Assembly: GCA_005879785.1 (NCBI GenBank)
Contig: VBJV01000045.1
Location: 1 to 46,326 of the forward strand
Length of the DNA: 46,326 nt
Origin: Chloroflexota bacterium
Lineage (GTDB): Bacteria; Chloroflexota; Dormibacteria; Aeolococcales; Aeolococcaceae
Direction: 5' to 3'
Part shown: positions 1-46,326 of the stretch, one piece after another
How positions within the stretch are numbered: position 1 is the stretch's first letter
Layout of the letters: each line of letters opens with the position of its first letter
The notes under the pieces: model-generated
Database searches by the model: none
What the model was told of the DNA's origin: nothing
What the model saw: the letters and a program-made list of their open reading frames with translations, nothing else
Made by a program: the position numbers and the translations under genes

Positions 1-307
1 CGAGCTCGCCCAGGCGCCCGCCGCCGGAGCGGCGGGTCACGAAGTGGACCACCACGGCCTCCGCAGCGTGGGCGCTGGCGTCGTTGCGGAGGATGGCCAC
101 GGGGATCGCCGCCAGCGCGTAACTGCCGACGCCTGTGGCCAGGACGCTCACGGTCTGGGTGTCGGGACCGGGGGTGGCAGTCGGGCTCGGCGTGGGGGTG
201 CTCGGCGTGGCGCTCGGCGTGGCACTGCGCGATAGCGTCGCCGGGCCGCACCCGAGCAGACCGACCAAGGCCACGGCGATCGCGCCCAGCGCGCAAAGGC
301 GATGCAC
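1..307 (-). CDS. putative lipoprotein, 5' end only (gene runs off the left window edge)
   Basis: Absent from the ORF track because no stop lies inside the window. The reverse frame from GTG (complement of 305-307) reads VHRLCALGAIAVALVGLLGCGPATLS... It has a hydrophobic signal core and an LLGC lipobox, followed by a Thr/Pro/Ser linker. Third codon positions are almost all G/C, as in the confident genes. Confidence 0.45.
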   Translation of the reverse strand, partial: MHRLCALGAIAVALVGLLGCGPATLSRSATPSATPSTPTPSPTATPGPDTQTVSVLATGVGSYALAAIPVAILRNDASAHAAEAVVVHFVTRRSGGGRLGEL

Positions 308-413
308 GTGCTCATCGTAGGGCGCCTCGGAGCGGCTCCCGGCACGGTGCCGTCACGGCGTCATAATTGACACGGCCGTCAACTTCTGATCGCCGCAACC
401 GGAGTGGTGTGCC

Positions 414-1556
414 ATGCCCTTCACCGCCGAGCACGATGCTCTTCGCGAAACCGTCCGCGACTTCGTCAGCAAGGAGTTGCGACCGCACGCCGAGGAATGG
501 GAGGCGGCCGAGCATTTCCCCAACTCGGTGTTCGAGCGCATGGGCGAATTGGGCCTGCTCGGCCTGCGCTATCCCGAGAAGTACGGCGGCCAGGGCGGCG
601 ATTACTTCACCGCCATCGTCCTCGCCGAGGAGATGGCCCGCTGCCGCTCGGGCGGCGTCGGCATGGCCATCACCGTCCAGGCGGAGATGGCGACGCCGCC
701 GATCTTCAAGTGGGGCACCGAGGCGCAGAAGCAGAAGTACCTCGTCCCGGCGATCAACGGCACCAAAATCGCGGCGCTCGGCATCACCGAACCGGACGCC
801 GGCAGCGACGTGGCCAACATCCGTACTCGCGCCGAGCGTGTCAACGGGCACTGGCGCATCAACGGCAGCAAGCTCTACATCACCAACGGTGTGCGCTGCG
901 ATTACATCCTGCTGGTCTGTCGCACCGGCAAGCAGGAGGACGGCGCCCACGGCATCACGCTGTTCCTCGTGGACAAGGAGCTGCCCGGCTTCACGGTCTC
1001 GCGCAAGCTGAAGAAGCTCGGCATGTTCTCCAGCGACACCGCCGAGCTCTCCTTCAACGACGTCGAGGTCGGCGACGACGCGGTGCTCGGCGAGGTCGGT
1101 CAGGGTTTCTACAACCTGATGTGGGAGCTGCAGGGCGAGCGCCTCATCGGCTCCGCCGGCGCCATCGCCGGAGCCGAGGTGGCGTTCGAAGAGACGCTGC
1201 AGTGGTGCAAGCAGCGCGAGGCCTTCGGCAGGCCGATCGGCGCCTTCCAGGTGAACCGGCACAAGCTCGTCGACATGTACACCGACATCACCGTGGCCAA
1301 GAACTTCGTGTACAACGTCGCCGAGAAGTGGAACCGCGAGGAGTACCCGGTCAGCGAGATTTCGATGACCAAGCTCGTGGTGGGACGGGTCACGTCCACG
1401 GTCGCTGACACGTGCCTGCAGCTGTTCGGGGGCTTCGGCTACATGGCCGAGGCGGGCATCTCGCGGTACTTCCGTGATTCGCGGCTCATACGCATCGGCG
1501 CCGGTACCGACGAGGTGATGAAGGAGATCATCGCCAAGACCTCGCTCGGTTTGTAA
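414..1556 (+). CDS. acyl-CoA dehydrogenase
   Basis: 380-aa ORF of full ACAD length with family-typical motifs (GITEPDAGSD, FGGFGY, RIGAGTDEVMKEIIA). GGAG lies 9 nt upstream of the ATG. Confidence 0.9.
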   Translation: MPFTAEHDALRETVRDFVSKELRPHAEEWEAAEHFPNSVFERMGELGLLGLRYPEKYGGQGGDYFTAIVLAEEMARCRSGGVGMAITVQAEMATPPIFKWGTEAQKQKYLVPAINGTKIAALGITEPDAGSDVANIRTRAERVNGHWRINGSKLYITNGVRCDYILLVCRTGKQEDGAHGITLFLVDKELPGFTVSRKLKKLGMFSSDTAELSFNDVEVGDDAVLGEVGQGFYNLMWELQGERLIGSAGAIAGAEVAFEETLQWCKQREAFGRPIGAFQVNRHKLVDMYTDITVAKNFVYNVAEKWNREEYPVSEISMTKLVVGRVTSTVADTCLQLFGGFGYMAEAGISRYFRDSRLIRIGAGTDEVMKEIIAKTSLGL

Positions 1557-1651
1557 CACCGGGCGATCACCCTGGCGTTCCGAGGAACACCACGAGCAAC
1601 GGGCACGGATACCGGGGGCGGCTGCCGCGTCGCGAGACTAGACTGAAGTCC

Positions 1652-2887
1652 GTGACTCGCACGGTCTTCCGCGGCGGGCGCGTATTCGACGGCAGCGGAG
1701 CGGCACCCCGCGAGGCGGACATCGTCGTCGAGGACGGCGCGATCCGCGATGTCGGCACCGGTCTTGACGCAGACAGCGCGGTGGACGTGTCGGGCCGCAC
1801 CGTGCTTCCCGGCTTCTTCGACTGCCACGTTCATGTCGCGCTCAGCCACATCGACATCTGGCGGATCGCGCAGACGCCGTTCTCTCTGCACTTCTACGAA
1901 GCTGCGCACAACCTCGAGGCGACGCTGCGCGCCGGCGTCACGTCGATACGCGACGCCGGCGGCGCCGACCTGGGCATGAAGACCGCGGTGAACACCGGCC
2001 TCATCCGTGGCCCCCGGATGCAGATCGCCATCCGCATGCTCTCCCAGACAGGTGGCCACGGCGATGGAACGCTCCCGTCCGGGACGTGCCTGGTGCTGCG
2101 CCCGGACTACCCCGGGATGCCGTCGGGGATCGTCGACGGGCCCGACGAGATGCGCCGCCGCGTCCGCGAGCTGGTCCGCGAGGGAGCCGACGTCATCAAG
2201 GTGGCCACCTCGGGCGGGGTGCTGTCACCGCGGGACAGCCCCAAGCACGCGCACTTCAGACCGCTTGAGCTCGAGGTGCTGGTGCAGGAGGCGACCGCCG
2301 CGGGGCGTTTCGTCATGGCCCACGCGCAGGCGACCGACGGCATCAAGAACGCGATCCGCGCCGGCATCCGCTCCATCGAGCACGGCGTCTACCTCGACGA
2401 TGAGGCGATCAAGTTGATGCTCGATCGCGGCACGTATTTGGTGGCCACGCTGGTGGCTCCCCTGGGTGTCATCGACGCTGCCGAGCAGGGAGTGAGCTTT
2501 CCCCCGGGAGTGCTCGAGAAGGCGCACGATGTCGTCGATGCCCACCGCCAGTCGTTCCGCAGCGCCGTCGCGGCGGGCGTGCGCGTCGCCATGGGCACCG
2601 ACAGCGGTGTCACGCCGCACGGGCGCAACCTTCGTGAGCTCGAGTTGATGCGGCTGGGCGGCATGGCGCCGGCGGATGTCCTGGTGGCGGCGACGCGCAC
2701 ATCAGCGGAGCTTCTCGGCGTTAGCGACCGGGTGGGCACGATCGAGCCCGGCAAGCGCGCCGACCTGGTTCTGGTCGAAGGTGACGCATACGACCTGGCC
2801 ACGTTGCCCGACCGCATCCGCGGCGTCTACCTCGACGGACGCCCTGTGTTCGAGGCGACGCCAGAGCGGGCAGCAGTCACCGTCTGA
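1652..2887 (+). CDS. metal-dependent amidohydrolase family protein
   Basis: 411 aa. Contains the HxH metal motif (FFDCHVHV), later His/Asp ligands (MAHAQ, IEHG, GTDSG), and a GxxADLVL C-terminal strand typical of the amidohydrolase superfamily. GTG start. Confidence 0.85.
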   Translation: MTRTVFRGGRVFDGSGAAPREADIVVEDGAIRDVGTGLDADSAVDVSGRTVLPGFFDCHVHVALSHIDIWRIAQTPFSLHFYEAAHNLEATLRAGVTSIRDAGGADLGMKTAVNTGLIRGPRMQIAIRMLSQTGGHGDGTLPSGTCLVLRPDYPGMPSGIVDGPDEMRRRVRELVREGADVIKVATSGGVLSPRDSPKHAHFRPLELEVLVQEATAAGRFVMAHAQATDGIKNAIRAGIRSIEHGVYLDDEAIKLMLDRGTYLVATLVAPLGVIDAAEQGVSFPPGVLEKAHDVVDAHRQSFRSAVAAGVRVAMGTDSGVTPHGRNLRELELMRLGGMAPADVLVAATRTSAELLGVSDRVGTIEPGKRADLVLVEGDAYDLATLPDRIRGVYLDGRPVFEATPERAAVTV

Positions 2888-2971
2888 CCAGCAGCGTCAG
2901 GTATGCGGCCATAGGACGGCGATGCCGTGGGTGCGGAGCAGGGCGTCCACGGCGCGCGCCCAGTCGACGCG

Positions 2972-3352
2972 CTACTGGGCGCGGCCGTACGTGGCCTGGA
3001 TGTAGTCGTACGTGGGCAGGTCGCGGCTGAGCCGCGGCAGGTCCGGCCGCTGCGGGACGTCGACGGCGGTGATCAGCTCGCGCTGCTCCAGCTCTTCCAG
3101 CGCCAGCGTGAGCACGGAGATCATCGAATCGACCATCTCCGCGTAGTCCATCTTGGCGCTCTGCAGCGCCACCGGGTCGCGTCCGTCCTCCGCGATTCGG
3201 GTGCGCTGCGCGACGGTCTCGACGTACACATCGACGTCACCGAGCAGCGCGCATCCGCTCTGCGGTCCGCCGACGACCACCCGGTGCGCATCGACGCCGA
3301 CCGTGAAGGTCAGCGGCTCCGGCTCAGCCGGGCGACGGCGAAACAGCGGCAT
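2972..3352 (-). CDS. hypothetical protein
   Basis: Strong G/C third-position bias. The internal ATG at 3352 (MPLFRRRP...) is preferred over the track start at 3388. It overlaps the pyrE 3' end by 29 nt. No recognisable motif. Confidence 0.5.
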   Translation of the reverse strand: MPLFRRRPAEPEPLTFTVGVDAHRVVVGGPQSGCALLGDVDVYVETVAQRTRIAEDGRDPVALQSAKMDYAEMVDSMISVLTLALEELEQRELITAVDVPQRPDLPRLSRDLPTYDYIQATYGRAQ

Positions 3353-3911
3353 GCGGAGCGGGGAACTCACTGCGCGTGAAGAGGGCATGCAGTGGAATGC
3401 CTGCTGCCTCGAGCGCTTCGCGCCCGCCCTCCTGGCGATCGACGACGCACACGGCCTCGACGACGACCGCGCCGGTCTCGGCGACGTGCTGGTTGGCGGC
3501 GAGGAATGTTCCGCCCGTGGTCAGCGTGTCATCGACGAGCAGGACGCGCATCCCGGCGCGCAGCGGCGGACCCTCGATTGCCCGTCCGGTGCCGTGCTCC
3601 TTCGCGGCCTTGCGCACGATGAACGCGCAGAGCGGCGCGTCGCCTTCGCCGCTCAACGCCGCAACCGCGGCTGCGATGGGGTCGGCGCCGAGGGTCAGCC
3701 CGCCCACCGCCGCGACCCTGAGCTCGCGGCAGCGCTGCAGCACCAGGCGTGCGACCAGGTGGAGGCCGCGGCCGTCGAGCGTCACCTGCTTGCCGTCGAT
3801 GTAGTAGTCGCTGCGCCTGCCGCTGGTGAGCACGAAGTCGCCGTGTGTGAAGGCGCGCGATGCGAGCAGCCCGTGCAGCTCCGCTCGCACCGCGGCGAGG
3901 TCGCCGCTCAC
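3324..3911 (-). CDS. pyrE: orotate phosphoribosyltransferase
   Basis: 195 aa. PRPP-binding loop VLLVDDTLTTGGT, N-terminal FVLTSGRRSDYYID, and typical PyrE length. Confidence 0.9.
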   Translation of the reverse strand: MSGDLAAVRAELHGLLASRAFTHGDFVLTSGRRSDYYIDGKQVTLDGRGLHLVARLVLQRCRELRVAAVGGLTLGADPIAAAVAALSGEGDAPLCAFIVRKAAKEHGTGRAIEGPPLRAGMRVLLVDDTLTTGGTFLAANQHVAETGAVVVEAVCVVDRQEGGREALEAAGIPLHALFTRSEFPAPHAAVSPSPG

Positions 3912-5404
3912 GATGCGGGTGCTTTCCAGCGCAGCACCGGGTGTCGGGCCGCGCCGACCTCATCGACGCGCTCCACCGGCGTGGCGTGTGGCGCCGCCTG
4001 CACGAACGAGAGGTCGCGCGCCGCCTCGTCGAGGATCGACGCGCAGATTGCGGCCAACTCGTCCAGGGTGCTCTTCGACTCTGTCTCGGTGGGCTCGAAC
4101 ATCAGCGCCTCGGGCACCGTCGTCGGGAAATACACGGTCGGCGCGTAGACGCCGAAATCGAGCAGGCGCTTGGCCACGTCCATGGCACGCAGCCCGGCCA
4201 CGGCGGAACCCTTGGTGGTGGCGACGAACTCGTGCAGGCAGGGCTGCGTGACCGCCATCGGCAGCAGCGGCGCGATGAGCGTCTGCAGGTACCTAGCGTT
4301 GAGCACTGCGTCACGTGCCACCTCGGGCAGCGTGTTGCCGTACGCGCGGATGTACGCGTATGCGCGCACCAGCATGCCGAAGTTGCCGTAGAAGGAGCGC
4401 ACCTTGCCGATGCTCTGCGGCCGCTCATCGTCGAAGTAGAAGCGGTCGCCGTCGCGTTCCACGGTTGGCGTGGGCAGGAACGCCGTGAGCCGCTCGGCGA
4501 CGCCGACCGGCCCGGCGCCCGGTCCGCCGCCGCCGTGCGGTGTCGAGAACGTTTTGTGCAGGTTGAGGTGCACGACGTCGAAGCCCATCTCACCGGGGCG
4601 CGCGACGCCGACCAGCGCGTTCAGGTTGGCGCCGTCGTAGTAGAGCAGCGCGCCCCGTTCATGGGCGAGGCGCGCGATCTCGAGAATGTCGGTCTCGAAG
4701 ACGCCGAGCGTGTTCGGGTTGGTGAGCATGATCGCGGCCACATGCTCGTCGAGGTGCTCGCGGAAGTCGGCGAGGTCGATGGTCCCTTCCGCGTTGCTCT
4801 GCACGGTGACCACATCGAGACCGCACGCGGCCGCCGAGGCCGGGTTGGTGCCGTGCGCCGAATCAGGGATGAGGACCTTGGTGCGGGCGAGGTCACCGCG
4901 GTCTGCGTGGTAGGCCTGGATCATGCGCAGCCCCGTCCACTCGCCGTGCGCGCCGGCGGCGGGCTGCAGTGACATCCGCGCCATCCCGGTGATGTCGGCG
5001 AGCATGCGCTCCAGCTCCCACATCAGGCGGAGGGCTCCCTGGACGTCGGCCTCGTCCTGGTACGGATGCAGGTTGGCGAAGCCGTCGAGCCACGCGATCT
5101 GCTCGTCGACGACCGGGTTGTACTTCATCGTGCACGACCCCAGCGGGTAGGCACCGTGGTGCAGGTTGTGGTTGCGCCGTGCCATGCGCCCGATGTGACG
5201 TGCCAGCACGGGTTCGGGAACCGCCGGCACCTCGGCGGGGCGAGCGCGCAGCATCGAACCCGGCAGCAGGGCCGCCAGGCCGTCACCGGGCACGCCGGCG
5301 GCGGGCAGCAGCGGACCCCGTTCGTAATCGGTGCTGAGCTCGAACACCAGCGGCTCTGCGCCGGCCCAGCGCGCCTCCACGGCCGGCGCCTCCGGTGCAC
5401 TCAT
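3908..5404 (-). CDS. gcvPB: glycine dehydrogenase (decarboxylating) subunit 2
   Basis: Has the PLP-lysine region NLHKTFSTPHGGGGPG and the SCTMKYNP motif. The start is taken at ATG 5404, which overlaps the gcvPA stop (ATGA). The track start at 5509 would add an Arg-rich extension. Confidence 0.9.
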   Translation of the reverse strand: MSAPEAPAVEARWAGAEPLVFELSTDYERGPLLPAAGVPGDGLAALLPGSMLRARPAEVPAVPEPVLARHIGRMARRNHNLHHGAYPLGSCTMKYNPVVDEQIAWLDGFANLHPYQDEADVQGALRLMWELERMLADITGMARMSLQPAAGAHGEWTGLRMIQAYHADRGDLARTKVLIPDSAHGTNPASAAACGLDVVTVQSNAEGTIDLADFREHLDEHVAAIMLTNPNTLGVFETDILEIARLAHERGALLYYDGANLNALVGVARPGEMGFDVVHLNLHKTFSTPHGGGGPGAGPVGVAERLTAFLPTPTVERDGDRFYFDDERPQSIGKVRSFYGNFGMLVRAYAYIRAYGNTLPEVARDAVLNARYLQTLIAPLLPMAVTQPCLHEFVATTKGSAVAGLRAMDVAKRLLDFGVYAPTVYFPTTVPEALMFEPTETESKSTLDELAAICASILDEAARDLSFVQAAPHATPVERVDEVGAARHPVLRWKAPAS

Positions 5405-6780
5405 GCCGTCGCCACCGGCACGCGCTGCTCGGCCGCGTCGAGCGCTACCCGTTTGGCCGCGGCCACGTAGCGTTCGATCGAGTCCGGCGAGGTCAGCTCG
5501 GTGCAGCACACCAGCACGTGGTCGTCGAGCGCGCTGTCGATGTCGCCGAGGGGAAGCCCGGCGATGATGTGGCTCTCGCGCAGCGCCCGCGCGAACTCAC
5601 GTCCGTCCACGGGCGTGCGCAGCACGAACTCCCAGAGGAACGGCGTGTCCGGGTAGGCGAGCGAGAACCCCTCGATCTCCGCGAGTCGCGCCGCGAGATG
5701 ATGGGCACGCAGCGCGCTCACCTCGGCGATGGTGCGCATCCCGCCCGCGCCCATGTACGCCATGTACACGGTGGCGGCGAGCGCGATGAGCGCGTGGTTG
5801 GTGCAGATGTTGGAGGTGGCGTGCTCGCGGCGGATGTGCTGCTCGCGCGCCTGCAACGTCAGGGTGTACGCGCGCCGTCCGGAGTGGTCGGTGGTCATGC
5901 CGGCGAGGCGGCCGGGAATACGTCGCAGCAACGCCTCGCGCACCGCCATGAAGCCCACGTGCGGTCCGCCGAACGAGGCTGGGATGCCGAGGGGCTGGCC
6001 GTCGCCGACGGCGACGTCGAACCCGGCGTCCCCCGGCGGCACGAGCGCCGCGCACGCATGCAGGTCGGTGCTGCAGATGGCGAGCGCTCCCCGGCTGTGC
6101 GCGATCTCCGCGATCTCCGCCAGCTCCTCGAGTGTGCCCAGGAAGGACGGATGTTGCACGAGCACCGCCGCGTGCTGGTCGTTGAGCGCGCCAGCCAGCG
6201 CTGCGGGAGACGTGCGCCCACCCTGCTCGGCGATCACGTCGATGTCGATGTGCCTCCCCTCGGCGAACGTGTGCAGGACGCGCAGCGTCTCCGGGTGCGC
6301 GCTGCTGGTCACGGCGATGCGCGTGCGCTTCGTGGTCTGAACGGCGAGCACCATCGCCTCGGCGGCAGCCGTCGCGCCGTCGTACATCGAGGCGTTGGCA
6401 ACGTCGAGACCGGTGAGCGCGCAGATCATGGACTGGAATTCGAAGATGCTCTGCAGCGTTCCCTGCGACGCCTCGGCCTGGTATGGCGTGTACGCGGTGT
6501 AGAACTCCGGGCGCGAGATGCTCGCGCGCACGATGGCGGGACTGAAACGGCGGTACACGCCGGCGCCGAGGAAGCTGCGATAGGTGCTCAGCGACCGGTT
6601 GCGGGCGGCAAGCCCTTCGAGCAGCACGACGAGGTCCTGCTCGCTGAGCGGCGGCGGCAGGTCGAGCGAGGGATTGCGCAGCGCGGCGGGGATGGCGGTG
6701 AACAGGTCCGCCGCCGTGCTCGCGCCGACGCGCGCCAGCATCGCCGTGCGCTCGGCGTCCGTGTTCGGCAGATAGGCCAC
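5401..6780 (-). CDS. gcvPA: glycine dehydrogenase (decarboxylating) subunit 1
   Basis: Homology begins at (V/M)AYLPNTDAERTAMLARVG, with TPYQAEASQGTLQ further in. GTG 6780 is preferred over ATG 6852, because the extra 24 codons cover an intergenic hairpin. Confidence 0.88.
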   Translation of the reverse strand: MAYLPNTDAERTAMLARVGASTAADLFTAIPAALRNPSLDLPPPLSEQDLVVLLEGLAARNRSLSTYRSFLGAGVYRRFSPAIVRASISRPEFYTAYTPYQAEASQGTLQSIFEFQSMICALTGLDVANASMYDGATAAAEAMVLAVQTTKRTRIAVTSSAHPETLRVLHTFAEGRHIDIDVIAEQGGRTSPAALAGALNDQHAAVLVQHPSFLGTLEELAEIAEIAHSRGALAICSTDLHACAALVPPGDAGFDVAVGDGQPLGIPASFGGPHVGFMAVREALLRRIPGRLAGMTTDHSGRRAYTLTLQAREQHIRREHATSNICTNHALIALAATVYMAYMGAGGMRTIAEVSALRAHHLAARLAEIEGFSLAYPDTPFLWEFVLRTPVDGREFARALRESHIIAGLPLGDIDSALDDHVLVCCTELTSPDSIERYVAAAKRVALDAAEQRVPVATA

Positions 6781-6869
6781 GATCCAAGTATGCCGATGCC
6801 GCTGCAGCCGTCGCGGTGCCCGTGCGCCGGTGGTTTGGGCGCACGGGGGCACTGGTATGCTGCCAAGGC

Positions 6870-7085
6870 ATGTCCAAGCGAGTGAGCACCATATCCATCG
6901 ACGACATCGTCGCCGCCATCGAGACGGCGCGCGACAAGGTCATGGCCGACGAGGTGAAGAGCCTCGTCAAGCTCGGGCTGCCCAAGACGGTCGCGTACAA
7001 GATGGTCGCCGAGCGCTACCGGCAGAAGCCGGAGGGCGAGGAAGGCGAGGCCGACGCGGGGACGCCCTGGCCGGACATGTCCTGA
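6870..7085 (+). CDS. small hypothetical protein (71 aa)
   Basis: ATG 6870 (MSKRVSTISIDDIVAAIE...) with a strong G/C third-position bias and an acidic C-terminus. The track start at 6816 lies inside the hairpin. Confidence 0.55.
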   Translation: MSKRVSTISIDDIVAAIETARDKVMADEVKSLVKLGLPKTVAYKMVAERYRQKPEGEEGEADAGTPWPDMS

Positions 7086-7096
7086 GGCGGCCGACC

Positions 7097-7699
7097 TCAG
7101 TCGGTTGAAGCTCCGCGGCGGCGACGTCCGCGCAGATACCAGGCGGCCAGTCCCAGCACGACCAGGACGGCGATGCCGATGGCGACCTTGCTGATCGGGC
7201 CTGAGACGCGGGTGTAGTTGGCCCCCACGCCGTAGCCGAGGGCGGTCAGCGCCGAGCACCAGACCAGCGCCCCGGCGAAGGTCAGCACGACGAAGGGCGC
7301 GGGATGGACCTTGGCCAGCCCGGCCGGAAACGAGATGTACGTGGTGACCACGGGCAGGAACCGCCCGAAGAACACCGCCGGGTAGCCGAACCGGGCGAAC
7401 CAGTGGTCGGCGAGGTCGAGGTGCGAGGCGGAGATGCCGACCCGGCGCCCGGGTCCGAGCAGGAGCGGCCGGCCGAAGCGGCGTGACAGCGTGTAGGCAA
7501 TGAGCGATCCGACCAGGTTCCCCGCGGCGCCGGCGATGACCACGCCGACGACGTTGAGATGCCCGGCGGCGGCGAAGATGCCGGCCACGGGCATGACCAC
7601 CTCGCTGGGGATGGGGATCCCGCAGGCGTTGATCGCCATGAGGACGAGGATCACGGGGATCCCGCCGCCGCTCACCCAGGTGCGTATGAAGTCGCCCAT
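7097..7699 (-). CDS. DedA family membrane protein
   Basis: From MGDFIRTW: CGIPIPSEVVMPVAG and FGRFLPVVTTYISFPAG motifs, with several hydrophobic spans. The start at ATG 7699 is chosen over 7858. Confidence 0.8.
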   Translation of the reverse strand: MGDFIRTWVSGGGIPVILVLMAINACGIPIPSEVVMPVAGIFAAAGHLNVVGVVIAGAAGNLVGSLIAYTLSRRFGRPLLLGPGRRVGISASHLDLADHWFARFGYPAVFFGRFLPVVTTYISFPAGLAKVHPAPFVVLTFAGALVWCSALTALGYGVGANYTRVSGPISKVAIGIAVLVVLGLAAWYLRGRRRRGASTD

Positions 7700-7738
7700 C
7701 GGGCGCTGATTCTGCCCGAGCCCTACGCTCTTGCGGCG

Positions 7739-8593
7739 ATGCCCACCTCCAGGCGCCCCGTTCCGTCGGCGATCCCGCCGCTGCCGTCGCCCTTCGACCC
7801 TGCTGCCGAGCTGGACTGGGGCGCCGCCGTGTACGGCCGGCGTTTGCTGCGCGAGCACCTCGACCAGTCACACGACAGCGCCAGCCGGCGCACCAAGGTC
7901 ATCACCGCACACGTGCGGCGGCTGCGACGCCTGCTGCCCGAACCGCCGGCGCGCGTGCTCGACGCCGGCTGCGGCCCGGGCTTCTACGCGCTGCGCGTGG
8001 CTGCGCTCGGCCACGACGTCGTCGGCGTGGACGTTGACCGCGCTGCGCTTCGCCACGCTCGCGCACTCGCGCGTGAACGGCGCGCCGGCGGGCGCCTCGC
8101 ATTCCGCACGGCCGACCTGCGAGAGCTCGACCTGGGCGCGGCGCGGTTCGACGCAGCGCTGCTCATCTACTACGTGCTGGAGAACTTTCCGCGACGCCAG
8201 CAGCCGCGCGTCCTGCGCCGTCTGCGCCGCGTGCTGAAGCCCGGCGGCCGTCTGATCGCAGAGCTGCGTCTTCGGCCCGACCGGCCACCGGGACGGAGCG
8301 ACTGGTGGGACATCGTGCCCGACTCACTGCTCAGCGATCGCCCTCACCTGCTGCTCGGCGACAGCGTGTACGACACCCGTCGCAACTCCTTCGTAATGCG
8401 CGAGGTCGCGGTGTTCGACGATGGCACGACCGCGGTGCTGCAGACCAGCGGCTGGCTGTGCCCCTTGGCGTCGATCCCCACGTTGTTCGCGCGCGCCGGG
8501 TTCCGCGTGGACGCCATCCACGACGGTTGGAGCAGCCGCCGGGCCACACCGCTGTCGGAGACCGTGCTCGTGGTGGCGACAGCGTCCGGCTGA
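7739..8593 (+). CDS. class I SAM-dependent methyltransferase
   Basis: Motif I VLDAGCGPGFYA, post-I GVDVD, and motif LKPGGRL. The start at ATG 7739 lies in the divergent 38-nt spacer with DedA. Confidence 0.8.
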   Translation: MPTSRRPVPSAIPPLPSPFDPAAELDWGAAVYGRRLLREHLDQSHDSASRRTKVITAHVRRLRRLLPEPPARVLDAGCGPGFYALRVAALGHDVVGVDVDRAALRHARALARERRAGGRLAFRTADLRELDLGAARFDAALLIYYVLENFPRRQQPRVLRRLRRVLKPGGRLIAELRLRPDRPPGRSDWWDIVPDSLLSDRPHLLLGDSVYDTRRNSFVMREVAVFDDGTTAVLQTSGWLCPLASIPTLFARAGFRVDAIHDGWSSRRATPLSETVLVVATASG

Positions 8594-8640
8594 GGCAGGC
8601 CGGTACCATGGGCGCCCCGGCGCGCGCCGGAGCCTCGCCC

Positions 8641-10722
8641 ATGACGACGCCAACGCCTGATCGGATCCGCAATGTTGCTGTCGTGGGTCACAGCCACGAC
8701 GGCAAGACCACGCTCTGTGAAGCGCTGCTGCACACGGCGGGAGCGACGCAGCGCATGGGTTCGACCGACCAGGGCACCTCACTGTTCGATCACGAGCCCG
8801 AGGAGCAGCGGCGCTCGATCAGCATCATCGCCGCCGTCGCCCACTGCGACTGGAACGGGACGCGCGTCAACCTGATCGACGCGCCGGGCTTCCAGGACTT
8901 CGCCGGCGAAGTGGCTCAGGCACTGAGCGCGGCGGACGGCGCGCTCCTGGTGATCTCGGCGACGGGCACGGTGCCGGTGGGCGCGGAATTGGCCTGGGAG
9001 ATGATCCGCGCGGCCGGCCTGCCCGCGGTCATCGTCGTCAACAAGATGGACAAGGAGAACGCGGCGTACGAGGCGACCGTGGATGCGCTGCGCGACGCCT
9101 TCGGCCGCAAGCCCATCGCCGTGGCCGTGCCGCTCGGAGCGGCCGAGGCCTTCAGCGGCTATGTCGACCTGGTGGACGATCGCGGGTACACGTTCGACGA
9201 TCGTGGCCGCGCCAGGGAGACGCCCGTGCCCGAGGCCATGACTGCCGAGATCGAGCGCGCGCACTCGGCGCTCATCGACGCCGCCGCGGAGTCCGATGAC
9301 GCGCTGCTCGAGAAGTACCTGGAGGGAACCGAGCTGACCGACGACGAGGTGCGCGCCGCCCTGCATGCCGCGACGGCGAACGGCATGCTCGTGCCCGTCG
9401 TGTGCGCGGCGGCGAGCAGCGAGCAGGGCGCCGCGCTGTTGCTCGATTCGCTGGTGCGATACCTGCCGGCGCCCGCGGAACGGGTGCACAAGGGTGTCGA
9501 CGCCAAGGGCAACGAGGCGGAGATTGCATGTGATCCGGCCGGGAAGCTCTGCGCGCAGGTGTTCAAGACCACCGTCGACACGTTCGGCAAGGTCTCGTAC
9601 TTCAAGGTCCTGCGCGGGTCCATGCGCGGCGACAGCCATCCGGTGACCGTCCGCCTCGGCGTCGAGGAACGTTTCGCGCAGCTCGGCCAGCCCAACGGCA
9701 AGGCGATCGTCACCGTGCCCGAGGTGATCGCCGGCGACATCGGCGTGGTCACCAAGCTGACGCACACGGAGACGGGCGACACGCTGTGCGCGAAGGACGC
9801 GCCGATCACGCAGCCGCCGATCGTTCCCCCGCCGGCGTCGTACGCCGCTGCCATCGTGGCCAGAAGCAAGGGCGATGAGGACAAGATCACGAGTGGCCTG
9901 AGCCGCCTGGCCGAGGAGGACATCGCGTTCACCGCGGACCGCGATCCCGTCACCAACGAGGTGCTCGTCCACGGACTGGGTGACGTGCACCTCGACGTTG
10001 CGCTGGAGCGCCTCAAGCGCAAGTACGGCGTCGACGCCACGCTGCAGCCACCGCGCATCCCATACCGCGAGACCATCACGGGCACCGCGCGCGTGGCGCA
10101 CAAGTACAAGAAGCAGTCGGGCGGCGCGGGTCTCTACGGCGACGCCACCATCGAGATCGAGCCGCTACCCCGCGGTGGTGGCTACGAGTGGCAGGACAAG
10201 ATCTTCGGCGGCTCCATCCCGCAACAGTTCAGGCCGTCGGTGGAGAAGGGTGTGCGCCAGACCATCGAGCACGGTGCGGTGAGCGGGCATCCGATCGTCG
10301 ACGTCAAGGTCCGGCTGGTCGACGGCTCGACGCATCCCGTGGACGGCAAGGACATCGCGTTTCAGCTGGCCGGAGCCATGGCCATGCGTGAGGCCGTGCA
10401 GAAAGCCAGCCCGGTGCTGCTCGAACCGATCATGGACGTCAAGGTCGTTGTTCCCGAACGGTTCACCGGCGACGTGATGGGGCTGCTCAACTCCAAGCGC
10501 GGCCGGGTTGCCGGGATGAACCCGCTCGGTGACGGCCGCGCCGAGGTCGGCGCCCTGTTGCCGCAGTCTGAGATGTACACGTTCCCGATCGAGCTCCGCG
10601 CCATGACGCAGGGCCGTGGCCGCTACTCCATGACCTTCTCCAACTACGAGGAGGTGCCGGCGCACGTGGCGCAGAAGCTCATCGAGGCGCACGCCAAGGA
10701 GCACGCCACCGCCGCGGTGTGA
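8641..10722 (+). CDS. elongation factor G family GTPase (EF-G paralog)
   Basis: G1 GHSHDGKT, G3 DAPGF, and G4 NKMD are present, and domains II-V are recognisable through to the C-terminus. ATG 8641 has GGAG 8 nt upstream; the alternative start is 8608. Confidence 0.85.
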   Translation: MTTPTPDRIRNVAVVGHSHDGKTTLCEALLHTAGATQRMGSTDQGTSLFDHEPEEQRRSISIIAAVAHCDWNGTRVNLIDAPGFQDFAGEVAQALSAADGALLVISATGTVPVGAELAWEMIRAAGLPAVIVVNKMDKENAAYEATVDALRDAFGRKPIAVAVPLGAAEAFSGYVDLVDDRGYTFDDRGRARETPVPEAMTAEIERAHSALIDAAAESDDALLEKYLEGTELTDDEVRAALHAATANGMLVPVVCAAASSEQGAALLLDSLVRYLPAPAERVHKGVDAKGNEAEIACDPAGKLCAQVFKTTVDTFGKVSYFKVLRGSMRGDSHPVTVRLGVEERFAQLGQPNGKAIVTVPEVIAGDIGVVTKLTHTETGDTLCAKDAPITQPPIVPPPASYAAAIVARSKGDEDKITSGLSRLAEEDIAFTADRDPVTNEVLVHGLGDVHLDVALERLKRKYGVDATLQPPRIPYRETITGTARVAHKYKKQSGGAGLYGDATIEIEPLPRGGGYEWQDKIFGGSIPQQFRPSVEKGVRQTIEHGAVSGHPIVDVKVRLVDGSTHPVDGKDIAFQLAGAMAMREAVQKASPVLLEPIMDVKVVVPERFTGDVMGLLNSKRGRVAGMNPLGDGRAEVGALLPQSEMYTFPIELRAMTQGRGRYSMTFSNYEEVPAHVAQKLIEAHAKEHATAAV

Positions 10723-10780
10723 CATTCGATGCACACTGCAGTGAGCATCACAGACCCCGCTTTCGACGGAGGGACGGCCC

Positions 10781-11500
10781 GTGGGTGAGATGGTCGAATT
10801 TCCGAGCAACGGACACACCAGCGCCGGCTACCTGGCCACGCCGAGCAGCGGCCGTGGCCCGGGCGTGATCGTCATCCAGGAGTACTGGGGGCTGGTGGAG
10901 CACATCCGCGATGTCTGCGATCGGTTCGCTGCCGACGGCTTCGTGGCGCTCGCGCCCGATCTCTACCACGGCACCACGGTGTCGCTGCGCGAGCCCGACG
11001 AGGCAGGCAAGCAGCTGATGGCGCTGCAGCTCGACGTGGCTGCCCGAGAAATGCTCGGCGCTGCCCGCTGGCTGGCAGACAGCGAGCGGACCGCCGGTGA
11101 TGAGGTGGGCATCACGGGGTTCTGCCTCGGCGGCGCGCTGGCACTCCATGCTGCGTCGCTCAGCGAGGTGTTCGGCGCCGTCGTGCCCTTCTATCCGTAC
11201 CTGCCCTACTTCAAGGCGACCGGCCAGCCGCAGACGGATTACACGCGGATCCGCGGCGCGGTCCTCGGCCACTTCGCCAGCAACGACGGGGCCTACACGA
11301 AGGAGCAGGTCCAGGAGCTGGAGACGCAGCTCCGCGACGCCGGGCTGATCGTTGAGCTCTTCTGGTACGAGGGGGCCGACCACGCCTTCTTCAACGACGA
11401 CCGCCCCGAGGTGTACAAACCGGAGGCGGCCCAGCTGGCCTGGGACCGGACGGTGGCCTTTTTTCGGACTCACCTGGCCACGACGGCGGCCCCGGTCTGA
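10781..11500 (+). CDS. dienelactone hydrolase family protein
   Basis: GVIVIQEYWGL, the nucleophile elbow GFCLGG, and a C-terminal DHAF motif. GTG start with GGAGGG 7 nt upstream. Confidence 0.85.
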   Translation: MGEMVEFPSNGHTSAGYLATPSSGRGPGVIVIQEYWGLVEHIRDVCDRFAADGFVALAPDLYHGTTVSLREPDEAGKQLMALQLDVAAREMLGAARWLADSERTAGDEVGITGFCLGGALALHAASLSEVFGAVVPFYPYLPYFKATGQPQTDYTRIRGAVLGHFASNDGAYTKEQVQELETQLRDAGLIVELFWYEGADHAFFNDDRPEVYKPEAAQLAWDRTVAFFRTHLATTAAPV

Positions 11501-11598
11501 ATTCAGCTCCAATTCAGCCAGGGTGTGGTTAGAATGCCCCCAACCTCGCCGGGGGGCAGCGCCCGCCGACCTGAAACCCACCACCCAGAGGAGCTGAC

Positions 11599-11742
11599 AT
11601 GGCCACCGGCTACTGCCTGAAATGCAAAACCCAACGAGATATCAAAGACGCCCAGTCCATCACGATGAAGAACGGCAAGCCCGCCGTCACCGGGACCTGC
11701 CCTGTGTGCGGGACCAAGATCTTCAAGATCGGTAAGGGCTAG
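11599..11742 (+). CDS. small zinc-ribbon protein (DUF5679-like), 47 aa
   Basis: Below the ORF-track length cut-off. Reads MATGYCLKCKTQRDIKDAQSITMKNGKPAVTGTCPVCGTKIFKIGKG, with CxxC...CxxC spacing. GAGGAG lies upstream and the third-position bias is good. Confidence 0.75.
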   Translation: MATGYCLKCKTQRDIKDAQSITMKNGKPAVTGTCPVCGTKIFKIGKG

Positions 11743-11781
11743 GCCGCGCCCCTCTCGAGGCTCGGCGCGCGCCGGGTCGTC

Positions 11782-12255
11782 TTGGCGGTCGCCCTGGCCT
11801 CGGCCGCCGTGCTGCCGGCGGAGCACGGGGTGTCGGCCGGCGGCAGCCCGCCGGTCAAGCCGCGGCAGCATTTCACGGCCGGCATCAACGGGTCGCCTGG
11901 CGTCCCCAACCCGGCCACGATCCTGATGGCCTGCTTCGGGCCGATCCTGCCCGGGCAGACCGGCCATCCGTTCGGCGGCCAGACCATCGCTGTCCGCAAG
12001 GTCACCCGCAAGACGCCGGGCGCCGGCTACACCGGCACCCGGGCCACATCCATCGGCGGGTTCTTCGGCCTCCCGCCGCCGGCTGCGCCTCCTGCCTCCA
12101 CGTTCGTGAGCTTCATCCGCTACGGGCAGCAGGAGATTCCGACCAGCCTGGTGCTCCCGTGCGCCGGGCCGGGCCAGGTCACCTTCATCGGGTTGCCGCT
12201 GGACCCGTCCGAGCGCGACGTGGCCGTGCCGGTGGTCTTCGTCGGCCAGCCGTAG
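11782..12255 (+). CDS. hypothetical secreted protein
   Basis: The frame opens immediately after the preceding stop. It has a hydrophobic N-terminus (AVALASAAVLPA) and strong third-position bias. The TTG start is uncertain, and the 310-aa antisense ORF is judged a shadow. Confidence 0.5.
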   Translation: MAVALASAAVLPAEHGVSAGGSPPVKPRQHFTAGINGSPGVPNPATILMACFGPILPGQTGHPFGGQTIAVRKVTRKTPGAGYTGTRATSIGGFFGLPPPAAPPASTFVSFIRYGQQEIPTSLVLPCAGPGQVTFIGLPLDPSERDVAVPVVFVGQP

Positions 12256-12410
12256 CTGAGCGCCCCGCTTCGTCGAGTTCGGACGCGCTCGAAGGGTATG
12301 GCGTGTTTGATCCGTTACACATATAGTCGTTGTGTTGCCGCGCGGACGGAGCCGGGGAGGCCGTGACGGCACGGAGATAGGAAGGGCGGGCGCGAGGAAG
12401 GGGGGCGCAG

Positions 12411-13271
12411 GTGAGGGGAGGAATCGGCCGGGCACCGGACGCAGCAGCCATGCGCGAGGCGCGCACGAGTGTCGTCATCCCGATGCTGAACGAGGCGCGC
12501 AACCTGCCGCACGTTCTGCCCAGGGTCCCCGAGGCGGCGTTCGAGGTCATCCTCGTCGACGGCGGCTCGCGCGATGCCAGCTGCCGCGAGGCGCGCCGCC
12601 TGCTGCCGGACGTGCGCGTGATTCCGCAGACCCGTCGCGGCAAGGGCAATGCGCTCGAGTGCGGTTTTCGCGCAGCCCGCGGCGACGTCATCGTCTTCCT
12701 CGACGCGGACGGGTCCACCGATCCGGCTGAGATTCCGACGTTCGTCGCTGCATTGCTCGACGGCGCGGACTTCGCCAAGGGATCGCGCTTCATGCGCGGC
12801 GGTGGCAGCAGCGACATCACGCCGCTGCGGCGCCAGGGCAACCGGGTGCTGTGCGGGATCGTCAATGGGCTGTACGGCACCTCGTACACCGACCTCTGCT
12901 ATGGCTACAACGCGTTCTGGCGCAGCCTGCTGCCCGCGCTGGGTGTCGCAGACGACCCGCGCGCGGCGGCCGCGACGGCGCCGTGGGGCGACGGCTTCGA
13001 GGTGGAGACGCTCATCAACGTGCGCGTCGCGAACTCGGGCCTCAAGGTCGTCGAGGTCCCCAGCATGGAATACGAACGCATTCATGGCGTCAGCAACCTG
13101 AACGCCGTCCGCGACGGCCTGCGCGTCCTCGGCGTCATCGCTCAGGAGCACCGCCGGCGCGCGGCTGCGCGCAGCTCGGCGGCGCCCATGTTCGCGGTCG
13201 ACACGACACCTCACGCATGCGTCGAGCATCTCTCGGTCCCATGCACGTGCATGGCGACAGCGGCGGCATGA
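12411..13271 (+). CDS. family 2 glycosyltransferase (dolichyl/polyprenyl-phosphate sugar transferase-like)
   Basis: SVVIPMLNE, VILVDGGSRD, and the DxD motif in FLDADGS. GTG 12411 is preceded by GAAGGGGGG; the alternative start is ATG 12450. Confidence 0.85.
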   Translation: MRGGIGRAPDAAAMREARTSVVIPMLNEARNLPHVLPRVPEAAFEVILVDGGSRDASCREARRLLPDVRVIPQTRRGKGNALECGFRAARGDVIVFLDADGSTDPAEIPTFVAALLDGADFAKGSRFMRGGGSSDITPLRRQGNRVLCGIVNGLYGTSYTDLCYGYNAFWRSLLPALGVADDPRAAAATAPWGDGFEVETLINVRVANSGLKVVEVPSMEYERIHGVSNLNAVRDGLRVLGVIAQEHRRRAAARSSAAPMFAVDTTPHACVEHLSVPCTCMATAAA

Positions 13272-14254
13272 GCGCATCGGTCGCACTCGCGACTCGCATC
13301 GATGCGGAGCCGCCATCGGTCTCCGTCGTCATCTGCACGCACAGCGAGCGCCGCTGGACGCTGTTGTGTGATGCCGTCGCATCGATCGAGCACCAGAGCC
13401 ATCCCGCGGACGAGATCATCGTCGTCGTCGACCACAACCCGGCGCTGCTGCGCCGCGCTCGGGGGGCGTTCGCGTCCGCGCTGGTGGTGGCCAACGACGA
13501 GAGCGCCGGTCTGGCCGGAGCGCGCAACACGGCGTTGCGGTCGGCGAGTCGCGACGTCGTCGTGTTCATCGACGACGATGCCGTCGCAGATCGCCGGTTG
13601 CTGCAGCGGCTCCTCGAGCCGTATGCGGAGCCTCACGTGCTCGGGACCGGCGGCGCCGCGGTGCCGCTCTGGCCGGCCGCGCGGCCGCGCTGGTTCCCCG
13701 CCGAGTTCGACTGGGTGGTCGGCTGCAGCTACACCGGCATGCCGCTGACCACGGCACGCGTGCGCAATCCGATCGGCGCCTGCATGTCATTCCGCAGATC
13801 GGCGTTCGAGCGAGCCGGCACGTTCAGCAACGGCCTGGGCCGGTCCGGCGCCGACCGGATGGGCTGCGAGGAGACCGAGTTCTCGATCCGCCTGCAGCGC
13901 AGCGTGCCGGACGGTGTGCTCCTCTACGTGCCGGGCGCGAGCGTGCAGCACCGCGTCGATCCCGACCGCGCCCGCTGGCGATATTTCGTCGGTCGCTGCT
14001 ACGCGGAGGGGCGTTCCAAAGCGCTCGTATCCAGCGCAGTCGGCAAGCACGATGCGCTGTCCAGCGAGTGGGCGTACGTGACCAGGGTCCTTCCGAGCGC
14101 TGTGATGCGCGGCGTCAGGCAGGCGCTGTCGGGTGAGCTGAGCGGCCTGCTGCGCGCTGCTGCAATCGGCGCGGGGCTTGCGGCGACCGCCACCGGCTAC
14201 GCCGCCTCATCGCTGTCGCCGCGGCATGCGAGGAGCTCCGATGGCGGTCGCTAG
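13268..14254 (+). CDS. family 2 glycosyltransferase
   Basis: SVVICTHSER, IIVVVDHNP, and FIDDDAV (DxD). ATG 13268 overlaps the upstream stop (ATGA). Confidence 0.85.
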   Translation: MSASVALATRIDAEPPSVSVVICTHSERRWTLLCDAVASIEHQSHPADEIIVVVDHNPALLRRARGAFASALVVANDESAGLAGARNTALRSASRDVVVFIDDDAVADRRLLQRLLEPYAEPHVLGTGGAAVPLWPAARPRWFPAEFDWVVGCSYTGMPLTTARVRNPIGACMSFRRSAFERAGTFSNGLGRSGADRMGCEETEFSIRLQRSVPDGVLLYVPGASVQHRVDPDRARWRYFVGRCYAEGRSKALVSSAVGKHDALSSEWAYVTRVLPSAVMRGVRQALSGELSGLLRAAAIGAGLAATATGYAASSLSPRHARSSDGGR

Positions 14255-15056
14255 CTGCCCCGAGCGCACCCGCATCGCACCGCCGCGCGAGGCGATCCAC
14301 GTCATCCCGATCCTCATGTATCACTCGATCGCCGAGCAGAGCGAACCGTACCTGCGTCGCTGGACGGTGACGCCCGATGCCTTCCTCGAGCACGTCACCG
14401 CCATGGTCGAGTCGCGTCGCACACCGCTCACCATCACCCAACTCGCCGAGGCGCTGCGCGGCGCGCGCCCGCTGCCGGCGCGCCCGATGGCGATCACCTT
14501 CGACGACGGCTACCGCGACACGATCGCGGCTGCGAGCATGCTCGCCGGCTGCGAGATCGCGTCGACGACATACATCACGACGGGTTTCCTCGACCGCGCC
14601 GGCATGCTGACCACGGCGGACGTCGGCGAGCTGAGCAGCTGCGGGCCGCTCATCGAGGTCGGCGCCCACGGCATCAGCCATCGCCGGATGGACGAGCTGG
14701 CGGACGACGAGCTCCGCGCCGAGGCATCCGGCTCGCGCTCGGTGCTCGAGGAGATTGCCCAGGCGCGCACGCTGTCGTTCGCATATCCGCACGGCAGTCA
14801 CGACCACCGGTCCGTGGCCGCAGTGCGCGACGCGGGGTACACCTCCGCGGTCGCGGTGAAGAACGCGCTTTCCCACAGCGGCGACGACGTGTTCGCGCTG
14901 GCGCGAGTGACCATCGAGGCGCACACCTCCACGGCCACGGTGCGCGCCGCGCTCGACGGCACATTGCGGATGGCGCCGCGCGGCGAGCTGTGGCGCACGC
15001 GAGGGTACCGGCAGCTCCGGCGCTGGCGGCGCGCCGCAAGGTCCCGGTCCTCATGA
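14241..15056 (+). CDS. polysaccharide deacetylase (NodB/CE4 family)
   Basis: ILMYHSI, the NodB motif ITFDDGYRD, and HGISH. AGGAG lies 5 nt upstream of ATG 14241. It overlaps the upstream gene by 14 nt. Confidence 0.85.
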   Translation: MAVASCPERTRIAPPREAIHVIPILMYHSIAEQSEPYLRRWTVTPDAFLEHVTAMVESRRTPLTITQLAEALRGARPLPARPMAITFDDGYRDTIAAASMLAGCEIASTTYITTGFLDRAGMLTTADVGELSSCGPLIEVGAHGISHRRMDELADDELRAEASGSRSVLEEIAQARTLSFAYPHGSHDHRSVAAVRDAGYTSAVAVKNALSHSGDDVFALARVTIEAHTSTATVRAALDGTLRMAPRGELWRTRGYRQLRRWRRAARSRSS

Positions 15057-16345
15057 GTCAGAGCCCCGTCCTCGTCCGCCAGCTCGAGCTCACCGCGGGC
15101 AGCACGCACGTCGCGGTGCCCCAGCGTCTCGGCGGACTGCAGTACCGCTCGTTGCAGCTGCTGGTGCGCCTGCACCGCCAGCCGCTGGGGATGATCAGCA
15201 CGGGCCTGCCCAGCGGCGGCCTCGACAGCGCGCAGCTCTCGGCGATGATCTGGGAGCACTTCGGCGACGACATCGCCGAGCATATGCGCGCGGACGGCAT
15301 GCCCCGTCCCTCCGGGCTGCCGCTGGACGGCCGCTTCGCCACCCGGCTGGCGCCCTGCCGGCACGAGGCGCGACGCGAGAGTGGCGGCCTTGCCGACGTG
15401 AGCGTGGTGGTGCCGACGTGCAACCGCACGCGCACGCTGATCCCCTGTCTGCAAACGATCCTCGCGTCGAGCACCCCGCCGCGCGAGGTGATCGTCGTCG
15501 AGAACCGGCCGGCATCGTCACAAACAGCGGCGGCGCTCGAGGCGGCGTTCCCCGGGGAGGCGCGCATCCGCTATCTCGAGGAGCCCAAGCCCGGCACGTC
15601 ACGCGCGCGCAACCGCGGCCTGGCGAACGCCCGCGGAGCGATCGTCGCCTTCGTCGACGACGACGTGCTGGTCGACCGTCACTGGCTCGCTCATCTCGCG
15701 CTGGCGTTCGTGGAGCAGCCGCTGGCGTCATGTGTGACCGGTCTCATCCTCCCGCTCGAGCTGGAGACACCGGCACAGCTCTGGCTGGAGCAGTACGGCG
15801 GGTTTGCCAAGGGCTATCGCCGTGTCGTGTTCGATCACACCCGCCGCACCGTGGACCCGCTCTTCCCGTACACCGCCGGCCGTTTCGGGTCCGGCGCGAA
15901 CATGGCGCTGCGCACGCGCGTGGCCCGCGACATCGGTGGGTTCGACGTCGCGCTCGGAGGTGGGACAAGCGCATCCGGCGGTGAGGACCTCGACGTCTTC
16001 CTGCGCCTGATGCTGCGCGGCCACACCCTGGTCTACGAGCCTTCGGCGCTGCTCTGGCACCGGCACCACACCTCGGTCCCGGAGCTGCGCTACCAGCTGC
16101 TGCATTACGGCAGGGGTCTCGGCGCGCTGCTCGCCAAACAGCTGGCCGGCACGCAGCGGCGTGACTTTCTCGGCCGCGTGCCGGTCGGGCTGCGCTACCT
16201 CCTCGATCCGGCCTCGCCGAAGAATGCCAGGCGGCAGAATGACTATCCGCGCCAGCTGGCGCTGCTGGAGCTGGTCGGCCTGCTCACCGGCCCGAGTGCC
16301 TACTTCGTCAGCCGGCGTGCGTCGCGAGCGCTGACGGCGCGATGA
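15053..16345 (+). CDS. family 2 glycosyltransferase
   Basis: SVVVPTCNRT, VIVVENRP, FVDDDVLV, and a later GGEDLD motif. ATG 15053 overlaps the upstream stop (ATGA). Confidence 0.85.
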   Translation: MSQSPVLVRQLELTAGSTHVAVPQRLGGLQYRSLQLLVRLHRQPLGMISTGLPSGGLDSAQLSAMIWEHFGDDIAEHMRADGMPRPSGLPLDGRFATRLAPCRHEARRESGGLADVSVVVPTCNRTRTLIPCLQTILASSTPPREVIVVENRPASSQTAAALEAAFPGEARIRYLEEPKPGTSRARNRGLANARGAIVAFVDDDVLVDRHWLAHLALAFVEQPLASCVTGLILPLELETPAQLWLEQYGGFAKGYRRVVFDHTRRTVDPLFPYTAGRFGSGANMALRTRVARDIGGFDVALGGGTSASGGEDLDVFLRLMLRGHTLVYEPSALLWHRHHTSVPELRYQLLHYGRGLGALLAKQLAGTQRRDFLGRVPVGLRYLLDPASPKNARRQNDYPRQLALLELVGLLTGPSAYFVSRRASRALTAR

Positions 16346-17662
16346 CCCTGCCCAGGCCGCTCAACACGCGCGTGCAGCAGGCTCTGGCCGAGCCGCTGTC
16401 GCGAAGCGCCTACAGCCTCATGGCCAACGTGGTGCTGACGTCGATTCTCGGCCTGGCCTTCTGGCTGGTGGCAGCCAGGCTGGCACCGCCGGTGGAGCTC
16501 GGACAGGACAGCGCGCTGATCGCGGTGCTGATGGTGCTGACCGTTGTGTGCCAGCTCGACCTGGGCACCGTGCTGACGCGCTTTCTCCCGGTGACGCGAC
16601 GGAGAAGCGCGCTCATGGTCGCCGCGGCGTATGCGATCAGCCTGGCGGCTTCGCTGCTCGTCGCGGTGGCCTTTGTGATCGTCGCGCCGGCGCGACGATC
16701 ACAAAGGCCACATGTCGTTGTGGGCGGTGTTCGCCCTGCAGGACTACGTGCTCACCGCGCTGCATCGTGCGCCGTGGGTTCCCGCCGAGAACGCCGGTTA
16801 CGGTCTGCTCAAGCTCGCCGCCCTGCCCGTGCTGATCGCCGCCGGTTTCGGCCATGCGGTCTTCGTGGCGTGGGTCGGCCCCGTCGTCGTGCTCGTGATC
16901 GTGGTCAACATCCTGCTCTTCCGGAGGGTCATCCCCGCACACGAGCGGTCGCCGCGCGAGTCCGCCGGCCACGCTCCACTGCGCGGCGCTCCCCTGCTGA
17001 GGTTTGTGATCCCCGACTACCTCGCCACCATCTTCAACCAGCTCACCACGTGGCTGCTGCCCGTTCTCGTCGTGGTCATGCTCGGCAGCCAGGCGAACGC
17101 GTACTTCTACATCGCCTTCACCGTCGTCACCGCGTTCAACCTCCTCTTCGTCAACGTGAGCACGTCGCTCATGGTGGAAGGAGTCATGGACGAGCGCAGG
17201 CTGGCCGCGCTGACCAGGCAGGTGGCGCGGCGTTTCCTGCTCTGGCTGGTGCTCGGCGGCGTCGTGCTCTACGCGGCCGCTCCGCTGATACTCGCTCCCT
17301 TCGGTCCCGAGTACGCCACCGGCGCCGGAGGCGTGCTGCGCCTGCTGGTCATTGCGGGCGGCTTCAGAGCGGTGATCTCATTGTTCACGGCGATCGCGCG
17401 TGTGCGGCGCAGGACCGGCTGGCTGCTCGCCGCGTATGGCGGGCTGGCCGTGATCCTCCTGCCGCTGGCGGTGGTCCTGGCCAGGCCGATGGGCCTCGAC
17501 GGCGTCGCCCTGGCCTGGTTGATCGCACACGCCACGGTGGCCGTCGCGGTGCTCGTACCGATGCTGCGGCTGCTGCGCACGCCCGGCGACGCGCCGCAGG
17601 CCTGGTCGTCGCAGCCCGTGCCGCTGCTCGCTGCCACGGCGGTCGCGGCCGGGGATCGCTGA
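16342..17662 (+). pseudogene. Wzx-like polysaccharide flippase (MOP superfamily), reading frame interrupted at 16666-16711
   Basis: The N-terminal 108 codons are in frame 1 (from ATG 16342, overlapping the upstream stop). The C-terminal 316 codons are in frame 2 (16712-17662). Both halves are multi-TM and family-like (FALQDYVLTALHRAPWVPAEN). The frame-1 continuation past 16712 is Arg-rich nonsense. Confidence 0.7.
16666..16711. repeat. 46-bp perfect palindrome without spacer (23+23 nt)
   Basis: gtggcctttgtgatcgtcgcgcc (16666-16688) is the exact reverse complement of ggcgcgacgatcacaaaggccac (16689-16711). The flanking bases 16665 (g) and 16712 (a) do not extend the pairing. Confidence 0.95.
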
Positions 17663-20010
17663 TGCGTCGCTGGAGCAGGCTGCAGAGCGACGGCGGCCGC
17701 ACGGCGCTGTACGGACTGGCCGCGCTGCTGTGCGTGCTCACGCCGCTGCTGCTGGCGACCGGTGCGCCACCCGTGCTGCGCGGACCGGTGACGCTGCTGT
17801 TCTTCTGCCTGGCGCCCGGGTGCGCTGTGGCTGCGGTCGTCCGGCTGCGCAGCCCGGCCGCGGAGATCGCGCTCGTCGTCGGGGCCAGCCTGGCGAGCGT
17901 GACGCTGCTCGCGCAGCTGATGCTCACGATCCATTTCCGCAACCTCGGGATTGCCACCGTGCTGCTGGCGGAGCTGAGCTTCGTGGCGCTCATGCGTCAT
18001 TTCTGGATCAGCAACGGGCGCAGCATGCCGCGCCGGGCCGCAATGCGGCGTGCGCGGGCCCGCGCCAACGCGCTCGTTGTCTACACGCTGCTGCTCACCG
18101 CGGCGATCGCTCCGTGGATGGGATCGGTGCGGCCCGCATGGGGTACCAGGCCCGCCCGCCGGCCGGCGGCGAGACCACGCGTGGTGCCACAGGCAAGCGA
18201 ACGCCGACGGGTGACACGCGCGCAGCTGGTGCACCCGCTGGCGCTGTGCGCCGCGTTCGTCGTGTGGCTGCTCGCGCTCCCGCAGGTGACCGTCGGCTCG
18301 TTCTCCGGTATCGGGCTCGTGGCCACGCTGCCGGTCACCTACTACGTCGCTCTCGGCCTGCTGCTGGCCGGCTTCGCTGTGGCCGTCATGAAGCTGCAGC
18401 CGCGGCAGTGGATCCTCGCCATGTACATCGCGCTGCTCGTTCTCGTGCTGCACGGGACCACCGCGGCGCTGTATCCGGAGCCGCGCTACACGTGGCTCTA
18501 CAAGCACCTTGGGGTCATCGACTACATCGCCGTGCACGGCACCAACAACGTCGCCGTCGACATCTATCAGAACTGGCCTGGATTCTTCGCCCTGAACGCA
18601 TGGTTCAGCGCAGTTGCGGGCTGGAAGCCCATCAACTACGCAGCCTGGGCACCGGTGTTCTTCGAGCTCGCCAACGTCGCCGCACTCGTGTTCGCCCTGC
18701 GGGGGCTGACCCAGCAGATGCGGCACATCTGGATTGCCTGCTGGATCTTCGTCTGGGCCAACTGGGTTGGACAGGATTACCTGTCCCCACAGGCCTTCGG
18801 TTTTTTCGAGGGCCTCATCGTCATCGGTGTCGTGCTGCGCTGCTCGCCGCGCAACGGGCGAACCGGCTCGTGGATCGGCGCGCGTATGGCGCGCTTGGTG
18901 ATGCGGCTGAAGCGGCGCGTGATCGAGGGACGCAGCGTCACCGAGTCGCGTCCGGCGGCGCCCCTGGTGCCGCTGGCGGCGCTGGCGGTGGGCGGCGTGT
19001 GCTTCCTGGCGACCGTGGTCAGCCATCAGCTCACGCCCTTCATGCTCTGCGCGCTGGTCGCCGCCCTGACCGCGCTGCGCTGGTGCCGTTCCGCGTGGAT
19101 ACCGCTGCAGATGACGCAGGCCGTGGTGGCCTGGCTGCTGCTGGCCTGGCCGTTCGTGTCGGCGCACTTCCAGCTGTTCAGTCCAGATCTGGCCACAACT
19201 GCCGCGCCGCCCGGTGCGTCGTACGGCGAGGCTCCAGGGGCTGCGCTGGTGCGCCTCAGCGAGAGCCTGGTCGTCGCACTGGTCGTTGCGCTGGCGGTGG
19301 TCGGTGCGGTGATGCGGCTCAGGGCCCGGCACTGGGACATCGCGGTGGCCGCTCTGGCGGTGGCTCCGTTCCTGGTGGGAGCCGCCCAGTCGTACGGCGG
19401 CGAGGCGATGCTTCGCGCCTATCTCTTCGCGCTGCCGTGGCTCTGCTTCCTCGCCGCAGCCGCGGTCCTGGCCGGTGCCGGCGCGCTCGCGCGTCTGCGC
19501 CTGCAGGCGCGACGGCGCATGGTCCTGGCGGGCGTGACGCTGGCCGTCGGCATCCCCTTCCTCTTCGCCTACTACGGCCACGAGTCGGTGAACTTCGTCA
19601 CTCCCGACGACGTTGCCGTGAACCAGTGGACGGGCGCGCACGCGCCGGCCGGTTCCATCGTCGGGTTCGTGGCCGCCAACTCGCCGGCGCGCCTCGACGC
19701 GCGCTATGCGGACATGAGCGTGGGCGACCCACCCACCACGCTCACGCTCGACAGGGCGCTGCTGGGCCATCGCTTCGGGCCTCGCGACCTCTCGCACGTC
19801 GAGCAGCTGCTGGCGGCGCCGCACGGCAGTGCCCGGTACCTGGTGCTGAGCCCCAGTCAAGCCAACTACCTGCGTTACTACGGCCTGGTCCCACCCGGGT
19901 GGACGGGCCAGCTCGAGGCGGCCCTGGCTGCCTCCCCGGACTTCAGGCCGGTGTTCGCCAGCGGACCGGCGAAGGTGTACCAGCTCGTCGCGGAGTTCCC
20001 CGATGGATGA
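17662..20010 (+). CDS. large polytopic membrane protein of the glycan operon (possible GT-C-type transferase/polymerase)
   Basis: 782 aa from ATG 17662 (TGATG overlap with the flippase stop). It has more than 12 hydrophobic spans and a soluble C-terminal domain of about 150 aa. I do not recognise the family; the function is inferred from context only. Confidence 0.65.
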   Translation: MRRWSRLQSDGGRTALYGLAALLCVLTPLLLATGAPPVLRGPVTLLFFCLAPGCAVAAVVRLRSPAAEIALVVGASLASVTLLAQLMLTIHFRNLGIATVLLAELSFVALMRHFWISNGRSMPRRAAMRRARARANALVVYTLLLTAAIAPWMGSVRPAWGTRPARRPAARPRVVPQASERRRVTRAQLVHPLALCAAFVVWLLALPQVTVGSFSGIGLVATLPVTYYVALGLLLAGFAVAVMKLQPRQWILAMYIALLVLVLHGTTAALYPEPRYTWLYKHLGVIDYIAVHGTNNVAVDIYQNWPGFFALNAWFSAVAGWKPINYAAWAPVFFELANVAALVFALRGLTQQMRHIWIACWIFVWANWVGQDYLSPQAFGFFEGLIVIGVVLRCSPRNGRTGSWIGARMARLVMRLKRRVIEGRSVTESRPAAPLVPLAALAVGGVCFLATVVSHQLTPFMLCALVAALTALRWCRSAWIPLQMTQAVVAWLLLAWPFVSAHFQLFSPDLATTAAPPGASYGEAPGAALVRLSESLVVALVVALAVVGAVMRLRARHWDIAVAALAVAPFLVGAAQSYGGEAMLRAYLFALPWLCFLAAAAVLAGAGALARLRLQARRRMVLAGVTLAVGIPFLFAYYGHESVNFVTPDDVAVNQWTGAHAPAGSIVGFVAANSPARLDARYADMSVGDPPTTLTLDRALLGHRFGPRDLSHVEQLLAAPHGSARYLVLSPSQANYLRYYGLVPPGWTGQLEAALAASPDFRPVFASGPAKVYQLVAEFPDG

Positions 20011-20626
20011 GCGCGCCCGCCGGCTGGTGCGGCACGGCTACCGCCGGCTCGCGCGCTCGCCCATGCGGCTGGCGTGCGACTCGCGGCTGGTCACCCGCTT
20101 GATGATGCCCTTCCTGGAGATGAGCGCCACCGATGTGCTCGGCGTGCTTCAGGCCTGTGCCGGGGCGGGGATACAGGGCTGGATCGGAGGCGGCTGGGGG
20201 GTCGACGCGCTCATCGGCCGCCAGTCACGGCGGCACGGCGACCTCGACCTGATCATCGCCGACGACCCGTGGATCGTCGGTACCGCGCATCGCGTCATCT
20301 GCAGCCTGGGGCTGGAGTATCTGATGGAGCGCCGCACCGCGACGCTCGTGCCGCGGCGGATGCGCTTCGCCGGCGAGGACGGGCGCAGCATCGACCTGCT
20401 GCCGGTCGACCTCGAGGCGCCGCCGTTCGACCACTCGGACGCAAATGCCCCGCCGTTCGCGATGGGCCTGATCGCCGGCCGGCCCGTGCCGTGCCTCAGC
20501 GAGCGCCTGCAGCGAAGGCTGCACGCCGGCTACCCGCACCGTCCCGTCGACGGCAGGGACCTGGTTCGCCTCAACCAGCACGTCTCCGGGGCTGCCCCCG
20601 CGCCGGCTTCAGGCAGCGCCCAGTGA
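20003..20626 (+). CDS. nucleotidyltransferase-fold protein, ANT(2'')/aminoglycoside-adenylyltransferase-like
   Basis: WIGGGWGVDALIGRQSRRHGDLDL and GLIAGRPVPC closely parallel LWIGGGWAIDARLGRVTRKHDDIDL and GVIAGRPVRC of ANT(2'')-Ia as I recall it. The start overlaps the upstream gene by 8 nt. Confidence 0.75.
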   Translation: MDERARRLVRHGYRRLARSPMRLACDSRLVTRLMMPFLEMSATDVLGVLQACAGAGIQGWIGGGWGVDALIGRQSRRHGDLDLIIADDPWIVGTAHRVICSLGLEYLMERRTATLVPRRMRFAGEDGRSIDLLPVDLEAPPFDHSDANAPPFAMGLIAGRPVPCLSERLQRRLHAGYPHRPVDGRDLVRLNQHVSGAAPAPASGSAQ

Positions 20627-21171
20627 GCCCCGTGGTGTCGGCGCGGCGCGTGGCCGGCAACACTTCGTCGGGCGGCCACAGCGTGCTTCTGGTGCCCATT
20701 ACGCTGCCTCGGGGCGTGCTCCGGCAGCTGCCGGGGATGGCGCGTCACGTCTGGCCAGCGGTGCCCTTGCACGTGACGCTGCTGTACCCGTTCGTTGCGC
20801 CCCGAGCGTTCGATGAGGACCTCATGTCCTCGATCGAGGCTGTGCTCAGCAGGCATCCCTCGTTCACCTTCCGGCTCGCCAGGCTGGCCACCTTCCCCGG
20901 CATCCTGTACCTGCAGCCGGAGCCTGCGGAGCCGTTCGTGGCAGTCATCAGCGACCTGGAGCGGACCTGGCCCGAGTACCCGCGCTACGGCGGGCTCTTC
21001 GACGCAGCAGTTCCCCACGTGACGATCGCCAAGGGCTGGCGCGCCCGCCGCCCGCACGCACGGGTCGCCGCGCATCTGCCGCTGAGCTTTCGGGCCGGGC
21101 ACGTCGAGCTCTGGCACAAGGGCCAGTGGTCGCCCTGGCGTCTGGACCGCCGGTTCCCGCTGAGTGGCTGA
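20623..21171 (+). CDS. 2H phosphoesterase superfamily protein (LigT / 2'-5' RNA ligase-like)
   Basis: Two HxT/S motifs at the expected spacing (PLHVTLLYPF and VPHVTIAKG). GTG 20623 overlaps the upstream stop (GTGA), but the exact start is uncertain. Confidence 0.7.
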   Translation: MSPVVSARRVAGNTSSGGHSVLLVPITLPRGVLRQLPGMARHVWPAVPLHVTLLYPFVAPRAFDEDLMSSIEAVLSRHPSFTFRLARLATFPGILYLQPEPAEPFVAVISDLERTWPEYPRYGGLFDAAVPHVTIAKGWRARRPHARVAAHLPLSFRAGHVELWHKGQWSPWRLDRRFPLSG

Positions 21172-21198
21172 AAGGGCCTCCGCGCGGCGCCTTGACGG

Positions 21199-21810
21199 CT
21201 AGCGGCGGACGGCGCCGCGGCGCCTGACCACGGCCAGGACGATCAGCACGTTCACGACGGCGATCAGCGAGAACCAGGAGAAGGGGACATTGGCGGGCAG
21301 CGGACTGCCGGCCTGGCCGATCGACAGGGATCCGGGGACGACGGGTGGCTCGACGACCGCCGAGAGCGGGTCGCGATCAGCCGTGACGGTTGGGCGGCCG
21401 GTCCCGGCGGGCGCGGCACCCGCGCCAGAGGCGACCGCCTGCGGGGCGCGAACGGCCGTCGCCACGGTGAGCACAGCCGCCGCAGCTTGGTGCTGCCGGC
21501 TGGTGTGGGCGTGAATGGAGCCGGCCGGGGCCAGCACCGCAGTGGTGATGGCGAGGACGCCGCTCACGGCGGCTGGCGCCGGGGCGGGCGGCCCGAGGAC
21601 AGTGCCGGTCGCCGCGGGCAGCTTCGTGCCCTTCACGTGGTGCGCGTCCACATGCTTGGGAGCCTCGATATGCACGTGGATTGGTGCTGTCTGGTGCACG
21701 TGAACATGCAGCGCGGCGGCCGCCGGGCATGGCGCCATCGCCAGGGCGAAGGGCACGGCGAGGCCGAGCGCGAGCGTTCGCTTGCGGAGCCGATCCGTTC
21801 CTGTGCTCAT
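21199..21810 (-). CDS. His-rich secreted protein with C-terminal membrane anchor
   Basis: From ATG 21810 (GGGGGA upstream): signal peptide RKRTLALGLAVPFALAMAPCPAAAA, His cluster HVHVHQTAPIHVHIEAPKHVDAHHV, an Ala/Pro-rich region, and a C-terminal TM plus RRRGAVRR tail. Confidence 0.55.
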   Translation of the reverse strand: MSTGTDRLRKRTLALGLAVPFALAMAPCPAAAALHVHVHQTAPIHVHIEAPKHVDAHHVKGTKLPAATGTVLGPPAPAPAAVSGVLAITTAVLAPAGSIHAHTSRQHQAAAAVLTVATAVRAPQAVASGAGAAPAGTGRPTVTADRDPLSAVVEPPVVPGSLSIGQAGSPLPANVPFSWFSLIAVVNVLIVLAVVRRRGAVRR

Positions 21811-21931
21811 TTCCCCCACTCCCGGCTGGCAGCAGATGCTGAGGGCTTTCGCGGGTCCCGCCACACGCGCCTACAACACTAGAAAGCGTCAAACAGCCCA
21901 AAACTTGCGGGTCAACGCAGCCGGAGCGGCG

Positions 21932-24347
21932 TCACGCGTCGAAGGAACCGGCCGCGCCCACACCCGCGAAAGAGGCAACTCGATCGCCGTCGTCGAGCCG
22001 CATGATGATCACGCCCCGGGTCTGGCGGCCGGAGATGCGCACCTCCTCGAGGGGGATGCGGATCACCTGGCCGTTGGTCGAGATGACCATCAGCTCCTCG
22101 GAGAGGTCCTCGACCACGCGCATGCCGACGATCTCGCCGATCTTCGGAATCGCCGTCTGATCGACCGTGTACACGCCCTGGATGTTGCGGCTCTTCACCG
22201 GGTAGTCGGTCATCGGCGTGAGCTTGCCGAAGCCGTTCTCGGTGACCACGAGCACGTGCCCGTTGGGATTGACGATGTCGAAGCCGGCGACCTCGTCGCT
22301 CTTGCGCAGCCGGATGGCGCCGACACCCATGGTGTCGCGCCCCATCGGGCGCACCTCTTTCTCGGTGAAGCGCGAGCCCTTGCCCTGGCGCGTGACCACG
22401 AGCACCTGGTCGCCGCCCGACGACCGGCGCACCCAGTTGAGCTCGTCGCCGTCCTGCAGGTTGATGGCGATGAGGCCGTTGCGCCGCACCGACGCGTAGG
22501 CCGCCGCCGGCGTCTTCTTGATCTGGCCGAGCTTGGTCACCATCACCAGGTACTTCGCCCTGCTCGACCTCGATCAGGTTGATGACGGGGATGCCCTTCG
22601 CCTGCCGTTTGACGTCGGGGATCTCGTGCGTGCGGATGCGGAAGACGCGCCCGCGGTTGGTGAAGAACAGCATGTCGCTGTGCGTGCTCGCGGTCGTGGA
22701 GTGCTCGATGTAGTCCTCGTCGGTCGAGCGCCGCGCACCCACCACGCCTTTGCCGCCGCGCCGCTGCGACTTGTACGCATCCAGGGGCAGCCGTTTGACG
22801 TAGCCGCGGTGGGTGAGGGTGACGAAGACCTGCTCCTGCGGGATGAGGTCCTCCTCGTTCATCTCCACCTCGTCGAGGCGGATCTCGGTGCGGCGGGGCG
22901 CGGCGAACTTCTTGCGCAGCCCGGTGATCTCGTCCTTGACGATGCCGTCGATGAGGCGGGGGTTGGCCAGGATGTCCTCGAGCTGCGCGATGCGCTTGAT
23001 CAGCTCCTCGTATTCCTCGCGCAGCCTGCCGCTCTCCAGCCGGGTGAGCCGCCCCAGCCGCAGGTCGACGATCGCCTTGGACTGCCGTTCGGTCAGCTCG
23101 AAGCGCTGCTCCAGCGCCGCCTGCGCCGACTTCTCGTCGCTGGCGCCGCGGATGATCGCGATCACCTCCTCGATGTGGTCGAGGCACTTGATCAGCCCTT
23201 CGAGAATGTGGGCGCGATCCTTGGCGCGCTCCAGCTCGTGCCGGGTGCGCCGTGTCACCACGCTGCGGCGGTGGTCGATGTAGTGCTGCAGCAGCGCCTT
23301 CAGGCCGAGCACCTGCGGGCGCCCGTCGACGATGGCCAGCATCAGCGCGCCGTAGGTCATCTGCAGCTGTGAGTGCTTGTAGAGGTTGTTGAGCACCGTG
23401 TACGGCCGCGCGGTGGGTTTCAGCTCGATGACCAGTCGCGTCTTCTGGTCGCGGCCGGATTCGTCGCGCAGGTCGGCGATCCCCTCCAGCTTGCGGTCGT
23501 TGACCAGCTCGGCGATGGTCTGCACCAGGCGAGCCTTGTTCACCTGGTAGGGGAGCTCGTGCACGATGATCTGCTCACGCCCTGACTTCGACTCCTCGAA
23601 GTCCACTCGCGCACGCATGACGATGCGGCCGTGGCCCGTGCCGTACGCGGTGGCGATGTCGCGCGCGTAGATGATGCCGCCGGTGGGGAAGTCGGGCCCG
23701 CGCACGATGCGGATGAGGTCCTCTGTGGTCGCCTCCGGGTCGTCGATGAGGCGGATGGCCGCGTCGCACACCTCACCGAGGTTGTGGGGCGGGATGTTGG
23801 TGGCCATGCCCACCGCGATGCCACTCGCTCCGTTGACGAGCAGGTTGGGCATCAGGGCAGGCAGCACCAGCGGCTCGCGCACGTCGGGATCGTTGGAGTA
23901 GTTCGGGCCGAAGTCGACCGTTTCCTTCTCGATGTCCTCGAGCAGGCTCATGGCGATCGCGGTCATGCGCGCCTCGGTGTAACGCTGGTGCGCGGGAGGG
24001 TCGCCGTCGACGGAGCCGAAGTTGCCCTGACCGTCGACGAGCGGATAGCGCATCACCCAGTCCTGGGCCAGGCGGACCAGGGTGTCGTACACGGGCGCGT
24101 CGCCGTGCGGGTGGTAGTTCTTGATCACCTCGCAGACGATGGCGGCGCACTTCTTGTAGCGCGCTCCGGCCGTCATGCCCTGGTCGAGCATGGCCCAGAG
24201 GATGCGCCGCTGCACCGGCTTGAGCCCGTCACGCACGTCGGGCAGGGCGCGGCTGATGATCACGCTCATCGCGTAATCCATGTAGGAGGCGCGCATCTCC
24301 TGCTCGAGCTCGATCGGGTGGATCTGCCCGGGTTCGAAGACGGCCAT
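21932..24347 (-). pseudogene. gyrA: DNA gyrase subunit A, frame broken near 22553
   Basis: The N-terminal ~598 codons (24347 down to ~22554) carry YHPHGD and the catalytic RYTEARM. The C-terminal beta-pinwheel continues in another frame (YLVMVTKLGQIKKT... to stop 21932). About 15-17 residues normally found between ...EVEQGE and YLV... are absent. Confidence 0.85.
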
Positions 24348-25300
24348 TACGCCGACACTCCGGTGGGCTGCGCGGGTTGCGGCGACGGCGTCTTCGACAC
24401 GGCGCGCGCGATGACGCCGGAGACGCCGCGTTCGCGCGCGCGCGCCGCCACGCGGATGGCGTTCAGCGTGGCCTCCGCATCCGACCGCCCGTGGGCGATC
24501 ACCACCTCGCCCGCCACCCCGAGCAGCAGCGCGCCGCCCAGCTTGCCGCCTAACGACGTGCGCGCCTCGCGGCTGATGCTGGCGAAGAGGAACTCCCCGA
24601 CGCCCTCGGCCACCTTGAGCGCGATGTTGCCGGTGAAGCCGTCGGTGACGACTACGTCACACGCGCCGCGGAAGATGTCCTTGCCCTCGACGTTGCCCGT
24701 GAACTGCACCGGCATCGCCGCGATCAGGGTGTGCGCAGCCTGCACCAGCTCCGAGCCCTTCTCGGATTCCTCGCCGTTGCTGAGCAGCGCGACGCGAGGC
24801 GCATCGATGCCCAGCATCTCGCGCGCGTACACGTGTCCCATGAGCGCGAACTGGGCCAGCCATTCGGGCTTGCAGTCGGTGTTGGCGCCGACGTCGAGCA
24901 CGAAGGTCTGCCCGGACTCGCTGGGGAACGACGCACCGATGGCCGGCCTGGCGACGCCGGCGATGCGCTTCAGGGCGAACAGCGCGGCAGCCAGGGTGGC
25001 GCCGCTGTTGCCGGCGCTCACCAGCGCGCCTGCCTTGCCGCCGGCCACCAGCTCGGCGGCGCGCACGATCGACGAATCCCGCTTGGCGCGCACCGCGCCG
25101 GCAGGATGCTCGTGCATCTCGACCACCTCGCGCGCGTCCACCACCTCGAGCTGCGCGCCGCCCAGCAAGGGGTCGATCTGCTCGCGCTGGCCGACCAGCG
25201 ATACGGCGATCCCCTCGTGCGCGGCGCGCAGCGCGCCCTGCACGATCTCCGCCGGCGCGTTGTCACCGCCCATGACATCGACGGCAACCGGCAGCGGCAT
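24347..25300 (-). CDS. plsX: phosphate acyltransferase PlsX (apparently carrying a ~20-residue internal deletion)
   Basis: VDVMGGDNAP, SAGNSGA, VLDVGAN, VVTDGFTGNIALK, and IAHGRS motifs. 1-nt overlaps link it to gyrB (TGATG) and gyrA (TAATG). Confidence 0.85.
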   Translation of the reverse strand: MPLPVAVDVMGGDNAPAEIVQGALRAAHEGIAVSLVGQREQIDPLLGGAQLEVVDAREVVEMHEHPAGAVRAKRDSSIVRAAELVAGGKAGALVSAGNSGATLAAALFALKRIAGVARPAIGASFPSESGQTFVLDVGANTDCKPEWLAQFALMGHVYAREMLGIDAPRVALLSNGEESEKGSELVQAAHTLIAAMPVQFTGNVEGKDIFRGACDVVVTDGFTGNIALKVAEGVGEFLFASISREARTSLGGKLGGALLLGVAGEVVIAHGRSDAEATLNAIRVAARARERGVSGVIARAVSKTPSPQPAQPTGVSA

Positions 25301-27276
25301 CAGATGTCCAGGTTGCGCACGCTCTTGGCGTGCGTCTGGATGAAGCGCTTGCGGGGCTCCACGTCGGACCCCATCAGCCGGTCGAAGATGTCGTCAGCCT
25401 TGAGCGAGTCCTCCACCGCGACCTGCAGCAGCACGCGCTTGGCCGGGTCCATGGTGGTGGTCCAGAGCTCGTCCGGGTTCATCTCGCCGAGGCCCTTGTA
25501 GCGGGAGACCTCGGAGTCGCGGCCGAGCTCCTTGACCTTCGCATCCCGCTCCGAGTCGCTGTACGCGTAGACGGTGCGCTTGTTGCGACCCTTGCTCTCC
25601 ACCTTGTACAGCGGTGGCTGGGCCAGGTACACGTGCCCGTTCTCCACCAGCGGACGCAGGTGCCGCCAGAAGAAGGTGAGCAGCAGCGTGCGGATGTGCG
25701 AGCCGTCGACGTCGGCGTCGGCCATGAGCACGATGCGGTGATAGCGCAGCTTCTCGAGGCTGAGCGTCTCGCCGAAGCCGGCGCCCAGCGCGGTGATGAG
25801 GTTCTTGATCTCCTCGTTGCCGAGAATCTTGTCCGCGCGCGCCTTCTCGACGTTGAGGATCTTGCCGCGCAGCGGCAGGATGGCCTGGTTGCGCCCGTCA
25901 CGCGCACCCTTGGCCGAGCCGCCCGCCGACTGTCCCTCGACGATGAAGATCTCGCAGTGGGCCGGGTCGCGCTCGCGGCAGTCGACCAGCTTGCCGGGCA
26001 GTGCCGACGATTCGAGCAACCCCTTGCGCTGGACCAGGTCGCGCGCCTTGGCCGCCGCCTGGCGAGCGCGTGCCGCGGTGAGGGACTGCTCGATGATGCG
26101 CCGTCCGTCGCCGGGGTTCTCGTCCAGGTACTGCATGAGCGCATCGCTCAGCACCATGGAGACCTGGCCGGCCACCTCGCTGTTGCCCAGCTTGGTCTTG
26201 GTCTGACCCTCGAACTGCGGCTCGAGCAGCTTCACCGATATCACCGCGGTGAGCCCGTCGCGCACGTCCTCGCCGGTCAGGTTGGGGTCCTGCTCCTTGA
26301 GGATGCTCGCCTTGCGCGCGTACTTGTTGAGCGTCGCCGTCAGCGCGCTGCGGAAACCGGTGACGTGCGAGCCGCCCTCCTCGGTATGGACGTTGTTGGC
26401 GAAGGCGAGCACGTGCTCGGTGAAGGCGGTGTTCTGATACTGCAGCGCGATCTCGACGACGTTGCCTTCGATCTCTCGCTCGACGTACATCGGCCGCGCG
26501 TTGACCACGTTGCGGTTGGCGTTGAGGAACCTGACGAAAGACTGGATGCCGCCCTCGAAATGGAAGGTGTGCGTCACCGACCGCGCCTCGTCGCGCAGCA
26601 TGATCGTGATGCCCTTGTTGAGGAAGGCGTAGTGGCGCAGCGTCCCGGCCACCGTCTCCCAGGAGAACTCGATCTCCGGGAAGATCTGCGGGTCCGCCCA
26701 GAAGCGCACGTACGTGCCCTGCTTCTCGCTCTCGCCGCTGGCCGCGACCGGCCCGTCGGGCACGCCGCGCGTGTACGCCTGGTGGTGCACCTGCGAGGCG
26801 CGGTACACCTCGACCTCGAGGCGCTCGCTGAGCGCGTTGACGACGGAGAGGCCGACACCGTGCAGACCGCCCGACACCTTGTAGCCGCCGCCGCCGAACT
26901 TGCCGCCGGCGTGCAGCTTGGTCAGCACCACCTCGAGGTCGAGCACGGACACGGACCGGTCCGCGTGCAGGGTCACGATGATGGTGTCGCAATAGCCGGC
27001 GAGTGCCTCGTCGATGCTGTTGTCGACCAGTTCGACGACGAGGTGATGGAGGCCGCGCACATCGGTCGAGCCGATGTACATGCTCGGCCGGCGGCGTACT
27101 GGCTCGAGCCCTTCCAGGATCTGGATCTGCTCGGCGCTGTACGTGTCGCGACGGCGCGCTGTGTCGGTTATCGGTGCTGCTCCGGGATGACGTTGGCGGC
27201 TTCTGGCAGTGGTGAGCGAAACCCGTTTCTCCAGCGCGGGAATGCGTGAAAAACGGACACTCGGAACGCTGTCCAT
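25300..27276 (-). CDS. gyrB: DNA gyrase subunit B (ORF intact, but the DxGRGIP ATP-lid segment is missing)
   Basis: ILEGLEPVRRRPSMYIGST, VDNSIDEALAG, LHAGGKFGGGGYKVSGGLHGVG, QTKTKLGN, PLRGKILNVEKA, and DADVDGSHI motifs. The expected DNGRGIPV... block between VSVLD and LEVVLTKLHAGG is absent. Confidence 0.85.
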   Translation of the reverse strand: MDSVPSVRFSRIPALEKRVSLTTARSRQRHPGAAPITDTARRRDTYSAEQIQILEGLEPVRRRPSMYIGSTDVRGLHHLVVELVDNSIDEALAGYCDTIIVTLHADRSVSVLDLEVVLTKLHAGGKFGGGGYKVSGGLHGVGLSVVNALSERLEVEVYRASQVHHQAYTRGVPDGPVAASGESEKQGTYVRFWADPQIFPEIEFSWETVAGTLRHYAFLNKGITIMLRDEARSVTHTFHFEGGIQSFVRFLNANRNVVNARPMYVEREIEGNVVEIALQYQNTAFTEHVLAFANNVHTEEGGSHVTGFRSALTATLNKYARKASILKEQDPNLTGEDVRDGLTAVISVKLLEPQFEGQTKTKLGNSEVAGQVSMVLSDALMQYLDENPGDGRRIIEQSLTAARARQAAAKARDLVQRKGLLESSALPGKLVDCRERDPAHCEIFIVEGQSAGGSAKGARDGRNQAILPLRGKILNVEKARADKILGNEEIKNLITALGAGFGETLSLEKLRYHRIVLMADADVDGSHIRTLLLTFFWRHLRPLVENGHVYLAQPPLYKVESKGRNKRTVYAYSDSERDAKVKELGRDSEVSRYKGLGEMNPDELWTTTMDPAKRVLLQVAVEDSLKADDIFDRLMGSDVEPRKRFIQTHAKSVRNLDI

Positions 27277-27401
27277 TCTACCATTTCCGGGCCCATTTCA
27301 GACCCCTTGGAGACCTCTGGGCCGAGGGGGTTAGCATCACTGCTGTGGACGGCATCGCAGGCGGCGTGCTCGCGTCGGGCCGCTGCCGCGCGGGGTAGTC
27401 C

Positions 27402-30050
27402 GTGGCGCTCGAGGAGTACCGGCGCAAGCGGGACTTCACGCGCACTCCGGAGCCGAGCGGCGAAACCGCCGCCGCGAAGCGGCGCGGCCGGTCGGCCTGG
27501 GACTCACTGCCGCACGGACGGCGGTTCTGCGTGCAGCGCCATCGCGCCACCCGGCTGCACTTCGACTTCCGCCTGGAGCACGACGGCGTGCTGCTGTCGT
27601 GGGCGGTGACCCGCGGCCCGACCCTCGACCCTGCTATCAAACGCCTGGCGGTGATGACCGAGGACCATCCCGTCGACTACGGCGACTTCGAGGGCGTCAT
27701 CCCGTCCGGATACGGCGCCGGCACCGTGCAGCTGTGGGACATCGGCACGTTCGAGTGGGTGCGCGAGTCGGCGGAGAACTACGAGGCGTCGTTCAAGAAG
27801 GGCGACCTCAAGCTCAGGCTGTCCGGCCAGAAGCTCAACGGCGAGTACGCGCTGGTCAACACCGGCGCCCGCGGGGCGCAGTACGGCGGCAGCCGCGAGC
27901 CGGCCCGCAACTGGCTGATGATCAAGAAGCGCGACGAAGCCGTTGTCGAGGGGTTCGACGCCAACAGCCTGGATGTTTCAGTCAAGACTGGCCGCAGCCT
28001 GGACCAGATCGCCGCGGACGAGGGCGGCGATCCTCGCGAGATGCGGCGAGCGGCGCGGGCCCAGCCCGGCCGCTCCTCACCCGCGCGGCCGGCGGCGCGC
28101 GCCCAGCCGCGGCCGGCACCCGCGCCCATGCTGGCCACCCCGGTCGCCGGACCGTTCTCGCGAGAGGGCTGGCTGTTCGAGCTCAAGTACGACGGCGTGC
28201 GCGCGCTGGCCTCCATCGCCGGCGACGAGATGCGCATCGTGGGCCGCAGCGGGCGCGACGAGACGGGCCGGTACCCGGAGCTGCGCTCGCTGGTGCGCTT
28301 CGTGCGCGCGCGCGACGCGGTCCTCGACGGCGAGATCGTGGCGCTCGACGAGCGCGGCGTACCGTCCTTCGAACGCCTGCAGTCGCGCATCAACGTGACC
28401 CGCGCCGCCGACATCGAGCGCGCCGCGCGCGAACACCCGGCGGTGTATGTGGCCTTCGACCTCCTCGAGCTCGACGGCCGCGACCTCGCGCGCACCGCGC
28501 TGCGCATCCGCAAGAAGACGCTGCGTGACGTGATCACGCCATCGCCCGTGCTCATGTATGCCGACCATGTCGAGAACGACGGCGAGCGCTTCTTCGAGGA
28601 GCTGCGGCGCAGCGGCGCCGAGGGCATGGTCGCCAAACGGGCGGACTCGCCGTACCAGCCGGGGATTCGCAGTCGCGACTGGCTGAAGGTGAAGGCGTGG
28701 CACACGCAGTCGTGCGTGATCATCGGTTACACCGCGGGACAGGGACGCCGCCGCGAGCACCTGGGCGCGCTGATTCTCGCGGTGTTCCGCGACGGTGCCC
28801 TGCGTCACTGCGGTCAGGTGGGCACCGGCTTCGACGCGCGCATGCTGCGCGACCTGCGTGACCGCCTCGGCGCGCTGCGCGTCGACGCGCCTGCGGTGGA
28901 ACCGCCGCCACGCACGGCCGAACCGGCGACCTGGGTGAAGCCTGAGCTGGTCTGCGAGGTCCGTTTCGCGGGCTGGACCAACGGCGGGGTATTGCGCCAC
29001 CCGGCGTTCGCCGGCCTGCGCACCGACCTGTCGCCCGCCGACACCGCGCCGGAACGCGAGATTCCGACGGATGCCGCGCTGGCCGATCCGGCACCGCGCT
29101 CCGGACACGCGCCGCCGTCCGATGCAGACGTCGACTCGGCGCTGCGCCGGCTGCGCACACTCCACGGCAACGCGCACTGGGAGGTGGCCGGACGCCGGCT
29201 CGCGCTCACCAACCTCGACAAGCTGCTGTGGCCGCAGGACGGCCTCACCAAGCGCGACATGATCGCCTACTACGTGCGCATGGCGGAGTCTCTCCTGCCG
29301 TACCTGCGCGAGCGCCCGCTGTCCATGCAGGTGTTCCCCGACGGCATCGAGGGCAAGTCCTTCTGGCGCAAGGACAAGCCGTCGCACGCGCCGGCATGGA
29401 TCGATTCCTGGACGTACCACGGCGAGAAGACGAAGACGTACATCGTGGTCAACGAGGTGGCCACGCTGGGCTGGGTGGCCAACGCCGGGGTCATCGACCT
29501 GCACCCGTGGCACTCGCGCATCGACGCGCCGGACCAGCCGGACTGGGCCGTGTTCGACCTGGACCCGTTCGAGCCCGCGACCTTCCGCGACGTGGTGGAC
29601 ATCGCCAAGCTGGTCAAGGCGGCGCTGGACCACTTCCGCATGCGCGGCGTGGTCAAGACCAGCGGGCAGACGGGGCTGCAGATCTACGTCCCCCTGCGCC
29701 GCGGTCCCGACTACACCGTGGTGCGCAACTGGGTCGAGGAGGTCGGCAAGGCGATCGGCCAGGTGGCGCCCGACCGCATCACCTGGCAATGGGAGGTGGC
29801 TCGGCGCACCGGCAAGATCCGCATCGACTACACCCAGAACATCATCAACAAGACCCTGGCCGCGCCGTATTCGCTGCGACCGGCGCGCGGGGCGCCGGTG
29901 TCGACGCCGATCGCCTGGGAGGAGCTGGACGATCCCCGCCTCCGACCCGACCGGTGGACGATCAAGTCCATCGCGCGTCGCGTCGCCGAGGTCGGCGACC
30001 TGTTCCTCGACGCCCTGGCGGGCGACCAGGACCTCCCCAAGGGGGGCTGA
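27402..30050 (+). CDS. ligD: multidomain NHEJ ligase LigD (phosphoesterase - ligase - polymerase/primase)
   Basis: 882 aa with a GTG start. PE domain: KRDFTRTPEP, RLHFDFRLE, EDHPVDYGDFEG. Ligase domain: motif I ELKYDGVRA, DGEIV, EGMVAKR, DWLKVK. Pol domain: LTNLDKLLWP, DLDP, SGQTGLQIYVPL. Confidence 0.9.
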   Translation: MALEEYRRKRDFTRTPEPSGETAAAKRRGRSAWDSLPHGRRFCVQRHRATRLHFDFRLEHDGVLLSWAVTRGPTLDPAIKRLAVMTEDHPVDYGDFEGVIPSGYGAGTVQLWDIGTFEWVRESAENYEASFKKGDLKLRLSGQKLNGEYALVNTGARGAQYGGSREPARNWLMIKKRDEAVVEGFDANSLDVSVKTGRSLDQIAADEGGDPREMRRAARAQPGRSSPARPAARAQPRPAPAPMLATPVAGPFSREGWLFELKYDGVRALASIAGDEMRIVGRSGRDETGRYPELRSLVRFVRARDAVLDGEIVALDERGVPSFERLQSRINVTRAADIERAAREHPAVYVAFDLLELDGRDLARTALRIRKKTLRDVITPSPVLMYADHVENDGERFFEELRRSGAEGMVAKRADSPYQPGIRSRDWLKVKAWHTQSCVIIGYTAGQGRRREHLGALILAVFRDGALRHCGQVGTGFDARMLRDLRDRLGALRVDAPAVEPPPRTAEPATWVKPELVCEVRFAGWTNGGVLRHPAFAGLRTDLSPADTAPEREIPTDAALADPAPRSGHAPPSDADVDSALRRLRTLHGNAHWEVAGRRLALTNLDKLLWPQDGLTKRDMIAYYVRMAESLLPYLRERPLSMQVFPDGIEGKSFWRKDKPSHAPAWIDSWTYHGEKTKTYIVVNEVATLGWVANAGVIDLHPWHSRIDAPDQPDWAVFDLDPFEPATFRDVVDIAKLVKAALDHFRMRGVVKTSGQTGLQIYVPLRRGPDYTVVRNWVEEVGKAIGQVAPDRITWQWEVARRTGKIRIDYTQNIINKTLAAPYSLRPARGAPVSTPIAWEELDDPRLRPDRWTIKSIARRVAEVGDLFLDALAGDQDLPKGG

Positions 30051-30115
30051 AACCCCGGCGGGGCCAACCCGCATGCCTGCCTGAACCGCCCGCTTTGCAA
30101 ATAGAATTCCTGCCA

Positions 30116-30637
30116 ATGGCAGTGCTTCTCCTCAACGCATCACTGCAGCCGCTCAACGTCATCAGTCACCGCCGGCTGGTGGTGCTGCTGACCAAGGAGC
30201 GGGTCGCCTTCATGGACGGCGCTGCGGAGCAAGCCGCCGCCGAGGCCGTGGCGGGCCGCAGGCTGCCCGAGGGCGTGGTCATCGTGCGCCTGCTGCGCAC
30301 CATTCATGTGCCCCGCAGGTTGCTGCGGCCGAACCGTCGCAACCTCCTGCTGCGTGACGACCACACCTGCCAGTACTGCGGTCACGTGGGGACATCCGCC
30401 GAGCTCACCGTCGACCACGTCAAGCCGGTCTCCCGGGGCGGCGCCGCCGACCGCTGGGAGAACGTGGTGATCGCCTGCAAGAAGTGCAACTGGCGCAAGT
30501 CCAACCGGCTGCCCGAGGAGGTCGGGCTGCACCTCCGTCGCAAGCCCGCTCCGCTCACGCAGGAGTACGCGCACATCATCTTCCTGCGCTACCCGGAGCT
30601 GAAGGCCGCGTACGATCGCCTGCTCGCGGTCGCCTGA
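30116..30637 (+). CDS. HNH endonuclease
   Basis: 173 aa. CQYCG...LTVDHVKPVSRGG...NVVIACKKCNWRKSN (HNH with a Cys4 zinc site), plus the N-terminal LLLNASLQPL domain typical of this widespread family. Confidence 0.8.
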   Translation: MAVLLLNASLQPLNVISHRRLVVLLTKERVAFMDGAAEQAAAEAVAGRRLPEGVVIVRLLRTIHVPRRLLRPNRRNLLLRDDHTCQYCGHVGTSAELTVDHVKPVSRGGAADRWENVVIACKKCNWRKSNRLPEEVGLHLRRKPAPLTQEYAHIIFLRYPELKAAYDRLLAVA

Positions 30638-30647
30638 GGAGGAGCAC

Positions 30648-31103
30648 ATGGCACAGACGGTCACCATCGCCGGCCAGCAGTTCAAGAAGCGCAACATCGT
30701 CGGCGTCTGGATCGGGCTGCCGCTCATCACGCTGGGCATCTACTTCTTCGTCTGGATCTACAAGGTCAACTACGAGGCGCGCCGTTCCGTGCTCGCGTTC
30801 ATCCCCGGATTCCTCCTCATCGTGCCGCCGTACATCGCCGTGTACCGGCTGGGCAAGCGCATCCAGCGCATGGAGGAGGCGGCGCAGATGCAGAGCCGCG
30901 CAGAGCCCGTGCTCGGCCTCATCCTCGCCTTCCTGTACGGCGCGTACCTGCTCTACTACCAGAGCCACCTCAACGGCATCTGGGACCGCTACCTGCAGGT
31001 GCCGGTCACGCCGCCGCAGCCGCTCGCGCCCCCGCCGCCGATCACGGCCGCGCCGCAGCTGCCACCACCACAGAACGCCCCGCCGCCCCCGCCCATCGGC
31101 TGA
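30648..31103 (+). CDS. DUF4234-like small membrane protein with proline-rich tail
   Basis: LGIYFFVWIYKVNYE motif and 3-4 hydrophobic spans. The C-terminal 45 residues are more than 50 percent Pro. GGAGGAG lies upstream, 10 nt after the HNH stop. Confidence 0.7.
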   Translation: MAQTVTIAGQQFKKRNIVGVWIGLPLITLGIYFFVWIYKVNYEARRSVLAFIPGFLLIVPPYIAVYRLGKRIQRMEEAAQMQSRAEPVLGLILAFLYGAYLLYYQSHLNGIWDRYLQVPVTPPQPLAPPPPITAAPQLPPPQNAPPPPPIG

Positions 31104-31153
31104 GCGGGTCGGCGTTCACGCGCGGTTCGCCTGCCTATACTCAACGTCAAACA

Positions 31154-31969
31154 ATGCCTCGATCGATGTGGCGCGGCGCAATCAGCTTTGGCATGGTGGC
31201 CATCCCCGTGCGGCTGTACCTGGCCACCGAGTCGAAGAGCCCTTCGTTTCGCCTGCTCTGCCCCAACGACCGAGCCCCGATCCGCAACAAGCGTTGGTGC
31301 ACGGTCGAGGACAGGGAGATCGGCTGGAACGATGCGCTGCGCGGCTACGAAGTCGGCAAGGACGAGTACGTCGTCATCGAGGACAACGACCTCGACGAGC
31401 TGCCACTGCATACGACGCACACGATCGACATCGTCGAGTTCTGTCCCGACGAGGAGATCGAGGCCGGGCTGTACATGAAGAGCGCCTACTACCTCGAGCC
31501 CGAGGCGGTGGGTGGCAGGCCGTACAACCTGCTGCGGGCGGCGCTGGACAAGACGGGCAAGGTGGCGATCGGCAAGATCGCGCTGCGCGACCGCGAGCAT
31601 CTCTGCCGGCTGGCGCTGCACGACAGCGGGCTGCTGCTCAACACCCTGTACTGGCCCGACGAGATCCGCAGCACGAAGGAGCTGTCGATCCCCGAGGACG
31701 GCGAGGTGCCCAAGCGCGAGCTCGATATGGCCGTGATGCTGGTCGAGAACCTGAGCGCGCACTTCGACCCGCAGCGGCACAAGGACGAATACCGCGAGGC
31801 GCTGCTGAAGGTCGTCGAAGCCAAGATGGCCAACCAGCCCGTGGAACGCCTGGCGGCGCCGGAACCGGCCAAGGTGACCGACCTCATGGCCGCGCTGAAG
31901 GCGTCGGTCGAAGCGGCTCAGGCCGGCAAGAAGGCCGCCGAGCCTGTCCGCCGCCGCAAGGCCTCCTGA
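31154..31969 (+). CDS. ku: NHEJ DNA end-binding protein Ku
   Basis: RSMWRGAISFGMVAIPVRLY N-terminus, typical ~270-aa length, and a basic C-terminal tail. Confidence 0.9.
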   Translation: MPRSMWRGAISFGMVAIPVRLYLATESKSPSFRLLCPNDRAPIRNKRWCTVEDREIGWNDALRGYEVGKDEYVVIEDNDLDELPLHTTHTIDIVEFCPDEEIEAGLYMKSAYYLEPEAVGGRPYNLLRAALDKTGKVAIGKIALRDREHLCRLALHDSGLLLNTLYWPDEIRSTKELSIPEDGEVPKRELDMAVMLVENLSAHFDPQRHKDEYREALLKVVEAKMANQPVERLAAPEPAKVTDLMAALKASVEAAQAGKKAAEPVRRRKAS

Positions 31970-31983
31970 GCCAAACACGCCAG

Positions 31984-33084
31984 GTGGGCGGGGCGGGCGC
32001 GTCGCGACGGCGGGCGGACCCTGCTGCGGATGCCCTGCCGCTCACCCTGCCCACGCCACGCGCGCTCCCCGGCCAGATGCGCCTGGAGGCTGCGGTGCCG
32101 TGCTCGCAGCCCTTCGACGACCTCGACTGGCGGTTCAGCGTGGACTGGGACGGGGCCCGAGCGCTGCTCATCGCCGCCGGCGGCGGGGCAACGCGGCTCC
32201 GTGGCGAGTCGGCCGTCGACCTCACCACGCGCTTCCCCGAGCTCACCGGCACCGCTGACGAGCTGGCCGCTCGCGCCGCGGTGCTCGACGGCGTCATCGC
32301 CGTGCTCGACGGTGACGGGCGCCCCGACCTGCATGGCTTCGGCCGCCGCCTGGCACTGGGCGGCGACGGCGCCGGGATGCTGCCCGTGGTGTTCCTCGCC
32401 ACCGACGTTCTCCACCTGGATGGCGCGTCGACGATGGCGTGGCCGCTCGACCGGCGCCTCGAGGCGCTCACCGGCCTGGTCGGTCACAGCGATGCCGTGC
32501 AGGTGCCCGACCACGTCTCCGGCCGGGGTCGCGCCCTGGCCGAGGCGGCCCTGGAACGGGGGCTGAGCGCGCTGCTGGCTCGCCGCGGCGACGCCGCGTA
32601 CCACGCCGGCATGGCCTCCCCGCACCGGCTGCGGGTGGCGCTGACCCCGACGGTCACCTGCGTCGTCGTCGGCATCGAGCATCGCCGGCACCGCCCGATG
32701 CGCCTGCTGCTCGGCCTGCACGAGGCCGGCCGCCTGGGCATGGCCGGCTGGGTCACCGGCCCGCACGACATGGTCATCGAGCGCTGGCTGGAGCGCGTCG
32801 CGGCACCGCTCGCGGGCGGGACGCCGCCGGCCGGCTTCGGCGCCGGGGACGCTGTGAGCTGGCTCCGGCCCGGCCTGACCGCGACCGTGAGCCACCACGG
32901 CAGCGAGCGCGACGGCACCCTGAGACGGCCGGTGCTGCTCGCCGTGCGCGACGACGTCGACCCGGCCTGGTGCATGCGGCGTGAGCCGGTGCCGCCACCG
33001 CGAGACGCCAAGTCCGGCGGCGGGTTCGCGCCGACCCTGCTGGTGCCCCTGCCCCTGGACGACGCGGTCACGGTTCGGCGCTGA
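31984..33084 (+). CDS. ATP-dependent DNA ligase-like protein with all nucleotidyltransferase catalytic residues replaced (predicted pseudo-enzyme)
   Basis: It is collinear with the LigD ligase plus OB domains. However, motif I is SVDWDGARA (Lys to Asp), motif III is LDGVIA (Glu to Val), motif IV is LSALLARR, and motif V is RLRVAL. The GTG 31984 start is 14 nt after the ku stop; the alternative is ATG 32077. Confidence 0.7.
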   Translation: MGGAGASRRRADPAADALPLTLPTPRALPGQMRLEAAVPCSQPFDDLDWRFSVDWDGARALLIAAGGGATRLRGESAVDLTTRFPELTGTADELAARAAVLDGVIAVLDGDGRPDLHGFGRRLALGGDGAGMLPVVFLATDVLHLDGASTMAWPLDRRLEALTGLVGHSDAVQVPDHVSGRGRALAEAALERGLSALLARRGDAAYHAGMASPHRLRVALTPTVTCVVVGIEHRRHRPMRLLLGLHEAGRLGMAGWVTGPHDMVIERWLERVAAPLAGGTPPAGFGAGDAVSWLRPGLTATVSHHGSERDGTLRRPVLLAVRDDVDPAWCMRREPVPPPRDAKSGGGFAPTLLVPLPLDDAVTVRR

Positions 33085-33195
33085 TCGCCTTCACGGCGGC
33101 GGATGCGAATCGCGGCGTATGCGATGATCGGCTCACCGCTTGCAGGAGCTCCCCGCATGGTGCGATCGGCCTGACGCGGCGGAGGGGTGACCGCG

Positions 33196-33993
33196 ATGGC
33201 CATCCTCATGTGCCGTCCCGAGTTCTTCGGGGTGGAGTACGAGATCAATCCGTGGATGCACGTCGCGGTGAGCGTCGATCACGCGCTCGCCGAGGCGCAG
33301 TGGGAGCGCCTGCACCGAACGTACGCGGCGCTGGGTGTGCCCATCGAGCTGGCCGAGCCGGTGGCCGGGCAGCCCGACATGGTGTTCACCGCCAACGCAG
33401 CGGTCGTCTGGAAGCGCAAGGCGGTGCTCAGCAACTTCCGCCACGACGAGCGCCACGGCGAGGAGGAGCACTGGAACGCCGAGCTGGTGCAGCGCGGCTT
33501 CGAGGTGCACCGGCTGCCGCATGACATCGCGTTCGAGGGCGCCGGCGACGCGCTGTTCGTCGGGGACCGGCTGTTCCTGGGGCATGGCTTCCGCACCGAC
33601 CTCGAAGCGCACGCGCCGGTGGCCGCGCTCCTCGGCGTCGAGATCGTCTCCCTACAGCTCGCCGACCCGCGCTTCTATCACCTCGACACCTGCTTCTGTC
33701 CCCTCAACGAGAGCACCGTCCTCTTCGCGCCGGAGGCGTTCGCCCCCGAATCCGCGGCCCGGATCCGCGACCTCGTCCCGCACGTGATCGAGGTGCCCGC
33801 CGACGTGGCCGCGGGCTTCGCCTGCAACGCGATGCCGGTCGGCGACACCGTGATCTCATCGCTGGCCGCGTCCCAGCTGGAGTCGCCGCTCGAACGGGCC
33901 GGATTCAGCACGGTGGAACTGCCCATGAGCGAGTTCATGAAGTCGGGCGGTGGCGTTCGCTGCCTCTCGCTGCCGCTCGACCTCGGCGCCTGA
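33196..33993 (+). CDS. pentein-superfamily enzyme (amidinotransferase / dimethylarginine dimethylaminohydrolase-like)
   Basis: EINPWM N-terminus, FYHLDTCF, and the C-terminal catalytic Cys in GGGVRCLSL. ATG 33196 is 8 nt after GGAGGGG; the track start is GTG 33187. Confidence 0.8.
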   Translation: MAILMCRPEFFGVEYEINPWMHVAVSVDHALAEAQWERLHRTYAALGVPIELAEPVAGQPDMVFTANAAVVWKRKAVLSNFRHDERHGEEEHWNAELVQRGFEVHRLPHDIAFEGAGDALFVGDRLFLGHGFRTDLEAHAPVAALLGVEIVSLQLADPRFYHLDTCFCPLNESTVLFAPEAFAPESAARIRDLVPHVIEVPADVAAGFACNAMPVGDTVISSLAASQLESPLERAGFSTVELPMSEFMKSGGGVRCLSLPLDLGA

Positions 33994-34104
33994 CCGCTCC
34001 CCCCACCGGGTGTGCTTAGTGTGGACGCCCTGTGGAAAACAGCTCGCACACGTTTCCCAGCGCTCTCTGAGCAGACTCCCAGGAACCAGCGGGAAGATGG
34101 CAGC

Positions 34105-34797
34105 GTGAGCGAGCCGACGCGGGTGCTGGTCGTCGATGACGAGCGAGCCATCACCGACCTCGTCTCGATGGCCCTCAAGTACGAGGGATTCGCGGTGCAG
34201 ACGGCTGACACGGCCAGAGCGCGCCACGCCGTCATGGACTTCCGGCCCGAGCTGGTGGTCCTCGACGTGGGGCTCCCCGACGATGACGGCTTCACCCTCG
34301 TGCAGCGCCTGGTCAGCGACGGCATCAAGGTGCCGGTCATCTTCCTGACCGCCCGCGACGCCACCGAGGAGAAGGTGCGCGGCCTCACCGTCGGCGGCGA
34401 CGACTACGTCACCAAGCCATTCAGCATCGAGGAGCTGGTGGCCCGCATCCGGGTCGTGCTCCGCCGCCACCGTCCGGCGGGCGAGGACGGGGCGCGCCTG
34501 GCGCTGGCCGACCTGGAGCTGAACGAGGAAACCCACGAGGTGTTTCGCGCCGGGCGCCCCGTGGAGCTCACGCGCACCGAGTTCCGCCTGCTCCGCTACC
34601 TGCTGATCAACGCCGGACGAGTGCTGTCACGCACGCAGATCCTCGACCACGTCTGGGAGTACGACTTCGGCGGTGACGCCAGCGTGCTCGAGACGTACAT
34701 CAGCTACCTGCGTCGCAAGGTGGATCGCGTGGAGCCGCCCCTCATCCACACCGTGCGCGGGGTGGGTTACGTCCTGCGCGTGCCGCGCACAGCGTAG
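34105..34797 (+). CDS. OmpR-family response regulator
   Basis: VLVVDDE, phospho-acceptor VVLDVGLPDDDG, KPF, and winged-helix VRGVGYVL. GTG 34105 is the start. Confidence 0.9.
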   Translation: MSEPTRVLVVDDERAITDLVSMALKYEGFAVQTADTARARHAVMDFRPELVVLDVGLPDDDGFTLVQRLVSDGIKVPVIFLTARDATEEKVRGLTVGGDDYVTKPFSIEELVARIRVVLRRHRPAGEDGARLALADLELNEETHEVFRAGRPVELTRTEFRLLRYLLINAGRVLSRTQILDHVWEYDFGGDASVLETYISYLRRKVDRVEPPLIHTVRGVGYVLRVPRTA

Positions 34798-36202
34798 ATG
34801 TCGCTGCGGCTGCGGCTCCTGCTCATCCTCGCGCCGCTGTTCGTCGCCGGGCTTGTTGCTGCCGATGCTGGCACATACGTGGCGCTGCAGTCATCGTTGC
34901 TGTCGAGCGTGGACAACCAGCTGCACGTCGCGCACGTCAGCCTCGAGAGCGTGGTCCTGAGTCAGAACGGCGAGTTCGGCTCGCCCGGTGGGCGCCCCCA
35001 CCGGCACGTTTGCCGAGCTGCTCGACAGCTCCGGCAAGGTGGTCGGCACGCCGGTGCTGCTGGGCAGCGACCTCATCGACTCGGCAACGCACCCGGTGCT
35101 GCCCTCGTCGCTGCCGGCGGACAAGACGTTTCTCACCGTCGACGGCACGGGCAGCGTGCACCACTACCGCATCTACGTGGACAACTCCGATGACGTCCCC
35201 GGCGACACGATCGTCGCGGCCATCCCGCTCGACACGGTGGACTCCACGCTCGGCCGGCTGCTGCTCTTCGAGATCGCGATCAGCGGCGGCATCACGCTCA
35301 TCGTCGTCACCGCCACGTGGATCATGGTGCGGCGGGGACTGCGGCCGCTGGAACGCATGGGTGCGACGGCTCGCTCCATCGCCGCCAGCGACCTCAGCCG
35401 GCGGGTGACGCCATCGTCATCGGCCACCGAGGTGGGCCGCCTCGGGCTCGCCCTCAACACCATGCTCGGCCAGCTCGAGCAGGTCTTCGCCGAACGCGCC
35501 GCCGGCGAGCAGCGTCTGCGTCACTTCGTCTCCGACGCGTCGCACGAACTGCGCACCCCGCTCACGTCGATGCGCGGCTACGCCGAGCTGCTGCAGCGCA
35601 ACCCGGACATGTCCCGCGAGGACTATGCGCTGGCGCTGCGCCGCATCGAGGGTGAGGCAGCCCGCATGGGAATCCTCGTCGACGACCTGCTGCTGCTGGC
35701 GCGGTTGGACCAGGGCCGTCCGCTGGAGCGCAACCACGTGGACCTCGAGGCGCTGGTCAAGGATGCGTGCGCCGACGCGCGAGCGGCGGACGGCACACGC
35801 ATGATCAGCGCGCACGTATCGGCGCCGCTGCAGGTCGTGGGCGACGATCTGCGCCTGCGTCAGGTGGTGAGCAACCTGCTGCGCAACGCGCTGGTGCACA
35901 CGCCGCCGGGGACGCCGATCGAGGTGGACCTCAGCGCGGCCGACGGCCGCGCCGTCATCGACGTCATCGACCACGGCCCGGGGATCCCGCCTGGCCAGAA
36001 GGAGCGCATCTTCGAGCGCTTTCACCGCGCCGAACCGGACCGCAGCCGCGACCGGGGCGGCAGCGGGCTGGGTCTGAGCATCGCGACCGCCGTGGTGGCA
36101 GCGCACGGCGGGCGGATCAGCGTGTCAGAGACCACGGGTGGCGGCGCGACATTTCGCATCGAGCTGCCGCGGGTTGGTGCGGTGCAGGCGGCAGACCGCT
36201 GA
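34798..36202 (+). pseudogene. sensor histidine kinase, frameshifted between 34961 and 34995
   Basis: The TM1/sensor N-terminus is in frame 1 (ATG 34798, directly after the regulator stop). The remainder is in frame 2: TM2, HAMP, H-box SDASHELRTPLTSMRGYAELL, N-box LLRNALVHTP, and G-boxes DHGPGIP and GGSGLGLSI. The pattern is consistent with a 1-nt indel in ccc ggt ggg cgc ccc c. Confidence 0.8.
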
Positions 36203-37095
36203 TCTCAACCGCGCGCACAGTCGTCGTCGTCGGCCTGCTGACATCAGCGTGCGCGACGCCGTCGACGCCGCCGGCTCACTCCAGCGTCACAAGCGCGACC
36301 GCGACCGCGACCGCCGACCCGCTTGCATCGTGCGGTTCGCCGGTCGACTTCGCCACGCTGATGAAGATCACGCACATCAGCGGCGCTGACGACATCGCTG
36401 CTCAGTCCGATGGCACGCTGTGGGTGTCAGAGCCGGCGGCCGGGATGGTCACCCACATCAGCAGCGCCGGTGAGGTGCTGGCTCGAGTGGTGGACCCTGA
36501 GACGCCCGAGGGCGTGGTGGCGCTCGACGACGGTCGCCTGCTGGTCGCTGAGCAGACCAGCGACCGTATCGTCGTCCTGCATCCACCGTCACCGGAGCGC
36601 GCGACGCTGATCCAGCTGACACCCCGCCCCGGCGTGGACGGCGTCGACGGGCTGGGCTTCGATCCGGAGAACAGGCTGGTGCTGGTGCCCGACTCTGCGC
36701 AGGGGCGCCTGCTGAGCATCGCCGTCGATGGCGGAAGACCGTCGGTCGTGGCGAGTGACCTGGGTCGCGCCGTCGGTGCGGCCGTCTCACCCGAGGGCGA
36801 CATCGCGGTCGCCGTTGAAGCGGCATCCGGTCTGGTCCTGGTCAACCGGAACAGCGGAGCAGCGACGGCTGTCACCGGCATCAGTCAGGCAGACGACGTG
36901 GTCGCTGCCGGACCCCTGCTGTATGTGTCCTCGCTGGAGGCGCACGAGATACTGGCGGTCGACCCCGGCTCGCGACGCTTCCAAGTGCTCGTCACCGATG
37001 TCGACATGCCACAGGGGTTGGCTTCGCTGCCTGGCGATCGCCTTGCGGTGATCGATTCGACGACCGGTTCGGTCGCGCTCGTGCCGGCCTGCTGA
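36199..37095 (+). CDS. lipoprotein, beta-propeller-like (NHL/SMP-30-type repeats)
   Basis: Lipobox in (L)ISTARTVVVVGLLTSAC and repeated short beta-strand/Gly-Asp units. No ATG or GTG is available, so CTG 36199 (overlapping the kinase stop) is a guess. Confidence 0.55.
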   Translation: MISTARTVVVVGLLTSACATPSTPPAHSSVTSATATATADPLASCGSPVDFATLMKITHISGADDIAAQSDGTLWVSEPAAGMVTHISSAGEVLARVVDPETPEGVVALDDGRLLVAEQTSDRIVVLHPPSPERATLIQLTPRPGVDGVDGLGFDPENRLVLVPDSAQGRLLSIAVDGGRPSVVASDLGRAVGAAVSPEGDIAVAVEAASGLVLVNRNSGAATAVTGISQADDVVAAGPLLYVSSLEAHEILAVDPGSRRFQVLVTDVDMPQGLASLPGDRLAVIDSTTGSVALVPAC

Positions 37096-37160
37096 CTCCG
37101 CTCAGCAACCTCTGAGGCAACCCACAGGAACGCTGCAGCCGCGGGCCGCACGCTGAGGGC

Positions 37161-37736
37161 ATGTCCGACCAGCTGCTCTGGTACACGACCCGCGCCGCCG
37201 GCGCGGTGTCGCTGATCCTGCTCAGCGGTGTGGTGGTGCTCGGCCTGCTGGCCAGGGCGCGTGTCGAGCGCTCGGGGTGGCCGCGATTCCTCAGCGCCGC
37301 GCTGCACCGGGACGTCGCGCTGCTCGCGCTGGTGTTCCTGGCGCTGCACATCGTCACCGCCGTGGTCGACCCGTTCACGCACCTGGGCATCACCGCGGCC
37401 GCCGTGCCCTTCTCGTCCTATTACCGGACGTTCTGGCTCGGGCTCGGCACCGTTGCGTTCGAGCTGATCCTGGCCATAACCATCACCAGCCTGCTGCGCC
37501 GCCTCATCGGCCGCCGCGCCTGGCGCGGCGTGCACTGGCTGGCCCACGCGGCCTGGCCGGTCGCTGTCGTGCACGGGCTTGGCACGGGGACCGACGCCCT
37601 GTCGTGGTGGCTGCTCGGCATCACGGTCGTCTGCGTGCTGTGCGTCGTGACAGTCGCCATCTGGCGGCTCAGTGCCGCTCCCGTCGACCCGCTGGTGCGG
37701 GAGCGTCGCGGCGCACCGCTGAGGGCGGGCCGGTGA
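37161..37736 (+). CDS. ferric reductase-like (MsrQ/YedZ-type) transmembrane protein
   Basis: 191 aa with 5-6 TM spans and conserved His in LHRDVALL, LALHIV, VHWLAH, and VVHGLG. Confidence 0.7.
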   Translation: MSDQLLWYTTRAAGAVSLILLSGVVVLGLLARARVERSGWPRFLSAALHRDVALLALVFLALHIVTAVVDPFTHLGITAAAVPFSSYYRTFWLGLGTVAFELILAITITSLLRRLIGRRAWRGVHWLAHAAWPVAVVHGLGTGTDALSWWLLGITVVCVLCVVTVAIWRLSAAPVDPLVRERRGAPLRAGR

Positions 37737-38192
37737 GCGGCCCGGGCCTGCTCTGCGGACCCGATCTGGCTGCGGGTGCCGAGGATCTCGCTGCGCACCG
37801 CCGCCGGCGAGCCACCCGACCACGGCTGGCACATCCAGGTGGCGGAGGACAGCAACGCCCCGCTGGCGCCTGATGCTGAAACGGTCGCCATCGGCAGCAG
37901 CGGGCTGGCCACATCCAGCACGACAATGCGTAGCTGGAGGCGCGGTGGGATCACGCTGCACCACATCATCGACCCGCGTACCGGGCTGCCCGGCACGGGC
38001 CCGTGGCGCACCGTCAGCGTGTGCGCGGGCGACTGCGTCGACGCCAACATCGCCGCCACCGGCGCGGTGGTCAAGGGAGAGGGCGCGGCGCCGTGGCTGG
38101 AGCGCCTCGGCCTCCCTGCCCGGCTGGTGGATCAGCGCGGCGAGATCACGCGGCTGTGCGGGTGGCCTGCGCCGGCTGATCCAGCGCGATGA
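37733..38192 (+). pseudogene. deletion remnant: about 25 N-terminal codons of a NuoF-like gene fused out of frame to the C-terminal ~125 codons of apbE (FAD:protein FMN transferase)
   Basis: GTG 37733 (GTGA overlap with the upstream stop) reads VSGPGLLCGPDLAAGAEDLAAHRRRR, then nonsense. From ~37790 the adjacent frame reads AAGEPPDHGWHIQVAED...GLATSSTTMRSWRRGGITLHHIIDPRTGLP...PARLV, which is the ApbE C-terminus only. Confidence 0.6.
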
Positions 38193-38976
38193 GGCTGTCC
38201 ACCAGCGCCTGGTAGCGGCCCGTGTCCTCGAAGACCCCGTGCTCGGCCACGCTCGCCAGGCCCTGGTAGTACCCGGCGAGAGCCGCCGTCCGATCGCCGT
38301 CGGTCACCTCGAGGAGGTGCTGGAGCAGCAGGGACCCGGCGGTGACGTTGTCGAGCGCGTTCCAGATGTCCAGGTGGCGTCCGGCGAGGTGCGTCGACAC
38401 CCAGTCGCCGGTGCTGGGCTCGAGCTGCATGATGCCCACAGCGCCGGTCGCCGATATGGCCTCCTGGCGCCAGCGCGACTCAGCCCAGGCCACCGCTCGG
38501 ACCAGCGGAGCGTCGACGCCGGCCATACCGGCAACGTGGGTGAGCAGCGCGTTGAACCGGGCCAGCCGCCCCGGCACCACCAGCTCGTCGCCCTCGGCGA
38601 GGGGCGCGTTGACCCCGATGCCGTTGACCCGGGCCAGTGCCGTCGGGTCCACGCCGAAGTGGCGCGACGTCTCGATGACGCCCTCGCCCCGACGCACCGC
38701 GTGGGTCTCGGCATCCGGCGCGCCGCCGGTGTAGGCGGGCAAGCTGAGCGAGGCGTCGGGAATGCGCAGCATGGCCCCCGGCCGCAGCGACGCCGGGTCG
38801 GCGATGGCGTTGGCGTCGGCCAGCGCGCTCACCGTGGTGCCGTGGCGCATCGCGATGTCGCCGATGGTGTCCCCGGGGCGGACCACGTATGTGGACGCCA
38901 CCACCGACGCGGGCAGCGCGCCGGCGAACGCGGTGGCACCGATGGCTGCGGCGGCGAGGCGGGACGTGGAAGGCAT
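38146..38976 (-). CDS. secreted LysM-domain lytic transglycosylase
   Basis: From ATG 38976: a signal peptide, two LysM repeats (YVVRPGDTIGDIAMRHG..., HAVRRGEGVIETSRHFG...), and the SLT catalytic motif AWAESRW...GAVGIMQL. Confidence 0.85.
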   Translation of the reverse strand: MPSTSRLAAAAIGATAFAGALPASVVASTYVVRPGDTIGDIAMRHGTTVSALADANAIADPASLRPGAMLRIPDASLSLPAYTGGAPDAETHAVRRGEGVIETSRHFGVDPTALARVNGIGVNAPLAEGDELVVPGRLARFNALLTHVAGMAGVDAPLVRAVAWAESRWRQEAISATGAVGIMQLEPSTGDWVSTHLAGRHLDIWNALDNVTAGSLLLQHLLEVTDGDRTAALAGYYQGLASVAEHGVFEDTGRYQALVDSLIALDQPAQATRTAA

Positions 38977-39175
38977 CTGGGGTTCCTCTGCTGGGACGCG
39001 TGGGGAGTTTGGGAACCGGCCGCCCGCAGGCGACACGCTGAGGGTATGCAGCAGCCTGCGAGTGCGTCAACCCGTATCGGGCGCCGTCATGGATTCGTCA
39101 CATCCGGCCGCCCGGTGCGACGGCGGGTGCTTTTTCTGGGTCTGGTCGTGGTGATACGCTGAGGATTCAGGAGAA

Positions 39176-39529
39176 ATGCCAGCTCCAACGCTACGCCGTG
39201 GCTCGATTCCCGCTCCCGTGCGAGCGACCCTCTTCGGCGCGTTCCTCGGGCTGGTGACGTTCGCCGTAACCGCGTGGATGTGGCGGTCCGGGGCCACGCA
39301 GGCGGCGGCGCTCACCGCTGAAGCAGCGCTGCTGATCGCGCTCGGATGCATCGCCTTGATAGCCGTACTGGACGGCCCGGCCCGGCTGCGCCGGGCCAGG
39401 GTTCCCATCAACCGTGCGGTGCCGCAAGCCTGGTGGCCGCGGGAGACCGACTCGCTGTCGCTGCTCGCGGCCTGCGCCGGCGCGCCCCTCGTCATCGGCG
39501 CCGGCGCCGCGGTGCTGCTCTTCCGCTGA
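39176..39529 (+). CDS. hypothetical membrane protein
   Basis: 117 aa with three hydrophobic spans and acceptable third-position bias. The start is uncertain because a structured leader for the divergent gene abuts it. Confidence 0.45.
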   Translation: MPAPTLRRGSIPAPVRATLFGAFLGLVTFAVTAWMWRSGATQAAALTAEAALLIALGCIALIAVLDGPARLRRARVPINRAVPQAWWPRETDSLSLLAACAGAPLVIGAGAAVLLFR

Positions 39530-39554
39530 GCACCAACCAGGCGAGCCCGACCGG

Positions 39555-40307
39555 CTAACCGGCCCCCGCAGCCACCAGCGTCCGCACCGCGCCGACGGCT
39601 ACGTCGATGGCCGCTTGCAGGGGCAGCTGCTGAGGATCGGGCATCGGTTCGGCCCCTGGGCCGGAGCGATCGATGACGGCCAGCACCGCGCCGGCACGCA
39701 CGCCGCGCACGGACGCAACGGTGAGCACGGTTGCGCACTCCATCTCGACAGCGATACAGCCGGCGCGCACCCACGCGTCCCAGCGTGCATGCAGCTCTGC
39801 GGCGACGGGCATGCGCTCCATGTCGCGCTGCCCGAAGAAGGAATCGGTGGACAGGACGATGCCGGTGCGGTGCTTGGTGCCGAGACGAATCGCGCAGTCG
39901 CGCAGCGCGTTGACGACGTCCAGGTCGGCGATCGCGGGGTAGTCGGCGGGCACGTAACGGTGCGAGGTACCGTCGTCGCGCACCGCGCCGTGCACCACGA
40001 CGGCATCACCGGATTGCATGCTGTCCTGCAGGGCGCCGCAGGTGCCGATGCGGATCATCGTGTGCACGTCGAGGCTGGCCAGCTCCTCCATGCAGATCGC
40101 CGCCGACGGTCCGCCGATGCCGGTGGACACCACGCAGACGGGCGCCCCGTCCACACTGCCGGCATAGGTCGTGAACTCGCGGTTGCTGCGCACGTGACGC
40201 GCGCCGTCGAGGGAGCGCGCGATCAGCTCGCAGCGTCCCGGGTCACCCGGCAGCAGCGCGTACCCGCCCACCTCGCCGTCGTCGAGCTGCAGGTGGTAGC
40301 GGCGCAC
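39555..40307 (-). CDS. nucleoside phosphorylase (PNP/UDP family 1, uridine/purine type)
   Basis: LLPGDPGR, STGIGGPSAAICMEEL, RIGTCG, and VEMECA motifs. GTG start. Confidence 0.8.
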   Translation of the reverse strand: MRRYHLQLDDGEVGGYALLPGDPGRCELIARSLDGARHVRSNREFTTYAGSVDGAPVCVVSTGIGGPSAAICMEELASLDVHTMIRIGTCGALQDSMQSGDAVVVHGAVRDDGTSHRYVPADYPAIADLDVVNALRDCAIRLGTKHRTGIVLSTDSFFGQRDMERMPVAAELHARWDAWVRAGCIAVEMECATVLTVASVRGVRAGAVLAVIDRSGPGAEPMPDPQQLPLQAAIDVAVGAVRTLVAAGAG

Positions 40308-40324
40308 GGATCGTGGTCAGCGCT

Positions 40325-41419
40325 TCACGCGGCCAGGCGTGCGATGGCCCAGCCGGCGGCTTCGCGCACCGCGGCATCGGGGTCGCTGGCGCTCGCGCGG
40401 CGCAACGCCGTCAGCGCGCCGCGGTCACCCGAGTTGCCCAGCGCGACCGCGCAGTTGCGCGCCAGCCCGGCTCGCCCGGCGCGCCACACCGCGGTGCCGC
40501 GAAAGCGCTCGGCGAACTCGTCCTCGCTGAGCGACAGGCACTCGATCAGGTCTGGAAACGGCACGGGCCCTCGAGCGGTCGACGCGTCGCCGGCGGCGAG
40601 CGGCGCCGGGGCCAGGCGCTCGTTGATCGGGCACGCCTCCTGGCAGAGGTCGCAGCCGAACGCCCACGTGCCCATGAGCGGGCGCAGCGGCTTCGGAATC
40701 GGACCGCGGTGCTCGATGGTGAGGTACGCGATGCATCGACGCGCGTCGATGACTCCGGGTGCGACGATCGCGCCGGTCGGGCACGCGGGCAGGCATGCGC
40801 GACACTGCCCGCAGCCGCGTCGTGATGGCGCGTCCGCGGGCAGCTGCACCGACAGCAGCATCTCGGCGAGCAGCACGTACGAGCCGGCCTCCCGTGTGAT
40901 CAGCGACGCGTGCTTCCCCGCGAAGCCGATGCCGGCACGCTCCGCGATGGCGCGGTCCATCGCCCAGCCGTGGTCGACGAAGCGCTTGGCGCGCACATCG
41001 GGCACGCGCGCCGACAGCCAGTCCGCGAGGGCGTCGCAGCGTCCGGCCAGCACCGTGTGGTAGTCGGCGGGACGCCCTCCTGAGTCCAGGCACGCGTACG
41101 CCGAGAAGCGGCCGCGCGGCCGGCCCGGCTGTGGCTCGGCGCGATGCCCTGGAGCCGCGCCCGGCGCGCGCGCCGGGCGGTACGGCCAGGCCAGGGCCAC
41201 GATCGAGCGGGCCCACGGGTACCGCGCACGAAAATCGGTGGACGCCTTCACGCGCTCCGCCGTGTACCAGCCCATGCCGTCCATGCGTCCCTCGCCGATG
41301 GCCGCGAGCCCGCGCCGGCGGGCCTCGGTGAATGGACGCATCGAGGTGACCCCGGCCGCGGCGAAGCCCAGGCGCAGCGCCTCGCTGCGCAGCTCCTCCT
41401 TGAGCGCTGCCCAATCCAT
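40325..41419 (-). CDS. queG: epoxyqueuosine reductase
   Basis: From ATG 41419 (MDWAALKEEL): two 4Fe-4S motifs (CGQCRACLPACPTGAI and CDLCQEACPIN), the cobalamin-domain region, and C-terminal HEAT-like repeats. Confidence 0.85.
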   Translation of the reverse strand: MDWAALKEELRSEALRLGFAAAGVTSMRPFTEARRRGLAAIGEGRMDGMGWYTAERVKASTDFRARYPWARSIVALAWPYRPARAPGAAPGHRAEPQPGRPRGRFSAYACLDSGGRPADYHTVLAGRCDALADWLSARVPDVRAKRFVDHGWAMDRAIAERAGIGFAGKHASLITREAGSYVLLAEMLLSVQLPADAPSRRGCGQCRACLPACPTGAIVAPGVIDARRCIAYLTIEHRGPIPKPLRPLMGTWAFGCDLCQEACPINERLAPAPLAAGDASTARGPVPFPDLIECLSLSEDEFAERFRGTAVWRAGRAGLARNCAVALGNSGDRGALTALRRASASDPDAAVREAAGWAIARLAA

Positions 41420-41455
41420 GGCTTCGAGGATGCCACGCGGACTACGATCGAGCGC

Positions 41456-41944
41456 ATGAACGCGCGACGCGGCCGCATCGTGGTGGGCAGCGACATGCGC
41501 CATGAGACCGCGGACGCCGTGGCGCAGCACCTCGAGGACGCCGGCTACGACGTGGTGCGCTGCGGCGCGGTCGGCGGGCCGGACACGCCGTGGCCGGAGG
41601 TGGCCGAGCAGGTGGGCAGGCTGGTGGCGCAGCGCGCCGTGGACAGCGGCGTGGTCTGCTGCTGGACCGGCACCGGCGTGAGCATCGCGGCGAACAAGGT
41701 GCCGGGGGTCCGCGCTGCGCTGTGTGGCGACGCCGACACCGCGCGCGGCGCACGCAAGTGGAACGACGCCAACGTGCTGGCGATCGGCCTGATGAGCACG
41801 GAGGCCGGCGATGCCAAAGCGATCGTGGACGCCTGGCTCGAGACCGCGGAGGTCGACCCCACCGAAGCCGGCAACATCGCGCGGGTCGCGGAGTTGGAGC
41901 AGCGCTACGGCGAGCGCCGGGAGGCAGCCGGACCGGGCCGATAG
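41456..41944 (+). CDS. RpiB/LacA/LacB family sugar-phosphate isomerase (divergent)
   Basis: RIVVGSD, TGTGVSIAANKVPGVRAA, and NDANVLAIG motifs. The GSDHAG-type motif is altered (GSDMRHE), so the substrate is uncertain. Confidence 0.7.
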   Translation: MNARRGRIVVGSDMRHETADAVAQHLEDAGYDVVRCGAVGGPDTPWPEVAEQVGRLVAQRAVDSGVVCCWTGTGVSIAANKVPGVRAALCGDADTARGARKWNDANVLAIGLMSTEAGDAKAIVDAWLETAEVDPTEAGNIARVAELEQRYGERREAAGPGR

Positions 41945-41953
41945 CATGAGCGC

Positions 41954-43234
41954 GTGACAACCCCCGGGTCGAAGGCGACGATGCCGCGAATCCTCTGCAT
42001 CATGGGGTCGGGCGAGACCGCGCCCACCATGGTGTCGGTGCACGCGGACCTGATCGCGCGCATGGGGCCGCAGCCGGTCCCAGCCGTGCTGCTGGACACG
42101 CCCTTCGGCTTCCAGGAGAACGCCGACGACATCTCGCAGCGCGCCATGGCCTTCTTCCGCGACAACGTGGGCCATGCCATCAGCGTGGCCACCTATCGCA
42201 ACCGCGAGACGGCCACGCCGCTGGAGTACGAGACCATGCTCGCCCGTGTCGGCGAGGCGCGGTACGTCTTCGCCGGACCGGGCAGCCCGACGTACGCGCT
42301 GCAGCAGTGGCGCGAATCAGCGCTTCCCAAGGTGCTCGGGGCCAAGCTTCGCGAGGGTGGCTGCGTCACCTTCGCCAGCGCGGCCGCGGTGGGCCTGGGG
42401 CCGTACGCGCTGACCGTGTACGAGGTGTACAAGGTGGGCGAGCCGCCGCGGTGGCTCGAGGGCCTCGACCTGCTCAGCGCGACGGGCCTGCGAGCCGCCG
42501 TCATCCCGCACTACAACAACGCCGAGGGCGGCACGCACGACACTCGCTACTGCTACATGGGCGAACGCCGCCTGCGCGCCCTCGAGGAGATGCTGCCCGA
42601 CGATGTGGCCATCCTCGGCGTCGACGAGCACACCGCGTGCATCTTCGACCTCGGCGCCGGTGAGGCCACCATCCGCGGCCGCGGCGCGGTGACGTGGCGC
42701 CATCACGGCGGGTCGAAACGATTCGAGAGCGGCTCGGTGCTGCCCATCGAGGCGCTCGCCGGCGACGTTTCCAATGCAGGCGCGGCGGCCGTGCCGCAGC
42801 CCGCGGCTGCAGTCGAGCAGGCTGAACCAGCCCCCGGCGCGTCGCCGTTCCTCGAGGAGTTGGAGAAGCACGAAGCGAGCGCCGATCAGGCGCTCGCCGG
42901 CCGCGACGTCGACGCCACCGTCGCCGCCGCGCTGGCCATCGACGCGCAGATGCACGATTGGGCTGCGGACACGTTCGACTCCGATGAGCAGGACCGCGCG
43001 CGCGAAACGCTGCGCCGCATCGTGGTGCGCCTCGGCGACGTGGCGCGCGACGGCGCCGCGGATCCTCGGGAACGCATCGCGCCGGTGGTCGACCGCGTGC
43101 TCGACCTGCGCAAGCAGATGCGCACCGAGGGTCAGTACGCGCTGGCCGACCGGCTGCGCGATCTGCTCGTCGACGCCGGCATTGAGGTGCGCGACAGCCC
43201 CGACGGTTCCACCTGGCACCTGAACGGCGACTAG
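41954..43234 (+). CDS. two-domain protein: peptidase S51/cyanophycinase-like class I amidotransferase fold plus CysRS-type C-terminal domain
   Basis: The N-terminal half has ILCIMGSGET...FAGPGSPTY...HYNNAEGG. The C-terminal half ends in ADRLRDLLVDAGIEVRDSPDGSTW, which resembles the cysteinyl-tRNA synthetase C-terminus. The alternative start is ATG 41981. Confidence 0.6.
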   Translation: MTTPGSKATMPRILCIMGSGETAPTMVSVHADLIARMGPQPVPAVLLDTPFGFQENADDISQRAMAFFRDNVGHAISVATYRNRETATPLEYETMLARVGEARYVFAGPGSPTYALQQWRESALPKVLGAKLREGGCVTFASAAAVGLGPYALTVYEVYKVGEPPRWLEGLDLLSATGLRAAVIPHYNNAEGGTHDTRYCYMGERRLRALEEMLPDDVAILGVDEHTACIFDLGAGEATIRGRGAVTWRHHGGSKRFESGSVLPIEALAGDVSNAGAAAVPQPAAAVEQAEPAPGASPFLEELEKHEASADQALAGRDVDATVAAALAIDAQMHDWAADTFDSDEQDRARETLRRIVVRLGDVARDGAADPRERIAPVVDRVLDLRKQMRTEGQYALADRLRDLLVDAGIEVRDSPDGSTWHLNGD

Positions 43235-43250
43235 CGCCGCGTCAGCGCTT

Positions 43251-43619
43251 CTACGCGGCGGCGAAGTCGTGCAGCGTCAGGCGGCCCGCGTCGGCGGCGA
43301 TGCGGCTGAGCTCGGCGTTGCGGCCCAGCCACATCATCTTCAGCATCCGCAATTCCCCCCACGCGGACCACAGCGGGTGACCGAACGTCGCCGGAAGGTT
43401 GCGCTCGATGGCGAAGTGGCTGAACCAGGCCAGCCCGTAGGCGAGCACCGGCGCGGAAGCGACCAGCGCGGGCCTGCGCCGCACCACGCCGGCGATGCCC
43501 GCAGCCACACCCAGGTGTGTGCCGGCGAAATGGAACCAGCGCGTCGCCGGTTTGCTGTGCTGGCGCGTGTAATAGGGGAAGAAGTCGTCGAAGGTTGCGA
43601 AGGTCGCCATCGGCACCAC
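43251..43619 (-). CDS. DUF962 (Mpo1-like) membrane protein
   Basis: FDDFFPYYTRQHSKPATRWFHFAGT and FSHFAIERN motifs. The alternative start is ATG 43610. Confidence 0.7.
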   Translation of the reverse strand: MVPMATFATFDDFFPYYTRQHSKPATRWFHFAGTHLGVAAGIAGVVRRRPALVASAPVLAYGLAWFSHFAIERNLPATFGHPLWSAWGELRMLKMMWLGRNAELSRIAADAGRLTLHDFAAA

Positions 43620-43681
43620 CTCGCGCTTGCAGGCAGAAACGTGCGGCCATTATCACGCCGGGGTTCGTGACGCAGCCGCCT

Positions 43682-44149
43682 CTATCGCGGCGCGATCTCG
43701 ACGGTCGCCGACAGCGAGGGGCCGAGCGACCTGCGGCCTTGCCGCGGCGTCAGCCGGTATGTGGCGGTTCCCGGGGCGGTGGCGGTGAAGAACATGCGGA
43801 TGCTGATGGCGTCGCCGGCGCCGAGGCTGCCACCGCAGACCGCGCCCTTGGCGTACGGCACCCGATCGACGCTCAGGAAGATCGCATATTGCGGTTGCAG
43901 CGGACCGCTCACCGCCGTGCCGACGCACACCGGCGAGATGAGCGCGGCGCCGGTGTTGTCGTACGCCAGGTCGACCTCGAACGGCCGGCCGCTGGTCGCT
44001 TGGGTGGGCAGCGCTCCCGCCAGCTCGGCGGCAGCCGCCCCGGATCCGCTGAAGAGCGGCCCGACGACGACGATGAACGCGCCCGTCAACGCCAGGAACA
44101 GCGCCACCAGGAGCACCGGTCGCGGCATGCGGCGCAGCCAGCCGCGCAA
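43682..44149 (-). CDS. hypothetical membrane-anchored/secreted protein
   Basis: An N-terminal TM/signal (PRPVLLVALFLALTGAFIVVV) is followed by a beta-rich domain of about 110 aa with two Cys. Third-position bias is good. Confidence 0.5.
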   Translation of the reverse strand: MRGWLRRMPRPVLLVALFLALTGAFIVVVGPLFSGSGAAAAELAGALPTQATSGRPFEVDLAYDNTGAALISPVCVGTAVSGPLQPQYAIFLSVDRVPYAKGAVCGGSLGAGDAISIRMFFTATAPGTATYRLTPRQGRRSLGPSLSATVEIAPR

Positions 44150-44157
44150 CGCTGCTC

Positions 44158-45861
44158 TCAGATGGTCGTGGGCGGACGGTACTCGCCGAACACCTCGCGC
44201 AGCGTGCCGCAGATCTCACCGAGCGTCGCCTCGGCGCGGACGGCGTCGAGGATCGCCGGCATCAAGGGCGAGCTCGCCGAGGCCGCCGCGTCACGAAGGG
44301 CGGCGGTGGCGCGGTCAACCGCCGCCTGGTCGCGTTTGCTGCGGTGCGCGGCGAGCCGCTCCATCTGCTCGCTCATCACGCGCTGATCGGGATGGAACAG
44401 GATGGGCGGGTCGCCCTCCTCAGTCCCGGTGTGCTTGTTGACGCCAACGATGACCTTATCGCCATGGGCGATGGCCTGCTCGGTGCGGTACGCCTCGTCC
44501 TGGATCAGCTGCTGCATCCAGCCCGTCTCGATGCAGGCGACCGCGCCGCCGCGCCGCTCCGCCTCCTCGAACAGCTCCACGGCGCGCCGCTCGAGCTCGT
44601 CCGTCAGCCACTCCACGTAATACGAGCCGGCCAGCGGGTCCACGGTGGCGGTGACGCCGGTCTCGTCGGCGATGATCTGCTGCGTGCGCACGGCGATCCG
44701 CTGCGCTTTCTCGGTGGGGATGGAGAGGGCCTCGTCGTAGCAGGAGAGCGCCAGCGACTGCACTCCGCCGAGCACCGCAGCCAGCGCCTCGATGGCGGCG
44801 CGCACGATGTTGTTCTCGGGTTGCTGCGCGGTGAGCGTCGAGCCGCCGGTCTGCGTGTGCGTGCGCAGCATGAGCGAGCGCGGATCCTTCGCCTCGAACC
44901 GGTCGCGCATGAGCGACGCCCACATGCGCCGCAGCGCGCGGTACTTGGCGATCTCCTCGAAGAAATCCATGTGCGTGTTGAAGATCCAGGACAGCTTGGG
45001 CGCGAAGTCGTCGACGCCGACGCCGAGGTCGATGGCCGCCTGGACGTACGCGCACGCGTTGGCGAGCGCGAACGCCATCTCCTGCGGCGCGGTGCTGCCC
45101 GCCTCGCGGATGTGATAGCCGGAGAGCGAGATGGGGTTGAACCGCCCCGCGTTGCGGGCGCACCAGGCGATGAGGTCGGCGGCGAGGCGCAGCGACGGCC
45201 GGGGCGGATAGATGAACGTCCCTCTGGCGATGTACTCCTTGAGCACGTCGTTCTGCACCGTGCCCATGACGTCCGCGTGCGCCACGCCCTGACGCTCGGC
45301 GGCGACCACGTACATGGCGACGAGCACCGGCGCCGGCGCGTTGATCGTCATGGATGTGCTCACCCGGTCAAGCGGGATCGCCTCGAAGAGCTCCTCCATG
45401 TCGTGGACGGAATCGATGGCCACACCGACCTGCCCGACCTCGCCGGCGCTGCGCGGGTCGTCGCTGTCCAGACCCATCTGCGTGGGCAGGTCGAACGCCA
45501 CCGACAGCCCCGGCTGGCCGTGGTCGAGCAGGTAGCGGAAGCGGGCGTTGGCGTCGCGTGCCGTGCCGTAGCCGGCGTACTGCCGGATGCTCCAGGGTCT
45601 GCCGCGATACATGGTCGTCTGCACGCCGCGCGTGTATGGCGGCTCGCCGGGGAATCCCTCGTCGTGGAGCGCGTCGTGCGCGGCCAGGTCCTCCGGCGTG
45701 TACAGCGCCTTCACCGGAATGCCGCTCGCCGTCTCGAAGCTCTCCAGCCGCTCGCCACGCTGCTGCGCCGGCTTGAGGCGCTGCTCCTCCCACTCGCGCA
45801 GAGCCTCGGTGAAATCAGGATCCGTGCGCGACCGCGTGTCTGCTGCCCGCTCCGTGAGCAT
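44158..45861 (-). CDS. methylmalonyl-CoA mutase family protein (catalytic TIM-barrel subunit, no B12-binding domain)
   Basis: From ATG 45861 (MLTERAAD): PGEPPYTRG, RQYAGYGTA, SVAFDLPTQMG, and HTQTGGSTLTAQQPENNIVR motifs. 567 aa. Confidence 0.85.
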   Translation of the reverse strand: MLTERAADTRSRTDPDFTEALREWEEQRLKPAQQRGERLESFETASGIPVKALYTPEDLAAHDALHDEGFPGEPPYTRGVQTTMYRGRPWSIRQYAGYGTARDANARFRYLLDHGQPGLSVAFDLPTQMGLDSDDPRSAGEVGQVGVAIDSVHDMEELFEAIPLDRVSTSMTINAPAPVLVAMYVVAAERQGVAHADVMGTVQNDVLKEYIARGTFIYPPRPSLRLAADLIAWCARNAGRFNPISLSGYHIREAGSTAPQEMAFALANACAYVQAAIDLGVGVDDFAPKLSWIFNTHMDFFEEIAKYRALRRMWASLMRDRFEAKDPRSLMLRTHTQTGGSTLTAQQPENNIVRAAIEALAAVLGGVQSLALSCYDEALSIPTEKAQRIAVRTQQIIADETGVTATVDPLAGSYYVEWLTDELERRAVELFEEAERRGGAVACIETGWMQQLIQDEAYRTEQAIAHGDKVIVGVNKHTGTEEGDPPILFHPDQRVMSEQMERLAAHRSKRDQAAVDRATAALRDAAASASSPLMPAILDAVRAEATLGEICGTLREVFGEYRPPTTI

Positions 45862-45901
45862 GCAGTGAGCATACGTCGGGCGCGACGAGGCACGTTCAAA
45901 C

Positions 45902-46326
45902 GTGCTGGGCCTGTGCGACACTCGCGCCGTGCTGCCGATCACCCCGGCGCTGATTGAGCGCGCCGCGGCCCGGCTGGCCGCGGGCGGCTGGCGATACACA
46001 GCACGTCAGCTGTACTACGCGGTGTGCGCGGAGGCGGAGACCCGGCGGTCGAGCGCAGCCGCCACGGGACAGATCGGCTTCGGCGTGCTGCTGATTCTCG
46101 TGGCGCTGATCCTGGTCCGCTTCGCCCTACCGTTCACGGTGCTCCTGGCGTTTGGTCTCACCTTCATCAGCCTCGGCATCGTGCAGCGCCGCCGGGGCGC
46201 ACCGCTGCGCGGCCGTGTGCTCGCACTTTCATACGCGGATTTCACGGAAGTGTTGGACCCTGGGGAGCTAGCTGGGATACTCGCGGAGCCGGTAGGCCCG
46301 CGCCCACTCCGCCAGATCGCTGAAAT
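45902..46326 (+). CDS. hypothetical membrane protein, 5' part only (runs off the right window edge)
   Basis: Absent from the ORF track because there is no stop in the window. The open frame from GTG 45902 or 45929 reads ...LPITPALIERAAARLAAGGWRYTARQLYYAV..., followed by a hydrophobic span IGFGVLLILVALILVRFALPFTVLLAFGLTFISLGIV. Third positions are G/C-rich. Confidence 0.4.
   Translation, partial: MLGLCDTRAVLPITPALIERAAARLAAGGWRYTARQLYYAVCAEAETRRSSAAATGQIGFGVLLILVALILVRFALPFTVLLAFGLTFISLGIVQRRRGAPLRGRVLALSYADFTEVLDPGELAGILAEPVGPRPLRQIAE

Follow-up and report, generated by a model that had tools for sequence, protein, structure and literature searches.

Probable Fold-Back Synthesis and Its Known Relatives

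The fold-back, or template-switch, mechanism of mutation is already known. In bacteria it is represented by quasipalindrome mutations (Ripley 1982; the E. coli thyA hotspot and the lacZ QP reporters of the Lovett lab; PMC7202029), and template switching at inverted repeats renders these repeats more perfect (PMC7202029). The locus described here resembles them in several respects: it is bacterial, its new bases are templated by the adjacent reverse complement, its inverted repeat has become perfect and longer, and its pivot motif is capable of forming a hairpin. Classical events, however, correct a pre-existing imperfect palindrome, with few bases changed and the flanking DNA kept, whereas here a 10-bp perfect seed lies outside any quasipalindromic context, each arm has gained about 18 bp de novo, and 61 nt have been lost at the return step.

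A second description is offered by the four-point model (Loytynoja & Goldman 2017; Walker et al. 2021, PMC7954356), in which short-range switches of the 3-2-1-4 type produce single perfect inverted repeats (PMC7954356). Three fragments describe the present allele fully, namely, L to 1 (to 16693), 2 to 3 (the reverse complement of 16683 to 16667), and 4 to R (from 16711). Also in this case a single perfect inverted repeat is formed, and the ancestral state is known from near-identical sequences. The model was described from great-ape and human comparisons, in which the replacement is usually roughly length-neutral; in the uncultured soil bacterium considered here, conversely, point 4 lies 61 nt past point 1, which results in a deletion, and the arms abut without a spacer.

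Snap-back or fold-back insertions are also formed at double-strand breaks, by polymerase-theta-type end joining in eukaryotes and by Ku-LigD templated additions in mycobacteria. The typical scar of such repair is a deletion accompanied by a short inverted templated insertion, with minimal microhomology. The scar in the present locus has the same form, and the products of break repair and of a replicative switch are alike by sequence alone.

Similar structures can be generated during library preparation and assembly. According to the PDSM model, library preparation yields inverted chimeric reads whose pivots are natural palindromes (PMC10908179). The local assembly errors of IDBA-UD amount to approximately 1 per 87 kb and lie mostly where scaffolds are joined (PMC7111523). 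The likeness to the present case lies in the natural-palindrome pivot, in the inverted complement of the same molecule, and perhaps in a junction that falls at a contig end in another assembly (L005). Such artefacts are of low frequency, show one junction, and occur at scattered sites, whereas here two junctions are found, at this site only, and they co-segregate with a strain SNP.

The 46-bp Palindrome

The window, that is, the whole stretch of 46,326 nucleotides analysed, contains two segments, 16666-16688 (GTGGCCTTTGTGATCGTCGCGCC) and 16689-16711, which are 100% reverse-complementary with 0 nt between them. The exact loop-free palindrome of 46 bp reported in the initial annotation is therefore borne out. 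Elsewhere in the window no loop-free arm exceeds 11 nt, and the counts of such arms drop about 3-fold per extra base of arm length. Judging from base composition (a match probability of about 0.29 at 70% GC), the chance expectation for palindromes of this size in the window would be about 2e-8; the 46-bp palindrome is far above it. Folded as single-stranded DNA, it reaches -29.3 kcal/mol (z = -8.1 versus shuffles), compared with a fold z of +0.7 for the same region of the intact allele, where the flanks of the 10-bp core have no inverted symmetry.

The palindrome begins 108 codons past the ATG at 16342, the ATG at 16712 lies in frame +1, and removal of the 46 nt gives an ORF of 424 aa, as had been calculated. 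The proposal built on this arithmetic, that excision restores the gene, is biologically wrong: the intact orthologous alleles encode 454 aa, and the protein obtained by excision lacks 30 conserved residues. The features of the locus are the following.

16342..16693, + strand: codons 1-117 of the Wzx-like flippase gene, its native N-terminal part, which follows the intact alleles colinearly to the switch point
16666..16688, + strand: left arm, native coding sequence for V109-P116 at the end of helix 86-118, template of the inverted copy
16684..16693, no strand: pivot, native all-G+C 10-bp palindrome GCGCC/GGCGC in Ala-Pro-Ala codons, found in intact alleles
16694..16710, + strand: 17-nt patch GACGATCACAAAGGCCA, the sole new sequence, reverse complement of 16667-16683
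16711, + strand: return junction, a base C common to the inverted copy and the downstream native sequence (1 nt microhomology)
16712..17662, + strand: last 316 codons (C-terminal part) of the flippase gene, starting at Met139, an internal residue of the intact protein, and read in frame +1 with respect to the N-terminal part
16342..20010, + strand: stop-free read-through frame of 1,222 codons

The net change of -44 nt shifts the frame, and the flippase gene is thus a pseudogene in this contig. The ORF at 16712..17662 is the protein deposited at NCBI (P0121; sources NCBI and NCBI nr). In the read-through, the N-terminal frame crosses the C-terminal part out of frame and then enters the gene of a 782-aa membrane protein (17662-20010) in frame. 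At its junction the allele reads AAAGGCCAC followed by ATGTCGTTG, and the reverse complement of the left flank, continuing past the pivot, reads GGCCACCGCGACGAG.

Intact Alleles and the Ancestral State

At the site, seven intact alleles, which come from near-identical strains (99.5-99.95%), read ...VAFVIVAP-ALWSSLAFLGRDMWLAAGFCVL-MSLWAV.... Their colinearity with the window extends to 16693 and resumes at 16711, and over 6-10 kb there is no further indel. The segment 16342..16693 aligns ungapped with 99.6-100% identity to L001-L004, L008, L010, and L011, and the alignment stops exactly at 16693; the second alignment segment (HSP) begins at 16711. The left arm is identical across all seven intact alleles, and F111, V112, A115, and P116 of its product VAFVIVAP are invariant or nearly so among 60 homologs. 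Because the near-identical intact alleles carry VAFVIVAP-ALWSSLAFLGRDMWLAAGFCVL, the left arm and the pivot are native and only 17 nt are new. The 22 conserved residues ALWSSLAFLGRDMWLAAGFCVL, absent after the left arm in the window, are present in all homologs aligned, and it is these homologs, together with the seven intact alleles, that set the pre-event state.

When the four-point model is applied to this comparison, the window equals the ancestor to 16693, the reverse complement of 16667-16683 from 16694 to 16710, and the ancestor again from 16711. All the new bases (17/17) are complementary to the left arm, and the patch replaces 61 native nt, corresponding to 1986-2046 in L004 and 4108-4168 in L001. 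These alignments establish how the scar is built, what the ancestral sequence was, and that the new bases were templated. The 10-bp pivot sequence is present in 4 copies in the window and is extended at only one of them, the flippase site. As to the imperfect repeat from which classical quasipalindrome events start, the intact allele has the 10-bp perfect core only; with no quasipalindrome beyond 10 bp before the event, the situation is not that of the classical hotspot.

Among the origins put forward in the initial annotation, a fold-back templated scar agrees with the intact alleles, since the left arm VAFVIVAP is native and the right arm is its inverted copy. That annotation had also associated a loss of 20-30 residues at the junction with a replacement scar rather than a clean insertion, and 22 residues are indeed gone; the scar is therefore a replacement. 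A palindromic mobile element inserted in the gene, or its hairpin footprint, has a probability close to nil and is refuted by the same comparison. It draws on arithmetic alone, namely, the 3n+1 length and an excision that restores a frame. The left arm, however, belongs to the gene in each of the intact alleles and is also conserved in distant homologs; together with 5 nt of the right arm it is native, so that the 46 nt are not wholly extra; moreover, 61 nt of the gene are missing, not just interrupted, and a target-site duplication is absent. Further copies of the 23-mers, expected of a repeat family, were sought: neither arm has a second copy in the window at up to 6 mismatches, and the 28-mer formed by the left arm and GGCGC occurs at a single locus, the flippase gene, in the metagenome contig collection searched.

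A functional hairpin, acting as a terminator, an attenuator, or a programmed phase-variation switch for the polysaccharide operon, is very improbable as well, even though the structure is very stable (-29 kcal/mol) and sits within an operon of translationally coupled genes. The palindrome is missing from 7 of the 9 full-length alleles and from all homologs, and it is not conserved outside this strain lineage. In the terminator/promoter scan, the stem is not followed by a T-run, and the terminator-like hits are small neighbouring stems. The loss of 61 nt is irreversible, which leaves no way of switching back.

Palindromic Alleles in Other Assemblies

L002, from sample SAMN08902887, is an independent assembly with a second palindromic allele, whose return point differs from that of the window. 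In this allele, here called B (A being the intact allele and C that of the window), the same pivot leads into an inverted patch of 16 nt; the native sequence resumes 7 nt further downstream and the frame is kept, with a gain of 9 nt, or 3 aa, that makes the protein 457 aa long. The product is a 42-bp perfect palindrome with the junction ...AAAGGCC followed by GTCGTTAGCG. A private G>A is found in L002 7 nt after this junction. The SNP 14806A is private to the window and L002; L011, produced by the same scaffold-style pipeline as both, carries G at 14806 and an intact allele. The complete allele C is found in this one contig only. An exact look-up of the 1,222-aa read-through and of the 316-aa ORF matched no contig record, and that of the 782-aa neighbour protein had the scaffold of L002 as its sole match.

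A third assembly, the MEGAHIT contig L005 (ERZ27315255), which was made with no scaffolding, contains 22 nt of the same inverted copy and carries 14806G. It ends at 16710, exactly 1 nt short of the return junction of the window, and thus has the form of a hairpin tip at a contig end. Its consensus differs from the window at 4 sites, and the base after the 42-bp palindrome is the A of allele C versus the G of allele B. L009 starts about 2 nt before that junction, at the equivalent of 16710; both L005 and L009 derive from a sample other than that of the window. The protein collection has no entry for the N-terminal truncated products of L005 and L006. The frameshift-specific peptide (window 16504-17001) gave no match as a protein query, its native part included; the word index was probably swamped by this Arg/Ala-rich query, which makes the blank result uninformative.

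In 173 kb of fetched control contigs, no other palindrome with an arm of at least 12 nt was found, and none of about 20 true contig ends examined there has a hairpin tip. One and the same of approximately 150 small palindromes per 46 kb is affected in 3 of about 10 assemblies. Local reverse-complement templating was also looked for in five further clusters of SNPs that separate the strains, and it accounted for none of them; hence, there is no independent sign of frequent template switching in the population.

Fold-Back Event or Artefact

The 46-bp palindrome is not an inserted element; by a modest balance of probability, it was produced when DNA synthesis folded back (template switch) in error. 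It is rather probable that the event was heritable and occurred in vivo; this is favoured by the site specificity, by allele B, and by the linkage to 14806A. We infer an event within the cell, in the strain lineage marked by 14806A that also carries allele B. In such an event, synthesis of the flippase gene would arrive at the native palindrome GCGCC/GGCGC, and the growing 3′ end would re-anneal to the opposite strand at the pivot, because the palindrome pairs equally well there. Backward copying of 17-18 nt would then yield the reverse complement of the codons just made (16667-16683), before a return to the correct template 61 nt further on via the microhomology of 1 nt. As a result, the 5+5 palindrome would grow to 23+23 and about 20 codons would be lost, from the last part of one transmembrane helix, through a short connecting helix, into the first part of the helix that follows.

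Allele C would derive from B or, in a separate event, from the intact allele. In the former case, synthesis would fold back a second time at the 42-bp palindrome, by then perfect, adding AC and rejoining 55 nt downstream. Simple slippage of B between two GTCGTT direct repeats was also considered and rejected, as ACAT would remain unexplained.

Some observations weigh against a fold-back event in vivo. The return microhomology is only 1 nt, and L005 carries 14806G. The 1,222-codon read-through fusion should be deleterious, which argues against a natural allele of high frequency. An artefactual origin of both palindromic alleles, by library chimera and scaffold-join error, keeps an appreciable probability, clearly below even. 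A single-stranded end that terminates in GCGCCGGCGC, the native palindrome, would pair with a sister molecule and be filled in, giving a short inverted tail; at low coverage this tail would be kept as a hairpin tip at a contig end, and the scaffolder would join the tip to the next contig without Ns, with 61 nt lost in the window and 7 nt in L002. Indeed, the palindromic alleles are contig-internal in scaffold-type assemblies only, L005 ends as exactly such a tip 1 nt before the junction of the window, and L009 starts close by. The private G>A of L002 is of a kind often seen at contig ends, and the palindrome is missing from all five intact full-length alleles of other assemblers (5/5). The window and L002 may have been assembled with IDBA-UD, which is a guess from the record names.

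The distribution of the alleles speaks against such an artefact. The scatter expected of artefacts is not seen, as a single site is affected in 173 kb while the other small palindromes there are unextended, and both contig-internal palindromic alleles carry 14806A. The alleles follow this strain haplotype and not the pipeline, L011 being intact with G, and the pipeline writes scaffold gaps as N runs, as seen in L011. The window and L005 agree in the length of the extension (22 nt) despite their 4 consensus differences. The extensions were compared with the k values that are the defaults of MEGAHIT and IDBA-UD. Those of the window and L005 (22-23 nt) appear to differ from the approximately k/2 of a purely graph-made hairpin, which moreover requires a palindrome of at least k-1, whereas the native one has 10 bp (PMC9528984). 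The extension of 20-21 nt in L002 would fit an even k of 40.

It is rather unlikely, though less so than the mobile element or the functional hairpin, that allele B alone is real in this strain and that C is a misassembly of B, with AC added and 55 nt dropped. Where a perfect palindrome of 42 bp is real, de Bruijn graphs with k below 42 are broken at it, leaving ends that could be misjoined; assemblers may split or misjoin at exact palindromes under imperfect coverage (PMC9528984), and join errors of IDBA-UD are documented (PMC7111523). The window and L002 are one haplotype: upstream they do not differ at all over 2,538 nt and downstream they have 2 mismatches over 3,582 nt. The extra AC is what a graph walk into the reverse complement of the palindrome's own left flank is expected to give. 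Being in frame and altering a loop only, B is also more plausible as a surviving natural allele. However, in our analysis no simple k-mer rule reproduced the overshoot of 1-2 nt, and L005, from another assembler, has the C-like A. The contig ends at 16663 and 16710 and the start of L009 were likewise reproduced by none of the k-mer graph rules tried (k = 31, 39, and 141, and the palindrome folding rule of MEGAHIT).

Under the heritable fold-back reading, the three alleles may tentatively be seen as a natural series in a wild uncultured soil population, with A intact, B remodelled in a loop in frame, and C a pseudogene. It is equally tentative that the series records a long perfect palindrome born de novo from a 10-bp seed, followed by a palindrome-driven secondary rearrangement. 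If real, the locus would be a clean natural case in which a short palindrome in Ala-Pro-Ala codons seeds a long perfect one and the gene is inactivated in one step, with ancestral, intermediate-like, and derived alleles all persisting in the same soil population. It would inform on complex mutation and palindrome instability in high-G+C bacteria and could be used to test template-switch detectors on metagenomic data. If artefactual, it would be a well-characterised local misassembly of hairpin type, which public protein databases list as a truncated "protein" of 316 aa. In both cases, the gene model on deposit misrepresents the flippase of the organism, and excision of the palindrome is not the right repair.

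The Flippase and Its Gene Neighbourhood

The label of flippase given in the initial annotation is upheld by the predicted fold and falls below the Pfam thresholds. The AlphaFold2 model of the intact allele has a pLDDT of 91 and a pTM of 0.89, and its best Foldseek match is WzxE (9g9n_A, TM 0.73/0.80), followed by MATE and MurJ. In Pfam, the best hit to PF01943 (Polysacc_synt) is N-terminal and scores 19.4 bits, under the gathering cut-off of 28.2, and neither the intact protein nor 12 homologs have a match; the NCBIfam search returned no classification and the profile search of PDB sequences nothing relevant. A Wzx-like flippase of the MOP superfamily is thus supported as the predicted gene product. 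Its predicted MOP fold and its GT2 glycosyltransferase and polysaccharide deacetylase neighbours are shared with WzxE/MurJ flippases, from which it differs in the low identity to solved structures (12-16%) and in the score below the PF01943 gathering threshold.

The flippase gene is set in a glycan-assembly gene cluster with the order GT2, polysaccharide deacetylase, GT2, flippase, and 782-aa membrane protein, in which stop and start codons overlap. If the three alleles do form a natural series, the change or loss of this surface-polysaccharide flippase may have been selected, for example, by phage or predation pressure. A scan of genome contigs retrieved only distant relatives, with 29-46% identity, in Thermoleophilaceae and Solirubrobacterales MAGs and in Streptomyces.

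Flippase Gene and Its Intact Alleles

Its predicted structure places the gene that carries the palindrome in the MOP superfamily, among the Wzx-like proteins. Searches of Pfam and NCBIfam with the single sequence give an N-terminal match only, to Polysacc_synt (19.4 bits, below the 28.2 cut-off), and a profile search of PDB sequences gives no relevant match for the flippase. A database search returns 188 homologs, many of which JGI labels "O-antigen/teichoic acid export membrane protein"; the closest named relatives, at 42-46% identity, belong to Thermoleophilaceae and Solirubrobacterales MAGs. Modelled with AlphaFold2 (pLDDT 91, pTM 0.89), the intact allele resembles the lipid III flippase WzxE most closely (TM 0.73/0.80), with MATE transporters and MurJ next. 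In its cluster, the flippase gene follows genes for a GT2, a polysaccharide deacetylase, and another GT2 and precedes one for a 782-aa membrane protein; the stop and start codons of neighbours overlap. Translation of the last gene (17662-20010, + strand) is coupled to that of the flippase gene via a TGATG overlap, and the gene is kept in all related contigs. Its product has no Pfam match at E <= 0.1, and its assignment as a polymerase or ligase is only a guess.

The closest homolog, P0001 (equally P0122, P0124, and P0125), is a protein of 454 aa which matches the window product at ~99% identity on either side of the junction, where it reads ...LLVAVAFVIVAP-ALWSSLAFLGRDMWLAAGFCVL-MSLWAVFALQDY... 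At the DNA level, the intact allele (A) is present in seven independent contigs (L001, L003, L004, L008=L012, L010, and L011) from JGI, ENA/MEGAHIT, Logan, and one scaffold-type pipeline. Up to 16693 and from 16711 onwards, all of them align gap-free with the window, at 99.5-99.95% identity; between these two positions, the intact allele has 61 nt versus 17 nt in the window. Because of this colinearity, the left arm and the pivot are recognized as native and 17 nt as new.

Palindromic Allele of the Window

The window's allele (C) comprises the following features on the forward strand:

16666-16688, left arm (GTGGCCTTTGTGATCGTCGCGCC), native coding sequence for V109-P116
16684-16693, pivot, a natural 10-bp palindrome (GCGCC joined to GGCGC, codons GCG-CCG-GCG-C)
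16689-16711, right arm, its first five bases also native
16694-16710, sole new sequence (GACGATCACAAAGGCCA), exact reverse complement of 16667-16683
16711, return junction, a C that belongs equally to the inverted copy and to the sequence downstream of it

The loop-free perfect palindrome reported in the initial annotation is confirmed in the sequence, the two arms being exact reverse complements with a spacer of 0. In the whole 46,326-nt window (70% G+C), the second-longest loop-free palindrome has arms of 11 nt and arm counts drop ~3-fold per extra base, so that a chance origin of the 23-nt arm can be taken as excluded, with a composition-based expectation estimated at ~2e-8 per window. No further copy of either arm occurs in the window with up to 6 mismatches allowed. 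As single-stranded DNA, the palindrome folds at -29.3 kcal/mol (z = -8.1), with 21 bp in the stem and 4 nt in the loop. The fold of the intact allele is ordinary (z = +0.7); therefore, no quasipalindrome was there before the event. A terminator scan found no T-run 3' of the stem, which is thus not terminator-like. A regulatory hairpin or phase switch was considered and rejected, as the palindrome lacks a terminator tail, is missing from most alleles and all homologs, and represents an irreversible change. The second-longest palindrome (CGCCCGGCGCGCGCGCCGGGCG, 41158-41179) lies near the start of an ORF at 41144-41944, after an ORF at 39414-41063, and could be a G+C-rich hairpin of the usual intergenic kind.

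The frame arithmetic of the initial annotation holds, in that 16666 is 108 codons past ATG 16342 and ATG 16712 is in frame +1; deletion of the 46 nt does yield a 424-aa ORF. The clean insertion derived from it, with the gene restored by excision, is refuted, since the 424-aa product is without 30 conserved residues of the 454-aa intact protein. The initial annotation had itself named a loss of 20-30 residues at the junction as evidence against this reading, and a loss of that size is what the comparison shows. The proposed palindromic insertion element fails likewise: the left arm is native, with F111, V112, A115, and P116 varying little or not at all among 60 homologs, sequence is deleted rather than interrupted, and neither a target duplication nor, in the sequences searched, another copy is present.

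The net change is -44 nt, which causes a frameshift. In the model, the lost residues 117-138 take in the whole of a short helix (120-127), together with the last part of helix 86-118 and the initial ten residues of helix 129-154. The N-terminal frame is open for 1,222 codons (16342-20010, + strand), running out of frame through the C-terminal part and then in frame into the downstream gene, a path that a frameshifted ribosome would follow. The protein deposited at NCBI, P0121, covers just the C-terminal ORF of 316 aa, from internal Met139 onwards; it lies on a single contig of 46,326 nt, so that the window is a deposited contig in full. At 16703-16711, the inverted copy happens to put AAAGG 4 nt before ATG 16712, which, speculatively, could serve as a weak ribosome-binding site for this orphan ORF.

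Sister Allele and Haplotype

A second palindromic allele (B) is found in L002 (ENA ERZ28573530, CRIT18-1_SAMN08902887 scaffold_40156), with the same pivot as the window:

L002 2497-2538 (= L019 1454-1495), allele B palindrome, 42 bp, perfect; +9 nt, in frame

Here, a 16-nt inverted patch (GACGATCACAAAGGCC) stands in place of 7 nt (TCTGGTC) and is followed by native sequence. The 457-aa product has RRSQRP instead of LWS at a turn between two helices. L002 is the closest relative of the window (0 mismatches in 2,538 nt upstream, 2 in 3,582 nt downstream). Both carry A at 14806, and all eight other contigs carry G, including L011, an intact allele from the same scaffold-type pipeline as L002. No other marker sets the haplotype with the palindrome apart from its closest intact counterpart (L004). 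At position 2545, 7 nt past its return junction, L002 has a private G>A (TTG to TTA) which none of the other contigs shows and for which no template lies nearby; TTA is presumably rare at this G+C content. The change may stem from error-prone synthesis following the switch, or from an error where a contig once ended.

Allele C is not derivable from B by simple deletion. A second fold-back, on the palindrome of B, could have produced it if AC (complementary to GT 16666-16667) was added and the strand realigned 55 nt further on; otherwise, B and C would each have arisen independently from the intact allele. An A/B/C allelic series in a wild population, as read from assembled contigs, would be the most interesting aspect of the locus.

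Proposed Fold-Back Mechanism

Fold-back, or template-switch, synthesis characteristically leaves a pattern of this kind, in agreement with the fold-back scar that the initial annotation had listed as an alternative. The strand would switch at the palindromic pivot, a short reverse-complement patch would be copied from the sequence immediately before it, and the original template would be regained further downstream with minimal microhomology. In the four-point model, class 3-2-1-4 "generate[s] single inverted repeats" (PMC7954356), and the window event belongs to this class. Because a 5-bp hairpin without a loop is sterically implausible within one molecule, the switch was presumably inter-strand, the 3' end GCGCCGGCGC pairing with the identical sister-strand sequence through 10 G:C base pairs. 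A replication fork and break repair would leave indistinguishable sequences. Unlike in classical quasipalindrome events, ~18 bp of arm are made de novo and 61 nt are deleted at the return step; the mechanism is thus of a known class and the case atypical in its 10-bp seed, de novo arms, and coupled deletion.

By a simple test, local reverse-complement templating explains none of the strain SNP clusters, and no other template-switch signatures were found among them. These tight clusters (17611-17612, 18874-18895, 18951-18963, and 19479-19494; window versus L001/L010/L011/L003) include one dinucleotide swap, GC>CG, and a run of 7 changes in 22 nt.

Real Allele or Artefact

Some palindromic allele is probably present in the population, and for the window's exact allele C the balance tips slightly towards a real sequence. 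It is unlikely that B and C are both artefacts. Such an origin is suggested by library preparation, which yields inverted chimeras pivoting on natural palindromes (PMC10908179), and by IDBA-UD, which makes ~1 local assembly error per 87 kb, errors that "often correspond to scaffolding joins" (PMC7111523). The palindromic alleles are contig-internal in scaffold-type assemblies only, which from their record names we guess to be made by IDBA-UD; the private G>A of L002 lies close to its junction, and the read-through fusion should harm the cell. Within 3 nt of the palindrome edges, three contigs from other assemblies start or end:

16663, end of L006 (Logan)
16710, end of L005 (MEGAHIT), 1 nt short of the window's return junction
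equivalent of 16710, start of L009 (JGI, 93% relative), with intact-type TCATG, counted as 2 nt before the equivalent of the return junction

No k-mer rule tried accounts for these positions. On the side of an event in vivo, the 173 kb of fetched contigs hold no other palindrome with arms of at least 12 nt, and no other hairpin-tipped end exists among ~20 true contig ends from four assemblers. Only this site is extended, in three assemblies, although there are ~150 small palindromes per 46 kb and the same 10-mer has 4 copies. A heritable event is further indicated by the internal palindromic alleles, which track strain SNP 14806A and not the pipeline. The extension in the window and L005 (22-23 nt) appears to differ from k/2 for what we take to be the assemblers' default k, which argues against a graph artefact. 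A graph-only hairpin needs a palindrome of about k-1 (PMC9528984), and reads with the inverted copy must therefore exist.

That C is a misassembly of a real B is improbable, more so than a double artefact. L005, which has 14806G, terminates 22 nt into the inverted copy and agrees with the window's version, not with that of L002. L011 contains N runs at 3859-4090 (232 nt), 6201-6245 (45 nt), and 11799-11949 (151 nt); therefore, the L002/L011 data set shows its positive scaffold gaps as Ns, a further point in favour of a heritable event. One of these runs shortens the 782-aa gene call to 582 aa.

Follow-up and report, generated by a model that had tools for sequence, protein, structure and literature searches.

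The window examined here, a 46,326-nucleotide stretch of DNA, comes from a Candidatus Dormibacterota host and contains the NHEJ locus of that genome. At this locus, we resolve five genes, all on the forward strand, in the order ligD, an HNH endonuclease gene, a gene for a DUF4234 protein, ku, and a lysine-less ligase paralog that we refer to as pLig (Table 1), separated by gaps of 65, 10, 50, and 14 nt. This layout is the one given in the preliminary description of the locus, and the ORF positions and the Pfam/NCBIfam matches bear it out. Each of the five reading frames has a GC3 of 0.90–0.95, and the long antisense ORFs within the block are probably the usual artefacts of high-GC DNA, with homology residing in the forward frames. 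The sequence of the five-gene block matches that of a relative, L085. Indels in gyrA and gyrB elsewhere in the window indicate an imperfect sequence quality. Dormibacterota hosts are uncultured.

Table 1. Genes, motifs, and candidate promoter elements of the NHEJ locus, in window coordinates.
Feature	Position	Strand	Remarks
ligD	27402..30050	+	Three-domain ligase D; PE ~27534-27857, LIG ~28125-29027, POL ~29247-30005
LigD catalytic motif I, ELKYDG	28179-28202	+	Motif location
TAGAAT, −10-like hexamer	30102..30107	+	8 nt before HNH ATG; candidate promoter, leaderless HNH transcript
HNH endonuclease, 173 aa	30116..30637	+	PF01844, E 4.6e-14
DUF4234 small membrane protein, Pro-rich tail	30648..31103	+	PF14018, E 1.6e-8; GGAGGAG in front
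TATACT, −10-like hexamer	31136..31141	+	12 nt before Ku ATG; candidate promoter, ku-pLig transcript
ku	31154..31969	+	TIGR02772, 275.8 bits (cutoff 150); PF02735, 3.9e-40
pLig, stand-alone ligase-domain paralog (NTase + OB fold)	31984 (GTG)..33084	+	Without adenylyl-transfer residues
pLig degenerate motif I, SVDWDGAR	32137-32160	+	From alignment
pLig C-terminal tail motif, FAPTLLVPLPL	33025-33057	+	Conserved

Two of the five genes encode the familiar components of bacterial NHEJ. LigD is predicted to be a complete, catalytically intact PE-LIG-POL enzyme: its three domains are matched by Pfam families PF13298, PF01068, PF04679, and PF21686, it scores 523 bits against TIGR02776 (cutoff 373), and its ligase motifs (ELKYDG, DGE, FDLL, EGMVAK, and WLKVK) are intact. 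It thus combines the motif I lysine with the POL and PE domains by which a LigD of bacterial NHEJ is recognized, and its dN/dS is 0.13 (versus L085). Ku, with a dN/dS of 0.04, lies above the curated family threshold for bacterial NHEJ (TIGR02772).

The preliminary description went further and proposed a single extended end-processing module comprising all five genes, in which the HNH enzyme trims ends with DUF4234 and the dead ligase as partners. Shared direction and tight spacing favor such a module, and because dozens of related genomes show this order, the arrangement is not a product of chance. Conserved order by itself proves little, however, since gyrB, plsX, and DDAH are as syntenic as the genes of the NHEJ block. 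When we survey the neighborhoods of ku and ligD in 80 Dormibacterota genome loci (species-level genomes) and 80 metagenomic NHEJ loci, the three additional genes behave differently. DUF4234 (dN/dS of 0.33) is confined to the window and L085, its nearest relative (87% pLig identity), and neither the 80 other Dormibacterota genome loci nor the 80 metagenomic loci contain it. This record of 0/160 other NHEJ loci removes DUF4234 from the proposed module; it is a lineage-specific passenger outside the NHEJ system.

A second difficulty for the five-gene module is that both HNH and Ku appear to have conserved −10 boxes of their own. A TANNNT hexamer ends 6–10 nt before the HNH start in 56/56 loci, regardless of the upstream gene, and 6–12 nt before the Ku start in 76/76 loci, including those with a different upstream gene, while the background rate of this pattern is 0.7%. 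A generic sigma-70 scan of the window returned no promoter match. Because Ku too has its own box, the block is predicted from these elements to be a cluster of separate expression units and not a single operon. The first unit would be ligD, and the second would be HNH, expressed from a −10 box whose position suits a leaderless mRNA and followed, in the window lineage only, by the passenger DUF4234 with its own Shine-Dalgarno site. The third would be ku, driven by its own −10 box, with pLig close behind. Since the pLig GTG lies 14 nt past the ku stop and the interval holds no promoter-like element, these two genes are most likely expressed in step from a single mRNA. The idea of one co-transcribed block is therefore not upheld by the hexamers, which point instead to the independent transcripts that the preliminary description had itself named as evidence against a common module.

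The remaining candidate for an additional end-processing activity is the HNH protein, which consists of an N-terminal domain of ~80 aa followed by a Cys4-zinc HNH core (CQYCG, DH, WEN, and CKKCNWRK). Its score against PF01844 is 52.7 bits (cutoff 21.4), the catalytic and zinc residues (CxxC...DH...N...CxxCN) are invariant among 19 sequences, and identity is 87–91% over most phylum-level loci, with a dN/dS of 0.02. With the Pfam score, the catalytic His and Asn residues, and the Cys4 zinc site all in place, it is predicted to be an intact and extremely conserved nuclease. A phage family, phrog_16726, gives a full-length match (E 7e-31). The intact active site and very strong constraint agree with membership in a module, as does the fact that HNH adjoins LigD in three flank contexts of one clade (gyrB-flanked, VIT1-flanked, and split island): in VIT1-flanked loci, it is kept with LigD-Ku-pLig, and in the split subclade sampled, it remains beside LigD. 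It lies upstream of Ku in 47 of the 59 loci having enough upstream DNA and occupies one syntenic position in ~50 genomes. Against membership, unrelated insertions often interrupt its neighborhood, namely a DUF4232 lipoprotein-like gene (42/57 loci) and ABC exporter genes on the opposite strand (5 loci). Furthermore, HNH is missing from the Ku-pLig-LigD operons of a sister clade (described below) and from the 80 metagenomic NHEJ loci surveyed, and eight distant full-length homologs have neither Ku nor LigD nearby. The adjacency of HNH and ligD is clade-specific. A role for this nuclease in end processing is possible though doubtful, and we consider a single module of all five genes unlikely.

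The gene that recurs with ku is the one predicted to have lost its chemistry. ATP-dependent ligases all rely on the motif I lysine as the nucleophile of adenylylation, to which AMP is transferred. In pLig, the corresponding column is an Asp in the window (SVDWDG) and Asp/Glu, rarely N, G, or A, in all family representatives, and motif I is degenerate in 111 of 120 homologs. By alignment, the Glu of motif III is replaced by Val and the Phe of motif IIIa by Thr, while the Glu...Lys of motif IV (EGxxxK) becomes Ser...Arg (family pattern [SPAT]A..AR) and the Lys-x-Lys of motif V (LKxK) becomes Arg-x-Ala (family pattern R.[AP]). The catalytic motifs are replaced in 18 aligned pLig sequences and in ~23 family representatives. 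Of the 366 residues of the window protein, a single one is Lys, and no invariant or nearly invariant Lys occurs among the conserved pLig columns. Matches to Pfam are barely above the cutoffs (PF01068, 26.8 bits; PF04679, 29.8 bits), and the score against the curated NHEJ-ligase family TIGR02779 is 118.2 bits, below its cutoff of 227.75. The fold, on the other hand, is retained. The AF2 model of pLig (pLDDT of 79.7) has the NTase and OB domains expected of an ATP-dependent DNA ligase, and the solved structure nearest to it is that of the ligase domain of mycobacterial LigD, retrieved both by Foldseek (6nhx at E 3.5e-24; 6nhx/1vs0 at ~1e-24 to 1e-22) and by a profile search of the PDB (6nhx/1vs0 at 1e-34). 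As far as sequence and model can tell, pLig is a LigD ligase-domain copy with the fold kept and every residue that forms the ligase-AMP intermediate lost, in agreement with the earlier assignment of a ligase-fold protein devoid of catalytic residues.

The loss of catalytic residues, together with the many homologs that fall under Pfam thresholds, might suggest that pLig is what remains of a redundant ligase gene, functionless and in decay. This explanation is close to refuted by a reading frame that is largely intact over 80 species-level genomes (bar a few broken or fragmentary assemblies), 58 invariant alignment columns, a dN/dS of 0.17 that indicates purifying selection, a conserved tail motif, and a fixed position after ku. 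In both clades, the tail motif follows a low-confidence, presumably disordered linker. Another explanation is that the old pocket has acquired a new catalytic or ligand-binding activity, such as nucleotide sensing or the removal of AMP from abortive 5'-AMP ends. Conserved polar residues do remain there (Asp/Glu in place of the Lys, Gly-Arg of motif I, and the Asp residues of motifs III and IIIa), but the residue at the Lys position differs among lysine-less types (D/E, R, A/C, S, L, and M), which argues against one new chemistry at that site, and pLig matched no known family that has an activity of this sort. We regard a new activity of this kind as very improbable.

Of the proposed module, pLig is the robust element. 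In 75/75 genome loci, it is the next gene after ku and shares its strand, with its GTG start 3–19 nt past the ku stop in most of them, and the pair is kept both when the island splits and when the flanks change. Paralogs of the other lysine-less types occur in similar neighborhoods: R-type sequences form a Ku-pLig-LigD(PE-LIG) operon in a sister clade, A/C-type sequences share the Ku-pLig arrangement, and an S-type sequence is found as pLig-LigD with a 2-nt gap. A rough NJ tree supports neither one shared origin of the lysine-less groups nor several. That pLig was formerly a ligase is supported by 18 unrelated metagenomic loci in which an active stand-alone ligase with an intact Lys directly follows ku. 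The earlier suggestion that the ligase-fold protein is a genuine companion of Ku thus gains from its place after ku in all 75 genome loci, from the purifying selection on it, and from the recurrence of lysine-less types near Ku and LigD.

We therefore favor the reading, at a probability of roughly 0.6, that the locus is an NHEJ cluster of separate units in which pLig, once a ligase, has been retained as a partner of Ku without catalytic function. That Ku is accompanied by such a conserved, dead ligase copy throughout a candidate phylum of soil bacteria points to a third, non-enzymatic part of a break repair usually presented as two-part. In this mechanism, pLig, which sits in the post-ku slot held by active stand-alone ligase genes in ordinary Ku-ligase operons, would bind DNA ends or nicks through its preserved, Arg-rich ligase fold, and dock on Ku or LigD through the conserved LPxLP-type peptide that ends its disordered linker. 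It may then help to hold or hand over the ends, with LigD performing end-healing and sealing. The physical interaction between pLig and Ku is inferred from gene adjacency, and the partner could be LigD instead of Ku because a 5-kb insertion separates ku from pLig in one R-type genome and the 1.8 kb upstream of the S-type example contains no ku.

The facts behind the scaffold reading, a ligase fold without chemistry and production coupled to Ku, would also agree with a brake. As a decoy, pLig would occupy Ku or the ends without sealing them and so limit mutagenic joining until displaced by LigD. In clade 1, the active LigD seems to be expressed as a transcript of its own, from the region upstream of it, such that the LigD:pLig ratio could vary. 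Constitutive, one-to-one coupling to Ku would nevertheless be odd for a regulator, and the equally tight coupling of pLig to ligD in the R- and S-types (gaps of 2–16 nt) is more in keeping with a co-worker than with an antagonist. A decoy function appears improbable on this evidence, and we retain the non-catalytic partner as the preferred reading.

When compared to the canonical two-component NHEJ of M. tuberculosis, P. aeruginosa, and B. subtilis, which consists of Ku and a multidomain LigD, the window likewise has ku and ligD close together on the same strand. The differences are the addition of a dead ligase-domain gene coupled to ku and the presence of an HNH gene between ligD and ku. The reviews and surveys consulted describe only Ku and the LigD domains (PMC8656161, PMC7719229), and we found no description of pLig in the literature searched. 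A close arrangement is that of Ku operons with an active LIG-only LigD/LigC-type gene, in which, as in ku-pLig, ku is followed directly by a gene of ~320–370 aa encoding NTase and OB domains. Unlike these active enzymes, pLig has substitutions for the motif I Lys and in each of motifs III, IIIa, IV, and V, and it adds the conserved C-terminal tail motif. Precedent for an accessory gene in an NHEJ neighborhood comes from Alphaproteobacteria, in which a non-canonical PolX that keeps exonuclease activity is encoded next to LigD (PMC9226535). This case illustrates both the loss of ancestral catalysis and an extra nuclease working with LigD, whereas pLig is of another family and has no sign of kept catalysis.

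The HNH protein is similar in size (173 aa) to IshB, a group of PLMP and HNH proteins of ~180 aa in the IS200/IS605-related OMEGA group (PMC11610941, PMC10734217). The HNH core of the window protein most resembles the Gme HNH nicking endonuclease (PDB 4H9D) and the corresponding domains of IscB and Cas9. In the profile search of the PDB, the IscB alignment covers the HNH core only, and the Foldseek matches to IscB span ~63 columns at E 0.4–1, below significance, from a poor model (pLDDT of 57). A Pfam search detects no PLMP or RRXRR domain even at E 10, and the window contains no omega-RNA or other Rfam family. In contrast to IshB, the HNH gene is syntenic and its dN/dS of 0.02 is not that of a mobile element; its setting is not an IS200/IS605 context.

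Taken together, these comparisons allow a broader but tentative reading, for which we would not claim likelihood, of a three- or four-component Dormibacterota NHEJ in which pLig is an obligatory non-catalytic third subunit, HNH an end-cleaner, and the lysine-less paralogs a family of accessory pseudoenzymes. Here, pLig would dock on Ku (or LigD) by its C-terminal LPxLP peptide and bridge or present the ends, while HNH, possibly a domesticated IshB-like nuclease, would clean ends for pLig. The lysine-less paralogs (D/E, R, A/C, S, L, and M) would then constitute an unrecognised family in Dormibacterota and in MAGs labelled Chloroflexota. Eukaryotic NHEJ employs the non-catalytic factors XRCC4, XLF, and PAXX, and a non-catalytic, structural role is reported for DNA ligase IV. 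Bacterial Ku is devoid of the vWA domains that receive Ku-binding motifs in eukaryotes. What XRCC4, XLF, and PAXX would share with pLig is the proposed action alone, that is, non-enzymatic end-holding at Ku and docking by a C-terminal peptide; the comparison is one of working alike, with neither fold nor sequence in common. If the broader reading holds, pLig would be a bacterial, ligase-derived functional counterpart of these scaffolds.

Searches against Pfam and NCBIfam, together with the ORF positions, confirm the five genes of the preliminary description at their coordinates and strand: LigD, HNH, DUF4234 and Ku genes, followed by a ligase-like gene without the motif I lysine, here called pLig. 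The five genes are separated by 65, 10, 50 and 14 nt, and all five frames have a GC3 of 0.90-0.95 in a window with a G+C content of ~70%. On the 5' side, gyrB, plsX and gyrA lie on the opposite strand. A motif search of the window's LigD protein found its ligase motifs intact. An Rfam search of the whole window found no family, and a PADLOC search returned just generic HNH-core matches and none for DUF4234, Ku or pLig.

Features of the block and of its flanks in the window
Feature	Position	Strand	Evidence or remark
gyrA-plsX-like-gyrB region	21912-27276	-	plsX-like: FA_synthesis
gyrA ORF	21912-24347	-	frame change at ~22575
gyrA true continuation	21932-22573		in another frame
gyrB	25300-27276	-	17-residue gap at ~26937
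LigD	27402-30050	+	PE, LIG and POL domains; TIGR02776, 523 bits (Pfam, NCBIfam)
-10-like hexamer before HNH	30102-30107
HNH	30116-30637	+	PF01844, 4.6e-14
DUF4234	30648-31103	+	PF14018, 1.6e-8
-10-like hexamer before Ku	31136-31141
Ku	31154-31969	+	TIGR02772, 275.8 bits
pLig	31984-33084	+	GTG start; just over Pfam ligase thresholds; TIGR02779, 118 vs cutoff 227.75
DDAH/arginine-dihydrolase-like gene, then response regulator, histidine kinase	33187-36202		after pLig

In an alignment of pLig with LigD, the Asp or Glu of SV[DE]WDG takes the place of the motif I lysine (ELKYDG; mycobacterial EGKWDG), and the Trp of the pLig motif corresponds to the residue that normally follows the lysine. The remaining motifs are altered in the same alignment: the Glu of motif III is replaced by Val, Ile, Ser or Thr, the Phe of motif IIIa by Thr or Ser, EGxxxK of motif IV by [SPAT]AxxAR, and LKxK of motif V by LRx[AP]. 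At the motif IV and V positions where active ligases have lysine, pLig has arginine, so that positive charge is retained where lysine chemistry is lost. The degenerate motif I is present in 111 of the 120 pLig homologs listed, the other nine of which appear to be fragments, and in all ~23 family representatives from a search of 1.84 billion cluster representatives. No lysine occurs in the 58 invariant or the 30 nearly invariant columns (0/58 and 0/30), and the only one in the window's protein (1 of 366 residues) is in the non-conserved tail; the same protein has 40 arginines. The fold is still a ligase fold: the AF2 model has a pLDDT of 79.7 and a pTM of 0.79, and the mycobacterial LigD ligase domain (6nhx, 1vs0) is the top match both in Foldseek (E 3.5e-24) and in the profile search (1e-34). 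Residues 1-29 and 337-366 are modeled with low confidence, the latter tail being closed by a conserved motif, F.PT[LV]L.PLP[LF].

The closest relative of the window, a soil contig (L085) with 87% identity in pLig, carries all five block genes. Relative to this contig, dN/dS is 0.17 for pLig, compared to 0.13 for LigD, 0.04 for Ku, 0.02 for HNH and 0.33 for DUF4234. By this measure, the pLig gene is not decaying, and the reading of pLig as a simply decayed ligase is nearly excluded. In public databases, pLig proteins are annotated as "bifunctional NHEJ protein LigD", "ATP-dependent DNA ligase" or "non-homologous end-joining DNA ligase", and thus, LIG-domain counts overstate the number of active ligases in these lineages.

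To survey the neighborhood, 80 genome loci were collected with a pLig profile and queried by tblastn with the window's proteins. Nearly all of these loci, as well as the pLig and HNH homologs, come from Candidatus Dormibacterota MAGs, with few labeled otherwise. In every locus with more than 1 kb of upstream DNA (75/75), Ku is the gene directly 5' of pLig and shares its strand, and in most loci, the GTG start of pLig falls 3-19 nt past the ku stop. pLig has the fold of a ligase without the residues that ligase chemistry requires, is under selection, and has its gene tied to ku. The most frequent order is gyrB (on the - strand), LigD, a gap of ~700 nt, HNH, Ku, pLig, DDAH, response regulator and histidine kinase. 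The gap, found in 42/57 loci, is occupied by a DUF4232 lipoprotein-like gene (L002:7798-8430), and in five loci, two opposite-strand ABC exporter genes separate HNH from Ku (L001:5319-8684); both are unrelated insertions into the relatives' blocks. DDAH is the next gene after pLig in 57/71 loci, an association that is probably synteny only.

Of the 59 loci having enough upstream DNA, 47 have HNH upstream of Ku. In the other 12, the island is split: LigD-HNH keeps its place at gyrB, with aconitase and RecJ coming next, while Ku-pLig-DDAH is found elsewhere, downstream of GlgE in the examined locus (L064), where the region upstream of Ku contains GlgE and unannotated ORFs and nothing NHEJ-related. 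Two further contigs with other flanks (VIT1 upstream; HAD or glycosyltransferase downstream) keep the order LigD-[small ORF]-HNH-Ku-pLig. The split and the changed flanks together indicate that the stable pairs are LigD-HNH and Ku-pLig. The locus as a whole is an NHEJ region conserved in Dormibacterota. Within the split subclade (L081:11564-15266, L178-L183), LigD-HNH is followed at a distance of a few genes by RecJ, past aconitase, and a uracil-DNA glycosylase is also near LigD-HNH in L081 and L082. DUF4234, which had been proposed as part of an extended end-processing module formed by the five genes, was detected by tblastn in none of the 80 genome loci; a homolog of it, or of the window's HNH, was likewise found in none of 80 metagenomic loci. 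DUF4234 is a passenger.

The gyrase genes beside the block show two irregularities in the window. The gyrA frame changes near the start of the C-terminal domain, the true continuation (KYLVMVTKLGQIKK...) being in another frame; the high G+C keeps the wrong frame open as far as the same end, and an indel in the assembly is the probable cause. Compared to L085, the GyrB of the window is short of 17 residues (NGRGIPVEMHPTAKKSA), in a segment of the nucleotide-binding region of the GHKL ATPase, and the gap is either an assembly artefact or the mark of a defective copy. A plsX-like gene also lies between gyrA and gyrB in L081, L084 and L178-L182, and the order gyrA-plsX-gyrB is seen in every examined related contig that reaches that far.

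A generic promoter and terminator scan of positions 27000-34100 returned no promoters and one terminator, at chance level; -10 boxes were revealed only by aligning upstream regions across loci. A TANNNT hexamer precedes the HNH ATG in 56/56 loci (TAGAAT in 47), its end 6-10 nt away, and the Ku ATG in 76/76 (TATACT in 63), its end 6-12 nt away, compared to a background frequency of 0.7%, and both hexamers are kept whatever gene stands upstream. In the same comparison, no such element was found before ligD. A Shine-Dalgarno sequence is absent from HNH and Ku and present in DUF4234 (GGAGGAG), and pLig is preceded by neither a -10-like hexamer nor a Shine-Dalgarno sequence. A -10 hexamer just before the start codon is the geometry expected of mRNAs with no leader or a very short one, and the conserved hexamers suggest that HNH and ku use leaderless or near-leaderless mRNAs in Dormibacterota. 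We infer at least three units, namely ligD, HNH (with DUF4234 in the window's lineage) and ku-pLig, such that ku and pLig would be co-expressed. A single five-gene operon is not what these upstream sequences point to, and of the proposed module, the Ku-pLig part stands, the membership of HNH is uncertain, and that of DUF4234 falls away.

No protein of the block is more conserved than HNH (at most loci, 87-91% identity vs ~80% for gyrB); its N-terminal ~80 aa form a conserved domain, and its Cys4-zinc HNH core (CQYCG, DH, WEN, CKKCNWRK) is invariant. The closest matches of the core are 4H9D, the HNH nicking endonuclease Gme from Geobacter, and the HNH domains found in IscB and Cas9, and the phage family phrog_16726 matches the protein over its full length. 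Full-length homologs with 33-48% identity are found on replicons of Acaryochloris, Nonomuraea, Tsukamurella, Arthrobacter, Curtobacterium, Rhodococcus, Mycolicibacterium and Frondihabitans, with neither Ku nor LigD within 6-8 kb of any of them (0/8). In size and HNH type, the protein recalls IshB, which combines PLMP with HNH in ~180 aa (PMC11610941, PMC10734217). A relation to IshB is at most a possible lead: the N-terminal domain has no Pfam or profile-PDB support as PLMP, the AF2 model is poor (pLDDT 57), and its Foldseek matches to IscB are below significance. By Rfam and synteny, the surroundings of the window's HNH give no sign of a mobile element. The HNH protein may take part in end processing, and the data fit a function or inherited synteny alike.

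The search of cluster representatives also yielded other stand-alone ligase-domain proteins without the lysine, which we name by the residue at its position and whose context emerged when metagenomes were scanned with their alignment, more homologs were searched for and contigs were looked up. The R-type (motif I EVRWDGLR), from Dormibacteria MAGs, occurs in the order Ku, pLig(R), LigD (PE-LIG, ~540 aa) and DnaJ, the gaps measuring 44-50 nt and 11-16 nt; no HNH is near these Ku-pLig-LigD loci, and in one genome, an insertion of 5 kb separates ku from pLig(R). Its tail consists of a basic run followed by LPQLP[FL]. In the A/C-type, Ku is followed by pLig, with LigD absent within 7 kb, and the S-type (FEPSW[DE]G; one member labeled Chloroflexota) is followed after 2 nt by a full-length LigD. 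Sister types lacking the lysine are tied also to ligD. The lysine position is taken by L, A, R, M, N or W in additional stand-alone proteins with a ligase domain (P0263, P0265, P0270, P0274, P0283, P0285, P0295, P0494, P0496, P0519 and others; loci L102, L103, L116, L117 and L121); some come from MAGs labeled Chloroflexota or Dehalococcoidia, and most are on short contigs.

In 18 of the 80 metagenomic loci, an active, lysine-bearing stand-alone ligase directly follows ku, indicating that pLig occupies the slot of the normal Ku-adjacent ligase, and pLig is probably derived from that ligase. In a rough NJ tree with long branches, the common ancestor of the groups without lysine also has lysine-bearing ligases among its descendants, which leaves one versus several losses undecided. 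Two lysine-bearing stand-alone ligase genes flank ku in some unrelated metagenomic NHEJ loci (L127, L136, L140, L152), and a dead copy could plausibly have evolved from such a duplicated state.

pLig would act without catalysis, most likely as a partner of Ku or LigD, binding ends and using its tail motif for docking. The rival readings are that pLig serves as a decoy or that its old pocket has acquired a new activity. If pLig is such a partner, bacteria too have recruited non-catalytic end-joining accessory factors, in the form of a ku-coupled pseudo-ligase under selection across a phylum, and a factor of this type would have arisen by disabling a spare ligase. Dormibacterota inhabit cold, dry, nutrient-poor soils, conditions under which break repair in non-replicating cells is likely important.

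In the literature searched, with most subscription journals outside its coverage, we found neither a ligase paralog lacking the lysine, Ku-linked or otherwise, nor a report of LigD with an HNH neighbor, and NHEJ in Dormibacterota was mentioned only in passing. Reviews and surveys of bacterial NHEJ describe a system of Ku and the LigD domains (PMC8656161, PMC7719229). The nearest precedent for pLig, as an accessory gene whose ancestral activity has been disabled, is the non-canonical PolX that neighbors LigD in Alphaproteobacteria (PMC9226535).

Follow-up and report, generated by a model that had tools for sequence, protein, structure and literature searches.

The window, that is, the whole stretch of 46,326 nucleotides analysed here, carries a co-directional block of end-joining genes on the forward strand, in which an active ligD and a ku gene are followed by a gene that we term pLig (pseudo-ligase). 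The relevant genes are as follows.

27402..30050, forward strand: ligD, active, with three domains (phosphoesterase, ligase and polymerase) and all ligase motifs intact
30116..30637, forward strand: hnh, an HNH endonuclease gene between ligD and ku
30648..31103, forward strand: DUF4234 gene between hnh and ku, present among the loci examined only in the window and in locus L004
31154..31969, forward strand: ku, 271 residues, the invariant neighbour of pLig
31984..33084, forward strand: pLig, 366 residues, a paralogue of the LigD ligase domain without the catalytic lysine

The pLig frame runs unbroken from a GTG start to a TGA stop, and its GC content at the third codon position (0.918) is close to that of ku (0.912) and ligD (0.92). 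The last base of the ku stop codon is 31969, which leaves a gap of 14 nt. An intact reading frame, a third-position bias like that of the neighbours and a start 14 nt after ku had all been read from the sequence in a first-pass annotation, and each of them holds. The automatic gene call (P0004) gives a shorter protein of 335 residues that starts 31 residues downstream of 31984; the longer start is favoured because the N-terminal peptide it adds is conserved in homologues. A contig assembled from a DNA sequencing run, which may be the source sample, reproduces positions 31619..32918 with zero differences, and metatranscriptome contigs matched the region only through cross-matches of 30-60 bases from other organisms.

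Domain and structure searches divided pLig into two parts, on the combined basis of Pfam, BLASTP, phmmer, AlphaFold2 and Foldseek.

Residues ~32-220: adenylation (nucleotidyltransferase) fold
Residues ~223-325: OB fold

The matches to the Pfam models DNA_ligase_A_M (PF01068, 26.8 bits against a cut-off of 26.2) and DNA_ligase_A_C (PF04679, 29.8 bits against 27.5) lie slightly above threshold. The score against TIGR02779, the NCBIfam model of the end-joining ligase domain, is 118.2 bits, far under its cut-off of 227.75, and pLig is likewise far under the cut-off of every other NCBIfam ligase model. Pairwise comparisons gave 32% identity to the LigD of the same window (BLASTP, E 8e-32) and a phmmer match over residues 48-332 to the Mycobacterium tuberculosis LigD ligase domain (1VS0/6NHX, E 1e-18). 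The AlphaFold2 model of pLig (pLDDT 84, pTM 0.82) has as its best Foldseek match the same M. tuberculosis domain (6NHX), with an E of 4e-25 and a TM-score of 0.71, and no fold other than ligase catalytic domains was matched. The earlier proposal that pLig is collinear with LigD through the adenylation and OB domains is borne out by these methods, including the structural comparison that had been suggested as a check. As judged from the alignments and the model, pLig has an adenylation domain and then an OB domain and can be aligned collinearly with known ligases. It shares this two-domain fold over ~290 collinear residues with the ligase (LIG) domain of LigD, both that of M. tuberculosis (residues ~450-759; 1VS0, 6NHX, 6NHZ) and that of the window's own LigD, which lies in the same neighbourhood as ku.

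The register of the catalytic motifs was set by BLASTP, phmmer and hmmalign with more than 100 true ligases, and all three methods were concordant. They reproduce the register that had been drawn by hand, and the substitutions read from it in motifs I, III, IV and V are exact.

32137..32163, forward strand: degenerate motif I, SVDWDGARA (ELKYDGVRA in LigD); the adenylated Lys is replaced by Asp54, while the rest of KxDGxR (Asp, Gly and Arg) is retained
32281..32301, forward strand: degenerate motif III, VLDGVIA (VLDGEIV in LigD); Glu is replaced by Val104, with Val in 117 of 120 homologues
32392..32424, forward strand: motif IIIa region, FLATDVLHLDG, with Thr in place of the aromatic residue and with Asp kept
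32563..32586, forward strand: degenerate motif IV, LSALLARR (EGMVAKR in LigD); Glu is replaced by Ser, Gly by Ala and Lys by Arg
32623..32643, forward strand: degenerate motif V, HRLRVAL (DWLKVKA in LigD); one Lys is replaced by Arg and the other by Ala
32920..32955, forward strand: motif VI region, LRRPVLLAVRDD, in the OB domain, with Arg322 and Asp324 retained

The statement that every catalytic residue is substituted stands for the motif I Lys, the motif III Glu, the Glu, Gly and Lys of motif IV and the two Lys of motif V, but is overstated, since pLig keeps Asp, Gly and Arg of motif I, Asp and Gly of motif III, the motif IIIa Asp and the Arg and Asp of motif VI. The motif I lysine is absent from pLig and, in the profile alignments, from all of its 120 homologues, in agreement with what the first-pass annotation had expected of such an alignment; the position is Asp in 111, Glu in four and Ala in one. 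Position IIIa is Thr in 45 members, Phe in 34, Ser in 20 and Cys in 19, next to an Asp present in 120/120, and motif IV has Ala in 110/120 and Arg in 120/120. The replacement residues are themselves nearly fixed in the family (Asp 93%, Val 98%, Ala 92%, Arg 100% and Arg 90%). All recovered homologues have lost the nucleophile together with nucleotide- and metal-binding residues. Without a motif I lysine no lysyl-AMP intermediate would be expected to form and therefore no DNA to be sealed; from its sequence, pLig is predicted to be negative for both self-adenylylation and nick sealing. An invariant cysteine, Cys330, was considered as a hallmark of the dead family and rejected, as it also occurs in 62 of 102 lysine-bearing relatives.

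Purifying selection acts on pLig about as strongly as on an active ligase domain. Between the window and L004, dN/dS is 0.129 for the fold core of pLig and 0.144 for the ligase domain of the active LigD, and over whole genes it is 0.165 for pLig and 0.160 for gyrB. The 25 closest pairs of pLig genes gave values of 0.08-0.28; only close pairs were used, and the median over all 1028 pairs (0.50) was set aside, since a GC3 of ~0.9 goes with saturation or constraint of synonymous sites. Among 80 related loci in Dormibacterota genomes, 72 have an unbroken frame over at least 300 of the 366 residues; four of the other eight are cut by contig ends, and four carry a frame break or a stop codon. These four broken copies include two long-read assemblies and a further one at ~1x coverage, so that some of the breaks may be assembly errors. 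That pLig is a plain pseudogene, or an active ligase whose lysine has shifted elsewhere, is extremely unlikely. The weak database scores, with Pfam matches barely over the cut-offs and TIGR02779 at about half of its own, and the four broken loci would agree with such decay or divergence, but the spread of the family across the phylum with frames mostly intact and a constraint equal to that on the active ligase domain argue against a pseudogene. A displaced lysine is opposed by the 54 homologues, among 119, that have no lysine in the whole protein; pLig itself has a single one, K343, at a site that is not conserved. Homology to an active enzyme, loss of the catalytic residues and selection that keeps the frame support, at the level of sequence, the earlier view of pLig as a putative maintained pseudo-enzyme rather than a decaying gene, and the dN/dS comparison that had been proposed as its check gave the same answer.

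The neighbour that stays with pLig is ku, which is the next gene upstream in each of the 77 loci with upstream sequence. This adjacency persists in a deep clade that has unrelated genes upstream and neither ligD nor hnh within 6 kb. The gap between ku and pLig is 3-14 nt in the window and in loci L001, L002 and L004, and no promoter- or terminator-like site was found within the gene block. The order of gyrB, ligD, hnh, ku, pLig and a DDAH-like gene is syntenic over much of the phylum, and thus the adjacency of ku and pLig could in part reflect inherited gene order instead of functional coupling. A role as an anti-phage defence component was considered and rejected, as PADLOC models gave no match for pLig, nor for Ku or the DUF4234 protein; the HNH protein alone gave weak generic PtuB/HNH matches.

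Outside the ligase fold, pLig has a conserved Leu/Pro-rich peptide at each end, both of which are absent from lysine-bearing relatives.

32032..32073, forward strand: N-terminal Leu/Pro peptide, ALPLTLPTPRALPG, residues 17-30, candidate docking motif
33025..33066, forward strand: conserved C-terminal tail, FAPTLLVPLPLDDA, residues 348-361, candidate docking motif modelled with low confidence

The family consensus of the N-terminal peptide is DPLPF / LPLxLPxPxxLPG. It lies mostly inside the low-confidence stretch of the model (residues 1-27), with a pLDDT of 33-46 over residues 1-30. The C-terminal motif occurs in 22 of 33 lysine-less representatives, with three further variants, compared to 0 of 94 lysine-bearing ones; these counts come from a looser second pattern, the first having been too strict. 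Both candidate motifs thus fall in parts modelled with low confidence, as is usual for short docking peptides. The net charge of pLig is -1, against a family median of +2 and +6 for the LigD ligase domain, and so near-neutral a charge lends no support to strong binding of DNA by the pLig body on its own.

We propose that pLig is a selected pseudo-ligase that serves as a non-catalytic subunit of non-homologous end joining (NHEJ) together with Ku, a reading that we consider likely, if by no means assured. In this model pLig would be made together with Ku, and its ligase-fold body, its two conserved and probably disordered end peptides, or both, would dock on Ku and possibly on LigD. The ligase-like clamp might then touch a DNA end or nick, by which the repair complex would be bridged and organised, or the access of LigD to the break would be gated. 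We infer co-expression of ku and pLig, binding of pLig to Ku, LigD or DNA, and either stimulation or restraint of end joining; a role as a scaffold or as a regulator of LigD would fit both the invariant adjacency to ku and the docking-like terminal peptides. The C-terminus of M. tuberculosis Ku makes contact with residues D522, K579 and L580 of the LigD ligase domain (PMC13717202). In the phmmer alignment, K579 and L580 correspond to a conserved helix of pLig (residues 155-166), and D522 to a variable position, A96. Altogether, Dormibacterota end joining probably has a third, non-enzymatic component.

Other functions could be envisaged for the same conserved features. The terminal peptides might bind the β sliding clamp (DnaN) instead of Ku, in which case pLig would be an adaptor that tethers Ku-bound ends or LigD to the clamp, or the reverse. 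Known β-clamp-binding motifs read QLxLF or QLxLxL (PMC4564189), and strict N-terminal versions are present in four of 36 lysine-less proteins (QLTLQL in P0187, QLALDL in P0169, QLSLF in P0193 and QLSLGL in P0223) compared to none of 83 lysine-bearing ones; members of the P0169 group have QLSLEL, QLQLGL and QLSLGL, and in family 2, which is sister to the pLig family, ELDLPF is nearly invariant and IQLPRLPI is terminal. However, the peptides of pLig itself (ALPLTL and PTLLVPLPL) lack the Gln, as do most in its own family (DPLPF), and do not match the strict motif. A relaxed N-terminal pattern was drawn up after the sequences had been seen and carries little weight, Leu/Pro-rich peptides are frequent in linkers, and the gene context is that of Ku, not dnaN. 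We therefore regard a clamp adaptor as unlikely.

The remodelled pocket offers two further readings, both of them less probable than the adaptor. It could be a non-catalytic binding site for an adenosine-containing ligand or for a DNA end with a 5' adenylyl or 5' phosphate group, by which pLig would report or protect such ends. The Asp, Gly and Arg of motif I and the Asp residues of motifs III and IIIa are kept, the positive charges of motifs IV and V are retained as Arg, and the pocket is better kept in family 2 (motif III Glu, motif IIIa aromatic and motif IV Lys), all of which would suit a sensor. In the pLig family, however, the ribose-contacting Glu of motif III and the metal-contacting Glu of motif IV have become small or hydrophobic residues, the stacking aromatic is gone in 86 of 120 members, and with an Asp where the phosphate of lysine-AMP would lie the pocket looks filled and self-neutralised, which makes a sensor distinctly improbable. 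Even less probable is a new enzyme (a nuclease, phosphoesterase or de-adenylylase) with a metal site formed by the acidic cluster of Asp54-x-Asp56, Asp102 and Asp141. Asp or Glu stands in for the motif I Lys in 115 of 120 members, and Asp56, Asp102 and Asp141 vary little or not at all, but the latter three are ordinary ligase motif residues, and in place of an acidic residue some members have Ala, Asn or Gly at position 54, where family 2 has Ala. Moreover, no invariant His or Lys is available as a general base, and the block already carries an HNH nuclease and the LigD phosphoesterase.

Lysine-less LIG-domain proteins extend beyond the pLig family. The further lineages include the P0272/P0153 family (Lys replaced by Ala), P0286/P0162, P0187, the P0169 group and a Dehalococcoidia-labelled M/L-GGR group. 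They resemble pLig in the loss of the motif I lysine and, in many cases, in their position beside ku or ligD, but form separate clades in the tree, with differing degrees of decay; family 2 keeps the motif III Glu, the motif IIIa aromatic residue and the motif IV Lys. P0272 and P0286 each lie directly after ku in differing surroundings, P0187 precedes a full ligD by 4 nt, and P0149 adjoins ligD, whereas the P0169 lineage has no end-joining gene nearby. Terminal peptides are common to several of these lineages, and the tail is absent from some. Lysine-less lineages beside ku or ligD suggest a wider phenomenon. A broader proposal, which we put forward only tentatively and consider unlikely, is that lysine-less LIG-fold proteins make up a broad and hitherto undescribed superfamily in bacteria of Dormibacterota and Chloroflexota type and a third core part of bacterial end joining. 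The dead clamp would hold the DNA end, and the terminal peptides, which resemble clamp-binding motifs, would bridge Ku rings, LigD and possibly the β clamp, so that these proteins would be a counterpart of XRCC4, XLF and PAXX born by killing a ligase.

XRCC4, XLF and PAXX are non-enzymatic NHEJ factors of eukaryotes that dock on Ku or on the ligase; for XLF and PAXX, a short peptide at the C-terminus does the docking. Their likeness to pLig is a functional analogy only, with no homology. Dead paralogues that regulate their active counterparts are also known as the trypanosomatid "prozymes" of AdoMetDC, DHS and PRMT1 (PMC5201418, PMC3663545). Like pLig, a prozyme is a dead paralogue selected alongside an active enzyme, but the folds and organisms are unrelated, and the invariant neighbour of pLig is Ku, any pairing with LigD being putative.

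Bacterial NHEJ has been described as a two-protein system of Ku and LigD (PMC8656161, PMC3656841). Our literature search turned up nothing published about lysine-less LigD-like proteins or about Dormibacterota end joining, and a survey of NHEJ in Streptomyces leaves such proteins unmentioned. A dead ligase that follows ku, apparently phylum-wide, and is constrained like an active ligase domain points to a non-catalytic third partner, obligate in one or more large soil phyla.

The closest active relatives differ from pLig in their chemistry. Compared to the LIG domain of LigD, pLig stands alone, lacks the motif I lysine and has the key residues of motifs III, IV and V replaced. LigC and the single-domain LigD-type ligases encoded beside ku resemble it in layout, with one LIG domain, a length of ~330-370 residues and a position near end-joining genes. 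These stand-alone repair ligases seal nicks (PMC1920237; PMC5663958). They keep KxDGxR, DGE, EGK and KxK, whereas pLig is predicted from its motifs to have no capacity for adenylylation. Annotation pipelines give both the same names: the source annotations call the pLig-type proteins "bifunctional non-homologous end joining protein LigD" or "DNA ligase", and homology-based counts of end-joining ligases are therefore too high.

The gene pLig encodes a paralogue of the LigD ligase (LIG) domain that lacks the motif I lysine adenylated in active ligases. It follows ku within the gene order plsX and gyrB (both on the minus strand), ligD, hnh, a DUF4234 gene, ku, pLig, a DDAH-like gene and a two-component regulatory pair, in which the genes from ligD to the DDAH-like gene are located as follows.

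27402..30050, + strand: ligD, with phosphoesterase, ligase and polymerase domains; ligase motifs all intact
30116..30637, + strand: hnh, HNH endonuclease of 173 aa, between ligD and ku
30648..31103, + strand: DUF4234 gene, between hnh and ku
31154..31969, + strand: ku, canonical bacterial; 138 bits against Pfam Ku, 276 bits against TIGR02772
31984..33084, + strand: pLig, open frame of 366 codons, GTG start, TGA stop
33187..33993, + strand: DDAH/amidinotransferase-like gene, downstream of pLig

The pLig frame starts 14 nt behind the ku stop codon and has a GC content of 0.82/0.57/0.92 at codon positions 1/2/3, sharing the coding signature of its neighbours (third-position GC of 0.91 in ku and 0.92 in ligD); the spacing, the intact frame and the third-position bias are thus as the first-pass annotation had described them. 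Minus-strand ORFs overlap pLig, as usually happens in DNA of 70% GC; their third-position bias is weaker, and the homologues conserve the plus frame.

Both Pfam ligase domains of pLig barely exceed the threshold (26.8 and 29.8 bits), and TIGR02779, the model dedicated to NHEJ ligase domains, scores pLig at 118 bits, its cut-off being 228. BLASTP aligns pLig to the LigD of the window with 32% identity (E 8e-32), and phmmer aligns it to the Mycobacterium tuberculosis LigD ligase domain 1VS0/6NHX with E 1e-18. These two alignments and a third, a profile alignment that includes over 100 true ligases, are independent and concur on the motif register first set by hand; the profile alignment likewise places Asp54, not a lysine, at the motif I position.

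Ligase motifs in active LigD and in pLig, with residue counts among the 120 homologues listed of 183
Motif I: ELKYDGVRA in LigD, SVDWDGARA in pLig; Lys to Asp54; Lys position D 111, E 4, A 1, K never
Motif III: VLDGEIV in LigD, VLDGVIA in pLig; Glu to Val104; Glu position V 117
Motif IV: EGMVAKR in LigD, LSALLARR in pLig; Glu to Ser, Gly to Ala, Lys to Arg; Gly position A 110, Lys position R 120
Motif V: DWLKVKA in LigD, HRLRVAL in pLig; Lys to Arg, Lys to Ala; first Lys position R 108

The earlier statement that every catalytic residue is substituted holds for these changes and is somewhat overstated, as pLig keeps the Asp/Gly/Arg of motif I, the Asp/Gly of motif III, the Asp of motif IIIa and the Arg..Asp of motif VI. 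Its sole lysine, K343, sits at a non-conserved position. The AlphaFold2 model, for which 50 homologues were used, has high confidence (pLDDT 84, pTM 0.82), with pLDDT dropping below 50 only at residues 1-27 and 358-366. Its best structural matches are the LigD ligase domains of M. tuberculosis (6NHX, E 4e-25, target TM 0.71), with the catalytic cores of archaeal and human ligases next. Altogether, the sequence and predicted fold show a ligase-fold protein that would be incapable of being adenylylated, in which Asp54 may be joined by an internal salt-bridge network to the arginines that replace the lysines of motifs IV and V, in place of the missing AMP phosphate.

A search over 5.8 billion proteins yielded 183 relatives, the 120 listed being 48-100% identical and ~370 aa long, and the counts in the table indicate that the replacement residues themselves are fixed. 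All relatives come from metagenome-assembled genomes (MAGs) with partly unreliable taxonomic labels, and those with an organism named by the source are mostly Dormibacterota MAGs. Scanning a single genome of each species gave 80 pLig loci, also titled mostly Dormibacterota; about a quarter are labelled otherwise (Chloroflexi, Saccharimonadales, Actinomycetes etc.), which we take to be mislabels. Several loci whose synteny is typical of Dormibacterota bear the titles Saccharimonadales, Acidiferrales, Binatia, Angelobacter, Actinomycetes or Chloroflexi, and these MAGs are probably mislabelled.

That pLig might be a plain pseudogene or a non-canonical ligase is contradicted by the absent motif I lysine, the lysine-free members and the dN/dS values of close pairs and of the core. 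Of 119 family members, 54 contain no lysine whatsoever, so that a shifted nucleophile, and hence a shifted-lysine ligase, is ruled out. Between the window and its closest relative, locus L004 (86% identity), dN/dS is 0.165 for pLig, 0.127 for LigD, 0.160 for GyrB and 0.040 for Ku; by region, the pLig fold core has 0.129 and the active LigD LIG domain 0.144, so that pLig is under the same constraint as the active domain. Across the 80 loci, dN/dS of the 25 closest pairs ranges from 0.08 to 0.28, and the frame is single and unbroken in 72 of 80 loci, in line with the earlier view of a maintained pseudo-enzyme rather than a decaying gene. The other eight comprise four cut by contig ends, three with frame breaks (L055, L079 and L083) and one with a stop codon (L069). 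Since two of the four interrupted loci are long-read assemblies and one has ~1x coverage, some breaks may be assembly errors; the interruptions could be such errors or occasional real loss.

In the 77 loci with upstream sequence, ku lies directly upstream of pLig in every case, an invariant pairing, and about two-thirds also carry ligD and hnh farther upstream. In a deep clade (44-46% identity), ligD and hnh are absent within 6 kb and unrelated genes (GlgE, SPFH, AIM24) precede ku; ku, pLig and the DDAH-like gene are still together. The ku-pLig gaps are 3-14 nt (the window, L001, L002 and L004) and no promoter- or terminator-like site was found inside the block, which is compatible with co-transcription of ku and pLig but does not in itself indicate it. 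The adjacency may partly be just inherited gene order.

Membership of pLig among the ligases fails on the defining lysine, and we classify it as a putative pseudo-enzyme that stems from the LigD ligase domain and defines its own family. Source annotations in the protein databases call its relatives LigD or DNA ligase; a literature search turned up neither lysine-less LigD-type paralogues nor a comparable third end-joining component. We infer that pLig is probably a non-catalytic end-joining subunit: it would dock onto Ku, and perhaps also LigD, via its body and/or terminal peptides, its dead ligase clamp would contact DNA ends, and the complex would thereby be scaffolded or LigD gated. For M. 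tuberculosis LigD, residues D522, K579 and L580 of the ligase domain form the site to which the C-terminus of Ku binds (PMC13717202). In the phmmer alignment, K579 and L580 fall on the conserved pLig helix 155-166, which supports this role, and D522 falls on a variable position; the near-neutral net charge of pLig counts against it. Alternatively, pLig could sense a ligand or end mark, be a new metal-dependent enzyme, or act as a β-clamp adaptor, and the last of these readings bears on the termini.

In the family, the ligase fold is extended by two conserved peptides, an N-terminal DPLPF / LPLxLPxPxxLPG (ALPLTLPTPRALPG in the window) and a C-terminal FxPTLLxPLPLxD, both in low-confidence stretches of the model. 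Within 60 residues after motif VI, a tail of the C-terminal type is found in 22 of 33 representatives without the lysine (plus three obvious variants) versus 0 of 94 lysine-bearing ones. Clamp-binding motifs are defined as QLxLF or QLxLxL (PMC4564189), and several related lineages have strict N-terminal motifs of this type (QLTLQL, QLALDL, QLSLF, QLSLGL, QLSLEL, QLQLGL), with a count of 4 of 36 lysine-less versus 0 of 83 lysine-bearing representatives. As the Gln is missing in the window pLig, the likeness there is a resemblance only.

A profile search over 1.84 billion representatives separated the pLig family (at least 240 bits, no member with the motif I lysine) from ordinary ligases (KDGR, DGE, EGK, KK), and also recovered scattered stand-alone lysine-less LIG proteins. 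In a FastTree phylogeny, lysine-less proteins form several separate clades; the pLig family has a support of 0.998, with protein P0187 as sister.

Other lysine-less LIG lineages (P-handles, individual database proteins)
P0272/P0153 family (family 2), >450 clusters: motif I Ala in 108/121, never Lys; directly after ku, different neighbourhood
P0286: motif I Ala; directly after ku
P0187: motif I Ser; 4 nt ahead of full ligD
P0149: motif I Leu; adjoins ligD
P0169: motif I Arg; no end-joining genes nearby
Dehalococcoidia-labelled groups: motif I Met, Leu or Ile

Family 2 has lost both motif V lysines, retains the Glu of motif III and the Lys of motif IV, and has its own termini, a near-invariant TVELDLPF (with the core ELDLPF) at the N-terminus and IQLPRLPI at the C-terminus. 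It is larger than the pLig family, and at loci L085 (6001..7059), L086 and L091 (6001..6990) ku is directly upstream in unrelated neighbourhoods. Proteins P0442-P0493 include stand-alone LIG proteins with MGGR, LGGR or IDGR at motif I, many with Glu-Arg in motif V; at least one, from Dehalococcoidia, is named 'non-homologous end-joining DNA ligase' by NCBI.

The DDAH-like gene comes next after pLig in most loci, even in the deep clade, and farther downstream elsewhere, and was not found after family-2 ku-pLig pairs; either functional linkage or inherited gene order could account for it. Conservation within the block is highest for hnh, whose protein is 98.8% identical to that of L004, 87-91% in most loci carrying it and 68-84% in roughly twelve loci of greater divergence, compared to ~55-59% for pLig and ~75% for Ku. 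It is missing from the deep clade, which also has no ligD nearby. A possible role of the HNH protein is that of a nuclease reserved for processing ends in end joining; PADLOC returned only weak generic PtuB/HNH matches. Among the loci examined, the DUF4234 gene is restricted to the window and L004, which suggests that it was inserted into the block recently. One Dormibacterota MAG (L001, 1..331) has a gyrA near the block that contains an intein with a LAGLIDADG domain, according to precomputed Pfam matches.
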